This document shows, in pieces, positions 1 through 64,000 of a stretch of DNA of 64,000 bases (position 1 is the stretch's first letter; every line of letters starts with the position of its first letter). Under the pieces are notes generated by a model that was not told where the DNA came from, searched no databases, and saw only the letters and a list, made by a program, of their open reading frames with translations. Both the position numbers and the translations under genes were made by a program. The stretch lies in NCBI RefSeq assembly GCF_009914755.1, contig NC_060929.1; one strand, written 5' to 3'. This DNA is from the human T2T-CHM13v2.0 reference genome, Homo sapiens.

Positions 1-1510
1 TGAGACGGTCCAAAAGGAGAAAATAGTTCAGGTGGGGAAGAACCCACGCAGAGAAACTAATGGTGCAATCATAGAAAAATAAGGATTCCGGCTAGAGACA
101 ACACTATAATTCCTAAGAATGTCTTAAGGGGTGGCCAATTAGAAACACACAAAGAACTTGGTTTCATGGGGAGTGTGGCTGACCCAATTGGGGACAGTTG
201 TAGATAAAGTCACATTTTGAAGCAGCCTATAGTCTAGCAAGCTTTCTTTGGAAGAGATGTGTTTTTGTGCCCACGTTATCATAGGAGGTAAATAATTCTG
301 CTTAAAGAGTGAAAAATACTCTAAAATGGAGGTACAGTCACTAGTGATATGTAATAGCCATGAGAGGCGATTGAGGTCTATTAAAGCAATGGGAAAAGAT
401 CACTATCTTAAAACCTTGATTCTTATTCTATCCCAGAGTTTCTATTATTTAATAGAAAAAAAAACTATACTCTTCATCTCACTCATCTGGTTACTTTGAG
501 GACAAGATAAGATTTTATGATAATCCTCCAAAAATAAATAGGACTTGAAAGATAGAGTTGAAACAGTGGACAATTAAAGAGTAATTTGGAAGAATGGTGA
601 AATTACAGCCATGCTTTGAATCAGGCGGGTTCACTGGCACATTCCCACAAAGATGTGGTTAAGGCACAAAGGCTACATAAACCTTTATGTGGGCTGCATT
701 TAAGTTGCACATCTTTGCTTCAGTACTTTGCAGCTTGCTGGAAAATGTTAAACCTATCTTTCCCTTTTCTCTTACTTTTGCCCATAGTATCCTCCTCTGC
801 TTGGCGAACTCCAGTTCATCCTTTTAACTCAAATGGATGGAACCTCCTTTGTGAAATCTTCCCCATTTTCCCAGGGAATGTGAGCTACTTCTTTTCTCTC
901 CTCCCAGACTATTTGTGCATACATTTTTTATTGCATGTATCACAGTGCCACACAATTATTTCCTTACACTCAAAAAGAAGATGCTTTCTTCTGAGTAAGC
1001 AGAGTAGGGGCTTGGAGGAAAAGAGAAGAGTACACAAGAAAACTGGGTTAGAAGATTTTTTAAAACTTCACAACTTTCTCTGGAGTTAGTTTCCTTACCT
1101 TCAGCTGGGCAGAAACAAAAATAGAAGGCATGCACAGAGGTATTTTTGGCATGCAGCTACAGTAACAGCTATCTCTACTTCATGTGATTTATGGAGTTTG
1201 GGGGTTTTTGGGTCTGGGAGGATTCATCAATTTAGATGTAGCTACAATTATTTTAGAATATATTTAGCCATTGAGTAATGGACTAGTTATTAGGAGCTTC
1301 TAGATTCCAATGTGTTTTATTGGCCCCAAATTGGAAACATGCAAGAGATAGCTTGAAAAGGAAATGACCCAATTATCTATTGGCCCAAATAAGACAGCAA
1401 AGTTAGTTATCTTGCTAATTTCTAAACATCATCACACTATGAAATAAGGCAGAGAGGAAAAAAAGCCCTATTCAATTTCATTAGTAACAAAATGATGAAT
1501 TGATTTTCAA

Positions 1511-1936
1511 TGCAAAGGACCCCAGGGTTGCAAGTCACATAACCTGAGCATGCCCACATAAACCAAGTGTTCCCAATTCATGACCCCGGAGCCAACCACA
1601 GCAGAATGTAAGTACTCAGATTGAAGAATGGGAATGGAATTAAGAAGTGAGGGGTACTGTGTTTTGCTGCAGTATGGATTTAAGAGCCAAGGACCCAGCA
1701 TCACCTCTTTGCATGACCCAATCAGATCATGCCTCCTTGCATTGTTCTGTCTCTCTCACAGTTATCCTCTGCCTATAAACCCTCCCTCCAGACCCCAGCC
1801 TGGGGAGACAGATTTGAGCATTGCATCCTATCACCTTGCCAGTCAACTTGCAATAAAGCTTTCTCATTTTTCAAAAGCCAGTGCCATAGAATTGTTTTCT
1901 AAACACATTGGGCGGTGAGCTCACTGATAGGATGCA
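1511..1936 (+). mobile_element. Solo LTR, ERV1/MER4-group-like (MER66/MER73-type; subfamily uncertain)
   Basis: Starts TG; CTGAGCATGCCC and GGGGAGACAGATTTGAGC motifs typical of MER4-group LTRs; TATAAA at 1774-1779 then AATAAA at 1852-1857; ~430 bp. Confidence 0.65.
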
Positions 1937-2964
1937 AGTTGCCTAAGATTTCAGGGGTGCCCCACTCTCCATTCCTCCCCAAAAGTAAACACTGAGACAG
2001 TGGTCACTCTGCATTGTTTCTACCATTAGAGTCTCTCGTCTCTTAAGTTTAGATGGTTCTAGAAAGTGGATCATGCTGAGAGAGTGGGACCTCCATGTAG
2101 AATTTTAAATTTTGTATTATTTTTTAAATTTTAGCATTTTTATGTTTTGCAGGGGAAGTACAGAAATGAAAGATTGAGGATAAAAGTGAATGAATAGTTA
2201 ATGGATATGGCCTCTGTAGATAGAAGAAAGTGATCATCGAGGACCCAGAGAACTGCTGAATGAGTTTGCTCTGATCCATTGAGACAAGAAGAAAGGAAGT
2301 CAAGATGAATGTGGATGCAGAGAGCATTTTGGGTGGCTGGGGCATGATGTCAAGAAACTTCTCTATTGATGATCTCTAAATTTCCTATGAACTAGGAAGT
2401 GAAATCATATATCAAGAGAGTGGGAAAAATGTCTTGAGGACATGGTAAAAAGATTAAACCCCTTCTCCTTCCCATCCATGATGCTGGAGGATATGCAGGC
2501 TGCAGGATGGCTTAGTGGAGACTTGAGGTCATAAATCTGTAGTGGTACCAAGTTTCACACTTTTTGGTTGTTAAGTAGTCCATATAAAAAATGTGGATGG
2601 CTAAAAAGATTTGCCAGGTGGGTACAGGGAAAGGACAATGGGATAAAGGAATAGGGAGGACTAGCAAGGGAGTGACTGATGTGTTGACTCTCGGAGTTAG
2701 GCTGGATAGGAAAAGAGGCTGAGTGGAAGAAATGCAAATCTAGATCAGATAAAAGAAGATTGTGGGGATCAAGGGTGGGAGGTTGTAGTTGGGGTATAGA
2801 ATGTCAGAGATACAGATAATAAAGGTAGAGGTGGCTCTGAGGGTGCTGCTACAGAGTGCAGCCGGGGACAAGGGAGACTAAAATCAAGCAATGGTGAAAG
2901 TTACTGGGGTTGAGGTTTCAAACACCATGACATCCTGGGTGACTCTCACAGCAATCATGCAGAT

Positions 2965-3075
2965 GGAGCTTCTCCTTCTATCTCACACAGTAGAAGCTAA
3001 GTCTCATTAAGGTTTTGTGCTTTGCCCAGAGTCATCCAGCTTACACAAGGCAGTTCCAGTATTAGAATTCTCAAT
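2965..3075 (-). mobile_element. MIR SINE fragment
   Basis: Degenerate MIR core (...tgctttgcccagagtcatccagct...). Confidence 0.5.
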
Positions 3076-3411
3076 TGGTGGTAACAAATATCACTATCCA
3101 TGGGCATTCAGAGATAGTTTCTGATTATTTGGGGATGGGAGAGGTTGGGTGTCTACAAACCCTTTTAATCCTTTAAATTCTAGTTTAGTTGCATTACTGC
3201 AGAATCCAGAGGTATTTAGAAAGTACCTATCTTTGTCCTTCTTTCCACTGAATGACACCACCAACGACTGACCCTGCCAGTCCTGAAACCCTTTAAATCT
3301 ACCTACATGACTCACCTTCCTTCACTCCCTCCATCCCCTCAATCTCCAGGCTTTTATAAGTCTTGAATGCATATTCTCCTTTCCATCCACATAGTTTAGG
3401 CCCTCAGCATC

Positions 3412-4038
3412 TGTATTAGTTTTCTACTATTGCCATAGCAAATGATCACAAATTTAGGGGTTTAAAATAACACAAATGTATTACTTTACAGTTCTGTAGG
3501 CCATAAATCAGTATTAGTCTCACCAGGATAAAATTAAGGTGTCAGTAGAGCTCAATCACTTTCTGAAGACTCTAAGGGAGGATCCATTTCCTTGCTCATT
3601 TAGGTTATTGGCAGAATTCAGTTTCTGCTGTTGTAGGACTGTGGAAGAAAAACAAGTCTAGACCAGATAAAGAAAGTGAATTTTTTGTTGGCTGTCAGCT
3701 AAGGTCCTTTCCCAGCTCCTGGAGGTTATCCACAGTCCTTGGTTCGTGGTTCAGGTTGAGTCCCTCTCACACTTTGAATCTCTTTGACCCACTCTTCTTC
3801 CATTTTAGGGGATTCATGTGATTAGATTGGGCTCACTGAAATAATCCAGGATAATCCCCCATCTCAATGGCATCAATCTTAATCACACCTGCAAAATTTC
3901 TTTATTCTTTTTTTTCCCATGACCGAATGAGAAGGTAACACCTGCAAAAATTCTTTTGCCATGTAAGATAACATATTTACAGGTTCCAGGGATTAAGAAG
4001 TGGACCTCTTTCTGTAACTCTACTCATTCTGCCTACTG
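3412..4038 (-). mobile_element. MaLR solo LTR, MLT1D/MLT1E-like
   Basis: TGTATTAGTTTT start; ATTAGATTGGGCTCAC...ATAATCCAGGATAATC; CTTTTGCCATGTAAG...ACAGGTTCCAGGGATTA; ends CATTCTGCCTAC. Confidence 0.8.
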
Positions 4039-5159
4039 AAGTATCTCACCGACATATTTCAATATTTCCTAAGCAAGTTTCTTGGTTCTGGGATCTTCTA
4101 TGTTTCCAGATTAAACTTTCTAGAACCACACCTGACATATCTCCTGTGCTTAAAACCCTTCTGGCTTCCTACCAATCAAAGGTCAAATTAATGTTGTTTA
4201 GTTTCTATAGGAAAACAGCCCTTGAGTTTGGTCCTGTTTTACTGTTTTAGCTTTATTCCGGCCACCATTCCACTTCTCCTCCATCCTTATTCAGGCTTGA
4301 AAAAGTTTACTGTGATTCTTCTTCACTTATAAGCTGCCTTTGAAGCTCCCATTTCTTCTTCCAAACCCAGCTCAGACATCACCTACACCAGGAAGATCTC
4401 CCTGACGCCCTTCCCCAAAGTTATAACCACAGGACAAGGTCCTCTTTTAAAAACCTCCGTACCTTGTGTATGTTTCTATCTTTTGCATTAAACCCAAATG
4501 TGTTGTGATTTTGTCTATTTCACCTATCAAGAGTTTACTTTCCTCTCTCCAAGCCAAACTCAGCCATTTCCCAAACGTGTAACTTTCTTTGGGAAGGCTA
4601 TTTACTTCACGATGTCTCCCTTTCCCTTTGTAAAACAGGGATAGCGACAGGATCTATATCATAGATTGTTGTAAGGAGTAGAACGGTGACCTACACATAT
4701 TAAGTTTTACTAGTATTATTAATATTTCCAGCCCTCTGCGCCCCGCTGCCATGTACTAGGTGCTTAATGGATGTTTATTGTATGGATGGATTCATCGTAC
4801 TCCCACCAAGGTCCCTCGCCCTTGAAAATGGCTACCCCGGGCCAGGGCTCCTCAACAGACTGAAGGTCCAGATCCTACTCCATCCTGGCGGTCTCGGGTG
4901 GCCCCTGAGGAGGGCAAGCCTTCTGCTCCACAGGCAAGGACAGTCACAGCTAAGTCCGCGGGGGGCGGCGGAGAGCGAGGGCTTTCCAGGAGCCAATGAG
5001 TCTTTAACTCCAAGAGGAAGCCCTGCATTCTCCGCAAATGGAAACCAGGAATCGGGAGCGCGTCAGCTATCGTAGGGTAGACTTAAGGCCCGCAGAAAAT
5101 TAAAAGCAAAAGAGCAGGCGGAATTCAGGGGCTTTCACGGATCATCATCATAATAGTCA

Positions 5160-5310
5160 ATAATGATGGCAGCAGACACTAACATTCACGCGTTCTTGTT
5201 AAGTGCAAGGCACAGTGCAAATGTGTATGGCCCCATTTAACCATCTCAACACACTACGAGGTTGGCGTCTCATTTTTACAACGGAAGAAACTGAGAGGCT
5301 CAGGAATACC
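5160..5310 (-). mobile_element. MIR fragment embedded in the promoter
   Basis: CTCATTTTTACAACGGAAGAAACTGAGAGGCTCAG resembles MIR core CCCATTTTACAGATGAGGAAACTGAGGCTCAG. Confidence 0.6.
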
Positions 5311-5604
5311 GTATCCTATGCACATCTCCCAAGAGGGTCCTGTTCTCCAGCGCCCAGCGATCTGGGCCTCGCGGTCCGAGTCCGGCTCCAGGGCCGCCGC
5401 CCAGCCCTTCTCCGCGCTCTCCTGCGCCTGGGCCACTTCCGACTCCTGCTGTCCGGTCCCCAGCTCCTCCTCACCCACTCCGCCCCGCCATGCCCCGCCC
5501 CAGCCGCTCGGCTCCTCCTTCCCTGCACGCTCCGCCCCCGACCTCCCGGCTCCTCCCCGGCCTGCCCGCCACACCCTTGGTCCCTCCTGCAAGTTCCGCC
5601 CCTG

Positions 5605-5755
5605 GCCTCTGCCTCCTTTTCTCCCGCCGGCTCTAACCCGCGCTTGGCTAAGGTCCGCGGGAACCCGTGAGCCACCGAGAGAGCAGAGAACTCGGCGCCG
5701 CCAAACAGCCCAGCTCGCGCTTCAGCGTCCCGGCGCCGTCGCGCCACTCCTCCGA
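5605..5755 (+). other. TNFAIP8: First exon (5' UTR plus the A of a split ATG) of TNFAIP8, distal promoter isoform; start coordinate approximate
   Basis: ATG-free GC-rich segment ending CTCCTCCGA, followed by donor GTAAGT (5756-5761). Matches my recollection of the TNFAIP8 mRNA ...CCACTCCTCCGA-TGGCCACAGATG (MATDVFNSK...). Exon 2 is outside the window. Confidence 0.8.
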
Positions 5756-6282
5756 GTAAGTGGCTCCTGGGCGCGCCCGTCCCGCGCACACTCCAGCGCG
5801 CCTCTCCCGCCGCTGGGCTGCGGGCTGCTCTCGGGGAGCGCCTCCGGCTCAGAGAGTTTCTGAAGCGAGTGTGAGTGAGTGTGAGTGGGTGCGTTTGAAC
5901 AACTTGTTTAGGTGGGTGTGCGTACGAGTGTGTGCAGGAGCGCACAGCCTCGGAAACTCCGCGAAATTTTACTCGGTTCCAGTGCCGCACTGAGGATCCA
6001 AGACCCCTTTTAGGAACCCTTACCTATTCAGGGCGACCTCTTAACCACCTCCTGCCGTGAGCCTCATTCCTTCCCTCCCTTTGTAACTGGGTTCCCGCTA
6101 TTTGTCACGTCCTCCTGTAACCGCACATACTGGCGAAAGCACTGCCCGGGTTATCAGGGTGCCCCAGATTGCAGATTGAGATGCTGGCCTGAGATTGTAA
6201 TCCAACCTTGCATTGTAAAACGGGCAGAGACCAGAGCCCTGCTTTGAGATCATTCGGTGGAGACTTCCTTTGAGGAAGAAAA

Positions 6283-6313
6283 TGTGTGTGTGTGTGTGTA
6301 TGTGTGTGTGTGT
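6283..6313. repeat. (TG)n microsatellite, interrupted
   Basis: Direct reading. Confidence 0.95.
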
Positions 6314-7277
6314 ACATGACTGCACATGTCGCACTGGAGCCCTCAGCACCTGCTGCAAAGACACCTGATGAGCGCCCAGGCTCCACGGACTCCTCGCGAC
6401 TGATAGGCACGTTCAAGACCAGGCTGACCCAACAGGCTTAGGCACCTTGAATATGTTTATTGCTTCAGTGACACTGTATTTCTAAACCAACAGATTTTCG
6501 AAAACACAGAAGCTCTATGTAGAAAAAGTAGTATCCCTAGAGGAATCATGGAAGGAATCAAACAGTAGTTCAGTGCCCAGTGTTGAAACAAGAAAATCCT
6601 TGGATTGCTTAAGACTGATAATTCCATCCCTACATAATTATTTTTATGGGGGGAGGTGGGGGTCAGTACTCCCTCAATGCAGGACATATTTCTACATTTA
6701 AAAAGTTAATTGGAAGCTATGGTATCATAACAGCAGTATTGTACAAATAGTTTCTTCATCTATAAAATGATTGCCTGGTTGCTGGGGTCCTATCTAATTT
6801 TAATAGTCTCTCCGAGTTCTACATTTCAGTTTATTCTTGCTACTTTCTTGCTATGAAAGTAAAATATTCTCCTACTTCCTTGATAATAATCCATTTATGA
6901 AATGTTCAAAATCACATTCTGAGTAGAAATTATTCTTCGAGGGTAAGGATAACAAAGCTGTGTGGCCAAAGGAAATAACCAAAAAGGGTAGGCTTTAAGA
7001 AGCCATTGTGCGTTGGCACATGAAAGGTAAGAGTTGATAAATCACTGTAAGTGCTGCTTATCGCAGCCGATATTTTTATCCTGGTTTGAATCCTGTATTA
7101 CACAGAAGTGTTTCCACACTGTTTTAACTAAGGAAACATTATACTTTGCAGTGTAAACATATGACTCCATCTCTCTTTAAGGAAAGAAATAATTATCACG
7201 TTTGATGAAACACTTAGACACGTTTATTGCCACCGTCTAATTAGATCTGTCATGAGCAGTTAAGTCAGCAAGCTATG

Positions 7278-7395
7278 GTTGTTGTTGTTTTTAGAGACAG
7301 GGTCTTGCTATGTTGTCCAAGGTGGTCTTGAACTCCTGGGCTCAAGTGATCCTCCTGCCTCAGCCTCCTGAGTAACTGGGACTACAGGGGCCCAC
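7278..7395 (-). mobile_element. Alu monomer (FLAM-like) fragment
   Basis: AGAGACAGGGTCTTGCTATGTTG...CTCAAGTGATCCTCCTGCCTCAGCCTCC. Confidence 0.85.
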
Positions 7396-9944
7396 AAGTA
7401 ATTGTTAATATTCTAGCTAGTAACACAATTTGCTTTTTTGCAGATTTTTTGGATGCCTTTTGTCCTCCATACACATTAATTGCCTCTGGCATTCACTGCC
7501 CATCTTTTCAGTTTTTACTTGTAATCTGAGTAAATAAAGTTTAGGGAAGTAGACTACCACCTACTCCTCTGTAAAATATGAATCCCTTAGATATTGAATG
7601 TGTTGTGTTAAGCTCTTTGGATTGACATATGTAGACTTTATAAACCATTATATTAATCTAGATTATGTGATGATTTAAGAATTATTAATAAATCAGTGAA
7701 TAAAACAAGGTTCTACCAAAAGCATAGTGATCCTGCACAAATGGGCCTTTTAAACACTTTCTTTAAGGGCAACTTTTACTCCGTGTACCTTTTGTTCCAG
7801 TGTGTTTAAACTCACCAAGAAAAGTTGGTGTGAGTTGAGAAATCTCATGTTTGTTGTCTCTTAATTTTCTATTTCAGACTATATTGCTAGACATAGTCTT
7901 TGTTTACGTGTTGAGCTGTCGTGAGGACAGGCTGTCCTGGGATCCTAAACAGAATAGCAGAAACCTGGGGGTGAACACACTGCAGAGGCCAGGAACAGAG
8001 TATTTTATGAGGCCAGTTCTTTGCAATTCTCGTTCTGTTGAAATGGAGGAAAGGGTGTGTGGAGAGGAATGATTGCATCCAAACAGTACTAATTAGGAAA
8101 TGCTGAGTTGGGGGAGGAGTGGATTTCTATGTGACTTACGGCTTGGAGAACTTCACAGAGGTGATCTTTAAAGTTGAGTCTGCCACAGTGCCAGGCACTG
8201 CAGAGGTCTCATATTTAATTGATCCAATTAATCCTCTTTTGCAGAAGATAGCCCAATGTGGTAGTAACACCCTTCCTGGAGATTTCATTCATTCTCAGAA
8301 TTGAGCTTTGATCTACCTCATGTAGAATGGTCCATTCCTCACTGCCTCCATTTATGCGTGATAGCAGTTGAAGGGGCTGAAAATGGGATAACCTCCAGGA
8401 GACGGGAGAAGCAGTGATGATAAATAAGGGCCACCTGCTTTTTCACAGAGGGGAAGGGCATAGGGGCTATTAGTACAATTCCAGTGCCAGGGGCGTTGAC
8501 TTTGGCAATGGCGACATGCACAGGGGCCAATCTGGATAACAAAGTGGACAATTTTCCCTGCTTTGGCATTCTCAGGGATCTCTGGCTCTGATACAGAAGT
8601 TAAGGGAAGGAGTTGTGTGGTGCCAGATTAACTTTTATCACCTCACCCCTCCTCACACTGCCCACATCCTGCATTTAATACCAAATGCACACAGCAAGAA
8701 CTCAACAAACACTGAAAAGGCCCTCGTAACACCCAACCTTTATGTTTCCCTCTGGCTAAGAATTTTCTTCCCATACTCTTGTCTCTGGTTTTGATGACTG
8801 TGGCCCTGGAGTCTGAGCCAACTGCAGTTTCTAGGCTTCTATACTTCAGTTGTGCTGCCCAGTAGCTGAAAATGAATAATTTGTAGAGGGTAAAAAACAA
8901 AAACAGAGAACCATGTTGCAAAATGTAAAGGAGGTCAGTTCATTTTTAGCCTACATTTTGGCCTGAAGAGGAGGAAATGAGCTACAAGTGGAGGGTAGAT
9001 AATTCTAGAATAGCAGAGCCAAGGGGTATCTTGGAAACCACCTGGTCTATGGCCTTACACCATATGGTTGCTATTCCTCAACTTTGGAGGTGTCCATCTC
9101 CTTAAGTCCAGCTTGCAGGAGGAGAGCACCATTCATTCACACAGCAGGCATTTATTGAGCTCCTGCTATGTGCCTGGTACAGCACACCCTTCTCATGTTT
9201 ACATGAAATCCTTGGGATTTGAGAAGGCAGGTAACTTGCGTAAAGATGTCTGTTGATAAGAAGGAGTCCCTGAAGGTAAGTTGCTAGTGGCAAAAATGGG
9301 TTTGGAATTCTGTTGTGTTTCACAAGGACAGTAGAATGATATTCAAAATATTTGTCTTTCTCAACAATAAGAAACTCAAAAGAAGCACATTTCTGCCAAC
9401 ATCTGTTTCAAATAACCAGTGGTATTACTGAAACAAACCTGATTCCATAGGATTTTGTTTTACATCAGACATAAGTTACCTGAGAATTGTTTGAAAATGT
9501 CACAGGCTCAGCAATAATCAAATAATACCCAGCCCATCCTTTTAGACAGCAGTTGTTTTTTCTCTGGAAGCAAGTGTTTATGGTTCAGAACTAAGGTAGC
9601 TGAGGTTCAGAACCAGCTGCAAAGCTGGGTGTGTGCCAAAAAGGTTGTTTTCCTAGGCTTGCCCTTTTCCGTATAGGACAAGGGGGATTAAAAACCAACA
9701 TGGTGATGTTTCTGTCAAGGTGACGGGGGGCTAGGTGTACAGATCTTTTCCACTAAAAACAAGGGTTGCGGGCAGGTGGTCACAGGATTGAGACTCCAGG
9801 CTAACTCGTAAACACCTCTGGGTTCGTTTCTTTAATAACAGAATGGAATTAAGTTCAAAATTCCACTTGTAGTTTCCTTAAACATTGGGAATAAAGATGA
9901 CTTTAGTCAAGAAGTAGTTGGTCCAAATGACTTTGCTGGAATCA

Positions 9945-10120
9945 GCAGCTCATGTCTCAGCCCCTGCTGGCTGTGTGGCTTTGGACAATCTACTTAGCTC
10001 TCTGAGCCTGTTTCTTCACCAGAGTAAAAACTGGGGATAGTATTTATATTATAGGATTGTTGTGCAGATTAAGCCAGATGTTCCTCTCCTGTATCAGTGT
10101 GCAGAAGGCACCCATTAAGT
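9945..10120 (+). mobile_element. MIR SINE
   Basis: GCTGTGTGGCTTTGGACAATCTACTTAGCTCTCTGAGCCTGTTTCTTCA core. Confidence 0.7.
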
Positions 10121-11931
10121 GGAGGACTTAGTTAGATTGGCCAAATAGGTCTCATTCCAGTAAGTGTTAGTACTGAGCCACAGTGGAGTAGAGAGGGAAA
10201 GTAGTAACTTGTGTCATATGTGATTTTAGCATGAATTCTTTTTTCCTTTAACAATGCCAGAGGAGCCCAGAGAATGGGGTGAATGTAGCACAACTTCAGT
10301 GATTGCTAGCTGCAGGGTCACATGATTATATAAGGGAAATGTCACCGCTGCTGCCAAAGATAAGTGAGCCAGAGCAGGGCATTCGAGTTTTATGTGCCTG
10401 AGAACGAAGACGAGCCATAGTACCCATTAAGCTTCTCTGCATGAGGGAAGCTTTCAAAAGACCTATTACAGTTAAATTGTGAGCAGTGGGTTGGCCTTTC
10501 ACAACTCCCATGTTTAAAACAGGTAGTGAATGAAACCAGATTATTTAAGACAGACAGCTGCCCTTGGTGTTGCAAAGGGAATCGGGCTGGCATGTCTTCA
10601 GGGGAAGTTGCGTGAGGTCCGGGAGGCCCAGGGCAGGGACCGCATCTGCAGGATTAGGCACCGGGGCAAGGTCTTTTGGGAACACAGTACTCAGCAAGGC
10701 ACACAGTAGACTCTTGGATATTTTAAAGGAGCCAAAAAGTAAGCAACAGCTCACTCTGTCAATACCCTCTCTAAGCCTGGCTCTTACTCCTTCAACCCAA
10801 ATTCATTTAGCTCAAGCCTTCCTCATTCCTAACTCTTATTTATTACTCTTATTTATCATTTGTTTAACAAAATGAGGTTTTTTGTTTGTTTGTTTGTTTG
10901 GTTTTACAACATGGCTGTCAACAAAAATAGGGGAGACAGAGATTGTGGTGTGTGCTATGTAGACCTAACTACACTCGTCTTTCCTGTCCTGAGCTCTCTT
11001 CTGACTGTGTTCAGACCCTCACACACATGCAGACACGAAAAAAAATGCCAGTCTTCTGAGAAAAAAATGCATGGACAGTGTTGGCAACAGTGCAAGTTTC
11101 AGAACAAACTTTGGTCACGTAAATCTTTGGGAAGTAAGTCCAGTACCTCATTCCATCATTCTGTGGTCAGGAAACTACTCTTTTATTTTTCCTTCTTCAC
11201 TCTTTAAAGGGTTGAGATTGTTTTCTGGAAAATGGCAGGTGTTTGGTTAAATACTGTTTTGCTACACTTGAAGGGCAGAGCAGTCCTCACTTAGTGATGG
11301 AATTCCTTTTGCCTTGAGGCAGAATTAGGCTGCTAGTGACTCATGAGGTATACCTGGAAGAGGTGAGTGAACTCAGGCCTTCCCAACATCCGGTGATGAC
11401 CTCTGTTTGCACACACGTAGCCACTTTGCTCCTTTGCTTTTATGACCTGGAATGACTGATAGTGCCTGAAGGAACAGGCTGCTATTACTTTTCAAGGTAA
11501 GAGACCCTGTGTAAATAGGGAGCCTCCTGAGGAAGCAAGGATTCCCTGCCCTGTGTACCTGTGGTGCTTATCACCTCCCTGGCAGGGAAGCTCTGCCCAG
11601 GTAGGGTAGTTTGAGAACATCATTATCTGGGCAGCTACAAAAGTGATACACCAAATGAAACTTTGAACTTATCCAATGTGCTGTATTTTAGGGCTCATCT
11701 GGGACTATTCCTGTGAACCTGACTGTTAAGTCAGAATCACCAGTGAAGCTTGATGCAAATTGAGAACCCCTAGCCTGGGAGACTTATGTGACTCATTTTC
11801 CTGTCTTGTTCTAGAAAGAAGCTTATTCAGGCAGCAGCTAGCTGTAGGGATTTTTTTTTAATTTTTTTTTTTTTTTTGGCAGTGGAAAGAGCTCTTGAAA
11901 GTACAGAGTGGCTTTAAAGTTTAAAGAAGAT

Positions 11932-11979
11932 TAAAATGAACACAACATATAAAATAAACACAACATATAAAATGAACAC
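11932..11979. repeat. 18-bp tandem repeat, ~2.7 copies (TAAAATRAACACAACATA)
   Basis: Units at 11932-11949 and 11950-11967, partial at 11968-11979. Confidence 0.9.
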
Positions 11980-12926
11980 CTATGTACCCATCTTAAGAAA
12001 TAACAAAGTTGTTTTTATAGGTCTTCACTGGGTGGAAAAATATTAACAAGCAACCAGGTCAAGAACAAAAAATAACAACCAAAACAATTAGTGGTGTCCC
12101 ACAAATAGATCCAGAAATTGAAGGCCATGAAACAGAGACATTGGAGAGTCTGCCCAGTGTTCATTAGTTGAAAATCTAGACTTGAGTCACCAACAATGCT
12201 GACATCATAAATCCAGTATGCCAGCTGACTTAAGGATAACTCAGGTGGTTTGTAGATACTGAACTGGGATGGGCATCCTTATTTCAACAGCGGCGCATGT
12301 TTGGAAGAGCACGGGCCCAACTCAGGACTCGGAGTTGCCAAGCGGACCGTTTCCCCTAACCCAGGCCTGTTTCCTGTCCTGAGGTCCTGGTACCTCCAGG
12401 AATCTATTCTGTTCTCAGAGTGTCCCTCTCATTTTGTAATGGTAGAAAATGAGAAAATGAAAAACAGACCATTTTTTTCTTTGAAGCCATGTTCTGTAAC
12501 TTCCTCCTGCTTCTTTTGCATTTTGGGTTTTGCCAGTACTTGAGACTTCCCTTTTTCTGAATTTTAGTCAGTTTTTAATTTATCATTCTAATAGGGGCCA
12601 TGGAAATTAGAATAATAAAGGTTTGCTACTGATCATAACATAGTATTAATTTTAGTAGATTGACAGCTTTTTTTTTCCCCTCTAGATTTAAATATTTGAA
12701 CAGAGAATAACAGGTTATGAAACTGACTAATTCAGGTCTGGCCTCTGCCTTCCTCTGTAGTCAGCCATCCCCCAGGTTTGCTGCCCTGGAGTTGAGCACA
12801 CCAGGGCCTTTCAGCCTTACCATTAGGGAAATGAGGCAGATAGAGGAGGTTGGGCAGTGACTTGCGGAGACAGGTGGCAGGGGCAGAGGATTAACCACCC
12901 AAGCCCAACAAGCATATCCACACTGA

Positions 12927-13691
<765 letters not shown>

Positions 13692-13711
13692 ATCGCCTTT
13701 ATAAAGGATAT

Positions 13712-14058
13712 TAGTTGTCCTCCTTTACACAGGGAGGATCTTTTCAGGACCTGCAGTCTATGCCTGAAACTGCACATAGTACTGAACCCTATATAAGCTA
13801 TATTTTTTCCTATACATATGTACCTATGATAAAATTTAATTTATAATTTAAGCACAGTAAGAGATTAACCATAATACCGAATAATAAAATAGAACAATTA
13901 TAACAATATATTGTAATAAGATTTATATAAAAATGATCTTTCTGTCTTCACTTTCTCTCAAAATATCTTGTATACTGCACTCACCTGTTTTCAGACTGCA
14001 TGGTCTGTGGTCACACTGCAACTGTGGAAACCGAGACCATAGATACGGGGGACTACTG
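13712..14058. mobile_element. MER44A-like non-autonomous TcMar-Tigger DNA transposon
   Basis: Degenerate TIRs (TAGTTGTCCTCCTTTA ... TACGGGGGACTACTG); ATGCCTGAAACTGCACATAGTACTGAACCCTATATA; ~345 bp. Confidence 0.8.
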
Positions 14059-14349
14059 AGGAGACCACACCGTTTGTGTTGTGATTGTCATATGGTTTAT
14101 TTCTGTATCTATGTATAATCCCTACAAATTATAGTTACTTTTTTCTTTAAACAATGATCTTTTGAAGAAATTAAAACAGGAGAAAAATACGCATTTACTG
14201 TGTGTGGGGCTTTTGATTTTTTAGTGTAGACACAAGTTTCCATCAGGGATTTTTTTTTTGTCCTTCAGCCTGAAGAATAAAAATTTTTAATATTATAGCT
14301 CACGTCTACTGGCCACAGATCCTCTCAGCTTGTTGTTTGTGCGCACACT

Positions 14350-14924
14350 TGGCGTCTGTGTGTCCAGCTCTCCTCTTATAAGGATACCAATCAAATTGGA
14401 TTGGGGACCACCTTAAGACTAATTTTAACTGAGTCACCTCTTTAAACATTCTGTTTCCAAATGCAGTTGCTTTCTGAGATATTGGGAGTTAAGTCTTCAG
14501 CATATGAACTTTTTGGTGTTTCTTAGTCTGTTTGTACTGCTGTAACAAAATATCTGAGACTGGGTAATTTGTAAAGAACAGAAATTTATTTTCCACAGTT
14601 CTGGGGGCTGGGAATTCAAGATCAGGGCACCCACAGATTCAGTGTCTGGTGAGGGCAGCTCTGGGCTTCCAAGAGGGTGCTTTCTTGCTGTGTCCTCACA
14701 TGGTAGATGAGATGGGAGGTGGAGGGGCAAAAGGCACTGGGGTACACCTTTCAACATCTTTTGTAAAAGCACTAATCCACTCATAAGGGTGGAGCCCTTA
14801 TGACTTAATCACTTCTAACCACCTCTTAATACCACCACCTTGGGGTTTAGGTTTCAACATATGAATTTTGAGGGGAGATACACCTTCAGACCATAGCAGG
14901 AGGGACACAATTCAGATCATAACA
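14350..14924 (-). mobile_element. MLT1A-like LTR fragment (14350-14516 and 14899-14924) split by an MST LTR
   Basis: CTTATAAGGATACCAATCAAATTGGATT...CATATGAACTTTTTGG, resuming GGAGGGACACAATTCAGATCATAACA. Confidence 0.7.
14517..14898 (-). mobile_element. MST (MSTC/MSTD-like) MaLR solo LTR nested in MLT1A
   Basis: TGTTCTTAGTCTGTTTGTACTGCTGTAACAAAATATCTGAGACTGGGTAATTT ... TTCAGACCATAGCA. Confidence 0.85.
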
Positions 14925-15202
14925 ATCGGGATGTTTTAGACTGCAATTAAGCAAATGCCAATGAACAGTGATTTGAATAGTAAAGACATTAAATTGTCTT
15001 ATATGAAGGGCAGTCTGGGATTGGGTAGATTCAGGATTGGATCCTTGGCTAAACAGTGTCATCAGGGACCAGTTCTATCTATTCTCATCCTTAGCATGTT
15101 ACATTTTTATCTGCAGACTTGCCTCTTTGTGGGCGGAAATAGCTTTCTCAGCAACAGGTATCACAGGTTCCTGCCAACCTCTTTTTAAGACAGGAAGAGG
15201 GG

Positions 15203-15223
15203 GAGAGAGAGAGAGAGAGAGAG

Positions 15224-15269
<46 letters not shown>
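15203..15269. repeat. Compound (GA)n(GT)n microsatellite
   Basis: Direct reading. Confidence 0.97.
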
Positions 15270-15271
<2 letters not shown>

Positions 15272-15879
15272 GGGTGGACACAGAGGGCAGCAATAAATTG
15301 CTTCTCTAGTAGTGTCTATCCCTTTTCATCCGGGAGTAAAATCTTTCCTGGAGCCTCTTTAAGCCTCATTGGCCAGAACTGAGTCACAGCCTTAAGGGAA
15401 GCTGTGAAAGTGAGTATTGGGCATTGAGGGAGAACCTCTATTGTGGGAGGTTGGCTGTGCCCATAGGGGAAGGGGAGGGGCATGGTTACAGGGTGGACAA
15501 GAAGCATCTGTACTAACCCTGGGCTCCCATTCCCTAAAGGCCAGTTACAGCCATCAGTATTCCTGATACTAATAATCCCAGGTTTCATTGGAGTTAAAAC
15601 TAACCACCCATGATGGTAGTTGGGAGGAGAAAACCAAATAATAATATGGAAGGTGTTGAAAATCACATATACATAATTACTACTAGCAGTGACTTTTTCT
15701 TATTCTTTTTCATTTTAAAACTGACTGGAAGTATCTTGAAGCAGTGATTTTTTGATGTTAAAGGTCATGGGTTTATAAAATAGCACTACTTACTTTGGGG
15801 AAAGCATCCTACATTCCAGCCAGAAAGGTATCCATCATATAGAGAATTCCTTAATTTTCCAGAAATGTTTACCATCCCA

Positions 15880-16090
15880 GTAATCATGGCAAACACTTGT
15901 TGAGTACGTAGGGTGGGCCAGCAGGCACTGTGCTGAGTGCTTTATACACATTATTTAATTTCATCTTCAGGAGGAATCTATGAGAAAGATACTATTGTTA
16001 AGCCTTGTTTGCAGATAAGGAATTGAGGCTTAAGGAGGTTAAGTAACATGCTGTGAATGCCTGGCCACGCTGGGATTTACACTCTGGTGG
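15880..16090 (-). mobile_element. MIR SINE
   Basis: GGCACTGTGCTGAGTGCTTTATACACATT...TTTGCAGATAAGGAATTGAGGCTTAAGGAGGTTAAGTAAC. Confidence 0.8.
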
Positions 16091-16396
16091 CTCAGCTGCC
16101 CTCCCATACTTGTGCTACAGGGTGTTACTCTTCAATAATACTGCCACAAACACCCTCTTTTTCTGTGAACTCTCAAAGGCTGTTGCCTCTCCAACCAGTC
16201 TGGTTCTGCTACAAAGCTTGTCTCCATGTTTCATTCTTCACATTTTGTTGTTTTTAATAGTAGAAGGATGAACCATGGTGGTGTGCAGAGCTGGTCATGC
16301 CATACCTCATGGAGTGTGAGATGTGTCATCTTGTATTTGTGAGAACCCAATGCCCGACTGTTCATTGCAATTCTGGTAGATATCTAAGAGGTTATT

Positions 16397-16592
16397 TTGT
16401 TATTTTATTTTTTTTATTTATTATATGTGTTTGTTAGAGATAGGGTCTTGCTCTGTTGCCCAGGCTGGAGTGCAATGGCTATTCACAGGCACAATCATAG
16501 CACACTACAACCTCAAACTCTTGGCTTCAAGCAGTTCTCTCGCCTCAACCTTTTGTGTAGCTGGGACTACAGGTGCATGCCACCACACCCAA
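16397..16592 (-). mobile_element. FAM (fossil Alu monomer)
   Basis: Monomer retaining the 7SL-like GGCTATTCACAGGCACAATC segment; T-rich tail. Confidence 0.8.
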
Positions 16593-16884
16593 CTCTAGGA
16601 AGTCATTTTGAATTGAGATTGCTCTTGAGGTATTTTGGAGCATGTCATTTGTTATATGCTTTTAAAAATAATTTAAAGTGTTATAAGGCAAATTTTAATT
16701 AAACAGTGTACATTCAGTTATTTACCTTCAAAGTGAAAAGTTCATTGAAACAGTGTTCGTAAGATGCTGGTTCCTGTCTGATTTATTACTGGGTCCCTAC
16801 ACTTTTCCACCTAGCACTGAGAGACACGTTGCAATTTTTTCCGTCAGTTGGCTACTGTGCTGATATGCCTAGATTTTCTTAATG

Positions 16885-18128
16885 CTTTTTTAATACTTTT
16901 ATTGTAAAACATAAATATCAAAAAGCCACACAAAACAAATGTACACAACTTAGTGAATTATTACAAAGCAAACACCCATATATATCACTAGCATTTAGGT
17001 CAAGAAATAGAACTTTGCCAGAGGGACCAAAATTTTACATCCCATCCTGATCACATTTCCCTCTGTTCCTCCAAAAATAAATGCCATCCTGACTTTATAG
17101 TAATTACTTCCTTGCATCTCTTTATGGTTTTATTACCCAAATGAGCAGCCTGACCCACTGAGTTTTAGTCTTACCCATTAAAAAAAAAAAAAGATGTTTA
17201 AGTCTCTTTTAATCTACAGACCCCTCTACCAGAGTCTCCTTCCTTTAAATTTTTTTTTTTAATTTGTTGCAGGACCTGGGCTGTTTAATTTGTAGAGTTT
17301 CCCACAGTGTTGATAACAAGAAAGATTCACACTCACGGTACAGTTTAACTTACTGCTTTGCCCTCTGTTTCCTGTATCTGGATCCAGAGACTTGATCAGA
17401 TTCAGGTCTCATCCCTTTGGCAAGATTACAGATGGTGGTGTATTCTTTCACTGGGAGACACATGGGGTCTGGTTTTTCCACTCTTTTGATGTTAGCAGCT
17501 GTTGATCCTCAGTGTCTCGATCTGTTAATTCAGTGGGGGCAATTGCAGAATGGTGATACTCTAATTCTATCATTTTGATTTTATTTATTAGCTGGAATAA
17601 TTTTATAAGGATAGACGCCTTTTCAATCTGTTATTTGATTGCCCAGTGGTACAATTCACATAGGAAAGGGATGATAAATGCTTGATTCTTTCCTTTGATT
17701 TACTCAGTTTTCAAGAATTGATTTCATGTCATTCTCAGAAGATCACTGATTAGGGTTTTTTTTTAATTGTTATGAGCTCATGGAATTAAATCTTTTTTAT
17801 AGGTTTTAGTCTATTGAAATTTTAGTTTTTACTGAGACTCAAATTGTCCCATCTTTGACCAATGGGAGCCTCTTCAGTTGGCCCCTAAGTCCTCCTGACC
17901 TGACCTTAGTATTCTTGTTAGTTTCCTGCTCTTTGATTTGTTAAGGTGATCCATGCTTGTCTTGTACATTTCTTGCCTATACCTGGAGTCAACCATTTTC
18001 CCAAGAAACCCTGGTTATTTTTTAGCGAGAAATGGTATTTCAAGACTATAGTCCAGACACTGGGAATCCTCATTCACTGGAATGGTTAGTATTTATAGGC
18101 CTTTCCTCGGTCAGAGCTGGGAAACACA

Positions 18129-18186
<58 letters not shown>

Positions 18187-18900
18187 CTCTCTCTCTCTCT
18201 CTCACACTTACATGCAAACATAAATACTCATATAAAGATAAAATACTTTGTGAGTTCATAATGCTATTTCCAATTAAAGTTCAAGACTATAGGGTTTCTG
18301 TTTAACCTCTTATATATTACATTTTTATTCCTTTTCTTCCACACTTAGAATCCTGGTTCTTTGGTCACAAGGGAAATAGACTATTGTGTAATTACCTATT
18401 TGATTACCCCATATTACACACAAATCGTCTCCAAATAATGACATTAATACTACCATTACCAGCTATGATTACTGAAAACAATAAAAATAATTTCTTTGGC
18501 ATATGCCATACTAATTCTTTCCCACCTTAAAAAAATGGTTTAGTACTTCTGCATCATCAGATCTTATTATTGTTATATATTAAAATATCTCCCTTTTAAT
18601 ACTCATTTAGTCTTATTTGTACAGGTTGTTGTATATATCATGCTTATCACTTGTCCTCATATCAGTGTCTCTAGACATTTTGATTGAAGCTCTTTCTCTA
18701 GTAGATTTAATAGGAGGGGATCATGAGAACAATATTCCCTAATTTCAAGTTGATAAAACTTGGTCTGTGACCTTTATAATTAAGGGTCACTGTTGTCTGA
18801 TATAAAATCCTTGGCTCAAATTTTCTTTCCTTGAGAATCTTAAATATGTCACTCCATTTTCTTCTGACGTAAACTATTGTTGTCCGAAAGAGTCTAATGA
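16885..18900 (-). mobile_element. Ancient L1M/HAL1-like LINE fragments
   Basis: GGTCAAGAAATAGAAC, AAATTGTCCCATCTTTGACCAATGGGAGCC and CCTGGAGTCAACCATTTTCCCAAGAAACCCTGG motifs; T-rich strand bias. Confidence 0.55.
18124..18205. repeat. Compound (CA)n(CT)n microsatellite
   Basis: Direct reading. Confidence 0.97.
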
Positions 18901-20236
18901 TGATGATCTCAATGTTTTCCTGCTATACGTGCTACTCTTTTAGCACTTTTCAGAGTATCAACTATATATCATTTCATTCAGTCAACAGAGTATGAGCATT
19001 CCAGTACTGTAACTAGTGAGCTGTTATGTTACCAAATCTGAGTGTGTGACTTGGTCAACCCTGTTCCCAAATAATCTCTTTCTGCTCTTGACCCAGAATA
19101 AGCCACTTACTCTCAGTAACTGTAGGTTTTTTATCTTTGTAACATCTGCTGGACCTTGTAAAGAGTTCAGAGTTAACACTAAATATATACTTGTTTATGA
19201 AATAAATGCTGTGGAAGGATGTGGGCTTTTTTCTTTTTCTTATTAGCCTGTTGGGAACTGTCCCATCCCTTTGCCTCTTTTCCTCTGATCTGGTGAGGCT
19301 TTGCCTTTGTGCTCCTTGAAACGGGCCCTTCCCCTGAGCAGAAGGTATGTGGGTGCAGCACCCATTGGTTCTGGGTTGTCCCATGGATTCAGTGTCAGGT
19401 TTTCAGACTGTGTTCTTGTTGTATTGCATTTTCAGGACTAGCATGTTGGGAACTCCTGGCGCACAGAGTGTCTGACTCCACAGTAAGGCCACTGTGGTCC
19501 CCACGCCTGCTTGCCCTTTTCTTTGTCTACACCCTGATCTGTTCCTTCCTGGGTTTCACAGCCTAGGCCCCTGGCATGTGGGGCATAGACCCCAGCCTCT
19601 CTGTGACCTTCCTTTTCTGACCACTGCATCAGTGGGTGCCAGGGATTCCACCTGCTCAGACAGGCCCTTTCTTCCTTCCTGCCCTTTCCTTTCTTGACTG
19701 ATCTTTTTGGTCTTCATTTCTTGCCCATCAGAACCTTTTGCAGGGCACTACAAAATGGGACCCTTGGCCAAGATGTGACCCAGATGCATTTTGCTCAACT
19801 TATACACTGTGTTCAGCTTTTAAAATTTTCATCTCACTTAGTGGGGCATTTGTGCGAGTTTGGCCAAAGACTCTGCTGCTCCCTATTGTGTTCCTCCTGG
19901 TCGGTCATACATTTCATTTATCTGCCTGGCTTCTAGAGACAGGTGAGTTGGTGACCTCTGAACTTTGGTATCTCTTGCTTCTCAAAGCATTCACCATGTG
20001 GTGATGACCTTGGGCTGCCCTATTTTATTCATGACCTGCACTAGTTCAGCAAGACATTCTTGCCCTGGTTCACTCACCCTGTTAGGTCCTGGCCTGTGGG
20101 CCATTCCGACTTTTTCTTTCATCCTCTTGAGGATCCCAATCACATGTAATAATAGGAAAAAAACAATCTTATGACACTTAGCTTTTAAAAGCATTCATTC
20201 TACAAAAACAATGATGAAAATGATCAAGGAGTGATA

Positions 20237-20367
20237 GGCTAGGCATAGTGGCCCAAACCTGAAGTCCCAGCTACTCTGGAGGCTGAGGTGGAAGGATCCC
20301 TTGAGCCCAGGAGTTTGAGACCAGCCTGGCAACATAGCAAGACCCTGTTTGTATTAATTAAAAAAAA
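20237..20367 (+). mobile_element. FLAM-type Alu monomer
   Basis: GGCTAGGCATAGTGG...GAGCCCAGGAGTTTGAGACCAGCCTGGCAACATAGCAAGACCC plus A-rich tail. Confidence 0.88.
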
Positions 20368-20914
20368 GTAATGGAATAATGGTTCTTCCCTGATGGATGT
20401 GAATGCTTAGGTGATCTCTTATTGCAGGTATAAAGAAAAAGGGAAACTCTTAGCCTTGGTCACACCAGGGAGAGCTTGCCGTAAGAGAGTCGGTGATATG
20501 GAAAAGCTGCCTGTGACTTGAGAAATTGCTCTTACTCCCTCCTTTTCTGTTCCTTGTCAGTGCCCTGAAGTAAGGAGTTGTAGAGTTGGGCTCTTCTCTG
20601 CTGTGGCTGGGCCTGTGGGAGGCAGCTCATGAGCCTGACTGCCCTAGTGAATTTCTTCCCAGGTGTAGTTTTTCAGGTCACAATTGAAGCAGTACTGGAA
20701 ATGACTCTTTGCTCCTAAGAATCTTCGAGACAAATAAGGACTTGGGTTAAAAAAACAAAACAAAACAAAACTGTTTCTATTCCATTTTATTAATTCAGCA
20801 GAAGTCATACTGAAGACTTGTTCTTCTCCTGTTCTCAGCTGCCTGTCTTTTTGCCTTTTGCCTCTGGTTAGCCCATGTATGTGCCAAGTGTGGCAGTAAA
20901 GGCTGAGTAGTTTT

Positions 20915-21100
20915 TGACCACTTACTATGTGCCAGGCACTGTGCTAAGATCTCTCTGTACATTGCCACATTCTTCAATGGCAGTTTGAAATAAGTTCTAT
21001 CATTATTATCCCCATTTTAAAGATGGGAAAACAGACTGCAAGAACTTAAGTTGTTACCCAAGGTCAGAGGCAATCTGATGTTCAAATCCGGTGGTTTCTA
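20915..21100 (-). mobile_element. MIR SINE
   Basis: TACTATGTGCCAGGCACTGTGCTAAG...ATTATCCCCATTTTAAAGATGGGAAAACAG. Confidence 0.8.
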
Positions 21101-21277
21101 ACCATATTGCCATAGTTCCTCTTGCAGGAACTATGCCACCTAGCCAGCTTGCAGGGGCTTGCTGGAGGGCAGTAACAGAGCTGGGTTCCAGAGGCTGCAG
21201 GATGGAGATCTTGAATATTGTAGAACAGTTCTTCAACAGAAAAAAAAAATCTTTTGAACAGATTTTTCTCAGAGCTA

Positions 21278-21604
<327 letters not shown>

Positions 21605-22599
21605 CTAAGTCTCACAGCCTGAGTAGCCCCAGGTTTATAAATCCATTGTCAGGGCTGCAAACAACTTGAGAGCAACCTGCCTTGCTGATAACAAGTCAGC
21701 AGTGTTACTAGCATTTGCTTGTTAACAATACCTCAATAAGGGACAAGAAGAAGGGAGGTGAAACTTAAATGTGCCAATTTTGAAACTTGCTAGGCATTCT
21801 AGTAGTGAGTTTGGTGGAGAAAGAAGTTAAAATTATCTAAAAATAACGTTTTTGAATTTCTTACTATCTGTGCCATCTCTCCATATGTTGTCAGAATCTT
21901 TTTTTTTCTAATTTAAAGCATCATTTATACCCAGAGGAATATCATAGAGAAATTTTGCTTACATGGTCTTTTTGAAATAGTTAAGCAAAGGACGCAGCCA
22001 TTATTTGGTACTAGGTAATGGGAAAAGCTCTGGACAGGCGAGCAGGAGGAGGCGAGCAGGCGAGCAGACTGGGTATATAATATTGCTGAGATGCTCAACC
22101 CCTCTGGGCCATAATTGGTATATCTAAGAAATGTGAGTTGTCAACTATAAATCATCTCTAATCCCTCAGTGTGAAAATTCTGTATTCTGATAATTGTCAC
22201 ATGTACTTTTCATTGTCATTTTAAGCATGGGAACCAGGGAGTCCAAAGCTACTGGTAGAGCCAGAGGGGTAGTATCCTGGGTCCCTGTGGGAAGGAGTGC
22301 TGACTGCCCCAGTGTGGAATGAGGAATTCTGCACAAGTGGCTTTGGGTGGGAAGCCAGGAAGAACTCTGGCCCCAGAGGCTTCCCAGGAGGCTCCAGAAC
22401 TACAAAATGTTGCCTTGAGATAATCTTGTGAGTAGATTTATTTTTAGGCTATATTTGTGTTCCCTCTCATTGCTAAGATAAGTGACTGTTAACTATACTA
22501 ACATACAAGGAAACTTTGCTAAATTATCTTTTACACAAGAGAGCCTATCTGTGAAAGTATCCAAGAAGCTGATACAAGTGACCACAAGTGAATTAATTT

Positions 22600-22965
22600 T
22601 GATACAAAAAGCGTTCATTACAGCATTGTTCTTAAGAATGAACAAAACAAAAACTCAAACCACTTAAATATGCATCAGCTGCTTACATACATGAGGGTGC
22701 TTCCTTGAGATGAAACACTGTGCAGCTTTAGAACAAGGTTGGTCTCTATGCACTGATATGGAAAGATCTCCAAGACAGATTAACTTAAAAAACAAAATAC
22801 TGATCTCATTATGTGTAAAAAGGCATATTGTAAGTTTATGAGTACATACGCTTTTTTTTTAGAAGAATGAACAACATACTGTTAGTAGTAGAACTATGAG
22901 TTGAAAGAAAAAGTTTAACTTTTTATTTTATACTGTCTGTGTGTTTAAATTGTGTAATAAAAATA
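22600..22965 (+). mobile_element. Old L1ME 3' fragment
   Basis: GTTCATTACAGCATTGTT...CTGATATGGAAAGATCTCCAAGA. Confidence 0.55.
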
Positions 22966-23226
22966 TATTTGGCAAAGGAGGGAATTTAGATTTCAGTTCA
23001 GGTTTTGAGGCATTCTAGTACTTCCTTAGAAAAATCTGTGTAAAAAGTGCATGCTGAGAAAAGGTGGGCATTGTCTGGAAACTCTTCAGGCTCCCAATGT
23101 TGGGTAACTCCCTCACTGCACTTCCCCAGCCTTTACTATCCTCTTCTCAAAACAGAAATCTCTGGTTATTGATTCCTCTAACCCAGAATAGTCAATGGCT
23201 CCTAGTGTCTATTAAAAAAAAGTCCC

Positions 23227-23523
23227 GGTTGGCACGGTGGCTCACGCCTGTAATCCCAGCACTTTTGGAGGCCGAGGTGGGTGGATCACGAGGTCAGGAG
23301 ATCGAGACCATCCTGGCTAACACGGTGAAACCCCGTCTCTACTAAAAATGCAAAAAAATTATCTGGGCATAGTGGCGGGCGCCTGTAATTCCAGCTACTC
23401 TGGAGGCTGAGGCAGGAGAATGGCGAGAACCCGGGAGGCAGAGCTTGCAGAGAGCCAAGAATGAGCCCCTGTGCTCCAGCCAGGGCGACAGAGCAAGACT
23501 CCCTCTCAAAAAAAAAAAAAAAA
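23227..23523 (+). mobile_element. Full-length AluY-like
   Basis: GGATCACGAGGTCAGGAGATCGAGACCATCCTGGCTAACACGG; GAATGGCG; GAGCTTGCAG; TSD AAAAAAAAGTCCC. Confidence 0.95.
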
Positions 23524-24164
23524 GTCCCAAAGAGCATCATGGCAGAGCAGACAGGGTATGGGCCTGGCCTGTGAGTTTGTCATCTTGCATTTGGGCAATG
23601 TTTGTGGTGGCTCTGCCATGCCCCAGTCACAGTGTTAGTGCGGGAATACAAAGGTGAACTGCATGCTGTGAAACTGTATGCAACTTCCTCTAGCCTCAGT
23701 CTTCCCACTTACAAGACAAGTTGTCAGGATTAAATAGAACAACAAATGCACAGAGCCCAGAGGACAATATTTGCTCGCTTGCCCCATCCTTCTCTCCATG
23801 TCCAAGGCCAGATGTGATGCCTACTCCTCCTCTGAGTGTCTCCTTTGGTTCCCATTTCTAAACCCTGCATTGTTCCAGAACGCATCGCAAGCATCCCTTC
23901 CTTTGCCTGGTTGTATTGCCCCTTTCCTGCACTGCCCATTGCTTCTCTTTCCTGGACATCATTAGCCTACCCTTTAGGAGCCAGTTCAGATGCTGCCTCC
24001 TCCAGGAAACCTTTTCTGGTCCAGAAGTCATCTCTTCCTCTTAAGGTTTTGTGTAGTTCTTTCTAGTCTCCTTTCTTTATATTGATTCTATCACTTACAG
24101 CATTCCTCCTTAGTTTGCAGCTTTCTGTGCCTTACTAGGATAGCTTCCAGGGGACAGTAACCAA

Positions 24165-24540
24165 GTTTTTTTTTTTTTTTTTTTTTTGCTTTTTTTCCCC
24201 AGCTTTACTGAGATATAATTGACACATAAAAAATTGTATATATTCAAGGGGTAGAATGTGATGATTTGATGTGTAATGATTACCACAGTCAAGTTAATTA
24301 ACACATCCTTCATCACACATAGTTACCGTGTGTGTGTATGTGTGGTGGGAACACTTAAAATCTGCTCTATTAGTAAATTTCAAGTAAACAATACAGAATT
24401 ATTAACTATAGTCGCCGTGCTGTATATTAGATCTCCAGAACTTACTCATCTTATAACTGAAGGTTTGTATCAACAACTCCCCATTCCCCACCCTCCAAAC
24501 CCAGCCCCTGGCAGCTGCTGTTCTGCTGTCTGCTTCTAGG
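24165..24540 (-). mobile_element. 5'-truncated L1MA (late MA subfamily) 3' end
   Basis: Poly(T) then CAGCTTTACTGAGATATAATTGACA...ATTAGATCTCCAGAACTTACTCATCTTATAACTGAA; degenerate TSD AGTAAC..AGTTTT. Confidence 0.82.
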
Positions 24541-27046
24541 AAGTAACTCAGTTTTGTTATCTCTAGAACTCATCTTTGTGCCCATGTTCTCAGTAAATAT
24601 GTGTTAACGAATGACTTCATTTTTAGGATTTGCCTAAATATCATTTTTACTTTCACTTAAGGGATTATTTTAGTTTCAACTAAAAATTAGAACATTTCCT
24701 TGAAATCCACTCTGTTTAGCAGGCTAGACACAGTTTCTTTCCCCATGCAGGGATTAAACTTGAAAATTGTGGCTTTACTAACCCTGAGGAATTTTTAGGA
24801 GGAGACCAGGCAGGCATCTTATCTCAGTTGGTCTAGACAGTCACCACCTTGTACGTGAGTAATTGGCCCATAAGCTCTTGTCTGATGAGGTGAGATGTTA
24901 TCCTGATAATTTAAAAAGCAAACATACTACCCCCATTACTAAGACAACTCCCAGCAAAAGTAAAGGAAATGTATAAAGAAAAAACAGTAAGGTTATAGAG
25001 GTGTGTGTGAAAACATCTGTTTCATTTCTCATATTCCTTTCCATCCTCATCTGTGGTTATATATAGCTGTGACCATAGAATATACACAGTTTAATGTTCT
25101 GTTTCCTCTTAACATTATTTTGTACACAGTTTTTCATGTTTTTATGGACACTTGATATGTTTCTAAATGAAACAATTGGAGTTCAGTTGATTGTTGCCTT
25201 TCCTGAGAGAGAAATGGAGAGTGTGAAACAAAGGTGTACCTTGAGGGAATGTCAGCATCATCTATTCCTAAAAGGCACGGTCTTATTCTGATGTTGCTAA
25301 ATTTTACTGGAGCAAAAACATTAACAAATGATTTGATTGATGTTTGCAGCACAATCAATGGGATTAAGGTCTTGAGCCACTGAAAAAAAGTTTTCTTTAA
25401 TTAAATACACATCTTTAAGAGATTAGACAGAGTTTTGCTCAAGCAATGGCTCTTTATTTAGAAAAGCTGTTGGGAACAGCTGGAAGGCAGCCTTTCCTTA
25501 TCAACAGGCTTGTATAACTAACCCCAAGTTGTTTGCTAATAAATTTCAGGTCCCTAACACTAATAGGATGAAATAATTTTACATAGAAGGATCAATCTCT
25601 AACCTCTTTTTTCAGAAGAAACTAATCTGACTGGTGCCTATAGGCAATGAGGTGTGTTTAACATATGGAAAGAATTAGACTAAATACCAGAATCTCTTTG
25701 AAGTTTGTGGATGTAGTCTCCAAAGAGAGAGAAGGGCATTTAAAATTAAACTGCACAGAATTATAACAAGCACTTACTACTCATTCTTGGAATGAATCTT
25801 GCTTTGGCCCTAGGCTAAATTGTCTAGATTTGTGCTCCTTTTGTTGGCTTAAAGCCACATTCACTCCTTTTTACAGTGAGAACCAACTGCTTCCTAGCAC
25901 GGTTTTGTAGCTTTCTTTTATGGAGGTTCTTAATTATTTTGCTATTTCTTTCATCATGCAGAGTCATTAATACAAATGTTGATTCAAAGTAAATTTACCT
26001 GCTGGGCCAGCTTACCTGTTAGGAATTAGTGTATTTTATATCATGATCACACCTTACTATACTTATTGTATACAATCAAATCTCCTATAATTTCGCAAAG
26101 GGATACTTATCAGACTTGTGTTCCCAATAGTGTATATCTTTGTGTGGTATCTGTGGTTTTATTTGTGAAAGAACTGCCAAAAGATTGGTCCAGGTTTGTT
26201 TCTGTTTTTATTTATGACTTAAAGAGAGGCATTCGGTCTTACTAGTCACCCAGAGCAGTTTCACTGGATCCCAAGAAGACCTAAGAGGACTGTTAGGTTT
26301 GTAAGAGAAGGACTGTGCTAGGCTGTACTTAGCCATAACTTCAAGAGAAGACCTGTATTGGGCTGGAAACCTCTTTTAAAGATTGGAGAATTCAGAAGAA
26401 ATCTTGTCAAATAAAAACTTATGAAATGCTATCAGTTTCTGGGGCTGAGGCAGGGTGCCTGGCACAAGGGGATTCTACCAGGTTCAAGCTGCTTAGACAT
26501 GGCTGACTGACACCAAATCCTGTACGTGGCTGCTGTTTATTATTGCCAGCCTCTTCCTCCTGTTCCCATCACTAATTCTTGCCTTGCTCCAATGCCCATT
26601 TACCACCTGTGACACTTTGAAGCTGCTCTTGCCCTGGGATAAGTTAGGAAAGCCAGAGTGGGAGAAAAGTCCGAGGTAGAAGTGAGGCGAGATCTCTCTA
26701 TATTTTTGGCAGTATTTTCTAAAAGCCAGGGCTGGGATCAGAATTCAGGCTGCCAGCTGTTACTACTTTCACACTACTAAGTCCTTAAAGTTAAAAATAA
26801 ATTACAAAATCATTCAAAACCATTATGAAGTCAGTCCAAGACACAGCTTCACCAACGATTTCATTAAGTTTAAAAATTCTCTTATCATTCAGTCAACTAA
26901 TGATTACTAAATGTCTTACTAAAGCATGCAGAGTTGAAAAATGTTAAAGAAAGAAATTCTCTGCCCTCTAGGACTTATTAATCTAGTTGTAAGAAAAATG
27001 TTAGGACAGAAATAATTGGAATGCAATACAGCATACATAAGTGAAG

Positions 27047-27577
27047 TGTAGTAGTTGTCTGTTGCTGCATAACAGATTACTAAAACTTAGTAGCTAAAAA
27101 CAACAAAAAACATTTATGGTTACATACACTTTCTGTGGGTCAGGAATTTGAGAGCTACTTAGCTGGTTGGTTCTGGCTTGAGGTCTCCCATAGGATTGTA
27201 GTCGGTGAGCTGGCCAGGTCAACAGATATCTGAACATTCTCTGCGGCTGGAGAATCCAGTTCTAAGCTGGTTCACTTATGCAGCTGGCAAGTGGTAGTCG
27301 CTCTAGGCAGGAAATCTCACTTCCTCAATATGTAAACCTCTTCACAGGTTTACTGGAGTGTCCTCATGACATGGTGGATGACTCTTCTTAGAGTGAGTGA
27401 TCCAAGGGAACATAAGGTGGAAGCCTCAGATGTCTCCTATGATCAAGCTTTGCTTGATCTCCATTGCTGTTGGTGTGTGACTTATTGGTTACACAGGTCA
27501 TATGGGAGGGGATTACACAAAAGAATGAATATCAGGAGGTGGGAATCATTGGGGGCATCTTGGAGACTGGCTGTATG
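27047..27577 (-). mobile_element. MaLR solo LTR, MLT1F-like
   Basis: TCTGTTGCTGCATAACA...CTGTGGGTCAGGAATTTG...CAGGAGGTGGGAATCATTGGGGGCATCTTGGAGACTGG. Confidence 0.8.
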
Positions 27578-27689
27578 AAGAGGCGAAGATCTGCATAATA
27601 ATGGAAAGAAGTGTTGGGATGCCTCAAAGGAAGGAGGCAGAATGTAAAATTGATGGATTTTCAGTAGCTGAGGTTGAGGGAAAGGGTGT

Positions 27690-27930
27690 TGGCTGAGATA
27701 GGGCATCAGGAGCAAAGCAGGGCGGACAGCAGCTGGTGTCAGTGTGTTCAAGGGACATTAATGGAGCAGTGTGGCTGGAGTAAAGCCTGGTCAGATAGGA
27801 AGGGGTCAGGGCCTGTAGGGTCTTGCATGCCAAGCTAAGGAGTTTGGACTTTCTTTGATTATTAGTGATGGGTCTTTGAAGGTTTTTGAGCAGGCAACTG
27901 ACATAATCATTGGCATATTTTAGCTTTAGT
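27690..27930 (-). mobile_element. L2 LINE fragment
   Basis: CAGTGTGGCTGGAG...GCCAAGCTAAGGAGTTTGGACTTT...GAAGGTTTTTGAGCAGG. Confidence 0.7.
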
Positions 27931-29528
27931 TTGTGTATGACCTTTAGGGTTTTGGTGCCCTTCTCGTTTGTTTCCAGTATTATCCAGGTAGTCAGCTCTC
28001 TAATTTCTAAAATTGTGTAACACTTTTGCCCATGTCCCTTGATCACATACTACCTTGTACTATTTAACTTTTCGTGTATTTATCTTGTTATCACAAGTAG
28101 ATAGCAAGGGCTATAGGGCCATGTCTTTATCTGTTTCTATTTCCCCTGCTGTATCTAGCACACTGGGTGCCCAATAACTACCTGCTAGCTGCTTGGATAA
28201 TAGCAGCTAATTGCTACATGTGTGTACAGCCACTGTTTTCGGCCTGTCATGCATAATTTACAGTTAAGCATTTTTCAAAAGAGGGAGCAATTGCAGTGGA
28301 TTCGATTTACGTAAGTGGAAAAAAGTGTTCAGAATCAGTTCTGCGTGCTTGGCATTTGCCATAACATTTTTAGGAAATTTGGAATAATAATTTTATTTTT
28401 AAAAACTCATGGATTATTTTTAGCTTCAAAGAGTGTTCTTATTTTGCGTAAGTTAAACTAATGGGGCAGTACCAGCCACGGAGTGCAGGAAGGGCTGCTT
28501 TCATCTTTGAACAGTGAAAGGCAGCCTCTTTCATGCATATGTTTATGGGATAAAATTCCTTTTTAGGATTTGGGGCAGAGTTTTTTCCCTCTTATGCCCC
28601 TTAGTTTGAATGGAATAGTCATTCATTGTCCTTGTATTTTCGTTGCCCGGGTAAGTATTTCACTCAAGAGATAGTTTCAAGAAAGTTGGAGATTTCTTGT
28701 TTCAAACTAGCAAAGACATTTTTGCTTTTGTCTCTTGAAAATCTCCCTCAAACTAAAAGAATGAAAATCAGGAATGCAGACTGTATCCTTATAAACCTTG
28801 GAGACATCTGTAACCCTGACCCATACAGGACCTAAAGATAGAAAGCAGATGAAGTGATGGCAAATGCATTTGCAGAGAGAAGAAGTGAAGTCAAGAATAA
28901 AATGCCTGCAGGGCTCACAGGGAGAGGACCGGAAGCGATTGATTTGCTCACAGAATGCCAGGAAGGCTCAGAAATGAGAGTTCCCCAGTTCCCCAGAGGC
29001 ATAGGTGAAGCAGAGGCTTTAGGATGGGAGTAGGGGTGGGAAAGTCTGCAGGAGGTAAAGGGGAGCCCCAGAAGGACTTGAGAAGGGAAGTTCCCTATTG
29101 CAGCTCTGGCCCAAGGAGAAGAGCCCATCTAGAATAGAGCTGAAGGAGGAGGGCTCCAGGAGGAGTGTTTCTGGGAGGAGCAGGAATGAAACTGATTAGA
29201 AAAGAAGAAAAAAAGAATGGGCCGTACTGGGTTTGAATTCTTTCTCTGTCACCAATGAACTGTGAGTATGAGGAAATTAGTTAATGTCTTTGGACTTTTC
29301 ATTTCCTTATTTATTAAATAAAACATTATATCATATGGTATTTTGTTATTCTGTTGGGTAAAAGACAGTACAAAACCCAGCAAGTCTACTTCCAGATGTC
29401 TACCCCAAAAAATGAAAACATGTCCATACAAATACTTATAAGCAAGTGTTAATAGAAGATTATACATAAGAGCCAAAAACTGGAAACAGCTCAAATATCC
29501 ACCAATTAGTGAATGAATAATCAATGTA

Positions 29529-29530
<2 letters not shown>

Positions 29531-29575
<45 letters not shown>
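29531..29575. repeat. Perfect (AT)~22 microsatellite
   Basis: Direct reading. Confidence 0.97.
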
Positions 29576-29580
<5 letters not shown>

Positions 29581-29822
29581 AAATACTATTTAGCAATAAA
29601 AAAGAACAAAGTACTGTACCTGCTACAGCATGGGTGAATCTCAAAAACATTGTGCCAGGTAAGATAAACCAGATGCAAAAGGCTACATACTGTGTGGTTC
29701 TGTTCATGTGAAATGCCTGGAAAAGGCGAATCTGTAAACAGCAAGTGATTAGTGGCTGCCTGAGGCTGAAGTAAGAATGGGAATTAACTAAAAATGGCTG
29801 CTGTGGGATGATGAAATGTTCT

Positions 29823-30468
29823 TCTTCTTTTTTTTAAAAAAATAGTATTTATCTTTATCTGTCTGACTTTTATTTCACTTAGCATTATTCCAGGTTCATC
29901 TGTGTTGTCACCAATGGCAGGAGTCCTTTTTAATTTTGTTTTTAAATTTTACTTTAATTGACAACTAAAAACTGTATATACATGTGTGTACAACATGATT
30001 TTTGATATATATGCATGTTGTGGAATGGCTAAATCAAGCCATTTAACACATGCATTACGTCACATCCCTTTTTTTTCATATGTGGTGCCAATACTGAAAA
30101 ATCTACTCTTCTAGTAGTTTTCAAATATACAATAGATTGTTATTAACTGCTGCTACTGTGATGTACAGTAGATCCTTTTGAACTTGTTCCTCCTGTCTAA
30201 TTGAAATTTTATGTCTTTTGAGCAACATCTCCCCATCCCCCAACCTTCAACCTCTAGTCACCTCCACTTTACTCATTTCTGAGTTCAGCTTTTTTACTAC
30301 ACATACGAGTGAGATCATGTGGTGTTTGTCTTTCTGTGCCTGGCTTATTTCACTTAATATAATGTTCTCCAGGTTCATCCATGTTGTCATAAATGACAGG
30401 ATTTCTTCTTTTTTAAGGCTGAACAGTATTCCATTGTGTATGTGTACTATATTGTCACTATTCATTCC
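29823..30468 (-). mobile_element. 5'-truncated L1MA insertion with 17-bp TSD
   Basis: L1MA 3' UTR/ORF2 end (HIHNGILFSLKKEEILSFMTTWMNLE); TSD GGATGAKGAAATGTTCT at 29806-29822 and 30469-30485. Confidence 0.85.
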
Positions 30469-31142
30469 GGATGAGGAAATGTTCTAAAAATTGGATTGTG
30501 GTAATGGTTACGCAACTGTATACATTTACTAAAAATCATTTAATTGTACACTTACAATGATAAATTATATCTCAATAAGGCTATGGGGAAAAATGGTAAC
30601 AAAAGAAGAGTCAAGGGGTAGAGAGGTACAAATGAAACAAGATTGGCAAAATACTGGTTATTGTTGAAGGTGGGTTACAGATGAGAGTTTATTATACTCT
30701 TTCTACTTTCATGAATGCTTGAAAATTTGAATAATAAAAAGTTTTTAAAAGGGCAGTCACATGCATGTTATTGTATGGATGTCAGATAACACTTGCAGCG
30801 CTTTACAGTGGTGGATGTTCTAGGCACTCTTGGGACATAATTTTACCTTCATTGGAACCAAATCCATAGTATATCAATTCACTTTTAACGTGTTAGCTCT
30901 TCCCAATACCTTCTTTTTTTTCTTTTTTTTAAATTTTATTATACTTTAAGTTTTAGGGTACATGTGCACAGTGTGCACGTTAGTTACATATGTATACATG
31001 TGCCATGCTGGTGCGCTGCACCCATTAACTCGTCATTTAGCATTAGGTATATCTCCTAATGCTATCCCTCCCCCCTCCCCCCAACCCACAACAGTCCCCA
31101 GAGTGTGATGTTCCCCTTCCCGTGTCCATGTGTTCTCATTGT

Positions 31143-35009
<3,867 letters not shown>

Positions 35010-35057
35010 TTATTTTGCTCGTTAGTTGATGCAGTTTCTTCCTAGCCTCGATGGTCT

Positions 35058-36074
35058 TTACAATTTGGCATGATTTTGCAGTGGCTGGTACCGGTTGTTC
35101 CTTTCCATGTTTAGTGCTTCCTTCAGGAGCTCTTTTAGGGCAGGCCTGGTGGTGACAAAATCTCTCAGCATTTGCTTGTCTGTAAAGGATTTTATTTCTC
35201 CTTCACTTATGAAGCTTAGTTGGGCTGGATATGAAATTCTGGGTTGAAAATTCTTTTCTTTAAGAATGTTGAATATTGGCCCCCACTCTCTTCTGGCTTG
35301 TAGAGTTTCTGCCGAGAGATCAGCTGTTAGTCTGATGGGCTTCCCTTTGTGGGTAACCCGACCTTTCTCTCTGGCTGCCCTTAACATTTTTTCCTTCATT
35401 TCAACTTTGGTGAATCTGACAATTATGTGTCTTGGAGTTGCTCTTCTCGAGGAGTATCTTTGTGGCATTCTCTGTATTTCCTGAATCTGAATGTTGGCCT
35501 GCCTTGCTGGATTGGGGAAGTTCTCCTGGATACTATCCTGCAGAGTGTTTTCCAACTAGGTTCCATTCTCCCCGTCACTTTCAGGTACACCAATCTGACG
35601 TAGATTTGGTCTTTTCACATAGTCCCATATTTCTTAGAGGCTTTGTTCGTTTCTTTTTATTCTTTTTTCTCTAAACTTCCCTTCTCACTTCATTTCATTC
35701 ATTTCATCTTCCATCACTGATACCCTTTCTTCCAGTTGATCTCATCGGCTCCTGAGGCTTCTGCATTCTTCATGTAGTTCTCAAGCCTTGGCTTTCAGCT
35801 CCATCAGCTCCTTTAAGCACTTCTCTGTATTGGTTATTCTAGTTATACATTCTTCTAAATTTTTTTCAAAGTTTTTAACTTCTTTGCCTTTGGTTTGAAT
35901 TTCCTCCTGTAGCTCAGAGGAGTTTGATGGTCTGAAGCTTTCTTCTCTCAACTCATCAAAGTCATTCTCCATCCAGCTTTGTTCCGTTCCTGGTGAGGAA
36001 CTGCATTCCTTTGGAGGAGGAGAGGTGCTCTGCTTTTTAGAGTTTCCAGTTTTTCTGCTCTGTTTTTTCCCCAT
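35058..36074 (-). pseudogene. L1 ORF1 (RNA-binding chaperone), disrupted by nonsense codons
   Basis: MGKKQSRKTGNSK... stops after 97 aa (35781); second stop near 35557; C-terminal REKG...ARREW...YPA fragment at 35058-35555. Confidence 0.95.
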
Positions 36075-36656
36075 CTTTGTGGTTTTATCTACTTTTGGTC
36101 TTTGATGATGGTGATGTACAGATGGGTTTTTGGTGTGGATGTCCTTTCTGTTTGTTAGTTTTCCTTCTAACAGTCAGGACCCTCAGCTGCAGGTCTGTTG
36201 GAGTTTGCTAGAGGTCCACTCCAGACCCAGTTTGCCTGGGTATCAGCAGCGGTGGCTGCAGAACAGTGGATTTTCGTGAACCGCGAATGCTGCTGTCTGA
36301 TCGTTCCTCTGGAAGTTTTGTCTCAGAGGAGTACCCGGCCGTGTGAGGTGTCAGTCTGCCTCTACTGGGGGGTGCCTCCCAGTTAGGCTGCTTGGGGGTC
36401 AGGGGTCAGGGACCCTCGTGAGGAGGCAGTCTGTCCGTTCTCAGATCTCCAGCTGTGTGCTGGGAGAACCACTGCTCTCTTCAAAGCTGTCAGACAGGGA
36501 CTTTTAAGTCTGCAGAGGTTACTGCTGTCTTTTTGTTTGTTGTGCCCTGCCCCCAGAGGTGGAGTCTACAGAGGCAGGCAGGCCTCCTTGAGCTGTGGTG
36601 GGCTCCACCCAGTTCGAGCTTCCTGGCTGCTTTGTTTACCTAAGCAAGCCTGGGAA

Positions 36657-37148
36657 ATGGCGGGCGCCCTTCCCCCAGCCTCGCTGCTGCCTTGCAGTTT
36701 GATCTCAGACTGCTGTGCTAGCAATCAGCAAGACTCCGTGGGCGTAGGACCCTCTGAGTCAGGTGCGGGTTATAATCTCTTGGTGCACCGTTTTTTAGGC
36801 CCGTCGGAAAAGCGCAGTATTAGCGTGGGAGTGACCCGATTTTCCAGGTGCCGTCTGTCACCCCTTTCTTTGCCTAGGAAGGGGAACTCCCTGACCCCTT
36901 GTGCTTCCCGAGTGAGGCAATGCCTTGCCCTGCTTCGGCTCGCGCACAGTGCGCTGCACCCACTGTCCTGTGCCCACTATCTGGCACTCCCTAATGAGAT
37001 GAACCTGGTACCTCAGATGGAAATGCAGAAATCACCTGTCTTCTGTGTCGCTCACGCCGGGAGCTGTAGACTGGAGCTGTTCCTAATCAGCCATCTTGGC
37101 TGCCACCCCCAGTACCTTCTTAGCAGGAACTTGAGAAAATCATGGTAA
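36657..37148 (+). CDS. L1 antisense ORF0, open for 163 aa and running out of the element into flanking DNA
   Basis: ATG at 36657 (GAAATGG, strong Kozak), ~450 nt from the L1 5' end; MAGALPPASLLPCSLISDCCASNQQDSVGVGPSE matches primate ORF0; TAA at 37146-37148. Expression is not shown by sequence. Confidence 0.7.
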   Translation: MAGALPPASLLPCSLISDCCASNQQDSVGVGPSESGAGYNLLVHRFLGPSEKRSISVGVTRFSRCRLSPLSLPRKGNSLTPCASRVRQCLALLRLAHSALHPLSCAHYLALPNEMNLVPQMEMQKSPVFCVAHAGSCRLELFLISHLGCHPQYLLSRNLRKSW

Positions 37149-37409
37149 TCACATCCTCAGAAAGAAGGTTAAATTTGGTTCAGCGTATTCTCTTTAAGTG
37201 TGGTACATTTTAGAAAGGGTAAAATTACAATGAGCTTTACTGCTTTACAGGAGAATCTTCAATCTTTAAAAAGTAGACCATCTAAAACAAATGTTATTTG
37301 TAAAAGCACTGAGTAATGGAATTTTTTTGCATGTCCTTGCAACTTAGAAACGATATTGCATTCCTGACTCAGTCTATTATCAAAGCATATAAAAGAGTGA
37401 TAGTTACCA

Positions 37410-37600
37410 TTTTTTCTTGCTTACTATGTACTTCTCTAAGGATCTGTTTTCCAGTCTCATAATTAACATTCTTAAAAAGGTAGTTTTTTGTTCCCGTTTT
37501 GCAATGAGGAGGGTTGAGGCACAGAGAAACTGAATAACTTGCCTGAGATCCAGCAGCTAGTCACTGTTAGTGCTGGCTCTGCTTGACTCTACAGGCTATG
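37410..37600 (-). mobile_element. MIR SINE
   Basis: CCCGTTTTGCAATGAGGAGGGTTGAGGCACAGAGAAACTGAATAACTTGCCTGAG. Confidence 0.7.
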
Positions 37601-37899
37601 CTGTTACCCCTTTATGGTTGCATTGGAACATATTTTTCATTAAAAGCCTTTTCCCCACAAATTTCAGTTTAACCTATGTGTTATGCTTTCTTTATGGAAT
37701 CTATGTGAGGTAGGTGAGAAAGAGGAGGTGATATTTTCCTAGAGGGAAGAATTGCAGGTGCAGATGGGAGTTAAAGGCAGTGACCATCTCCGAGGCACAG
37801 TTTTAGGGTGCCTCACACTAAAAGCATTACAAGTGGGCCCCAAGCTTTGATTTGAAGGTAGTGGAAACAGTTGTTTGCAATTCAGAATTCAGATCCTTA

Positions 37900-38490
37900 T
37901 TCATTGGCAAGATTATCATAAGTCTCCTAACCAGTCTCCCAGCTTCCGGTCCATTCCTGGACTTGCCACCCAGTTGCATTACTTCTTATGTAAAAACCCT
38001 CAATGAAATGGCCTTACGTTCCTACAGATTAAAATCTGAGCTTCGTAGTTTGGTGTTCAGAGCTCTTCATGTCTTCCTTCATGCTGTTTTTCTATCCTCC
38101 CTTCTATTGTTCCCCATTGGGCACTCTATGCTTATGCCATCTAGAATATTCCACAATTCTTACCCCTCTGTCAGTTGGCTTGTTCCCAGTGACTATAATT
38201 CCCTTGTCCGCCTTCTTTACTGGCCAGATCCTATTCAGTCTTCAAAGCCCCAAATAAAAAAAAATCATCTCCTATGGGAAGCCTTCTCCAGTCCTCTCTC
38301 AGCAGCAGCAGCTGCTTCTTTCCCTGGGTTTTCATGACACTTTCTGCACACCTTGATTATATGTGGTTTTGCCATTATTTATATGCCATAGCTCCTTCAG
38401 GCTGGAGACATTGGAGTCCCATCTGTATCTCATTACTCAGGTCTGAGTCTAGCACGAGGTAGGCCCTCAGGGAATATGGGTGGAATTAAC
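37900..38490 (+). mobile_element. L2 LINE 3' region
   Basis: TCTCCTAACCAGTCTCCC...AAAACCCTCAATG...GAAGCCTTCTCC...CTAGCACGAGGTAGGCCCTCAG. Confidence 0.6.
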
Positions 38491-40935
38491 TTTTTTGTAG
38501 AACTGTGATTTATGATTTTTGAAATGAACAATCTTAAAGATAGAAAATAAAAATACATTTAACAAGTCATCTTTATGTGAAAAAAACAACCAGGAATCAA
38601 CCTGGAAGTATTAAGGCACATATTTGTAGTGGACCAGAAACGCAGTCCTATTTCTTAGGATAAAATATATTCCAAGTGCCAACCCAGATACTGAGGATAT
38701 TCCCACTATACCTTCCCTACTCCAAGATCTCATTTAACTTTTTTGTATTGGGGAAGATATGGGAGAAATGAAAGTCTAGGAACTAGAGAGGTGTGAAACA
38801 GATGTTCCTAAGAATTTTCTAGTTTATCTTCAGGAATGAAGGTACCACTTTGATTACATAATTTCCAAGGTCCTGTCATGCTCTGAAATAGTTTTAGTTG
38901 TTTCAGTCCCCATCTCTTAGCAAATAAGGGAGGAGTTGGTTATTCACTCACCAGATATTTTGAATCATAGGACCATTATTTAGTTGTCCTAGTTGGGGTC
39001 AGGCTAACTGGCCAGTGCATTGAACTTGACCTTCAAACCACCTGTTGAATTTGGTTTTAAGGTATAGCTTCCCTGTAACTGCTCACTGGTACTTTATGAG
39101 ATAGAAGATCTGTGCTCTCAAGGGTGACAACCTCAAGAAACTTACATTCCAAGAGAGAGAATCCAGAAATATGGACATCCTTTTATTAGAGAAAATGATT
39201 TCTAGAGAACACTAAATAGTTTTTTTCTCCTCTATTTTTAGTATGTTTCCTGCTAGAATCCCATTTTCTCCTCTGCTTCTAGTATGTTTTCAGCTAGTCA
39301 CTGGGTAAATGTAAAAGTAAAAATTCACCTGTCTTTGGGAAGGATGTTTTGAAAATGATTTATTTTTCTCTTGAGAATTGGCTCTGCTGAACTGTCAAAT
39401 TATTCACCTTTATCATATTGAATAACATCATCTTCTGCCACTCCTTTTACCCCACAGTCTTTCAGTGGACATTTCGTGAGCTCATCTGGAGGGTGTTGCT
39501 CACTTGACCATCATCTTTTCATTAGGTTAGCTGGATCAGTGCGTTAATTTCCATTCATAATTAACACTTAAAGCTTATGACCTAAGATCGTTCACCTGCC
39601 AAAACAAGCAAAAACACCAAACAGCAAACTCTCTTATCATATGCTGAGATGAAAAGGAGAATGCTTTTTATATATTCCTGGGCTTTCTCTCTGCCCTAAT
39701 TTTGCATCATTGTTGAAGGAGAGATGCTTCCTAATTGAGATTTCCCATTCCTGAGTGGAGACATTATTGCGAATTGTTACGCAGTCAGCCATTAGAAGTA
39801 CAATTTCTGCCGTCATTCATTTGATTTTATCATGTGTTAGAACTTTGCTTGGAAGGACCTTTCATGTCTGACACACTCTTCAGCTCCTCCTCCCTGTTAG
39901 AAAGACTCCCTTCATGTGCCTAGTGCCCTGAAAAAACCACACACTAGGAAATGAGGAAACCAGAGCCTGGTTTCCCCACAGATTCCTTTAGGGGAGCAGC
40001 TATGCAGCCAGTGTAAACATTCCAATTCAATTAGAGATAACTTCTTGGTTTTCCATTACCCATGCCAGTGAGGTCATGAAGAATATGCTTACTTTAATGA
40101 GTACTGTGTTTTGTTTAAAGTGTATGTCATCTAGAAAATGCTCAGAGTTTGGAAGTCAGAGGCTTGGGTCCCAGTTAATGTTTTGCCACTGACAACATGT
40201 TATGCAGAAGGTGTTTCACCTCCTTCCTTCTCCCTCTGCTGTCTCATTCCTGGTACAGTATGAGCAGTGCTGTGTGCTCTGTAATGGGCTCAGTTAGATG
40301 GACCTGTGCCTCTTGTGGGTCAGTAAAGCTACATACCTTGACTTGCACCTCAGAGCTCTCAAAGGTTGGTGACAGGGCTTTTGCTTCCCTTATCATTTGG
40401 GTAGAAGTGGGTGTAGTAGATTCAAAAAGATGTGTAATGGCATATTAACCGGAAAGGTTGAATGCTTGCTTCAGACAAGTAGAACATAAAATAAAAACAA
40501 GTTGAATTCAAGTAGAAGTTTCATGCAGTAACCATGAGCAGCAACACAAACAACAGGGAGACAGAGAGAGCCTCTTCCAAGCAGGGCCACACAGATTCAT
40601 GAGATGGTTCCCCTTCCCAGTTCTTTAGTCACATTGTTTAAGTGAACCCTATAGTAAGAAGTAAATATGAAACAGCCACACTTAGTTTCTAGAACCTTGT
40701 GCGATAGCTCCCCACTATTGTAAAGGGGTGAAATATTTTACCTAAGTAAACATACCCGGTAAGTGAGTTCTAAATGTCAGTATTTGAATGGAGGTTTTCT
40801 CAGCCTTTTCTCCCTCTGTCTTCTGAGTATAAATGGAGTGACTGCCCTCCTGAGTCTCCTTTCTTATGGCTTGAGCGATCTTTCTACGATACAGATCGGA
40901 TCCTGTCATTCCCCAGCTTGAAATTCTTTCTGATT

Positions 40936-41128
40936 TTCTTTTTTCCTTTTTTTCAAATTTAAGTTTAATTTTTATTTTTTGTAGAGATACGGTCTTGCTC
41001 TGTTGCCCAGGCTGGAGTGTAGTGGCATGATCATAGCTCACTGCAGCCCCAAATACCTGGCCTCAAGTGATCCTCCTGCCGCAGCCTCCTGTGTAGCTGG
41101 GATTACAGGTGGCTTGGCTAACCCAGCC
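40936..41128 (-). mobile_element. Alu monomer (FRAM/AluJ-type)
   Basis: GTCTTGCTCTGTTGCCCAGGCTGGAGTGTAGTGGCATGATCATAGCTCACTGCAGCC; TSD TGAAATTCTT. Confidence 0.87.
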
Positions 41129-42293
41129 TGAAATTCTTAAAAGTGCTCCTCCTGCTTTCAGAATCAAGTTCAAACTCCTTCACCAAACATATTAAAGGCC
41201 TCTTTATCTGGTTCCTGTCCAGCTTTGCAGCCTCATTTCCTCCTGCTTTTCCAAAGGCACTCACTCTGTGCTTTTGCCATTCTGAACTGTTTCTTACCTC
41301 TAAACTAAACACACAATTCCCTATAATGGTCCCTCAGTGACCCACAGGGAAACCTGATCCCCTTCCCTGATACCATGCACACACCATAGGCAAAGTCCTT
41401 AAAACTTGCACCTTAGAATTACCTGAATATGATGCCTAGTCCTCACAGTTACTCTCTGGTTGGGAATGTTGTGCAAAGACCACGATTGCATGAGCTCACT
41501 TCTATGAGATGAAAGTAACATAACTGTTCCTGTTTTCTTTCCAGAGGATAATTTCCTGTCAGTGAAACTGATACTATCCTTTTAGAAATTATTTTCAGTT
41601 ATCTTCTATATCAACTGTGTAGCACAGGTTTCCCTTTTGGATGCATCAGGAAGCAAATCAGCATATTTCTGTTTAATACAAATTGATTGAAGTGATAAAT
41701 TCTAACTCTGTGTTTGAAGCTGCATTGTACCAGAACAGAAAAGTCCCAAAAGAATGGTGAGGTGAAAATTATCTGAAAAATGATATATAATTAAAATCAT
41801 TTATGAATGAGTCAGTGTAATCTGCATTCTGCTTGACATAAAGAGAAAATACCACATTCCTGGGAGGGAGGAGGGAGGTGAACGTCAATCTGTAAACTCC
41901 AAGCTGGAATAACAGAGGAAGAGCTATTGGAAGTGTAGATTCCAGTGCTGTGAACTCCCAGTTATAAGATCACTCTGTAAGCAGAATCTAAATAAGCTGA
42001 TTTACAAAGGAAAATAAAAGGTTTCAGAAAATATGGGGTATCTTAAAAAACCTCTTTGATAGTCATTTTCGGGCTTTCTTCCCTCAAAAATGAACTGATT
42101 TTTCAAATGACTATTTTCTTAATTGAATATGTTGGGAAAGATACATATTTTCTAGTTCTCAAGGAGGAGATGAAATTTCCAAATATCTGTTTCAGTTTCT
42201 AACAACTATTAAAATGTATAGGCTTTAATCTGAGAATATGTAGATGCATTTTATTTGAGTGGTCATATCAATTCTAATTTTAAAGGTCATTTG

Positions 42294-42454
42294 GGCCTGG
42301 GTGTGGTGGTGTACACCTGTAGTCCCAGCTGCTCGGAAGGCTGAGGCAGGAGGATCACATGAGCCCAGGAGTTCAAGGCTGTAGTGCACTTGATCACACC
42401 TTTGAATAGCCATTGCACTGCAGCCTGGCAACACAGTGAGATCCCATCTGTAAA
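42294..42454 (+). mobile_element. FAM (fossil Alu monomer)
   Basis: GCTGTAGTGCACTTGATCACACCTTTGAATAGCCATTGCACT is diagnostic of FAM. Confidence 0.85.
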
Positions 42455-42619
42455 GAGTTTTTTTTTTAAGTCATTTGAAACAAAGTTTGTTAAACTCCAT
42501 TGCCTCAAATCTACTTTTTGCACTTTATAAAGGTTATCTAAATTTCTAGACCTCGCTTTATAAATGACACATTACAAATACCCAAATCATGATAGCTCAG
42601 GTATACTGTTGGAATGTTT

Positions 42620-42728
42620 ATGGAAATTACTTTGCTGAGGTATGGGTAGGCCAGAGGAACCTGCATGTTAATAAGGGTCCCTTGTTCATTCTTGGATGGA
42701 GGGCCACAGGGTGAGCAACACTGCCCTA
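42620..42728. mobile_element. MER5-family hAT-Charlie fragment
   Basis: GAGGAACCTGCATGTTAATAAG...GAGGGCCACAGGGTGAGCAACACTGCCCTA. Confidence 0.5.
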
Positions 42729-43189
42729 AAATCTCCATCCTCTGAGGGCTCTTGAGGGTTCCCACTTACCTGTGCCGTGCACCTGGCTCCGGATCCTTCT
42801 GGCCACCCTCCAGTGTTGCGTGTGGTTGGCCTTGTAATGGACTGCCTGCGCCGCCCTGCCCTCAACCCCGCTGCCCACCACCTCCCAGATAAGGAGACTA
42901 TATTGCTGTTTCACACCTCCATCCTTCCAGAAAACAGGACTTCCTATGAATTCCTCTGAATTACCAACCCCCTCTACCTCTAGCGTGGAGAACAAGCTAT
43001 ACCTTTTGGCAAAACTTGCCTAAATGATCAGAAAACAGAAAAGAAGCAGAAGAGCTAGGTGCTTAGGATCTCCTAGTGAATGTCTTCTTTCTTTGATCCT
43101 TACATTTCCTTCTTTGATCCTTGCTTTGCTTTGCTTTTCTCTTTTCTTTTTTCTTTCTTTCTTTCTTTTTCTTTTTTTTTTTTTTTTCC

Positions 43190-43478
43190 AAGATGGGGTG
43201 TCTCTATGTTTCCCAAACTGGAGAGCAGTGGCTGTTCATAGGCGCAATCCCACTACTGATCAGCACAGGATTTTGATCTGCTCTGTTTCTGACCTGGGCT
43301 GGTTCTACCCTCCTTAGGCAACCTGGTGGTCCCCTGCTCCTGGGAGGTCACCATATTGGTGCTGAACTTAGTGTGGACGCCTGATCGTCATACAGCCCAG
43401 AACTTCTGGGCTCAAGCGATCCTCCTGTCTTGGCCTCCCAAGTAGCTGGGACTATGGGCACATGCCACCGTGCCTGGC
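43190..43478 (-). pseudogene. 7SL (SRP RNA) retropseudogene, near full length, with A-rich tail at ~43128-43187
   Basis: Contains the S-domain absent from Alu (ATCCCACTACTGATCAGCAC...CCTCCTTAGGCAACCTGGTGGTCCCC...GGGAGGTCACCATATTG); TSD ~CTTGCTTT. Confidence 0.95.
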
Positions 43479-43639
43479 CTTGCTTTTCATTTTTTTTATG
43501 AAATATGTTTTTTAATGAATAAAAAATTTTCCTAGGAGTGATTTTCCCAAAAGGGATACCCTGTCCCAGTGATTATCCAAGCCATTACCTTTTAGGAGCC
43601 TAGAATGGTTTATACTTGGTTGGTTGGTTGGTTTGTTTC

Positions 43640-44250
43640 AGAAGTAATATGTATTCAAGGAAACACCTCATACTTAAATAAAGGCTATAGGGTAAAGTAA
43701 AATAAAACAAATAAGACATCTTTCTCTTTTTCTACTTTACAGTTAAAAGTAGCTTCCCAGAAATTTCCTATGCATATTAAGGCATGCACGTTTCATACAT
43801 ATATGTACAAATAGGATCAAACTACTGTTTTTTGTGGACTCTTAAGATGCTATTTATTGGTACAGCCCAATTTCAAATATGTTAAAATATGAAATGATGT
43901 ACATTTTATAGTTGATGACATACAGAAAATTACTCTTTGGGACTCGCCTTTTTTCCACATTAAATACTTTGAACATCAGTTCATATTAGGAAGGAGAGAA
44001 ATCTACTTCATTCTTTTTCTTTCGTAGTATTCCATATTCTAAATCCATATTAAGATATGTATTCTGTATTCCAAGTCCACAAATATACTATGGTTTAAGA
44101 ATTCGCTTATTGTTGAACATTCTTGTTCTTTACTGATTTTTATGTTATAAATAATGCTGCAATAAACAACCACGTTTATATGTCATTACATACAAGCAAT
44201 TATATTTATAAGTTTCTGGAAGTGTAATTGCTGAGTCAGAAGGTGTACAT
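43640..44250 (-). mobile_element. Old L1ME fragments
   Basis: ATAAATAATGCTGCAATAAACA...TGGAAGTGTAATTGCTGAGTCAGAAGG. Confidence 0.55.
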
Positions 44251-44422
44251 ACAGTACTTTTTTTGTACAACTTAAAAAAATCTTTTGCTAGCTTCTGTGT
44301 TTTTCAGTGTTAGAAAGAACCAAACACACAAATGAGCAGCTTCTGCCAAGGTTCCTTGTAGAGAAAAATTTCTGGAAAGATGGATAGATGCATATAGTTA
44401 AGCATCTCTATGTATCCATTCA

Positions 44423-44597
44423 TACCATCGTGTTTCAATTCTAAGGTGCATATTTTTCATTTTTTAACAATTCTCAATTGGAGATATGTTGTATAATGCA
44501 GGTGCACAGATAATACTACAGTCTTTTCCCCAAAAAATTCTGCGTTAAATTGTGCATCTTACAACCAATGGTATTTTAGAATCATGGAAATGCAAGT
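44423..44597. mobile_element. MER104-like TcMar MITE
   Basis: TTCTAAGGTGCATATTTTTCATTTTTTAAC...GCATCTTACAACCAATGGTATTTTAGAATCATGGAAAT; degenerate terminal inverted symmetry. Confidence 0.6.
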
Positions 44598-45430
44598 GTA
44601 TTTTAGTAAGACTGTGTGTATATATGTATATGTCCTTCAAGATTTATTTGGAAATTATTCTAATTTAATAGTGAGAATGTAGTTTTAATTGTTTTCCCAT
44701 TGGAGCAATCTTGGAAACAAGCCAGAGTTTTGCAGACACCCCATGTTTATCAGTAGCTAGTACTGTCCTTTGGAGTCTGCACATGTGATTTAAAAGCCAG
44801 CCTTCATTTGCTAAAGAGCCTCATTGCAAGGAAAAATCAAATCACAAACAGCACCTTGAAAAATACTAATATCATGTTACTTAGAGAAGTTAGAAGTTTA
44901 TTCTAACCCCTGTAATTTACAGATGAGCAAACTTCTTGTGGTGCAACATGTGGCATTTTGCACCTCTTGCCCAACTGATAATTGATATTAAAATAATATT
45001 ATTAGATAAATATTACAGGAAGGCACACTAGTTGTGAACTGATAGCGTTCTTGCAAATGACAGCATTCCCTCTTTCCTGCAGGTTTTCCAGAAGTCTGCC
45101 GCCTGTGAACTCTCCTAGGGGAATCTGTATCATTTCCCAAGGGCTTGGTGTTGGCAAGTTTTGTCCCTCACATCTGTTTCTCTCTTTCTGTTTAATTAGC
45201 TTTGAAATCTATATTTTTCTCTCTTCTACGTTTCCCACCTTTTTTTTTTTTTTTTTTTGGTTTCCCAGCTGTGTGTGCAGTGCATCATGTAGGCTGTGCC
45301 TTCCTGCCTCTTGGCACTGAAAGGTTTCCATTGCATCAGGGTTGGCCTTGGGAGGAGGTCTTAAACAGTTGGCACTTAATAAATGGTCTTGACTGTATAA
45401 GCTTTTTTGGTCTTTCTTAAGACCATTCTA

Positions 45431-45720
45431 GGCTGGGCACAGTGGCTCATGCCTGTAATCCACCACTTTGGGAGGCCGAGGCGGGTAGATCACGAGGTCA
45501 GGAGTTGAAGACCAGCCTTTCAGGACGGTGAAACCCCATCTCTACTAAAACTACAAAAATTAGCCAGGTGCAGTGGCAGGTGCCTGTAATCCCAGCTACT
45601 CGGGAGGCTGAGGCAGGAGAATCTTTTGAACCCAGGTGGCAGAGTGAGCCAAGATTGTGCCACTGCACTCCAGCCTGGGTTGCAGAGTGAGACTACATCT
45701 CAAAAAAAAAAAAAAAAAAA
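45431..45720 (+). mobile_element. AluS with a small deletion in the right arm
   Basis: Dimer plus poly(A); TSD AAGACCATTCT. Confidence 0.95.
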
Positions 45721-46219
45721 AGACCATTCTGATATTGCACTGGAAGAGCATCTGAGCCAGCGTGCTCCTTGTTGCTCCATTTGACTCATGCTCTCTCCAG
45801 TTATCTATCATAGCCTGGTAAAAAGGCAAAAGCAGTTGTGCATGTATGTGATAAAATTGCTAAACTGTTTCTTGTTAACTGTCAAGTGGCATTGAAGGAG
45901 ACAGTTATTTACATTTTCAGTTGCTTTTTGTGAAATACAAAGATCAAAGACCTTTACTGCAGTTTCCTCCTCTACTCAAACCACAACTTCCTTCCTCTGT
46001 GTTAAAAGCCTCTGCAACATGCATTGGTATTCTACTTTCTCACCTTCAGTGACAAATAATAATTTTATTGTGCCAAGATGAAATGTGGTCACTTGAGGGC
46101 TTTTCTGTGGGTGCCTCTGCATCTCTGAATGGACACCTTTGGAAGACACTTACCATACTTTCAGCAGCATTTTTAGTTTTTATTTGTTAAAGGAAAAAAA
46201 GACTGTAGAAGTGTTCCTG

Positions 46220-46645
46220 ACTAGATTTCAATCCTTTTTTGGTTTCTGGACCCTTTTGAGAATCTGATGAAAGCTTGAGGGTGGTGATGCTTGTCACAGG
46301 GGCAGCTGCCACAGGGGCAGCTGTGGCTCGCTCCAGCACATTCTCCAAAAGGGATTCCCTTTCAACAGTTGTTTAAATAAGATGGCAAGAAGATGGCTCT
46401 CAAGACTATAATGAAAAGATAACAATAGAGGAAATGGCAGAAGAGCAGGGTGGGTAGTTCTGCACGTGATCGAAGCATCGGTGTTCAGACTATGGGAGGA
46501 GCAGGGGAGGCAATGTGGGAGCATTCAGAGTGACTCCCCACTCACAAAAGACACATCACCCCAGTCTCAGGACATTCTGATAACCCCAAAGCCCATCTAG
46601 GGGCTGCTAGGGAGTCTGTGGGCCTCAGGTTGGAAAATTCTGCTC
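46220..46645. mobile_element. MER117-like hAT-Charlie ends surrounding ~260 bp of unassigned sequence
   Basis: GGACCCTTTTGAGAATCTGATGAAAGCT at left; AAAGCCCATCT...CCTCAGGTTGGAAAATTCTG at right. Confidence 0.5.
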
Positions 46646-46669
46646 TTGTCTTATTGGCATTTAACATGC

Positions 46670-46890
46670 GGGCTCAAGAAGTCTGGGGCGGACCATTACC
46701 TGAATTTCAGCTCTAATGCTTCCCAAGCGTGAGGCTTTGGCTAGTCAAGTCATTTGCTTCTTTAAGCCACTGTTTTCCCACTGAAAATGGGAAGAAATAA
46801 AACCAGACACACAGGACTGTGGAGGGCCAACTGGGATGACCTGAATAAAACATCTGGCACATTGTCACTTAGTAGGATCTCAAAAAGTGG
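46670..46890 (+). mobile_element. MIR SINE
   Basis: CAAGTCATTTGCTTCTTTAAGCCACTGTTTTCCCACTGAAAATGGG. Confidence 0.7.
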
Positions 46891-47399
46891 CTGTTCTTTT
46901 CCCTTCTTCTGTCCATCTTTGATTTCTTTTATGGGGAGAGGTTTTCTTCCCCAAGGAGATGGTTTTTAGAGCTGTGGAAATCAGCTACATTGAGGCTAAT
47001 TGTATCTGTCAGAACTCAGATGCATTTGCTGATGTAGAGGTTAGGAAACAGATGTCACTCTTTCGCTCCCTCGACTCCCTCCACAAGATGAGGTACTACG
47101 GCTGGTAGACACTGGGCTGAGGCTAGAAACATGGTAAGGTCGTCCTGGGAGAGCCCTGAGTGGAGGGAATTCTGTGCTAATTCCCAGAAATTGAACTTCT
47201 CCTAGGACAGTTACCCCAGCAGGGATACTTCGCTGGAGAAGGCCAAAGGCTGTAGGCCAAGGCAGCGCCCACTGGAGGACTACAGGGCACCTCTCACGGT
47301 AGGGACAAGGAAGAAGATCTCAGAAAACTTTGAGAGGAGAGAGAGCGAAACCTGGTCTGGGCCAAAGCCTAGTCCTGAAGGCTTATTAAAATGCTTTGA

Positions 47400-47698
<299 letters not shown>

Positions 47699-47851
47699 AC
47701 ATTTCTCTGAGAGCAGGGGTTGGCCCTTCTCTCCCCTGTCTGGTCCCCTTCTCCTTCCCCATACTCTTAAAACCTACTTAAGAGTTTTCAAACAAAAGCA
47801 TTATACTCCAAAGCCTTAAATATTCCTAGCTTTGTTTTGGTGTTCATTTTA

Positions 47852-48170
47852 TCTGTTTTTTGTTTGTTTTGTTTTGTTTTATTTTTTGAGACAAGGTCTT
47901 GCTCTGTTGCCTAGGCTGGAGTGCAATGGCATGATTATACCTCACTGCAGCCTCAACCTCCTGGCCTTGAGCGATCCTCCCACTTCAGCCCCCAGTGTAG
48001 TTGGGACTATAGGTACAGATCACCACACCTGGCTAATTTTTAAAATTTTTCATAGACATGGGGTCTTGCTATGATGCCCAAGCTGGTCTTGAACCCTTGG
48101 GCTCAAGTGATCTTCCTGCCTTGGCCTCCCAAAGTGCTGAGATTACAGGCATGAGTTACTGTGCCCGGCC
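47852..48170 (-). mobile_element. AluJ
   Basis: CACTGCAGCCTCAACCTCC / GGGCTCAAGTGATC J-type diagnostics; TSD TTGGTGTTCATTTTA (47837-47851, 48171-48185). Confidence 0.95.
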
Positions 48171-48256
48171 TTGGTGTTCATTTTAAAGGAAACAAAAGGT
48201 TGAAATGGCACTGTGAATTTTGAACAGTCAAATAAATATTAAAAACCCAATGAATG

Positions 48257-48708
<452 letters not shown>

Positions 48709-49064
48709 TTAAGCAGAGGAATGAAAGTATCCATAGACCTGTGGTGCTTAACAGCCTAAATGTTCATCAAATTTAACCAAACCTAGTTTAACTAAGGTTA
48801 ACTTTGTTGCAGTACTACCACAGGATGGACTAGTGTGGAACCATGACAGAAAGAAAAAAGAGCTTTATATATTGACTATGAAAGATACACTATAGTATTA
48901 ACTTTTAAACTAATGTATATAATATGGTCCTGTTTAAGTAAGAAAGAAGGTGGTAGGGCAAAGGATAGGCATGCTTATTTGGTATTTAAAACTTTGGAAA
49001 AAAAAATAACCAAATTATTATCTGGGATTCTAGCTGGGAATGGATTGGGGAGGAGTCTGGTTTG

Positions 49065-49272
49065 ACACAGCAGTTTGAGCCAGGGTTTGGAAACAGAGCT
49101 GGATTCAAATTCTGACTCTGCTCTTTCTGCTATTGTAACTTGGCAATTTGCTTAACTACTTTCTTACGTAAAATGGAACTCATCAAAGCACTGACCTCAT
49201 ATCACGAGGATGAAAATAAGATTAAAAAATACTTAGTTCAATGCCTGGCTCATAGTAAGTGGTAAGTGCTCA
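49065..49272 (+). mobile_element. MIR SINE
   Basis: GGATTCAAATTCTGACTCTGC...TGCCTGGCTCATAGTAAG. Confidence 0.7.
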
Positions 49273-49469
49273 CCATATTTTAATTTTTACATAGAACATG
49301 TCTTACTTTTTCATTAGAAAAAAAGAAAATAGAGTTATTTCAGTGGGAAGTAGTGGTTGAGGTTAAGAGGCTTAATGACATACACCGGGACTCAAATGAC
49401 ACCGCCAAAGGGGGCACATTTGTTTAAAGGGAAGAGTGTGAACTTGTAAAGTTTAGGAAATAAGAATGT

Positions 49470-49620
49470 AGCTGGGCTCGGTGGCTCACGTGTGAAATCC
49501 CAGCACACTGGGAGGCCAAGGCAGGGTGGATCCCTTGAGCTCAGGATTTCGAGACTACCCTGAGCAATATGGTGAAACCCTGTCCCTGCAAAAAATACAA
49601 AAAAAAAAAAAAAAAAAAAA
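49470..49620 (+). mobile_element. Alu left arm only, ending in the A5TACA linker extended as poly(A)
   Basis: GCTGGGCTCGGTGGCTCACG...AAACCCTGTCCCTGCAAAAAATACAAAA(n). Confidence 0.9.
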
Positions 49621-50899
49621 GAATATGAAGATCTACATTCAGAAGGAAAATGTTGGGTAACTACAGTGAAAGAATACCAAAGGGCAGAGGTTAGCTCTCA
49701 GATCATGCAGAATAGGCAAATGTGGTAATTAAAAGTTCTGTAGATTCTGAATAGAATGTACATTTTTAAAAGGGAAAATGAAGTTCACTAGGATAATCTG
49801 TACTTGGGAAAATAGGCTATCTAATAAAAACCGGGACAAATACTTGTTTTGATTATTATTATAATCCTTACTTGGCTTAATATTAAGAAGGGTTAAATTA
49901 TATTAAAAGAACCTCAATGAAGATGGGGAAGAATTACACTGAGAAGATATTATATGCAGTGAAAATGGTTGACAGTGCTTCAGAAATTTCCAGAACAATT
50001 GGGTAAGAGTGGTCAGCTTCGTATTTGTCATTTTTGTTATAGATAATTAGTTCAAAGCCAAGAATCTATATTTGAGTTCAAGACTACTTAACAGCTCCAA
50101 AGAAAATTCTTCTGCTTATTTTAAAAGCCCACTTTTTGAAATCTGCCACAAGCTCAAAGGAGTTTTACAGAAACCTTAAAGGTACTTGGAAGTCTGAGGG
50201 CACTCAGCTTGTAATGAAACATGAGGCTTTGGGGGCCAGGGTGGAGGGAGAGAAGGAAGGGGAGTAGGTTTTGCTTTCACTTTCTTGAGACCACCATTGC
50301 CAGAGCTGCCAAACCCCCAAATCCAGAGATGTTATACTGTTCCTAAGGGTCTCATAATAGGCACGGGCTTTGACATTTTCTTTTATTTTAAAGATGCCCT
50401 ACAACAGGGAAGATATGCATTTGCTAAAGTTTAGTACTTGCCAAAATATGATAGCCTCCTTTTTAACAAATGATGTTTATTAATAGAATTGTCAGTACCT
50501 TTAATAATTTCATGGAAGTACAAATTATGTGTGCTTATTTTAAATTCTGGGACTGGTATGTTGTGAAGCAGCCTTAAGATGGAATGCTTTTATTTGGTAC
50601 ATATAAACATAATGTGATCCTTGTGCTTAAGAAGTTTATACACTAGCTGGAGCAACAAGGCTCAAGCACATGAAACATTTTGCATCTCACTTAGCTTTTG
50701 AATTAAGTGCTAAAGTGTATGCTGCTGACCAATTCATTTATTCAGCAAATATTAAAGTGCTTATTATTCACTAGGCATTCATGTGTGGGTTTTGAGGTTA
50801 AAGGGACAAACAAAATTAAGTTAGTTTTCCTTGCTATAGACAGAGTAAATGCAACTAGCATAAAATCTAGTAGAGGCAGCATAATTACTGGTTAAGAAT

Positions 50900-51058
50900 G
50901 ACCTGTGTCATGACACATGCCTGGCATTACAATCCCAGCTACTTGGGTGGCTGAGGCAGGAGGATTACTTGAGCCCAGGAATTCGCATCTAGCCTAGGCA
51001 ATATAGCGAGATGCTGTCTCTAAAAACAAACAAACAAACAAACAAACAAACAAAAAAA
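50900..51058 (+). mobile_element. FLAM-type Alu monomer with (AAAC)n tail
   Basis: GGCTGAGGCAGGAGGATTACTTGAGCCCAGG...CTAAAAACAAACAAAC. Confidence 0.85.
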
Positions 51059-51499
51059 CCATGTCTGTCGTCTGTTTTGTTCATTTGTGAATCTCCAGCA
51101 CATGGGACAGGGTCTGGCCAGTGGTAAGCACTCAGTATTAGTTGCTGACTGAATAAATGCTGATAGAAATAGTCCCTGTCCTCTTGGAACTTACAAACTA
51201 GTGGTAAGACCAGGTTTTCCCGGATATGTTCATATGTTCTGTGAAATGTTTCCTCTCTCTGTCATATACACATGCACACACACACAAAAACAGACAGATT
51301 CAAAGACATACACGGTGCCCTGTGGTCTTGTTGATGGAGTCTGGAACAAAATTTGTGTATCATGCATCCTCTCCATATCCACAAACTTTTCTTCTAACCT
51401 TGTCCAACCCAAATCAGTAAGAACTTGAAACACTCACAGGTGGTAGAGTTGAGTTCATATCACTGATTGGGATTTGTTTTTTTGTTTTTGAGAACCAGA

Positions 51500-52233
<734 letters not shown>

Positions 52234-53008
52234 TAAGTTACTGATAATTCTTATTCCTGAAATGGGAGAAGAATCCTTATTATGTGTGTATGCATGTGTG
52301 TGTCTCCTTACTTTTTTCTTATCAAAAAAACAACAGACAATGTGTGTTGGCATAACCAGTAGATTGGCACACATTTGATGAGAATACTGTAGCCACAGTC
52401 TAGCTCCCAGGGGAACAGTGCCTTTCAGGGGCAGTGCTGTGCCACTGTCTGCAGAAGTTGGAGTCAGGCCCAGTGTTGTTGAACACACTGAGGAAGCTGG
52501 CAGAAGACCCCGAGGTGTAATGGACAGGAGGGAAGCATGTGGGCTGTTCATGACCTTGGAGCTTTTTTACAGGAATCAAGCTTTGCTGTCAGCTCCTGAC
52601 AGGTTCCTGGTAGTGTCGTCTATCTGAAGATGAACCCCACCTCCACCACCCACACACACAGAAGTCTTGATTGCAGTTCCTGTGTGGGTCCTCTGGGTGT
52701 CTTCACACACACAGATTTGTTTATTATTTTAAATGAACTTGGCATTTCTCTGAGGCTGGTTTAATGGTGCCCATTAAAGAGATGGCAGCTCCAGAGTTTC
52801 TTCATTGTAGAGCTGGCATTTTACCATGTGAGGAAGTAATTCTGTCTTCCTACCTGTGAGGCTTATTTTCTAAATCTCCAAAACTGGAGTGTTTTTAGTT
52901 GCAATGTTAAAGCTGAAATAAATTTTTATGCACTAGTTCCTGTTCACCTAAAAGGGTAAAGAACTTTGCAGATTAGAACTACAGTTGACCTTTTTCTAGT
53001 TCTTCCAC

Positions 53009-53307
53009 TTTTTTTTTTTTTTTTTTGAGACAGGATCTTCCTGTGTCACCCAGGCTGAAGTGCAGTGGTGAGATCATAGCTCACTGCAGCCTCTAACTCC
53101 TGGGCTCAAGCGATCCTCCCACCTCAGTCTCCTGAGTAGCTGGAACCACAGGTATGTGTCACCATGCCCAGCTAAGTTTCATATTTTTTGTAAGAAACGG
53201 TTTCGCCATGTTGCCTAGGCTCTTTTCGAACCCCTGGGTTCAAGTGATCCTCGCATCTCGACCTCCCAAAGTGCTAGGATTACAGGCGTGAGCCGTCACA
53301 CCTGGCC
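53009..53307 (-). mobile_element. AluJ
   Basis: GATCATAGCTCACTGCAGCCTC...TGGGCTCAAGCGATCCTCCC; poly(T). Confidence 0.94.
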
Positions 53308-53451
53308 TTCTCCACTTCTTTCTATGTCCCCTAATCATGTTGATTCTGGTACCAAGATAAAGAAGACCCTAGTGTGGAGAGATACAATGCATTTTTGAGT
53401 TGGGTTAAATTGATTAAATGACTTACTTGATGGTATTGATAAACTCTAAGG

Positions 53452-53622
53452 CAGAGATTCTCACACTTGGCTGCACATTAGAATCTCTTTCAAAAATCCA
53501 GGTGCCTCAGGCCTACTCCAGACTAATTAAGTCAAAATCTCTGAGGGTGAGACTCAGGTATCAGTATTTTTAAAACCTCCTCAGATGCTTCCAACATGTA
53601 GCCAATTTAAGAACCAGTGCTC
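53452..53622. mobile_element. MER5A hAT-Charlie MITE
   Basis: TTCTCACACTTGGCTGCACATTAGAATC...TCAGTATTTTTAAAACCTCC...TTAAGAACCAGTG. Confidence 0.8.
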
Positions 53623-53627
53623 GAGAA

Positions 53628-53840
53628 CATGGCTCTCAACTGGGGGCAGTTTTGCCCTGCCCGCAAGAGACATTTGGTAATATCCAAAGACAATTTTAGC
53701 AAACTGGGAGGGGTTTGCTGCTGGTATCTAGTGGGTAGAAGACAGAGATGCTTCAAAGCATCCCACAATGCACCCAAAAGCTCCCCATAACAATTATGTG
53801 GGCCAAAATATCAGTAGAACCAAGGCTGAGAAACAATGTT
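53628..53840. mobile_element. MER20 hAT-Charlie element
   Basis: TCTCAACTGGGGGCAGTTTTGCCC...GACATTTGG...TGGTATCTAGTGGGTAGA...CAAGGCTGAGAAAC. Confidence 0.85.
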
Positions 53841-54385
53841 CTAGAAAAATCAGGCTGAAGAAATGCCAGAGCAATGTATATGCCTGTTGTGAGGAAATAA
53901 TAGCATGTAGAACTTTACATTTTTAGCCACCCGGCAAGATAATAAAAAGGAAGTAGTTTTGCCTCTGCCCTTTGAGCCTCTTCTGCGTCTGCCATCATGG
54001 AGGCCTGTCCTTGTGGCTGGTGCACCTCCTGGTTCCGATTTCTTGGGTAGGACTTCTTCCTGTAGTCCATAAATTTATTGTACTTGAATGGCTTGGAAGA
54101 AGACCCAAGTTAAGAACATTAAACCAATAGAAATTAGCCAAAATAAATAATTTTTAAATATGCTTTTAAATTGTTTGGCCTGATATAAAGTTTTCTAAAA
54201 TTACAGAATGAACCATTTGAAAGTGATTATATAAGAAATTATATAAGAAATCTGATTCTATGTGCTGTAGAGACTTTTTATTCTTTCTTCCTTTTGATTA
54301 GATAAGGGGAGGCTAAGAAAGGCATTTTTTAATTGTATCAAAATCAGTTTTCTTTAATTTTGAGATATTCAGGATGCTTTCATAG

Positions 54386-54745
<360 letters not shown>

Positions 54746-54880
54746 CTACCTTATATAGTTGATATCATGATCTTTATTTCCTTTGGACACATCCACTTTT
54801 CCAGAGTGTGGGACACATAAAAGATCTTCGTCATAAATAAGTTGTGTTTTTTTCTTGTATGCAGTTGTCAAATTTAGTCT

Positions 54881-54965
54881 TTAATCAAGGTGGTGAATTT
54901 AATTGACTTACCACCTTGATTAATTATATTAATTAATTATAGTCAAACATTAATTATAGTCAAAC
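54881..54965. repeat. 14-bp perfect inverted repeat followed by a 17-bp tandem duplication
   Basis: TTAATCAAGGTGGT (54881-54894) / ACCACCTTGATTAA (54910-54923); ATTAATTATAGTCAAAC x2 (54932-54965). Confidence 0.93.
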
Positions 54966-55140
54966 TGTTTTCTTCCCCAAAACTGATCAAAGTAGTCACA
55001 GCTCTTGAAATGCTCTGAATTCATTGATCTTTTGCAGGTGATTGATTGACACTTCTTTTTTTTTTTCAGTTTGTCCCTTTAAACGGGGATTTCAAGTGGT
55101 ACCTTTAGTGCTCTATATCAGCCTTTTGTTCTAGAATGGA

Positions 55141-55444
55141 TTTCTTTTTGAGACAGGTCTCCCTCTGTTAGCCAGGCTGGAGTCTGGAGTGCAGTAATGT
55201 GATCACAGCTCACTGCAGCCTTGACCTCCTGGGCTCCAGCAATCCTCCCACGTCAGCTTCCTGTGTCGCTGGGACTATATGCATGTGCCATCATGCTTGG
55301 CTAATTTTTTTTATTTTTTATTTTTGTAGAGACGGGGTTCCCCTATGTTGCCCAGGCTGGTCTTGAACTCCTTGACTCAAGTGAACCTCGTGCTTCAGTC
55401 TCCCAAAATGCTGAGATTACAGACATGAGCCACTGTGCCTAGCC
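55141..55444 (-). mobile_element. AluJ
   Basis: GATCACAGCTCACTGCAGCCTTGACCTCCTGGGCTC; internal CTGGAGT duplication. Confidence 0.93.
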
Positions 55445-55953
55445 TAGAACTAAATTGATGTACATATGAATCTGGAGTGATACCTGTTATAGTTTTTCAG
55501 TTTTTTTTCTTCCTCCCCCCGCATCCTCCTGCCCCCTCCCCTCTCCTGTCCCTCTTCCTGCCCCTCCTCCCCTTCCTCCTCACCATCTCATGAACCCTTG
55601 ACTCCAGCGTAATGCAGTTTATTAATTCAGAAAACATTTCAGAACCTACCATGTGCATTTTGCATTAATTACTATACTGGTTTTAAAAATTGTTTTAGCC
55701 TATTATAGGGTTATTTGAGACACTAAGCCAGTACTCTTACGTGTTTGGGTCCCTTTCACTTCCAGTGGTTGGAATGTTTTAAAATAAGACTAGAAGAATA
55801 ACAGCTCATATGATATTTGGCATGAATACTCCTTCAGTTTTGGAACAACATACCTGTTTCTTCATTGAATATTAGCAGTGACTCCATAATTCAAGGGATA
55901 CTTTAATTGTAGTCTAATCCTGGCTTTTGTAACTGTGCTTTTAACTTAATTTA

Positions 55954-56229
<276 letters not shown>

Positions 56230-56729
56230 TCAGTTAATACTGTAGAGACCCTTTCCTAAAAACTTGATTTAATGAGAACATTCCAACGTGTGCTTAATAA
56301 CACGGCAGCTGTTGATGGTCAAATTTTCTCCTATCTGAGAGTCTGAGTGAATGTGCATATGTTGAGTGTGTGGTGTGTATGCGTACACACATGTTGTGGG
56401 AGAGTTCTCTGCTAGAATTGGGGAACAAGATGGAGAGAGAGATAATTAAATGAGTGCTTAAGGATTGAGTGGATTAAGTCCAACTAGCCTGGAACCTCTC
56501 TGGTTTCTTGGTAACCAGGATTATTATGGGTTATTTCTATGTATATTGGTGCACCTTTTATTCTATTATGCTTGACAGTACCTTCTTTATGTTAAAGAAC
56601 GCCGAGGTGGATTTGTAGCCCATGTCTAGATATTTTCTAGAATAGAATCTGTTTGTCCATACATGTGAAAAGAACTGGCTTGGTTTAGGAAGTACATAAT
56701 TAACAAGGTGGGACAGGAGTTACTAGTTT

Positions 56730-57027
56730 TCGTTTGTTTGAAAGATGTGAAAGAGGGATTAGACATGTTCTGTGTATCCCGAAGGCACAGCACCAGAACC
56801 AGTGGATTGAAGCACAGGAAAACAGATTTCTGTTCAGTTCAAGGAGTGTCCGAAGAGATCATGAACCATGGGTTGGTGGTGGGGTGGATGGAGTGTAGAA
56901 ATTGCCTTTCAGTGGAGGTTGTCAAGACGACTACTGGGAGGGGACACAGGGGATTCAAGTAGTGGACTGGGAGTAGACATTGGACTAGATGATTTTTAAG
57001 GTTGATTTCAATCTAGCGACTGTGATT
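56730..57027 (+). mobile_element. L3/CR1 LINE 3' end
   Basis: AGAGGGATTAGACATGTTCTGTG...CAGATTTCTGTTCA...TTGGACTAGATGATTTTTAAGGT...CTGTGATT. Confidence 0.65.
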
Positions 57028-57129
57028 TTTAGGACATATTACATCTCCCGGAAAATGAAAAATGAAGATACATCTGGCAGTTGGGGAATTTCAGATTCAT
57101 TGGTTCAGGGTCCCTAAAGGCTTTTTCTC

Positions 57130-59175
<2,046 letters not shown>

Positions 59176-59399
59176 ATGAAGTGCTACTCCTTGAGGAGTG
59201 GTCGCAGGACCTTGGCCCCTTTTCCAGCCTCTGAGCAGACCATGCTGGCTATGGCCAGGATCTCCTGCTAAGTTTATCTCAGAACCTGCTCTCTTCTTGC
59301 TGCCTCCCATTTGGCCCCCTGCTGTTTACCAATAACTCCAGAAATACACAGGCGTGGAGAAGTTGAGCAGCCTCTGGCATTTTAATGCTAGGTGGGGAC

Positions 59400-60335
59400 C
59401 TTTCACTTCTCTTCCTGACCATTCCAAACGAGTCCATGCTGCTCCCATTTCTGTAGACAGACTGGTCCTCCATAATCCACTTTCCTGATTTTCCTCCCCG
59501 TTTTCTCTGTGCCCCTCCTTGGTCTTCTTTGCAGGCTTCTTCCTCTTTGTCCAATATCAAAACGTTGGTATTTCTTAGGCTCCACCTGGATTCTCTGCCC
59601 TTCTTATTCGACTCTCTCCCTGGTGATCCCGCCCATTTCTAGGGTTTCAGATTCTCTACATGCCGGTGCCTCCCAAACTTACATTCCAGGCCCAAGCTCT
59701 TGTCTAAGTTCTAGACCTGGGTGTCTAGCTAGAAAATGTTCTTTGATGTCTCATAGGCAACTCAAATTTGATGTGAAGAAAGCTGAACTTGCCTTCTCTT
59801 TCACTTTTCCCCTTAGTCAATGACCCAGGTAACTATCTCGAAACTTGGAAGGCTGCTGCTTCTGGCCTTACCCCTATGCCCAATCAGTTGTCAGTATAGT
59901 CAGTTCTCCCGTGAATAGCTGTACACTCTATATACTGCCTGTCACTGTGCACTGCCACCAACTAAGACCAAGCCACTGCTGCCATCTCTTTCCTAGGTTA
60001 CTTAAAGGGCAGTTGCACCCCCTACACTTTCTCCAGTCTAACATCCTATGCTGCTATTGGCCTCATAAAATGTCCATCTGATTGCATCATCCTTTGCTTA
60101 AAATGCCTCATTAGAGTTTTGATAAAATCTAAACTTTTTAACAGGGCTTATAAGATCCTTAATAACCTGTTCCCAAGCTGGCTGCATTTCTTGGAGTTTC
60201 TCGGAAATATCTGCCTCCCTCAAGCACATTCCCACCCCACCCTGCATACATACACATCTCTGGCCACTTGTTTGTCATTTACCCTAGAGTCTAACATAGG
60301 GCACAGTAAGGCCTCAATAAATATTTGTTAAATAA
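59400..60335 (+). mobile_element. L2 LINE fragments
   Basis: CCTCCCAAACTTACATTCCAGGCC...ATGTCTCATAGGCAACTCAAA...; ends CACAGTAAGGCCTCAATAAATATTTGTTAAAT. Confidence 0.65.
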
Positions 60336-60711
60336 AGGTAGGAAGGCAGTGGTCCTGGATTTTAATTGTATGTCCTCACATTTTAATTTAATTTACCTTA
60401 AAAATGTAAATGATTCCAGAGTCAAAAGTTGCTGTTTTGTTTTATAGTGCTCTGTATGTTTCCCTCCACTCTGTAGTTTCCAGAGGGTTATTAAAAATGG
60501 ACTAAAAGAAGCATGTGGGCTTCTGTTAGCAAATCAGTTGTAATCTGTGTTCTTTGGCTGAGTGCTGAGCTTAGGAGGCTGCCAGATGGGGACACAGGAA
60601 CCAAATCATCTTTGCTTCCCAGTGGGGAACAGGGGCATAAATTGGCTGAATGGGCTTCTGCAGTAAAACTCCTTCAATTTGAGCTTGTGTAAGCCAGGAT
60701 CAAAATACCTG

Positions 60712-60731
60712 AGACTTGTTGAGACTTGTCT
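60712..60731. promoter_or_regulatory. Candidate p53-family response element (zero spacer)
   Basis: AGACTTGTTG AGACTTGTCT: 19/20 match to (RRRCWWGYYY)2 with both CWWG cores intact. Confidence 0.7.
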
Positions 60732-60941
60732 AGACTGTTTGTTAAACTTTCAAACCTGTTTGGGAAGAAGGCTTGGAACAACAGTGGGTTTGGGTCTTGT
60801 GAAGTAAATCTTATTTAAAGGAAATAGACAAAAGCTTAATCATGTTTAATTTGTAACATTATAGGTAAGACTGTTGGTTGCTGTTGTAATGACTCTAAAA
60901 AAGAATAGAGAATATTTTTTTCCTTAGAAGTTCCAGGTTCA

Positions 60942-61160
<219 letters not shown>

Positions 61161-61782
61161 TCAACATTCCCAACTTCCCCCTCGGGGCTGGGAGCTCCTG
61201 GGTGAGGTTTCTAAGTCTCCATCCTCTCAGAACTCCTATCTTTAACTTCTTCGTGCATGGATCAGAGGGGCCTCCAGTCACTGCTGAGTCACAGGGATAA
61301 GCAAAAAGGGAATGACACACTTCCTGCCCCAAGTTCTAGGGAGTTTTTATGGTTTGTTTTTCTGTTTCGCTTTGAAAATTCCCTGAAAAGACAGAAGATT
61401 GCCCCAGCCGCCTCCTGATTGGCAGCCTCTATTTATTTATATGATTTCATGGGATATCCTCTCTGCTATGCCTTGTAACTCACAGGGTTTTTGAAACCTT
61501 TTTTCCTTATCACAGCAGTATTACATGTTTGTGTAGTGTATTTATCAACTACAATTTGACCAATAAAAAAAAAAGAGGCACTCCTTATTGTCACTACCCA
61601 GAAAAAAATATATTGTGCATATCATCATTCCAGGCGCTTTTCTGTGTGCTTATAGTTTTCTCTTTAAAAATTATATATGGCTTAATATAATTTCTTTGCT
61701 TTTATATATTGTTTTGTAGCCTTTGTGAAGAGTTCTCATGTTATTAATACTCTGCAAGATCGGTTTTAAAGATTGCATTACT

Positions 61783-61925
61783 GGCCAGCCGCAGTGGCTC
61801 ACACCTGTAATCCTAGCCCTTTGGGAGGCTGAGGCAGGAGAATTGCTTGAGGCCAATGGTTCAAGACCAACTTGGCCAACATAGCAAGACCCTGTCTCTT
61901 AAAAAATAAAAAATAAAAAAAAAAA
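61783..61925 (+). mobile_element. FLAM-type Alu monomer
   Basis: Monomer plus A tail; TSD AAAGAYTGCATTAC. Confidence 0.88.
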
Positions 61926-62090
61926 GACTGCATTACATGCCATATATGGATGTGCCATAATTTACTTAATCAGTCCCCATGTGGATAGTTAGGCTCTAAA
62001 AGTTTTCATATGGGGTCATTGTCATAACCCCGCGCAGTTTCCTTGCACTTGTCCACACTTCTGTCTATTTCATGGGATGTATTCCTGTAA

Positions 62091-62578
<488 letters not shown>

Positions 62579-62589
62579 TCCCAGCTGCT

Positions 62590-63000
62590 TCTTACAGCTT
62601 TCCTCCCCTTGCTTCCGTCACTGTAGCCACACCAGCCCCTGTCCCCTCCTTCCCCTGAAGCATGCCTGGCTTGTCCTGTCTCGGGCTGTAGCACTTGCTC
62701 TTTCTGCTGCCCAGACCATTATTCCTGTGGCTTTCAGCATATACCTCCAATGCCACTTCTGCTAGAGTGGTCTCCGTCAGAACCTCCTGTTTATTTTTGC
62801 CCTAGCACCTTTCACAATCCGTCCTTCATTTATGTATGTGCTTACTGGTCTGCTGCCGCTTTTTCCCACTGAATGTCAGTTTTGTAACACAGGCAACCCC
62901 TTATGTTTCATTTCCCATGTCCCCAGCATCTAAGTCAATGCCTACCATTCAGTAGGTACTAGGTAAATGCAGGTGGATTCATTCATGCTGAATGAATGAA
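62590..63000 (+). mobile_element. L2 LINE 3' end
   Basis: TGCCTACCATTCAGTAGGTACT...TGAATGAATGAA terminus. Confidence 0.65.
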
Positions 63001-63279
63001 GAAATCACCCTGTCGTTGAGGAATGTGTGGTGTAATAGGGCTGATGAGGTGTGTATAGTGATGGTTACCTCTTGGAGCCAAACATGGCTATCTCTTGGAG
63101 CAAAATGTGGGAAATGCTGTAAGTGTCCAAATATCACGGAGATGCAGGAGTGGGAGCAGTGACTGGCTACAGTGTCATGAAAGGCTCCATCTGAGCTGAG
63201 CCTTGGGAGACTGGCAGTGTTTTGCAGCTGGTGATGATGGAAAGAATCCGAGGGGCTGAGGAAAGCAGGTGAGCAGAGG

Positions 63280-63800
63280 CCCAGAGGCAAAACAGTGAAG
63301 CACGGTGGGGGCAGGACTGGGGACTGCTTTAAGTCCTATGTTGACTCATGGACTCAGACCCCTGAGCAGCAGGGAAGCATTGCGTGCTCCTCATCAGAGG
63401 GTAACATGGTGAGAGAGGATATGGAAGTGCTTTTTAAACTTAATTCTAGGTACACATGGCAGTGTTAAGGGTGATCGGGCTGTGCTTTGAGAAAATGTAT
63501 CATGAGGACAACTAAGTAAGAAGCACAGGAAGTTCAGGCCAGAGGATGAGCCTGAAGGAGGTTGGGGTGATGGGGCTGGAAATGAAGAGAAAGCAGAGGA
63601 GTGTTTTGAAGGTGAGGAAGAGGGAGAGTGGGACCCACGATGACACTGAGCCAGAGAGTTTTAGTTTGAATGACTGATGGGAAGATGAGATATGGAGCCC
63701 TAGAAGAGAAGCTGTTTGGAAGTAAGAACATTTATGAATTTAGTTTTGACCCATCCCTTTACTGAATTAGTGAGCCTCTTCCAGATTAAACCAGCCCGTG
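63280..63800 (-). mobile_element. L2 LINE fragment
   Basis: Purine-rich; GATGACACTGAG...GGGAAGATGAG...TGAATTTAGTTTTGAC. Confidence 0.5.
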
Positions 63801-64000
63801 TGCCCTCCATTGTCCTGAAGGGGCTTGGGTGACAAGAAGATAGAGGAGACAGAAGTATATACCACAGGATAGGGGCTCGGGCTCCCATGGCCTCTTCCTC
63901 CTCTGTAAGAAAAGGACTGCATTTGTGGAAAGGGGAAATGAGGCTCCAACTCCTTTCCAGGAGATGAGATGTTGTTTCCTGGAAATGTCTGTTCCCAGAC

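What the first reader, a model, noticed from the sequence alone, without database searches (positions are those of the whole stretch)
36657..36768. Predicted in-frame L1 ORF0-TNFAIP8 fusion from a transposon-supplied alternative first exon
Seen: the L1 is antisense to the host, so its antisense promoter fires towards the downstream TNFAIP8 exon. ORF0 has an intact ATG (36657, A at -3, G at +4) and the donor CAG|GTGCGG at 36762/36763, 106 nt from the ATG, which is phase 1 ending in G. Known: L1 antisense promoters make spliced chimeras, and ORF0 uses two donors to form fusion proteins. Recalled: TNFAIP8 exon 2 starts TG GCC ACA GAT. Inference: splicing gives G|TG GCC ACA GAT, so 35 aa of ORF0 (MAGALPPASLLPCSLISDCCASNQQDSVGVGPSES) join V-A-T-D... 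and the complete TNFAIP8 domain. That would be an ape-specific isoform with a Cys-rich N-terminus, switched on by L1 demethylation (embryo, germline, tumours). The second donor (36847/36848, phase 2) would be out of frame. This is the best candidate for an undescribed system here.
Basis: partly seen in the sequence, partly recalled or inferred. Interest (0 to 1): 0.8.

Follow-up and report, generated by a model that had tools for sequence, protein, structure and literature searches.

The report
Unproven in-frame L1 ORF0–TNFAIP8 splice prediction
An old, dead L1 retrotransposon in a TNFAIP8 intron carries an antisense mini-gene (ORF0) whose splice donor would join the main TNFAIP8 coding exon in frame, but no RNA evidence for that join was found, and such layouts are probably common.

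Summary
The sequence observation holds. There is an ATG at 36657, 35 codons plus one G, and a donor CAG|GTGCGG at 36762/36763. A second, phase-2 donor lies at 36847/36848. One slip: the base at -3 is G, not A. I fetched the rest of the gene from the same assembly. TNFAIP8 exon 2 begins TG GCC ACA GAT after a T-rich acceptor and is phase 1, so the join is in frame. It gives a 223-aa product with the whole TNFAIP8 Pfam domain. The junction matches that of the selected transcript's first exon, which also ends in G at phase 1.

The host element is a full-length, coding-dead L1PA3 on the minus strand (about 30916-37112). Its ORF0 layout is a family trait: 13 of 33 related copies keep all four features, and frame match has a one-in-three chance.

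I found no evidence that the splice occurs. TNFAIP8 is absent from the EST catalogue of L1 antisense chimeras and from three other supplement sets. One brain and glioma catalogue lists this L1, but only as an unspliced, unvalidated chimera with 11 reads, all lying downstream of both donors. That study also links such transcripts to host-gene activity, not L1 methylation.

Verdict: a correct but ordinary prediction, a candidate new member of a known kind.

The parts
30916..37112 (-). Full-length L1 with broken ORF1 and ORF2. It is called L1PA3, 6220 bp, in Pinson 2022 Table S2.
   Evidence: The poly-T tail sits at the left end and the L1 5' end at the right. ORF fragments hit Exo_endo_phos, RVT_1, Transposase_22 and Tnp_22_dsRBD. 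The longest own ORF is 618 aa. Thirty-nine other genomic copies align over about 1-1038 of the 5'UTR at 90-93% identity.
30907..30915 (.). Left target-site duplication, TACCTTCTT.
   Evidence: Read. The same 9 bases recur at 37113-37121.
37113..37121 (.). Right target-site duplication, TACCTTCTT.
   Evidence: Read.
36313..36663 (+). Presumed L1 antisense promoter, assigned by position only (L1 nt 450-800).
   Evidence: The position range is taken from a passage in Pinson 2022. It holds 6 CpGs, observed/expected 0.21. There is no ATG on the + strand in 36300-36656. Promoter activity was not tested.
36657..36762 (+). ORF0 start codon plus 35 codons plus one G. This is the candidate coding part of an alternative first exon.
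36760..36768 (+). First ORF0 splice donor, CAG|GTGCGG, phase 1.
   Evidence: U1 duplex energy is -7.2 kcal/mol, in the top 4% of 5161 GT sites between the ATG and exon 2. The gene's four used donors score -6.7 to -10.2.
36845..36853 (+). Second ORF0 splice donor, CAG|GTGCCG, phase 2. It is out of frame with exon 2.
   Evidence: Energy is -6.8 kcal/mol. CAG|GT is kept in 30 of 33 relatives.
36657..37148 (+). Unspliced ORF0 reading frame of 163 aa. It runs through the L1 5' end into the flanking intron.
   Evidence: The 71-aa form is seen in only 1 of 33 relatives, L004.
36913..37283 (+). Approximate place of the published unspliced L1-chimeric read cluster (Id_1134). It lies downstream of both donors.
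   Evidence: Pinson 2022 Table S2 gives hg19 coordinates. I mapped them to the window by aligning the L1 5' end, assuming no indels, which is an inference. This is the only ORF0-bearing L1 5'UTR in the 138 kb that cover the gene.
53030..53151 (+). Antisense-Alu cassette exon of TNFAIP8, with an alternative acceptor at 53034. Its inclusion would break the fusion frame.
   Evidence: AG acceptors and the CAG|GTATGT donor are read. The published isoform-5 primer maps at 53058-53079. Inclusion gives stops after 44 or 47 aa.
5607..5755 (+). Upstream first exon of TNFAIP8. It ends in A before GTAAGT and completes A|TG with exon 2.
   Evidence: The published isoform-2 primer maps at 5674-5692.

Best explanation
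This is a fixed, full-length but coding-dead L1PA3 lying antisense in a TNFAIP8 intron. Its 5'UTR still carries the family's standard antisense ORF0 start, with a first AUG, 35 codons and two GT donors. By frame arithmetic, the first donor would join TNFAIP8 exon 2 in frame. The junction would match that of the selected transcript's first exon (G|TG, giving Val).

The available data show only low-level RNA that runs unspliced through the L1 5' end into the intron. That RNA is either an unspliced L1 antisense transcript or simply TNFAIP8 pre-mRNA.

Most likely the element is a passenger. Any antisense-promoter output would follow host-gene transcription and stay unspliced. If translated, it would encode a 163-aa read-through ORF0. 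The ORF0-TNFAIP8 fusion is probably absent or a rare by-product, not a regulated isoform.

Shown: the sequence features, the frame, the domain content, the family-wide nature of the layout and the published unspliced reads. Inferred: promoter activity, the lack of splicing in untested tissues and the lack of function.
For: Sequence and frame:
- The ORF0 start and both donors are as described.
- Exon 2 encodes all of PF05527, profile 1-181 of 181.

Family trait:
- 13 of 33 related copies keep ATG, open frame, CAG|GT and the 106-nt spacing together.
- The search with the 112 nt reported 1791 first-look candidates in the genome.

No spliced evidence:
- Criscione 2016 supplements: 10 files, 913,054 characters. 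There were 0 hits for TNFAIP8 and no chr5 hit near the locus.
- Jonsson 2019 supplements: 0 hits.
- Supplements of PMC11909889, titled as a long-read study of lung adenocarcinoma: 0 hits.
- Supplements of PMC12229592, titled as a chromatin-modifier inhibition study: 0 hits.
- The hub's gene table lists no exon at 36.5-36.9 kb among 10 RefSeq transcripts.

Unspliced evidence:
- Pinson 2022 Table S2, Id_1134, lists read counts of 2,1,1,1,0,1,0,1 in 8 gliomas and 0,3,1 in 3 controls. It is not validated and not in the EST literature.
- The read cluster maps downstream of both donors.

Base rates:
- 44 of 1509 L1 chimeric transcripts are spliced at the 5' end.
- 57 of about 3200 genic ORF0 loci have an observed fusion (quoting Denli 2015).
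- These transcripts follow the host locus, not L1 methylation.
Against: Nothing in the sequence forbids the splice.
- The first donor pairs with U1 as well as the weakest used donor of this gene.
- The exon 2 acceptor follows a long T run and is already used across about 124 kb from the upstream exon.
- The ORF0 AUG would be the first AUG of any transcript starting in 36300-36656.

The catalogues I could search are limited.
- They cover ESTs, brain and glioma, and neural progenitors. By title only, they also cover lung adenocarcinoma and drug-treated cancer lines.
- I saw none for lymphoid or myeloid cells, placenta, embryo or germline.
- I did not check what each supplementary file lists.
- Denli 2015, with its list of 57 fusions, was not held.
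- One Criscione supplement is a PDF that cannot be read here.
Confidence: 0.7

Rival explanations
1. The L1 antisense promoter fires in some settings and the first ORF0 donor splices to TNFAIP8 exon 2. This would yield a real 223-aa, probably great-ape-specific TNFAIP8 proteoform with a 35-residue ORF0 N-terminus.
For: The frame and domain content are verified. The donor strength is in the range of the gene's used donors. ORF0's ATG is the first AUG. ORF0 fusions and L1 antisense chimeras are a described class. TNFAIP8 already has isoforms with different N-termini, including one from a first exon of the same phase ending in the same G.
Against: No junction evidence turned up in any catalogue searched, and no RefSeq exon lies there. 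The only reads at this L1 are unspliced and downstream of both donors. Base rates for splicing or fusion are about 2-3%. The methylation-switch part is contradicted by Pinson 2022.
Confidence: 0.12
2. The antisense promoter of this copy is silent. The published chimeric read pairs are just TNFAIP8 intronic pre-mRNA from the upstream promoter at 5.6 kb, which passes through the L1 in the same direction.
For: The L1 lies inside the transcribed intron, and its antisense strand is sense to the gene. The reads come from Ribo-Zero total RNA at 0-3 per sample and start downstream of the presumed start sites. In that study, 92% of intragenic chimera-producing L1s have this orientation and their levels track the host gene, which is also what pre-mRNA would give.
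Against: Pinson 2022 reports that most tested chimeras had 5' ends inside the L1 5'UTR: 201 of 204 in the 5'UTR and 173 of 204 in the first 500 bp. They also found such chimeras in polyA RNA. This particular locus was not among those validated.
Confidence: 0.35
3. Antisense transcripts do splice from ORF0, but into other acceptors: the Alu cassette exon at 53030 or 53034, the exon ending at 70254, or cryptic sites. That would give short ORF0-tagged peptides and RNAs prone to decay rather than a TNFAIP8 fusion.
For: Both intervening exons carry usable splice sites. Joining them after ORF0 gives stops after 44 or 47 aa for the Alu exon, and after 73 aa for an exon taken as 70039-70254.
Against: No transcript evidence was found for these either. 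[quoted passage not shown] Isoform 2's primer maps to the upstream exon and isoform 5's to the Alu exon, so that promoter's transcripts mostly skip the Alu exon. The acceptor at 70038/70039 is my guess from the sequence.
Confidence: 0.05

Closest known systems
L1 ORF0 and ORF0-gene fusion proteins (Denli et al. 2015, Cell 163:583; seen only as cited in passages of PMC4908685, PMC4859970 and PMC13517631)
   Same: An antisense ORF in the 5'UTR of a primate L1PA element, with a purine at -3 and G at +4. Two internal GT donors are able in principle to join downstream host exons in frame.
   Different: No fusion RNA or protein has been observed for this locus. ORF0 here is 163 aa when unspliced, not the 70-71 aa described. 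I could not see Denli's list of 57 fusions.
L1 antisense-promoter chimeric transcripts, such as the 988 EST-supported transcripts of Criscione et al. 2016 (PMC4908685)
   Same: A full-length L1PA2-8-type 5'UTR, antisense to a host gene and upstream of host exons. That configuration gives sense-oriented alternative transcripts.
   Different: TNFAIP8 is not among them.
Unspliced L1 chimeric transcripts of brain and glioma (Pinson et al. 2022, PMC9396940)
   Same: This very L1 is entry Id_1134 of their Table S2. It is an L1PA3 with a 5'UTR, the chimera is on the gene's strand, and the reads cross the L1 5' end into unique DNA.
   Different: That entry is unspliced, unvalidated and low-count. It says nothing about an ORF0-exon 2 join.
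TNFAIP8 isoforms with alternative first exons (NM_014350 and NM_001077654, as named in PMC6003558)
   Same: The same acceptor and the same phase. The NM_014350 first exon ends ...GAA G before GT, and the upstream exon ends in A and completes the start codon.
   Different: Those first exons are ordinary promoters with published RT-PCR and protein data. The L1 exon is only predicted.

Membership tests
L1 ORF0 locus | Lies on the antisense strand of the 5'UTR of an L1PA1-8 element. | tested here: met
   The ATG is 456 nt from the L1 5' end (37112), on the opposite strand to the L1 ORFs. The element is called L1PA3.
L1 ORF0 locus | Start codon in a good context with an open frame. | tested here: met
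   G at -3, G at +4, and no upstream ATG in 36300-36656. The frame is open for 163 codons.
L1 ORF0 locus | Two internal splice donors. | tested here: met
   CAG|GT at 36762/36763 and at 36847/36848. Among 33 relatives these are kept in 23 and 30 respectively. The match is at sequence level only. The published positions of the two donors could not be read.
L1 ORF0 locus | A short ORF of about 70-71 aa ending inside the L1. | tested here: not met
   The ORF is 163 aa and runs out of the L1 to 37148. Of the 33 relatives, the 71-aa copy (L004) differs by one base near the second donor.
L1 antisense-promoter chimeric transcript | [quoted passage not shown] | not testable with these tools
   No CAGE or RNA-seq data are on hand. 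The published read pairs do not locate a start.
L1 antisense-promoter chimeric transcript | The RNA continues from the L1 into adjacent unique sequence. | tested here: inconclusive
   Eleven read pairs in 11 samples cross the L1 5' end. They are equally explained by host pre-mRNA.
ORF0-gene fusion protein | The ORF0 donor and the host acceptor are in the same phase, with no stop. | tested here: met
   106 nt plus a phase-1 exon 2 gives an open 223-aa frame.
ORF0-gene fusion protein | The junction is observed in RNA. | tested here: not met
   TNFAIP8 gave 0 hits in the supplements, and only an unspliced entry. The coverage of tissues is narrow.
ORF0-gene fusion protein | Peptide or ribosome evidence across the junction. 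| not testable with these tools
   No proteomic or ribosome-profiling data are available here.

The most novel reading that the evidence does not exclude
The L1PA3 supplies a genuine, lineage-restricted (great-ape) alternative first coding exon for TNFAIP8. When the locus is active, for example in activated immune cells or tumours, a fraction of transcripts would start in the L1 and splice from the first ORF0 donor to exon 2. The result would be a TNFAIP8 protein whose N-terminus is the 35-residue, three-cysteine ORF0 head. That head could change its localisation or partners relative to the known isoforms.
Probability: 0.07. Interest if true: 0.5.

Novelty: new member of a known kind. Interest (0 to 1): 0.2.

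Why it matters
If the junction exists, TNFAIP8 would gain a transposon-derived, primate-restricted N-terminus. TNFAIP8 is described as a regulator of apoptosis and as active in immunity and cancer (passages). The junction peptide could also be a tumour-associated antigen.

As it stands, the finding shows how easily frame arithmetic yields such predictions. Pinson 2022 counts 8744 recent L1s with a 5'UTR, of which 31.5% are intragenic and 68% of those oppose the host gene. Applying the 13-of-33 splice-ready fraction and a one-in-three phase match gives an expectation of roughly 250 such loci. This is my rough inference. The 33 copies are this element's nearest relatives, not a random sample.

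Tried and rejected
- Literature searches. Full-text searches for TNFAIP8 with ORF0, 'L1 antisense promoter', L1PA plus chimeric, and LINE-1 plus 'alternative promoter' plus 'transposable element' each found 0 papers.
- TNFAIP8 with LINE-1 gave 16 papers and with retrotransposon gave 13. By title and abstract start, none concerns L1 chimeras. One was opened and concerns TNFAIP8L2.
- The search was set too loosely: none of the 20 listed papers holds TNFAIP8.
- The search tool does not index supplements or about 1.7 million further PubMed Central articles. 'Not in print' therefore means only 'not found by these searches'.
- Papers not held: Denli 2015, Lowe 2017, Speek 2001, Matlik 2006 and Shah 2023. 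As a result, the published positions of the two ORF0 donors and the list of 57 fusions were not seen.
- Earlier findings of this scan were not open.
- I considered that the hub's 'exon 30900-70254' might mean an annotated transcript running through the L1. I rejected this as unlikely. The published isoform-4 primer maps at 70096-70116 and a GT donor follows 70254, so the real exon sits near 70.0-70.25 kb. The 30900 start remains unexplained.
- I did not build an L1 consensus to date the copy. The age rests on the RepeatMasker name and on pairwise identities of 90-93%.
- No structure or complex prediction was run, because it would not bear on whether the splice occurs.

Full report
**1. The observation**

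On the + strand the window reads GGGAA ATG G at 36652-36660. The ATG is therefore at 36657-36659, with G at -3 and G at +4. The A's are at -1 and -2.

The 106th base is G at 36762, followed by GTGCGG, so the donor CAG|GTGCGG lies at 36762/36763 in phase 1. The second donor, CAG|GTGCCG, lies at 36847/36848, 191 nt from the ATG, in phase 2.

**2. The host element**

The stretch from about 30916 to 37112 is one full-length L1 on the minus strand.
- Its poly-A tail reads as poly-T at the left end, and its 5' end is at the right.
- It is flanked by a 9-base target-site duplication, TACCTTCTT, at 30907-30915 and 37113-37121.
- Its reading-frame fragments match the L1 ORF1 domains, and the endonuclease and reverse-transcriptase domains of ORF2.
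- The frames are broken. The longest is 618 aa.
- The 5'UTR is 1038 nt if the ORF that begins at 36074 is taken as the start of ORF1. That fragment itself matched no L1 ORF1 family.

Thirty-nine other copies in the same genome align over nearly all of those 1038 nt at 90-93% identity. Only 40 of 7572 first-look candidates were scored.

Pinson et al. 2022 list the element in their Table S2 as L1PA3, 6220 bp, minus strand, in TNFAIP8. It is the only ORF0-bearing L1 5'UTR in the 138 kb that cover the gene, so the identification is unambiguous.

The age of L1PA3, roughly great-ape, is recalled and was not tested. No other primate genome was available.

**3. The frame claim**

The window's assembly is held, so I fetched the 74 kb that follow the window. 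I then placed the published TNFAIP8 primers of PMC6003558 on it.
- The common reverse primer lies at window-equivalent 129813-129834.
- Upstream of it, a run of T and an AG precede TGGCCACAGATG at 129653.
- The open frame uses the first two bases as codon positions 2 and 3.

Two annotated first exons confirm this independently.
- The exon at 5607-5755 ends in A before GTAAGT, and so completes A|TG.
- The first exon that carries the isoform-1 primer ends ...AAG GAA G before GTAGGA, giving G|TG.

Joining 36657-36762 to exon 2 gives an open frame of 223 aa. The exon 2 part (187 aa) covers the whole Pfam TNFAIP8 domain, profile 1-181 of 181, E = 9.6e-83.

The other joins all end early:

| Join after ORF0 | Length before stop |
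|---|---|
| Second donor to exon 2 | 69 aa |
| Alu cassette exon from 53030 | 44 aa |
| Alu cassette exon from 53034 | 47 aa |
| Exon taken as 70039-70254 | 73 aa |

**4. How special is it?**

The ORF0 layout is a family trait. I compared 33 related copies. Four came from the 112-nt search and 29 from the 5'UTR search. These are all the loci returned other than the window itself, and none was dropped.

| Feature | Copies keeping it (of 33) |
|---|---|
| ATG | 32 |
| GT at the first donor | 32 |
| Full CAG\|GT at the first donor | 23 |
| 106-nt spacing | 31 |
| Frame open to the first donor | 18 |
| All four together | 13 |
| CAG\|GT at the second donor | 30 |

In 13 copies codon 25 is TGA where others have CGA. 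The window has CAA there.

The 112-nt query alone had 1791 first-look candidates in the genome. Given a one-in-three chance of phase match, hundreds of such in-frame predictions are expected genome-wide. This is my rough inference from the numbers.

The first donor is moderate. Its U1 duplex energy is -7.2 kcal/mol. That puts it in the top 4% of 5161 GT sites between the ATG and exon 2, and within the range of the gene's four used donors, -6.7 to -10.2. This is a crude score, not a trained splice model.

**5. Is the splice used?**

I found no evidence that it is.
- Criscione et al. 2016 catalogued 988 L1 antisense chimeric transcripts from ESTs. [quoted passage not shown] An eleventh supplement, a PDF, cannot be read here.
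- TNFAIP8 is also absent from the held supplements of Jonsson 2019 on DNA demethylation in neural progenitors.
- It is absent from the supplements of PMC11909889, titled as a long-read lung adenocarcinoma study.
- It is absent from the supplements of PMC12229592, titled as a chromatin-modifier inhibition study. I did not check what each of these files lists.
- The hub's table shows no exon at 36.5-36.9 kb among the 10 RefSeq transcripts.

The one positive record is Pinson 2022 Table S2, Id_1134.
- It lists chimeric read pairs with the L1 side at hg19 chr5:118635759-118635953 and the unique side up to 118636129.
- Counts are 2,1,1,1,0,1,0,1 in eight gliomas and 0,3,1 in three controls.
- It was not validated and is not in the EST literature.
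- Aligned on the L1 5' end, the cluster falls at about window 36913-37283, downstream of both donors. Those RNAs had therefore not spliced at either donor.
- They are equally explained by TNFAIP8 pre-mRNA, since the gene's upstream promoter transcribes through the L1 in the same direction.

The same paper reports three relevant findings (passages read).
- Only 44 of 1509 such transcripts are spliced at the 5' end.
- Their levels follow the host locus regardless of L1 promoter methylation.
- The antisense-promoter core is CpG-poor.

In this copy, L1 nt 450-800 hold 6 CpGs, observed/expected 0.21. Criscione, quoting Denli 2015, gives 57 observed fusions among about 3200 genic ORF0 loci.

**6. 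Reading**

The sequence is competent for the predicted fusion, and the prediction is arithmetically right. It is still only one of many such configurations.
- The base rate for actual splicing or fusion is a few percent.
- The only data at this locus show unspliced RNA.
- The proposed methylation switch is not what the best available study of these transcripts finds.

I rate the passenger reading at 0.70. Under it the ORF0 is competent, the RNA is at most low-level and unspliced, and there is no meaningful fusion. I rate the real-isoform reading at 0.12. The rival confidences are not exclusive of the best explanation: the silent-promoter reading (0.35) overlaps with it.

What remains open is largely a matter of data I cannot reach: junction databases, CAGE, long reads from immune and embryonic cells, and proteomics.

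**7. Comparison and novelty**

The mechanism, an L1 antisense promoter plus ORF0 donors giving host-gene fusions, is a described class (passages). This L1 is already listed as producing an unspliced chimera. An ORF0-TNFAIP8 fusion was not found in print by the searches, nor in the supplements named above. If real, it would be a new member of a known kind.

One membership feature of canonical ORF0 is not met. The unspliced frame is 163 aa, not about 70-71 aa. Only 1 of the 33 relatives has the 71-aa form.

Noticed in passing
window 30900 to window-equivalent 70254: The hub's gene table lists a 39-kb 'exon' 30900-70254. The published isoform-4 primer maps at 70096-70116 and a GT donor follows 70254, so the real exon lies near 70.0-70.25 kb. 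The 30900 start sits 7 nt before the L1's left target-site duplication. It looks like a transcript-placement artefact and remains unexplained.
   Followed up: partly
window 53030-53151: This TNFAIP8 cassette exon is an exonised antisense Alu. A T-run feeds two AG acceptors 4 nt apart (exon starts at 53030 and 53034), and the donor is CAG|GTATGT. The published isoform-5 primer maps inside it.
   Followed up: partly
window 36656/36657: NCBI's repeat mask stops at 36656, one base before the ORF0 ATG. The L1 5'UTR nevertheless continues to 37112, and 39 other copies align across it. The first 456 nt of the L1 are therefore unmasked.
   Followed up: partly
window 36657-37148, and loci L002-L005 and L015-L043: Unspliced ORF0 is 163 aa here. 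Among 33 relatives the lengths run from 8 to 206 aa, and only L004 has the 71-aa form. L004 differs by one base just after the second donor, which changes the frame.
   Followed up: partly
window 36729-36731 (ORF0 codon 25): This codon is CGA in 9 of the 33 related copies. It is TGA in 13 of 33 (a stop, as expected from CpG decay) and CAA in 10 of 33. The window also has CAA, which keeps the frame open.
   Followed up: yes
window 37639, 38028, 38253, 38546: These are the first poly(A)-signal hexamers on the + strand after the L1 5' end. They are possible ends for unspliced antisense transcripts.
   Followed up: no
window 43190-43478: A 7SL pseudogene (RN7SL174P) is listed by the hub on the minus strand. 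I did not examine it.
   Followed up: no
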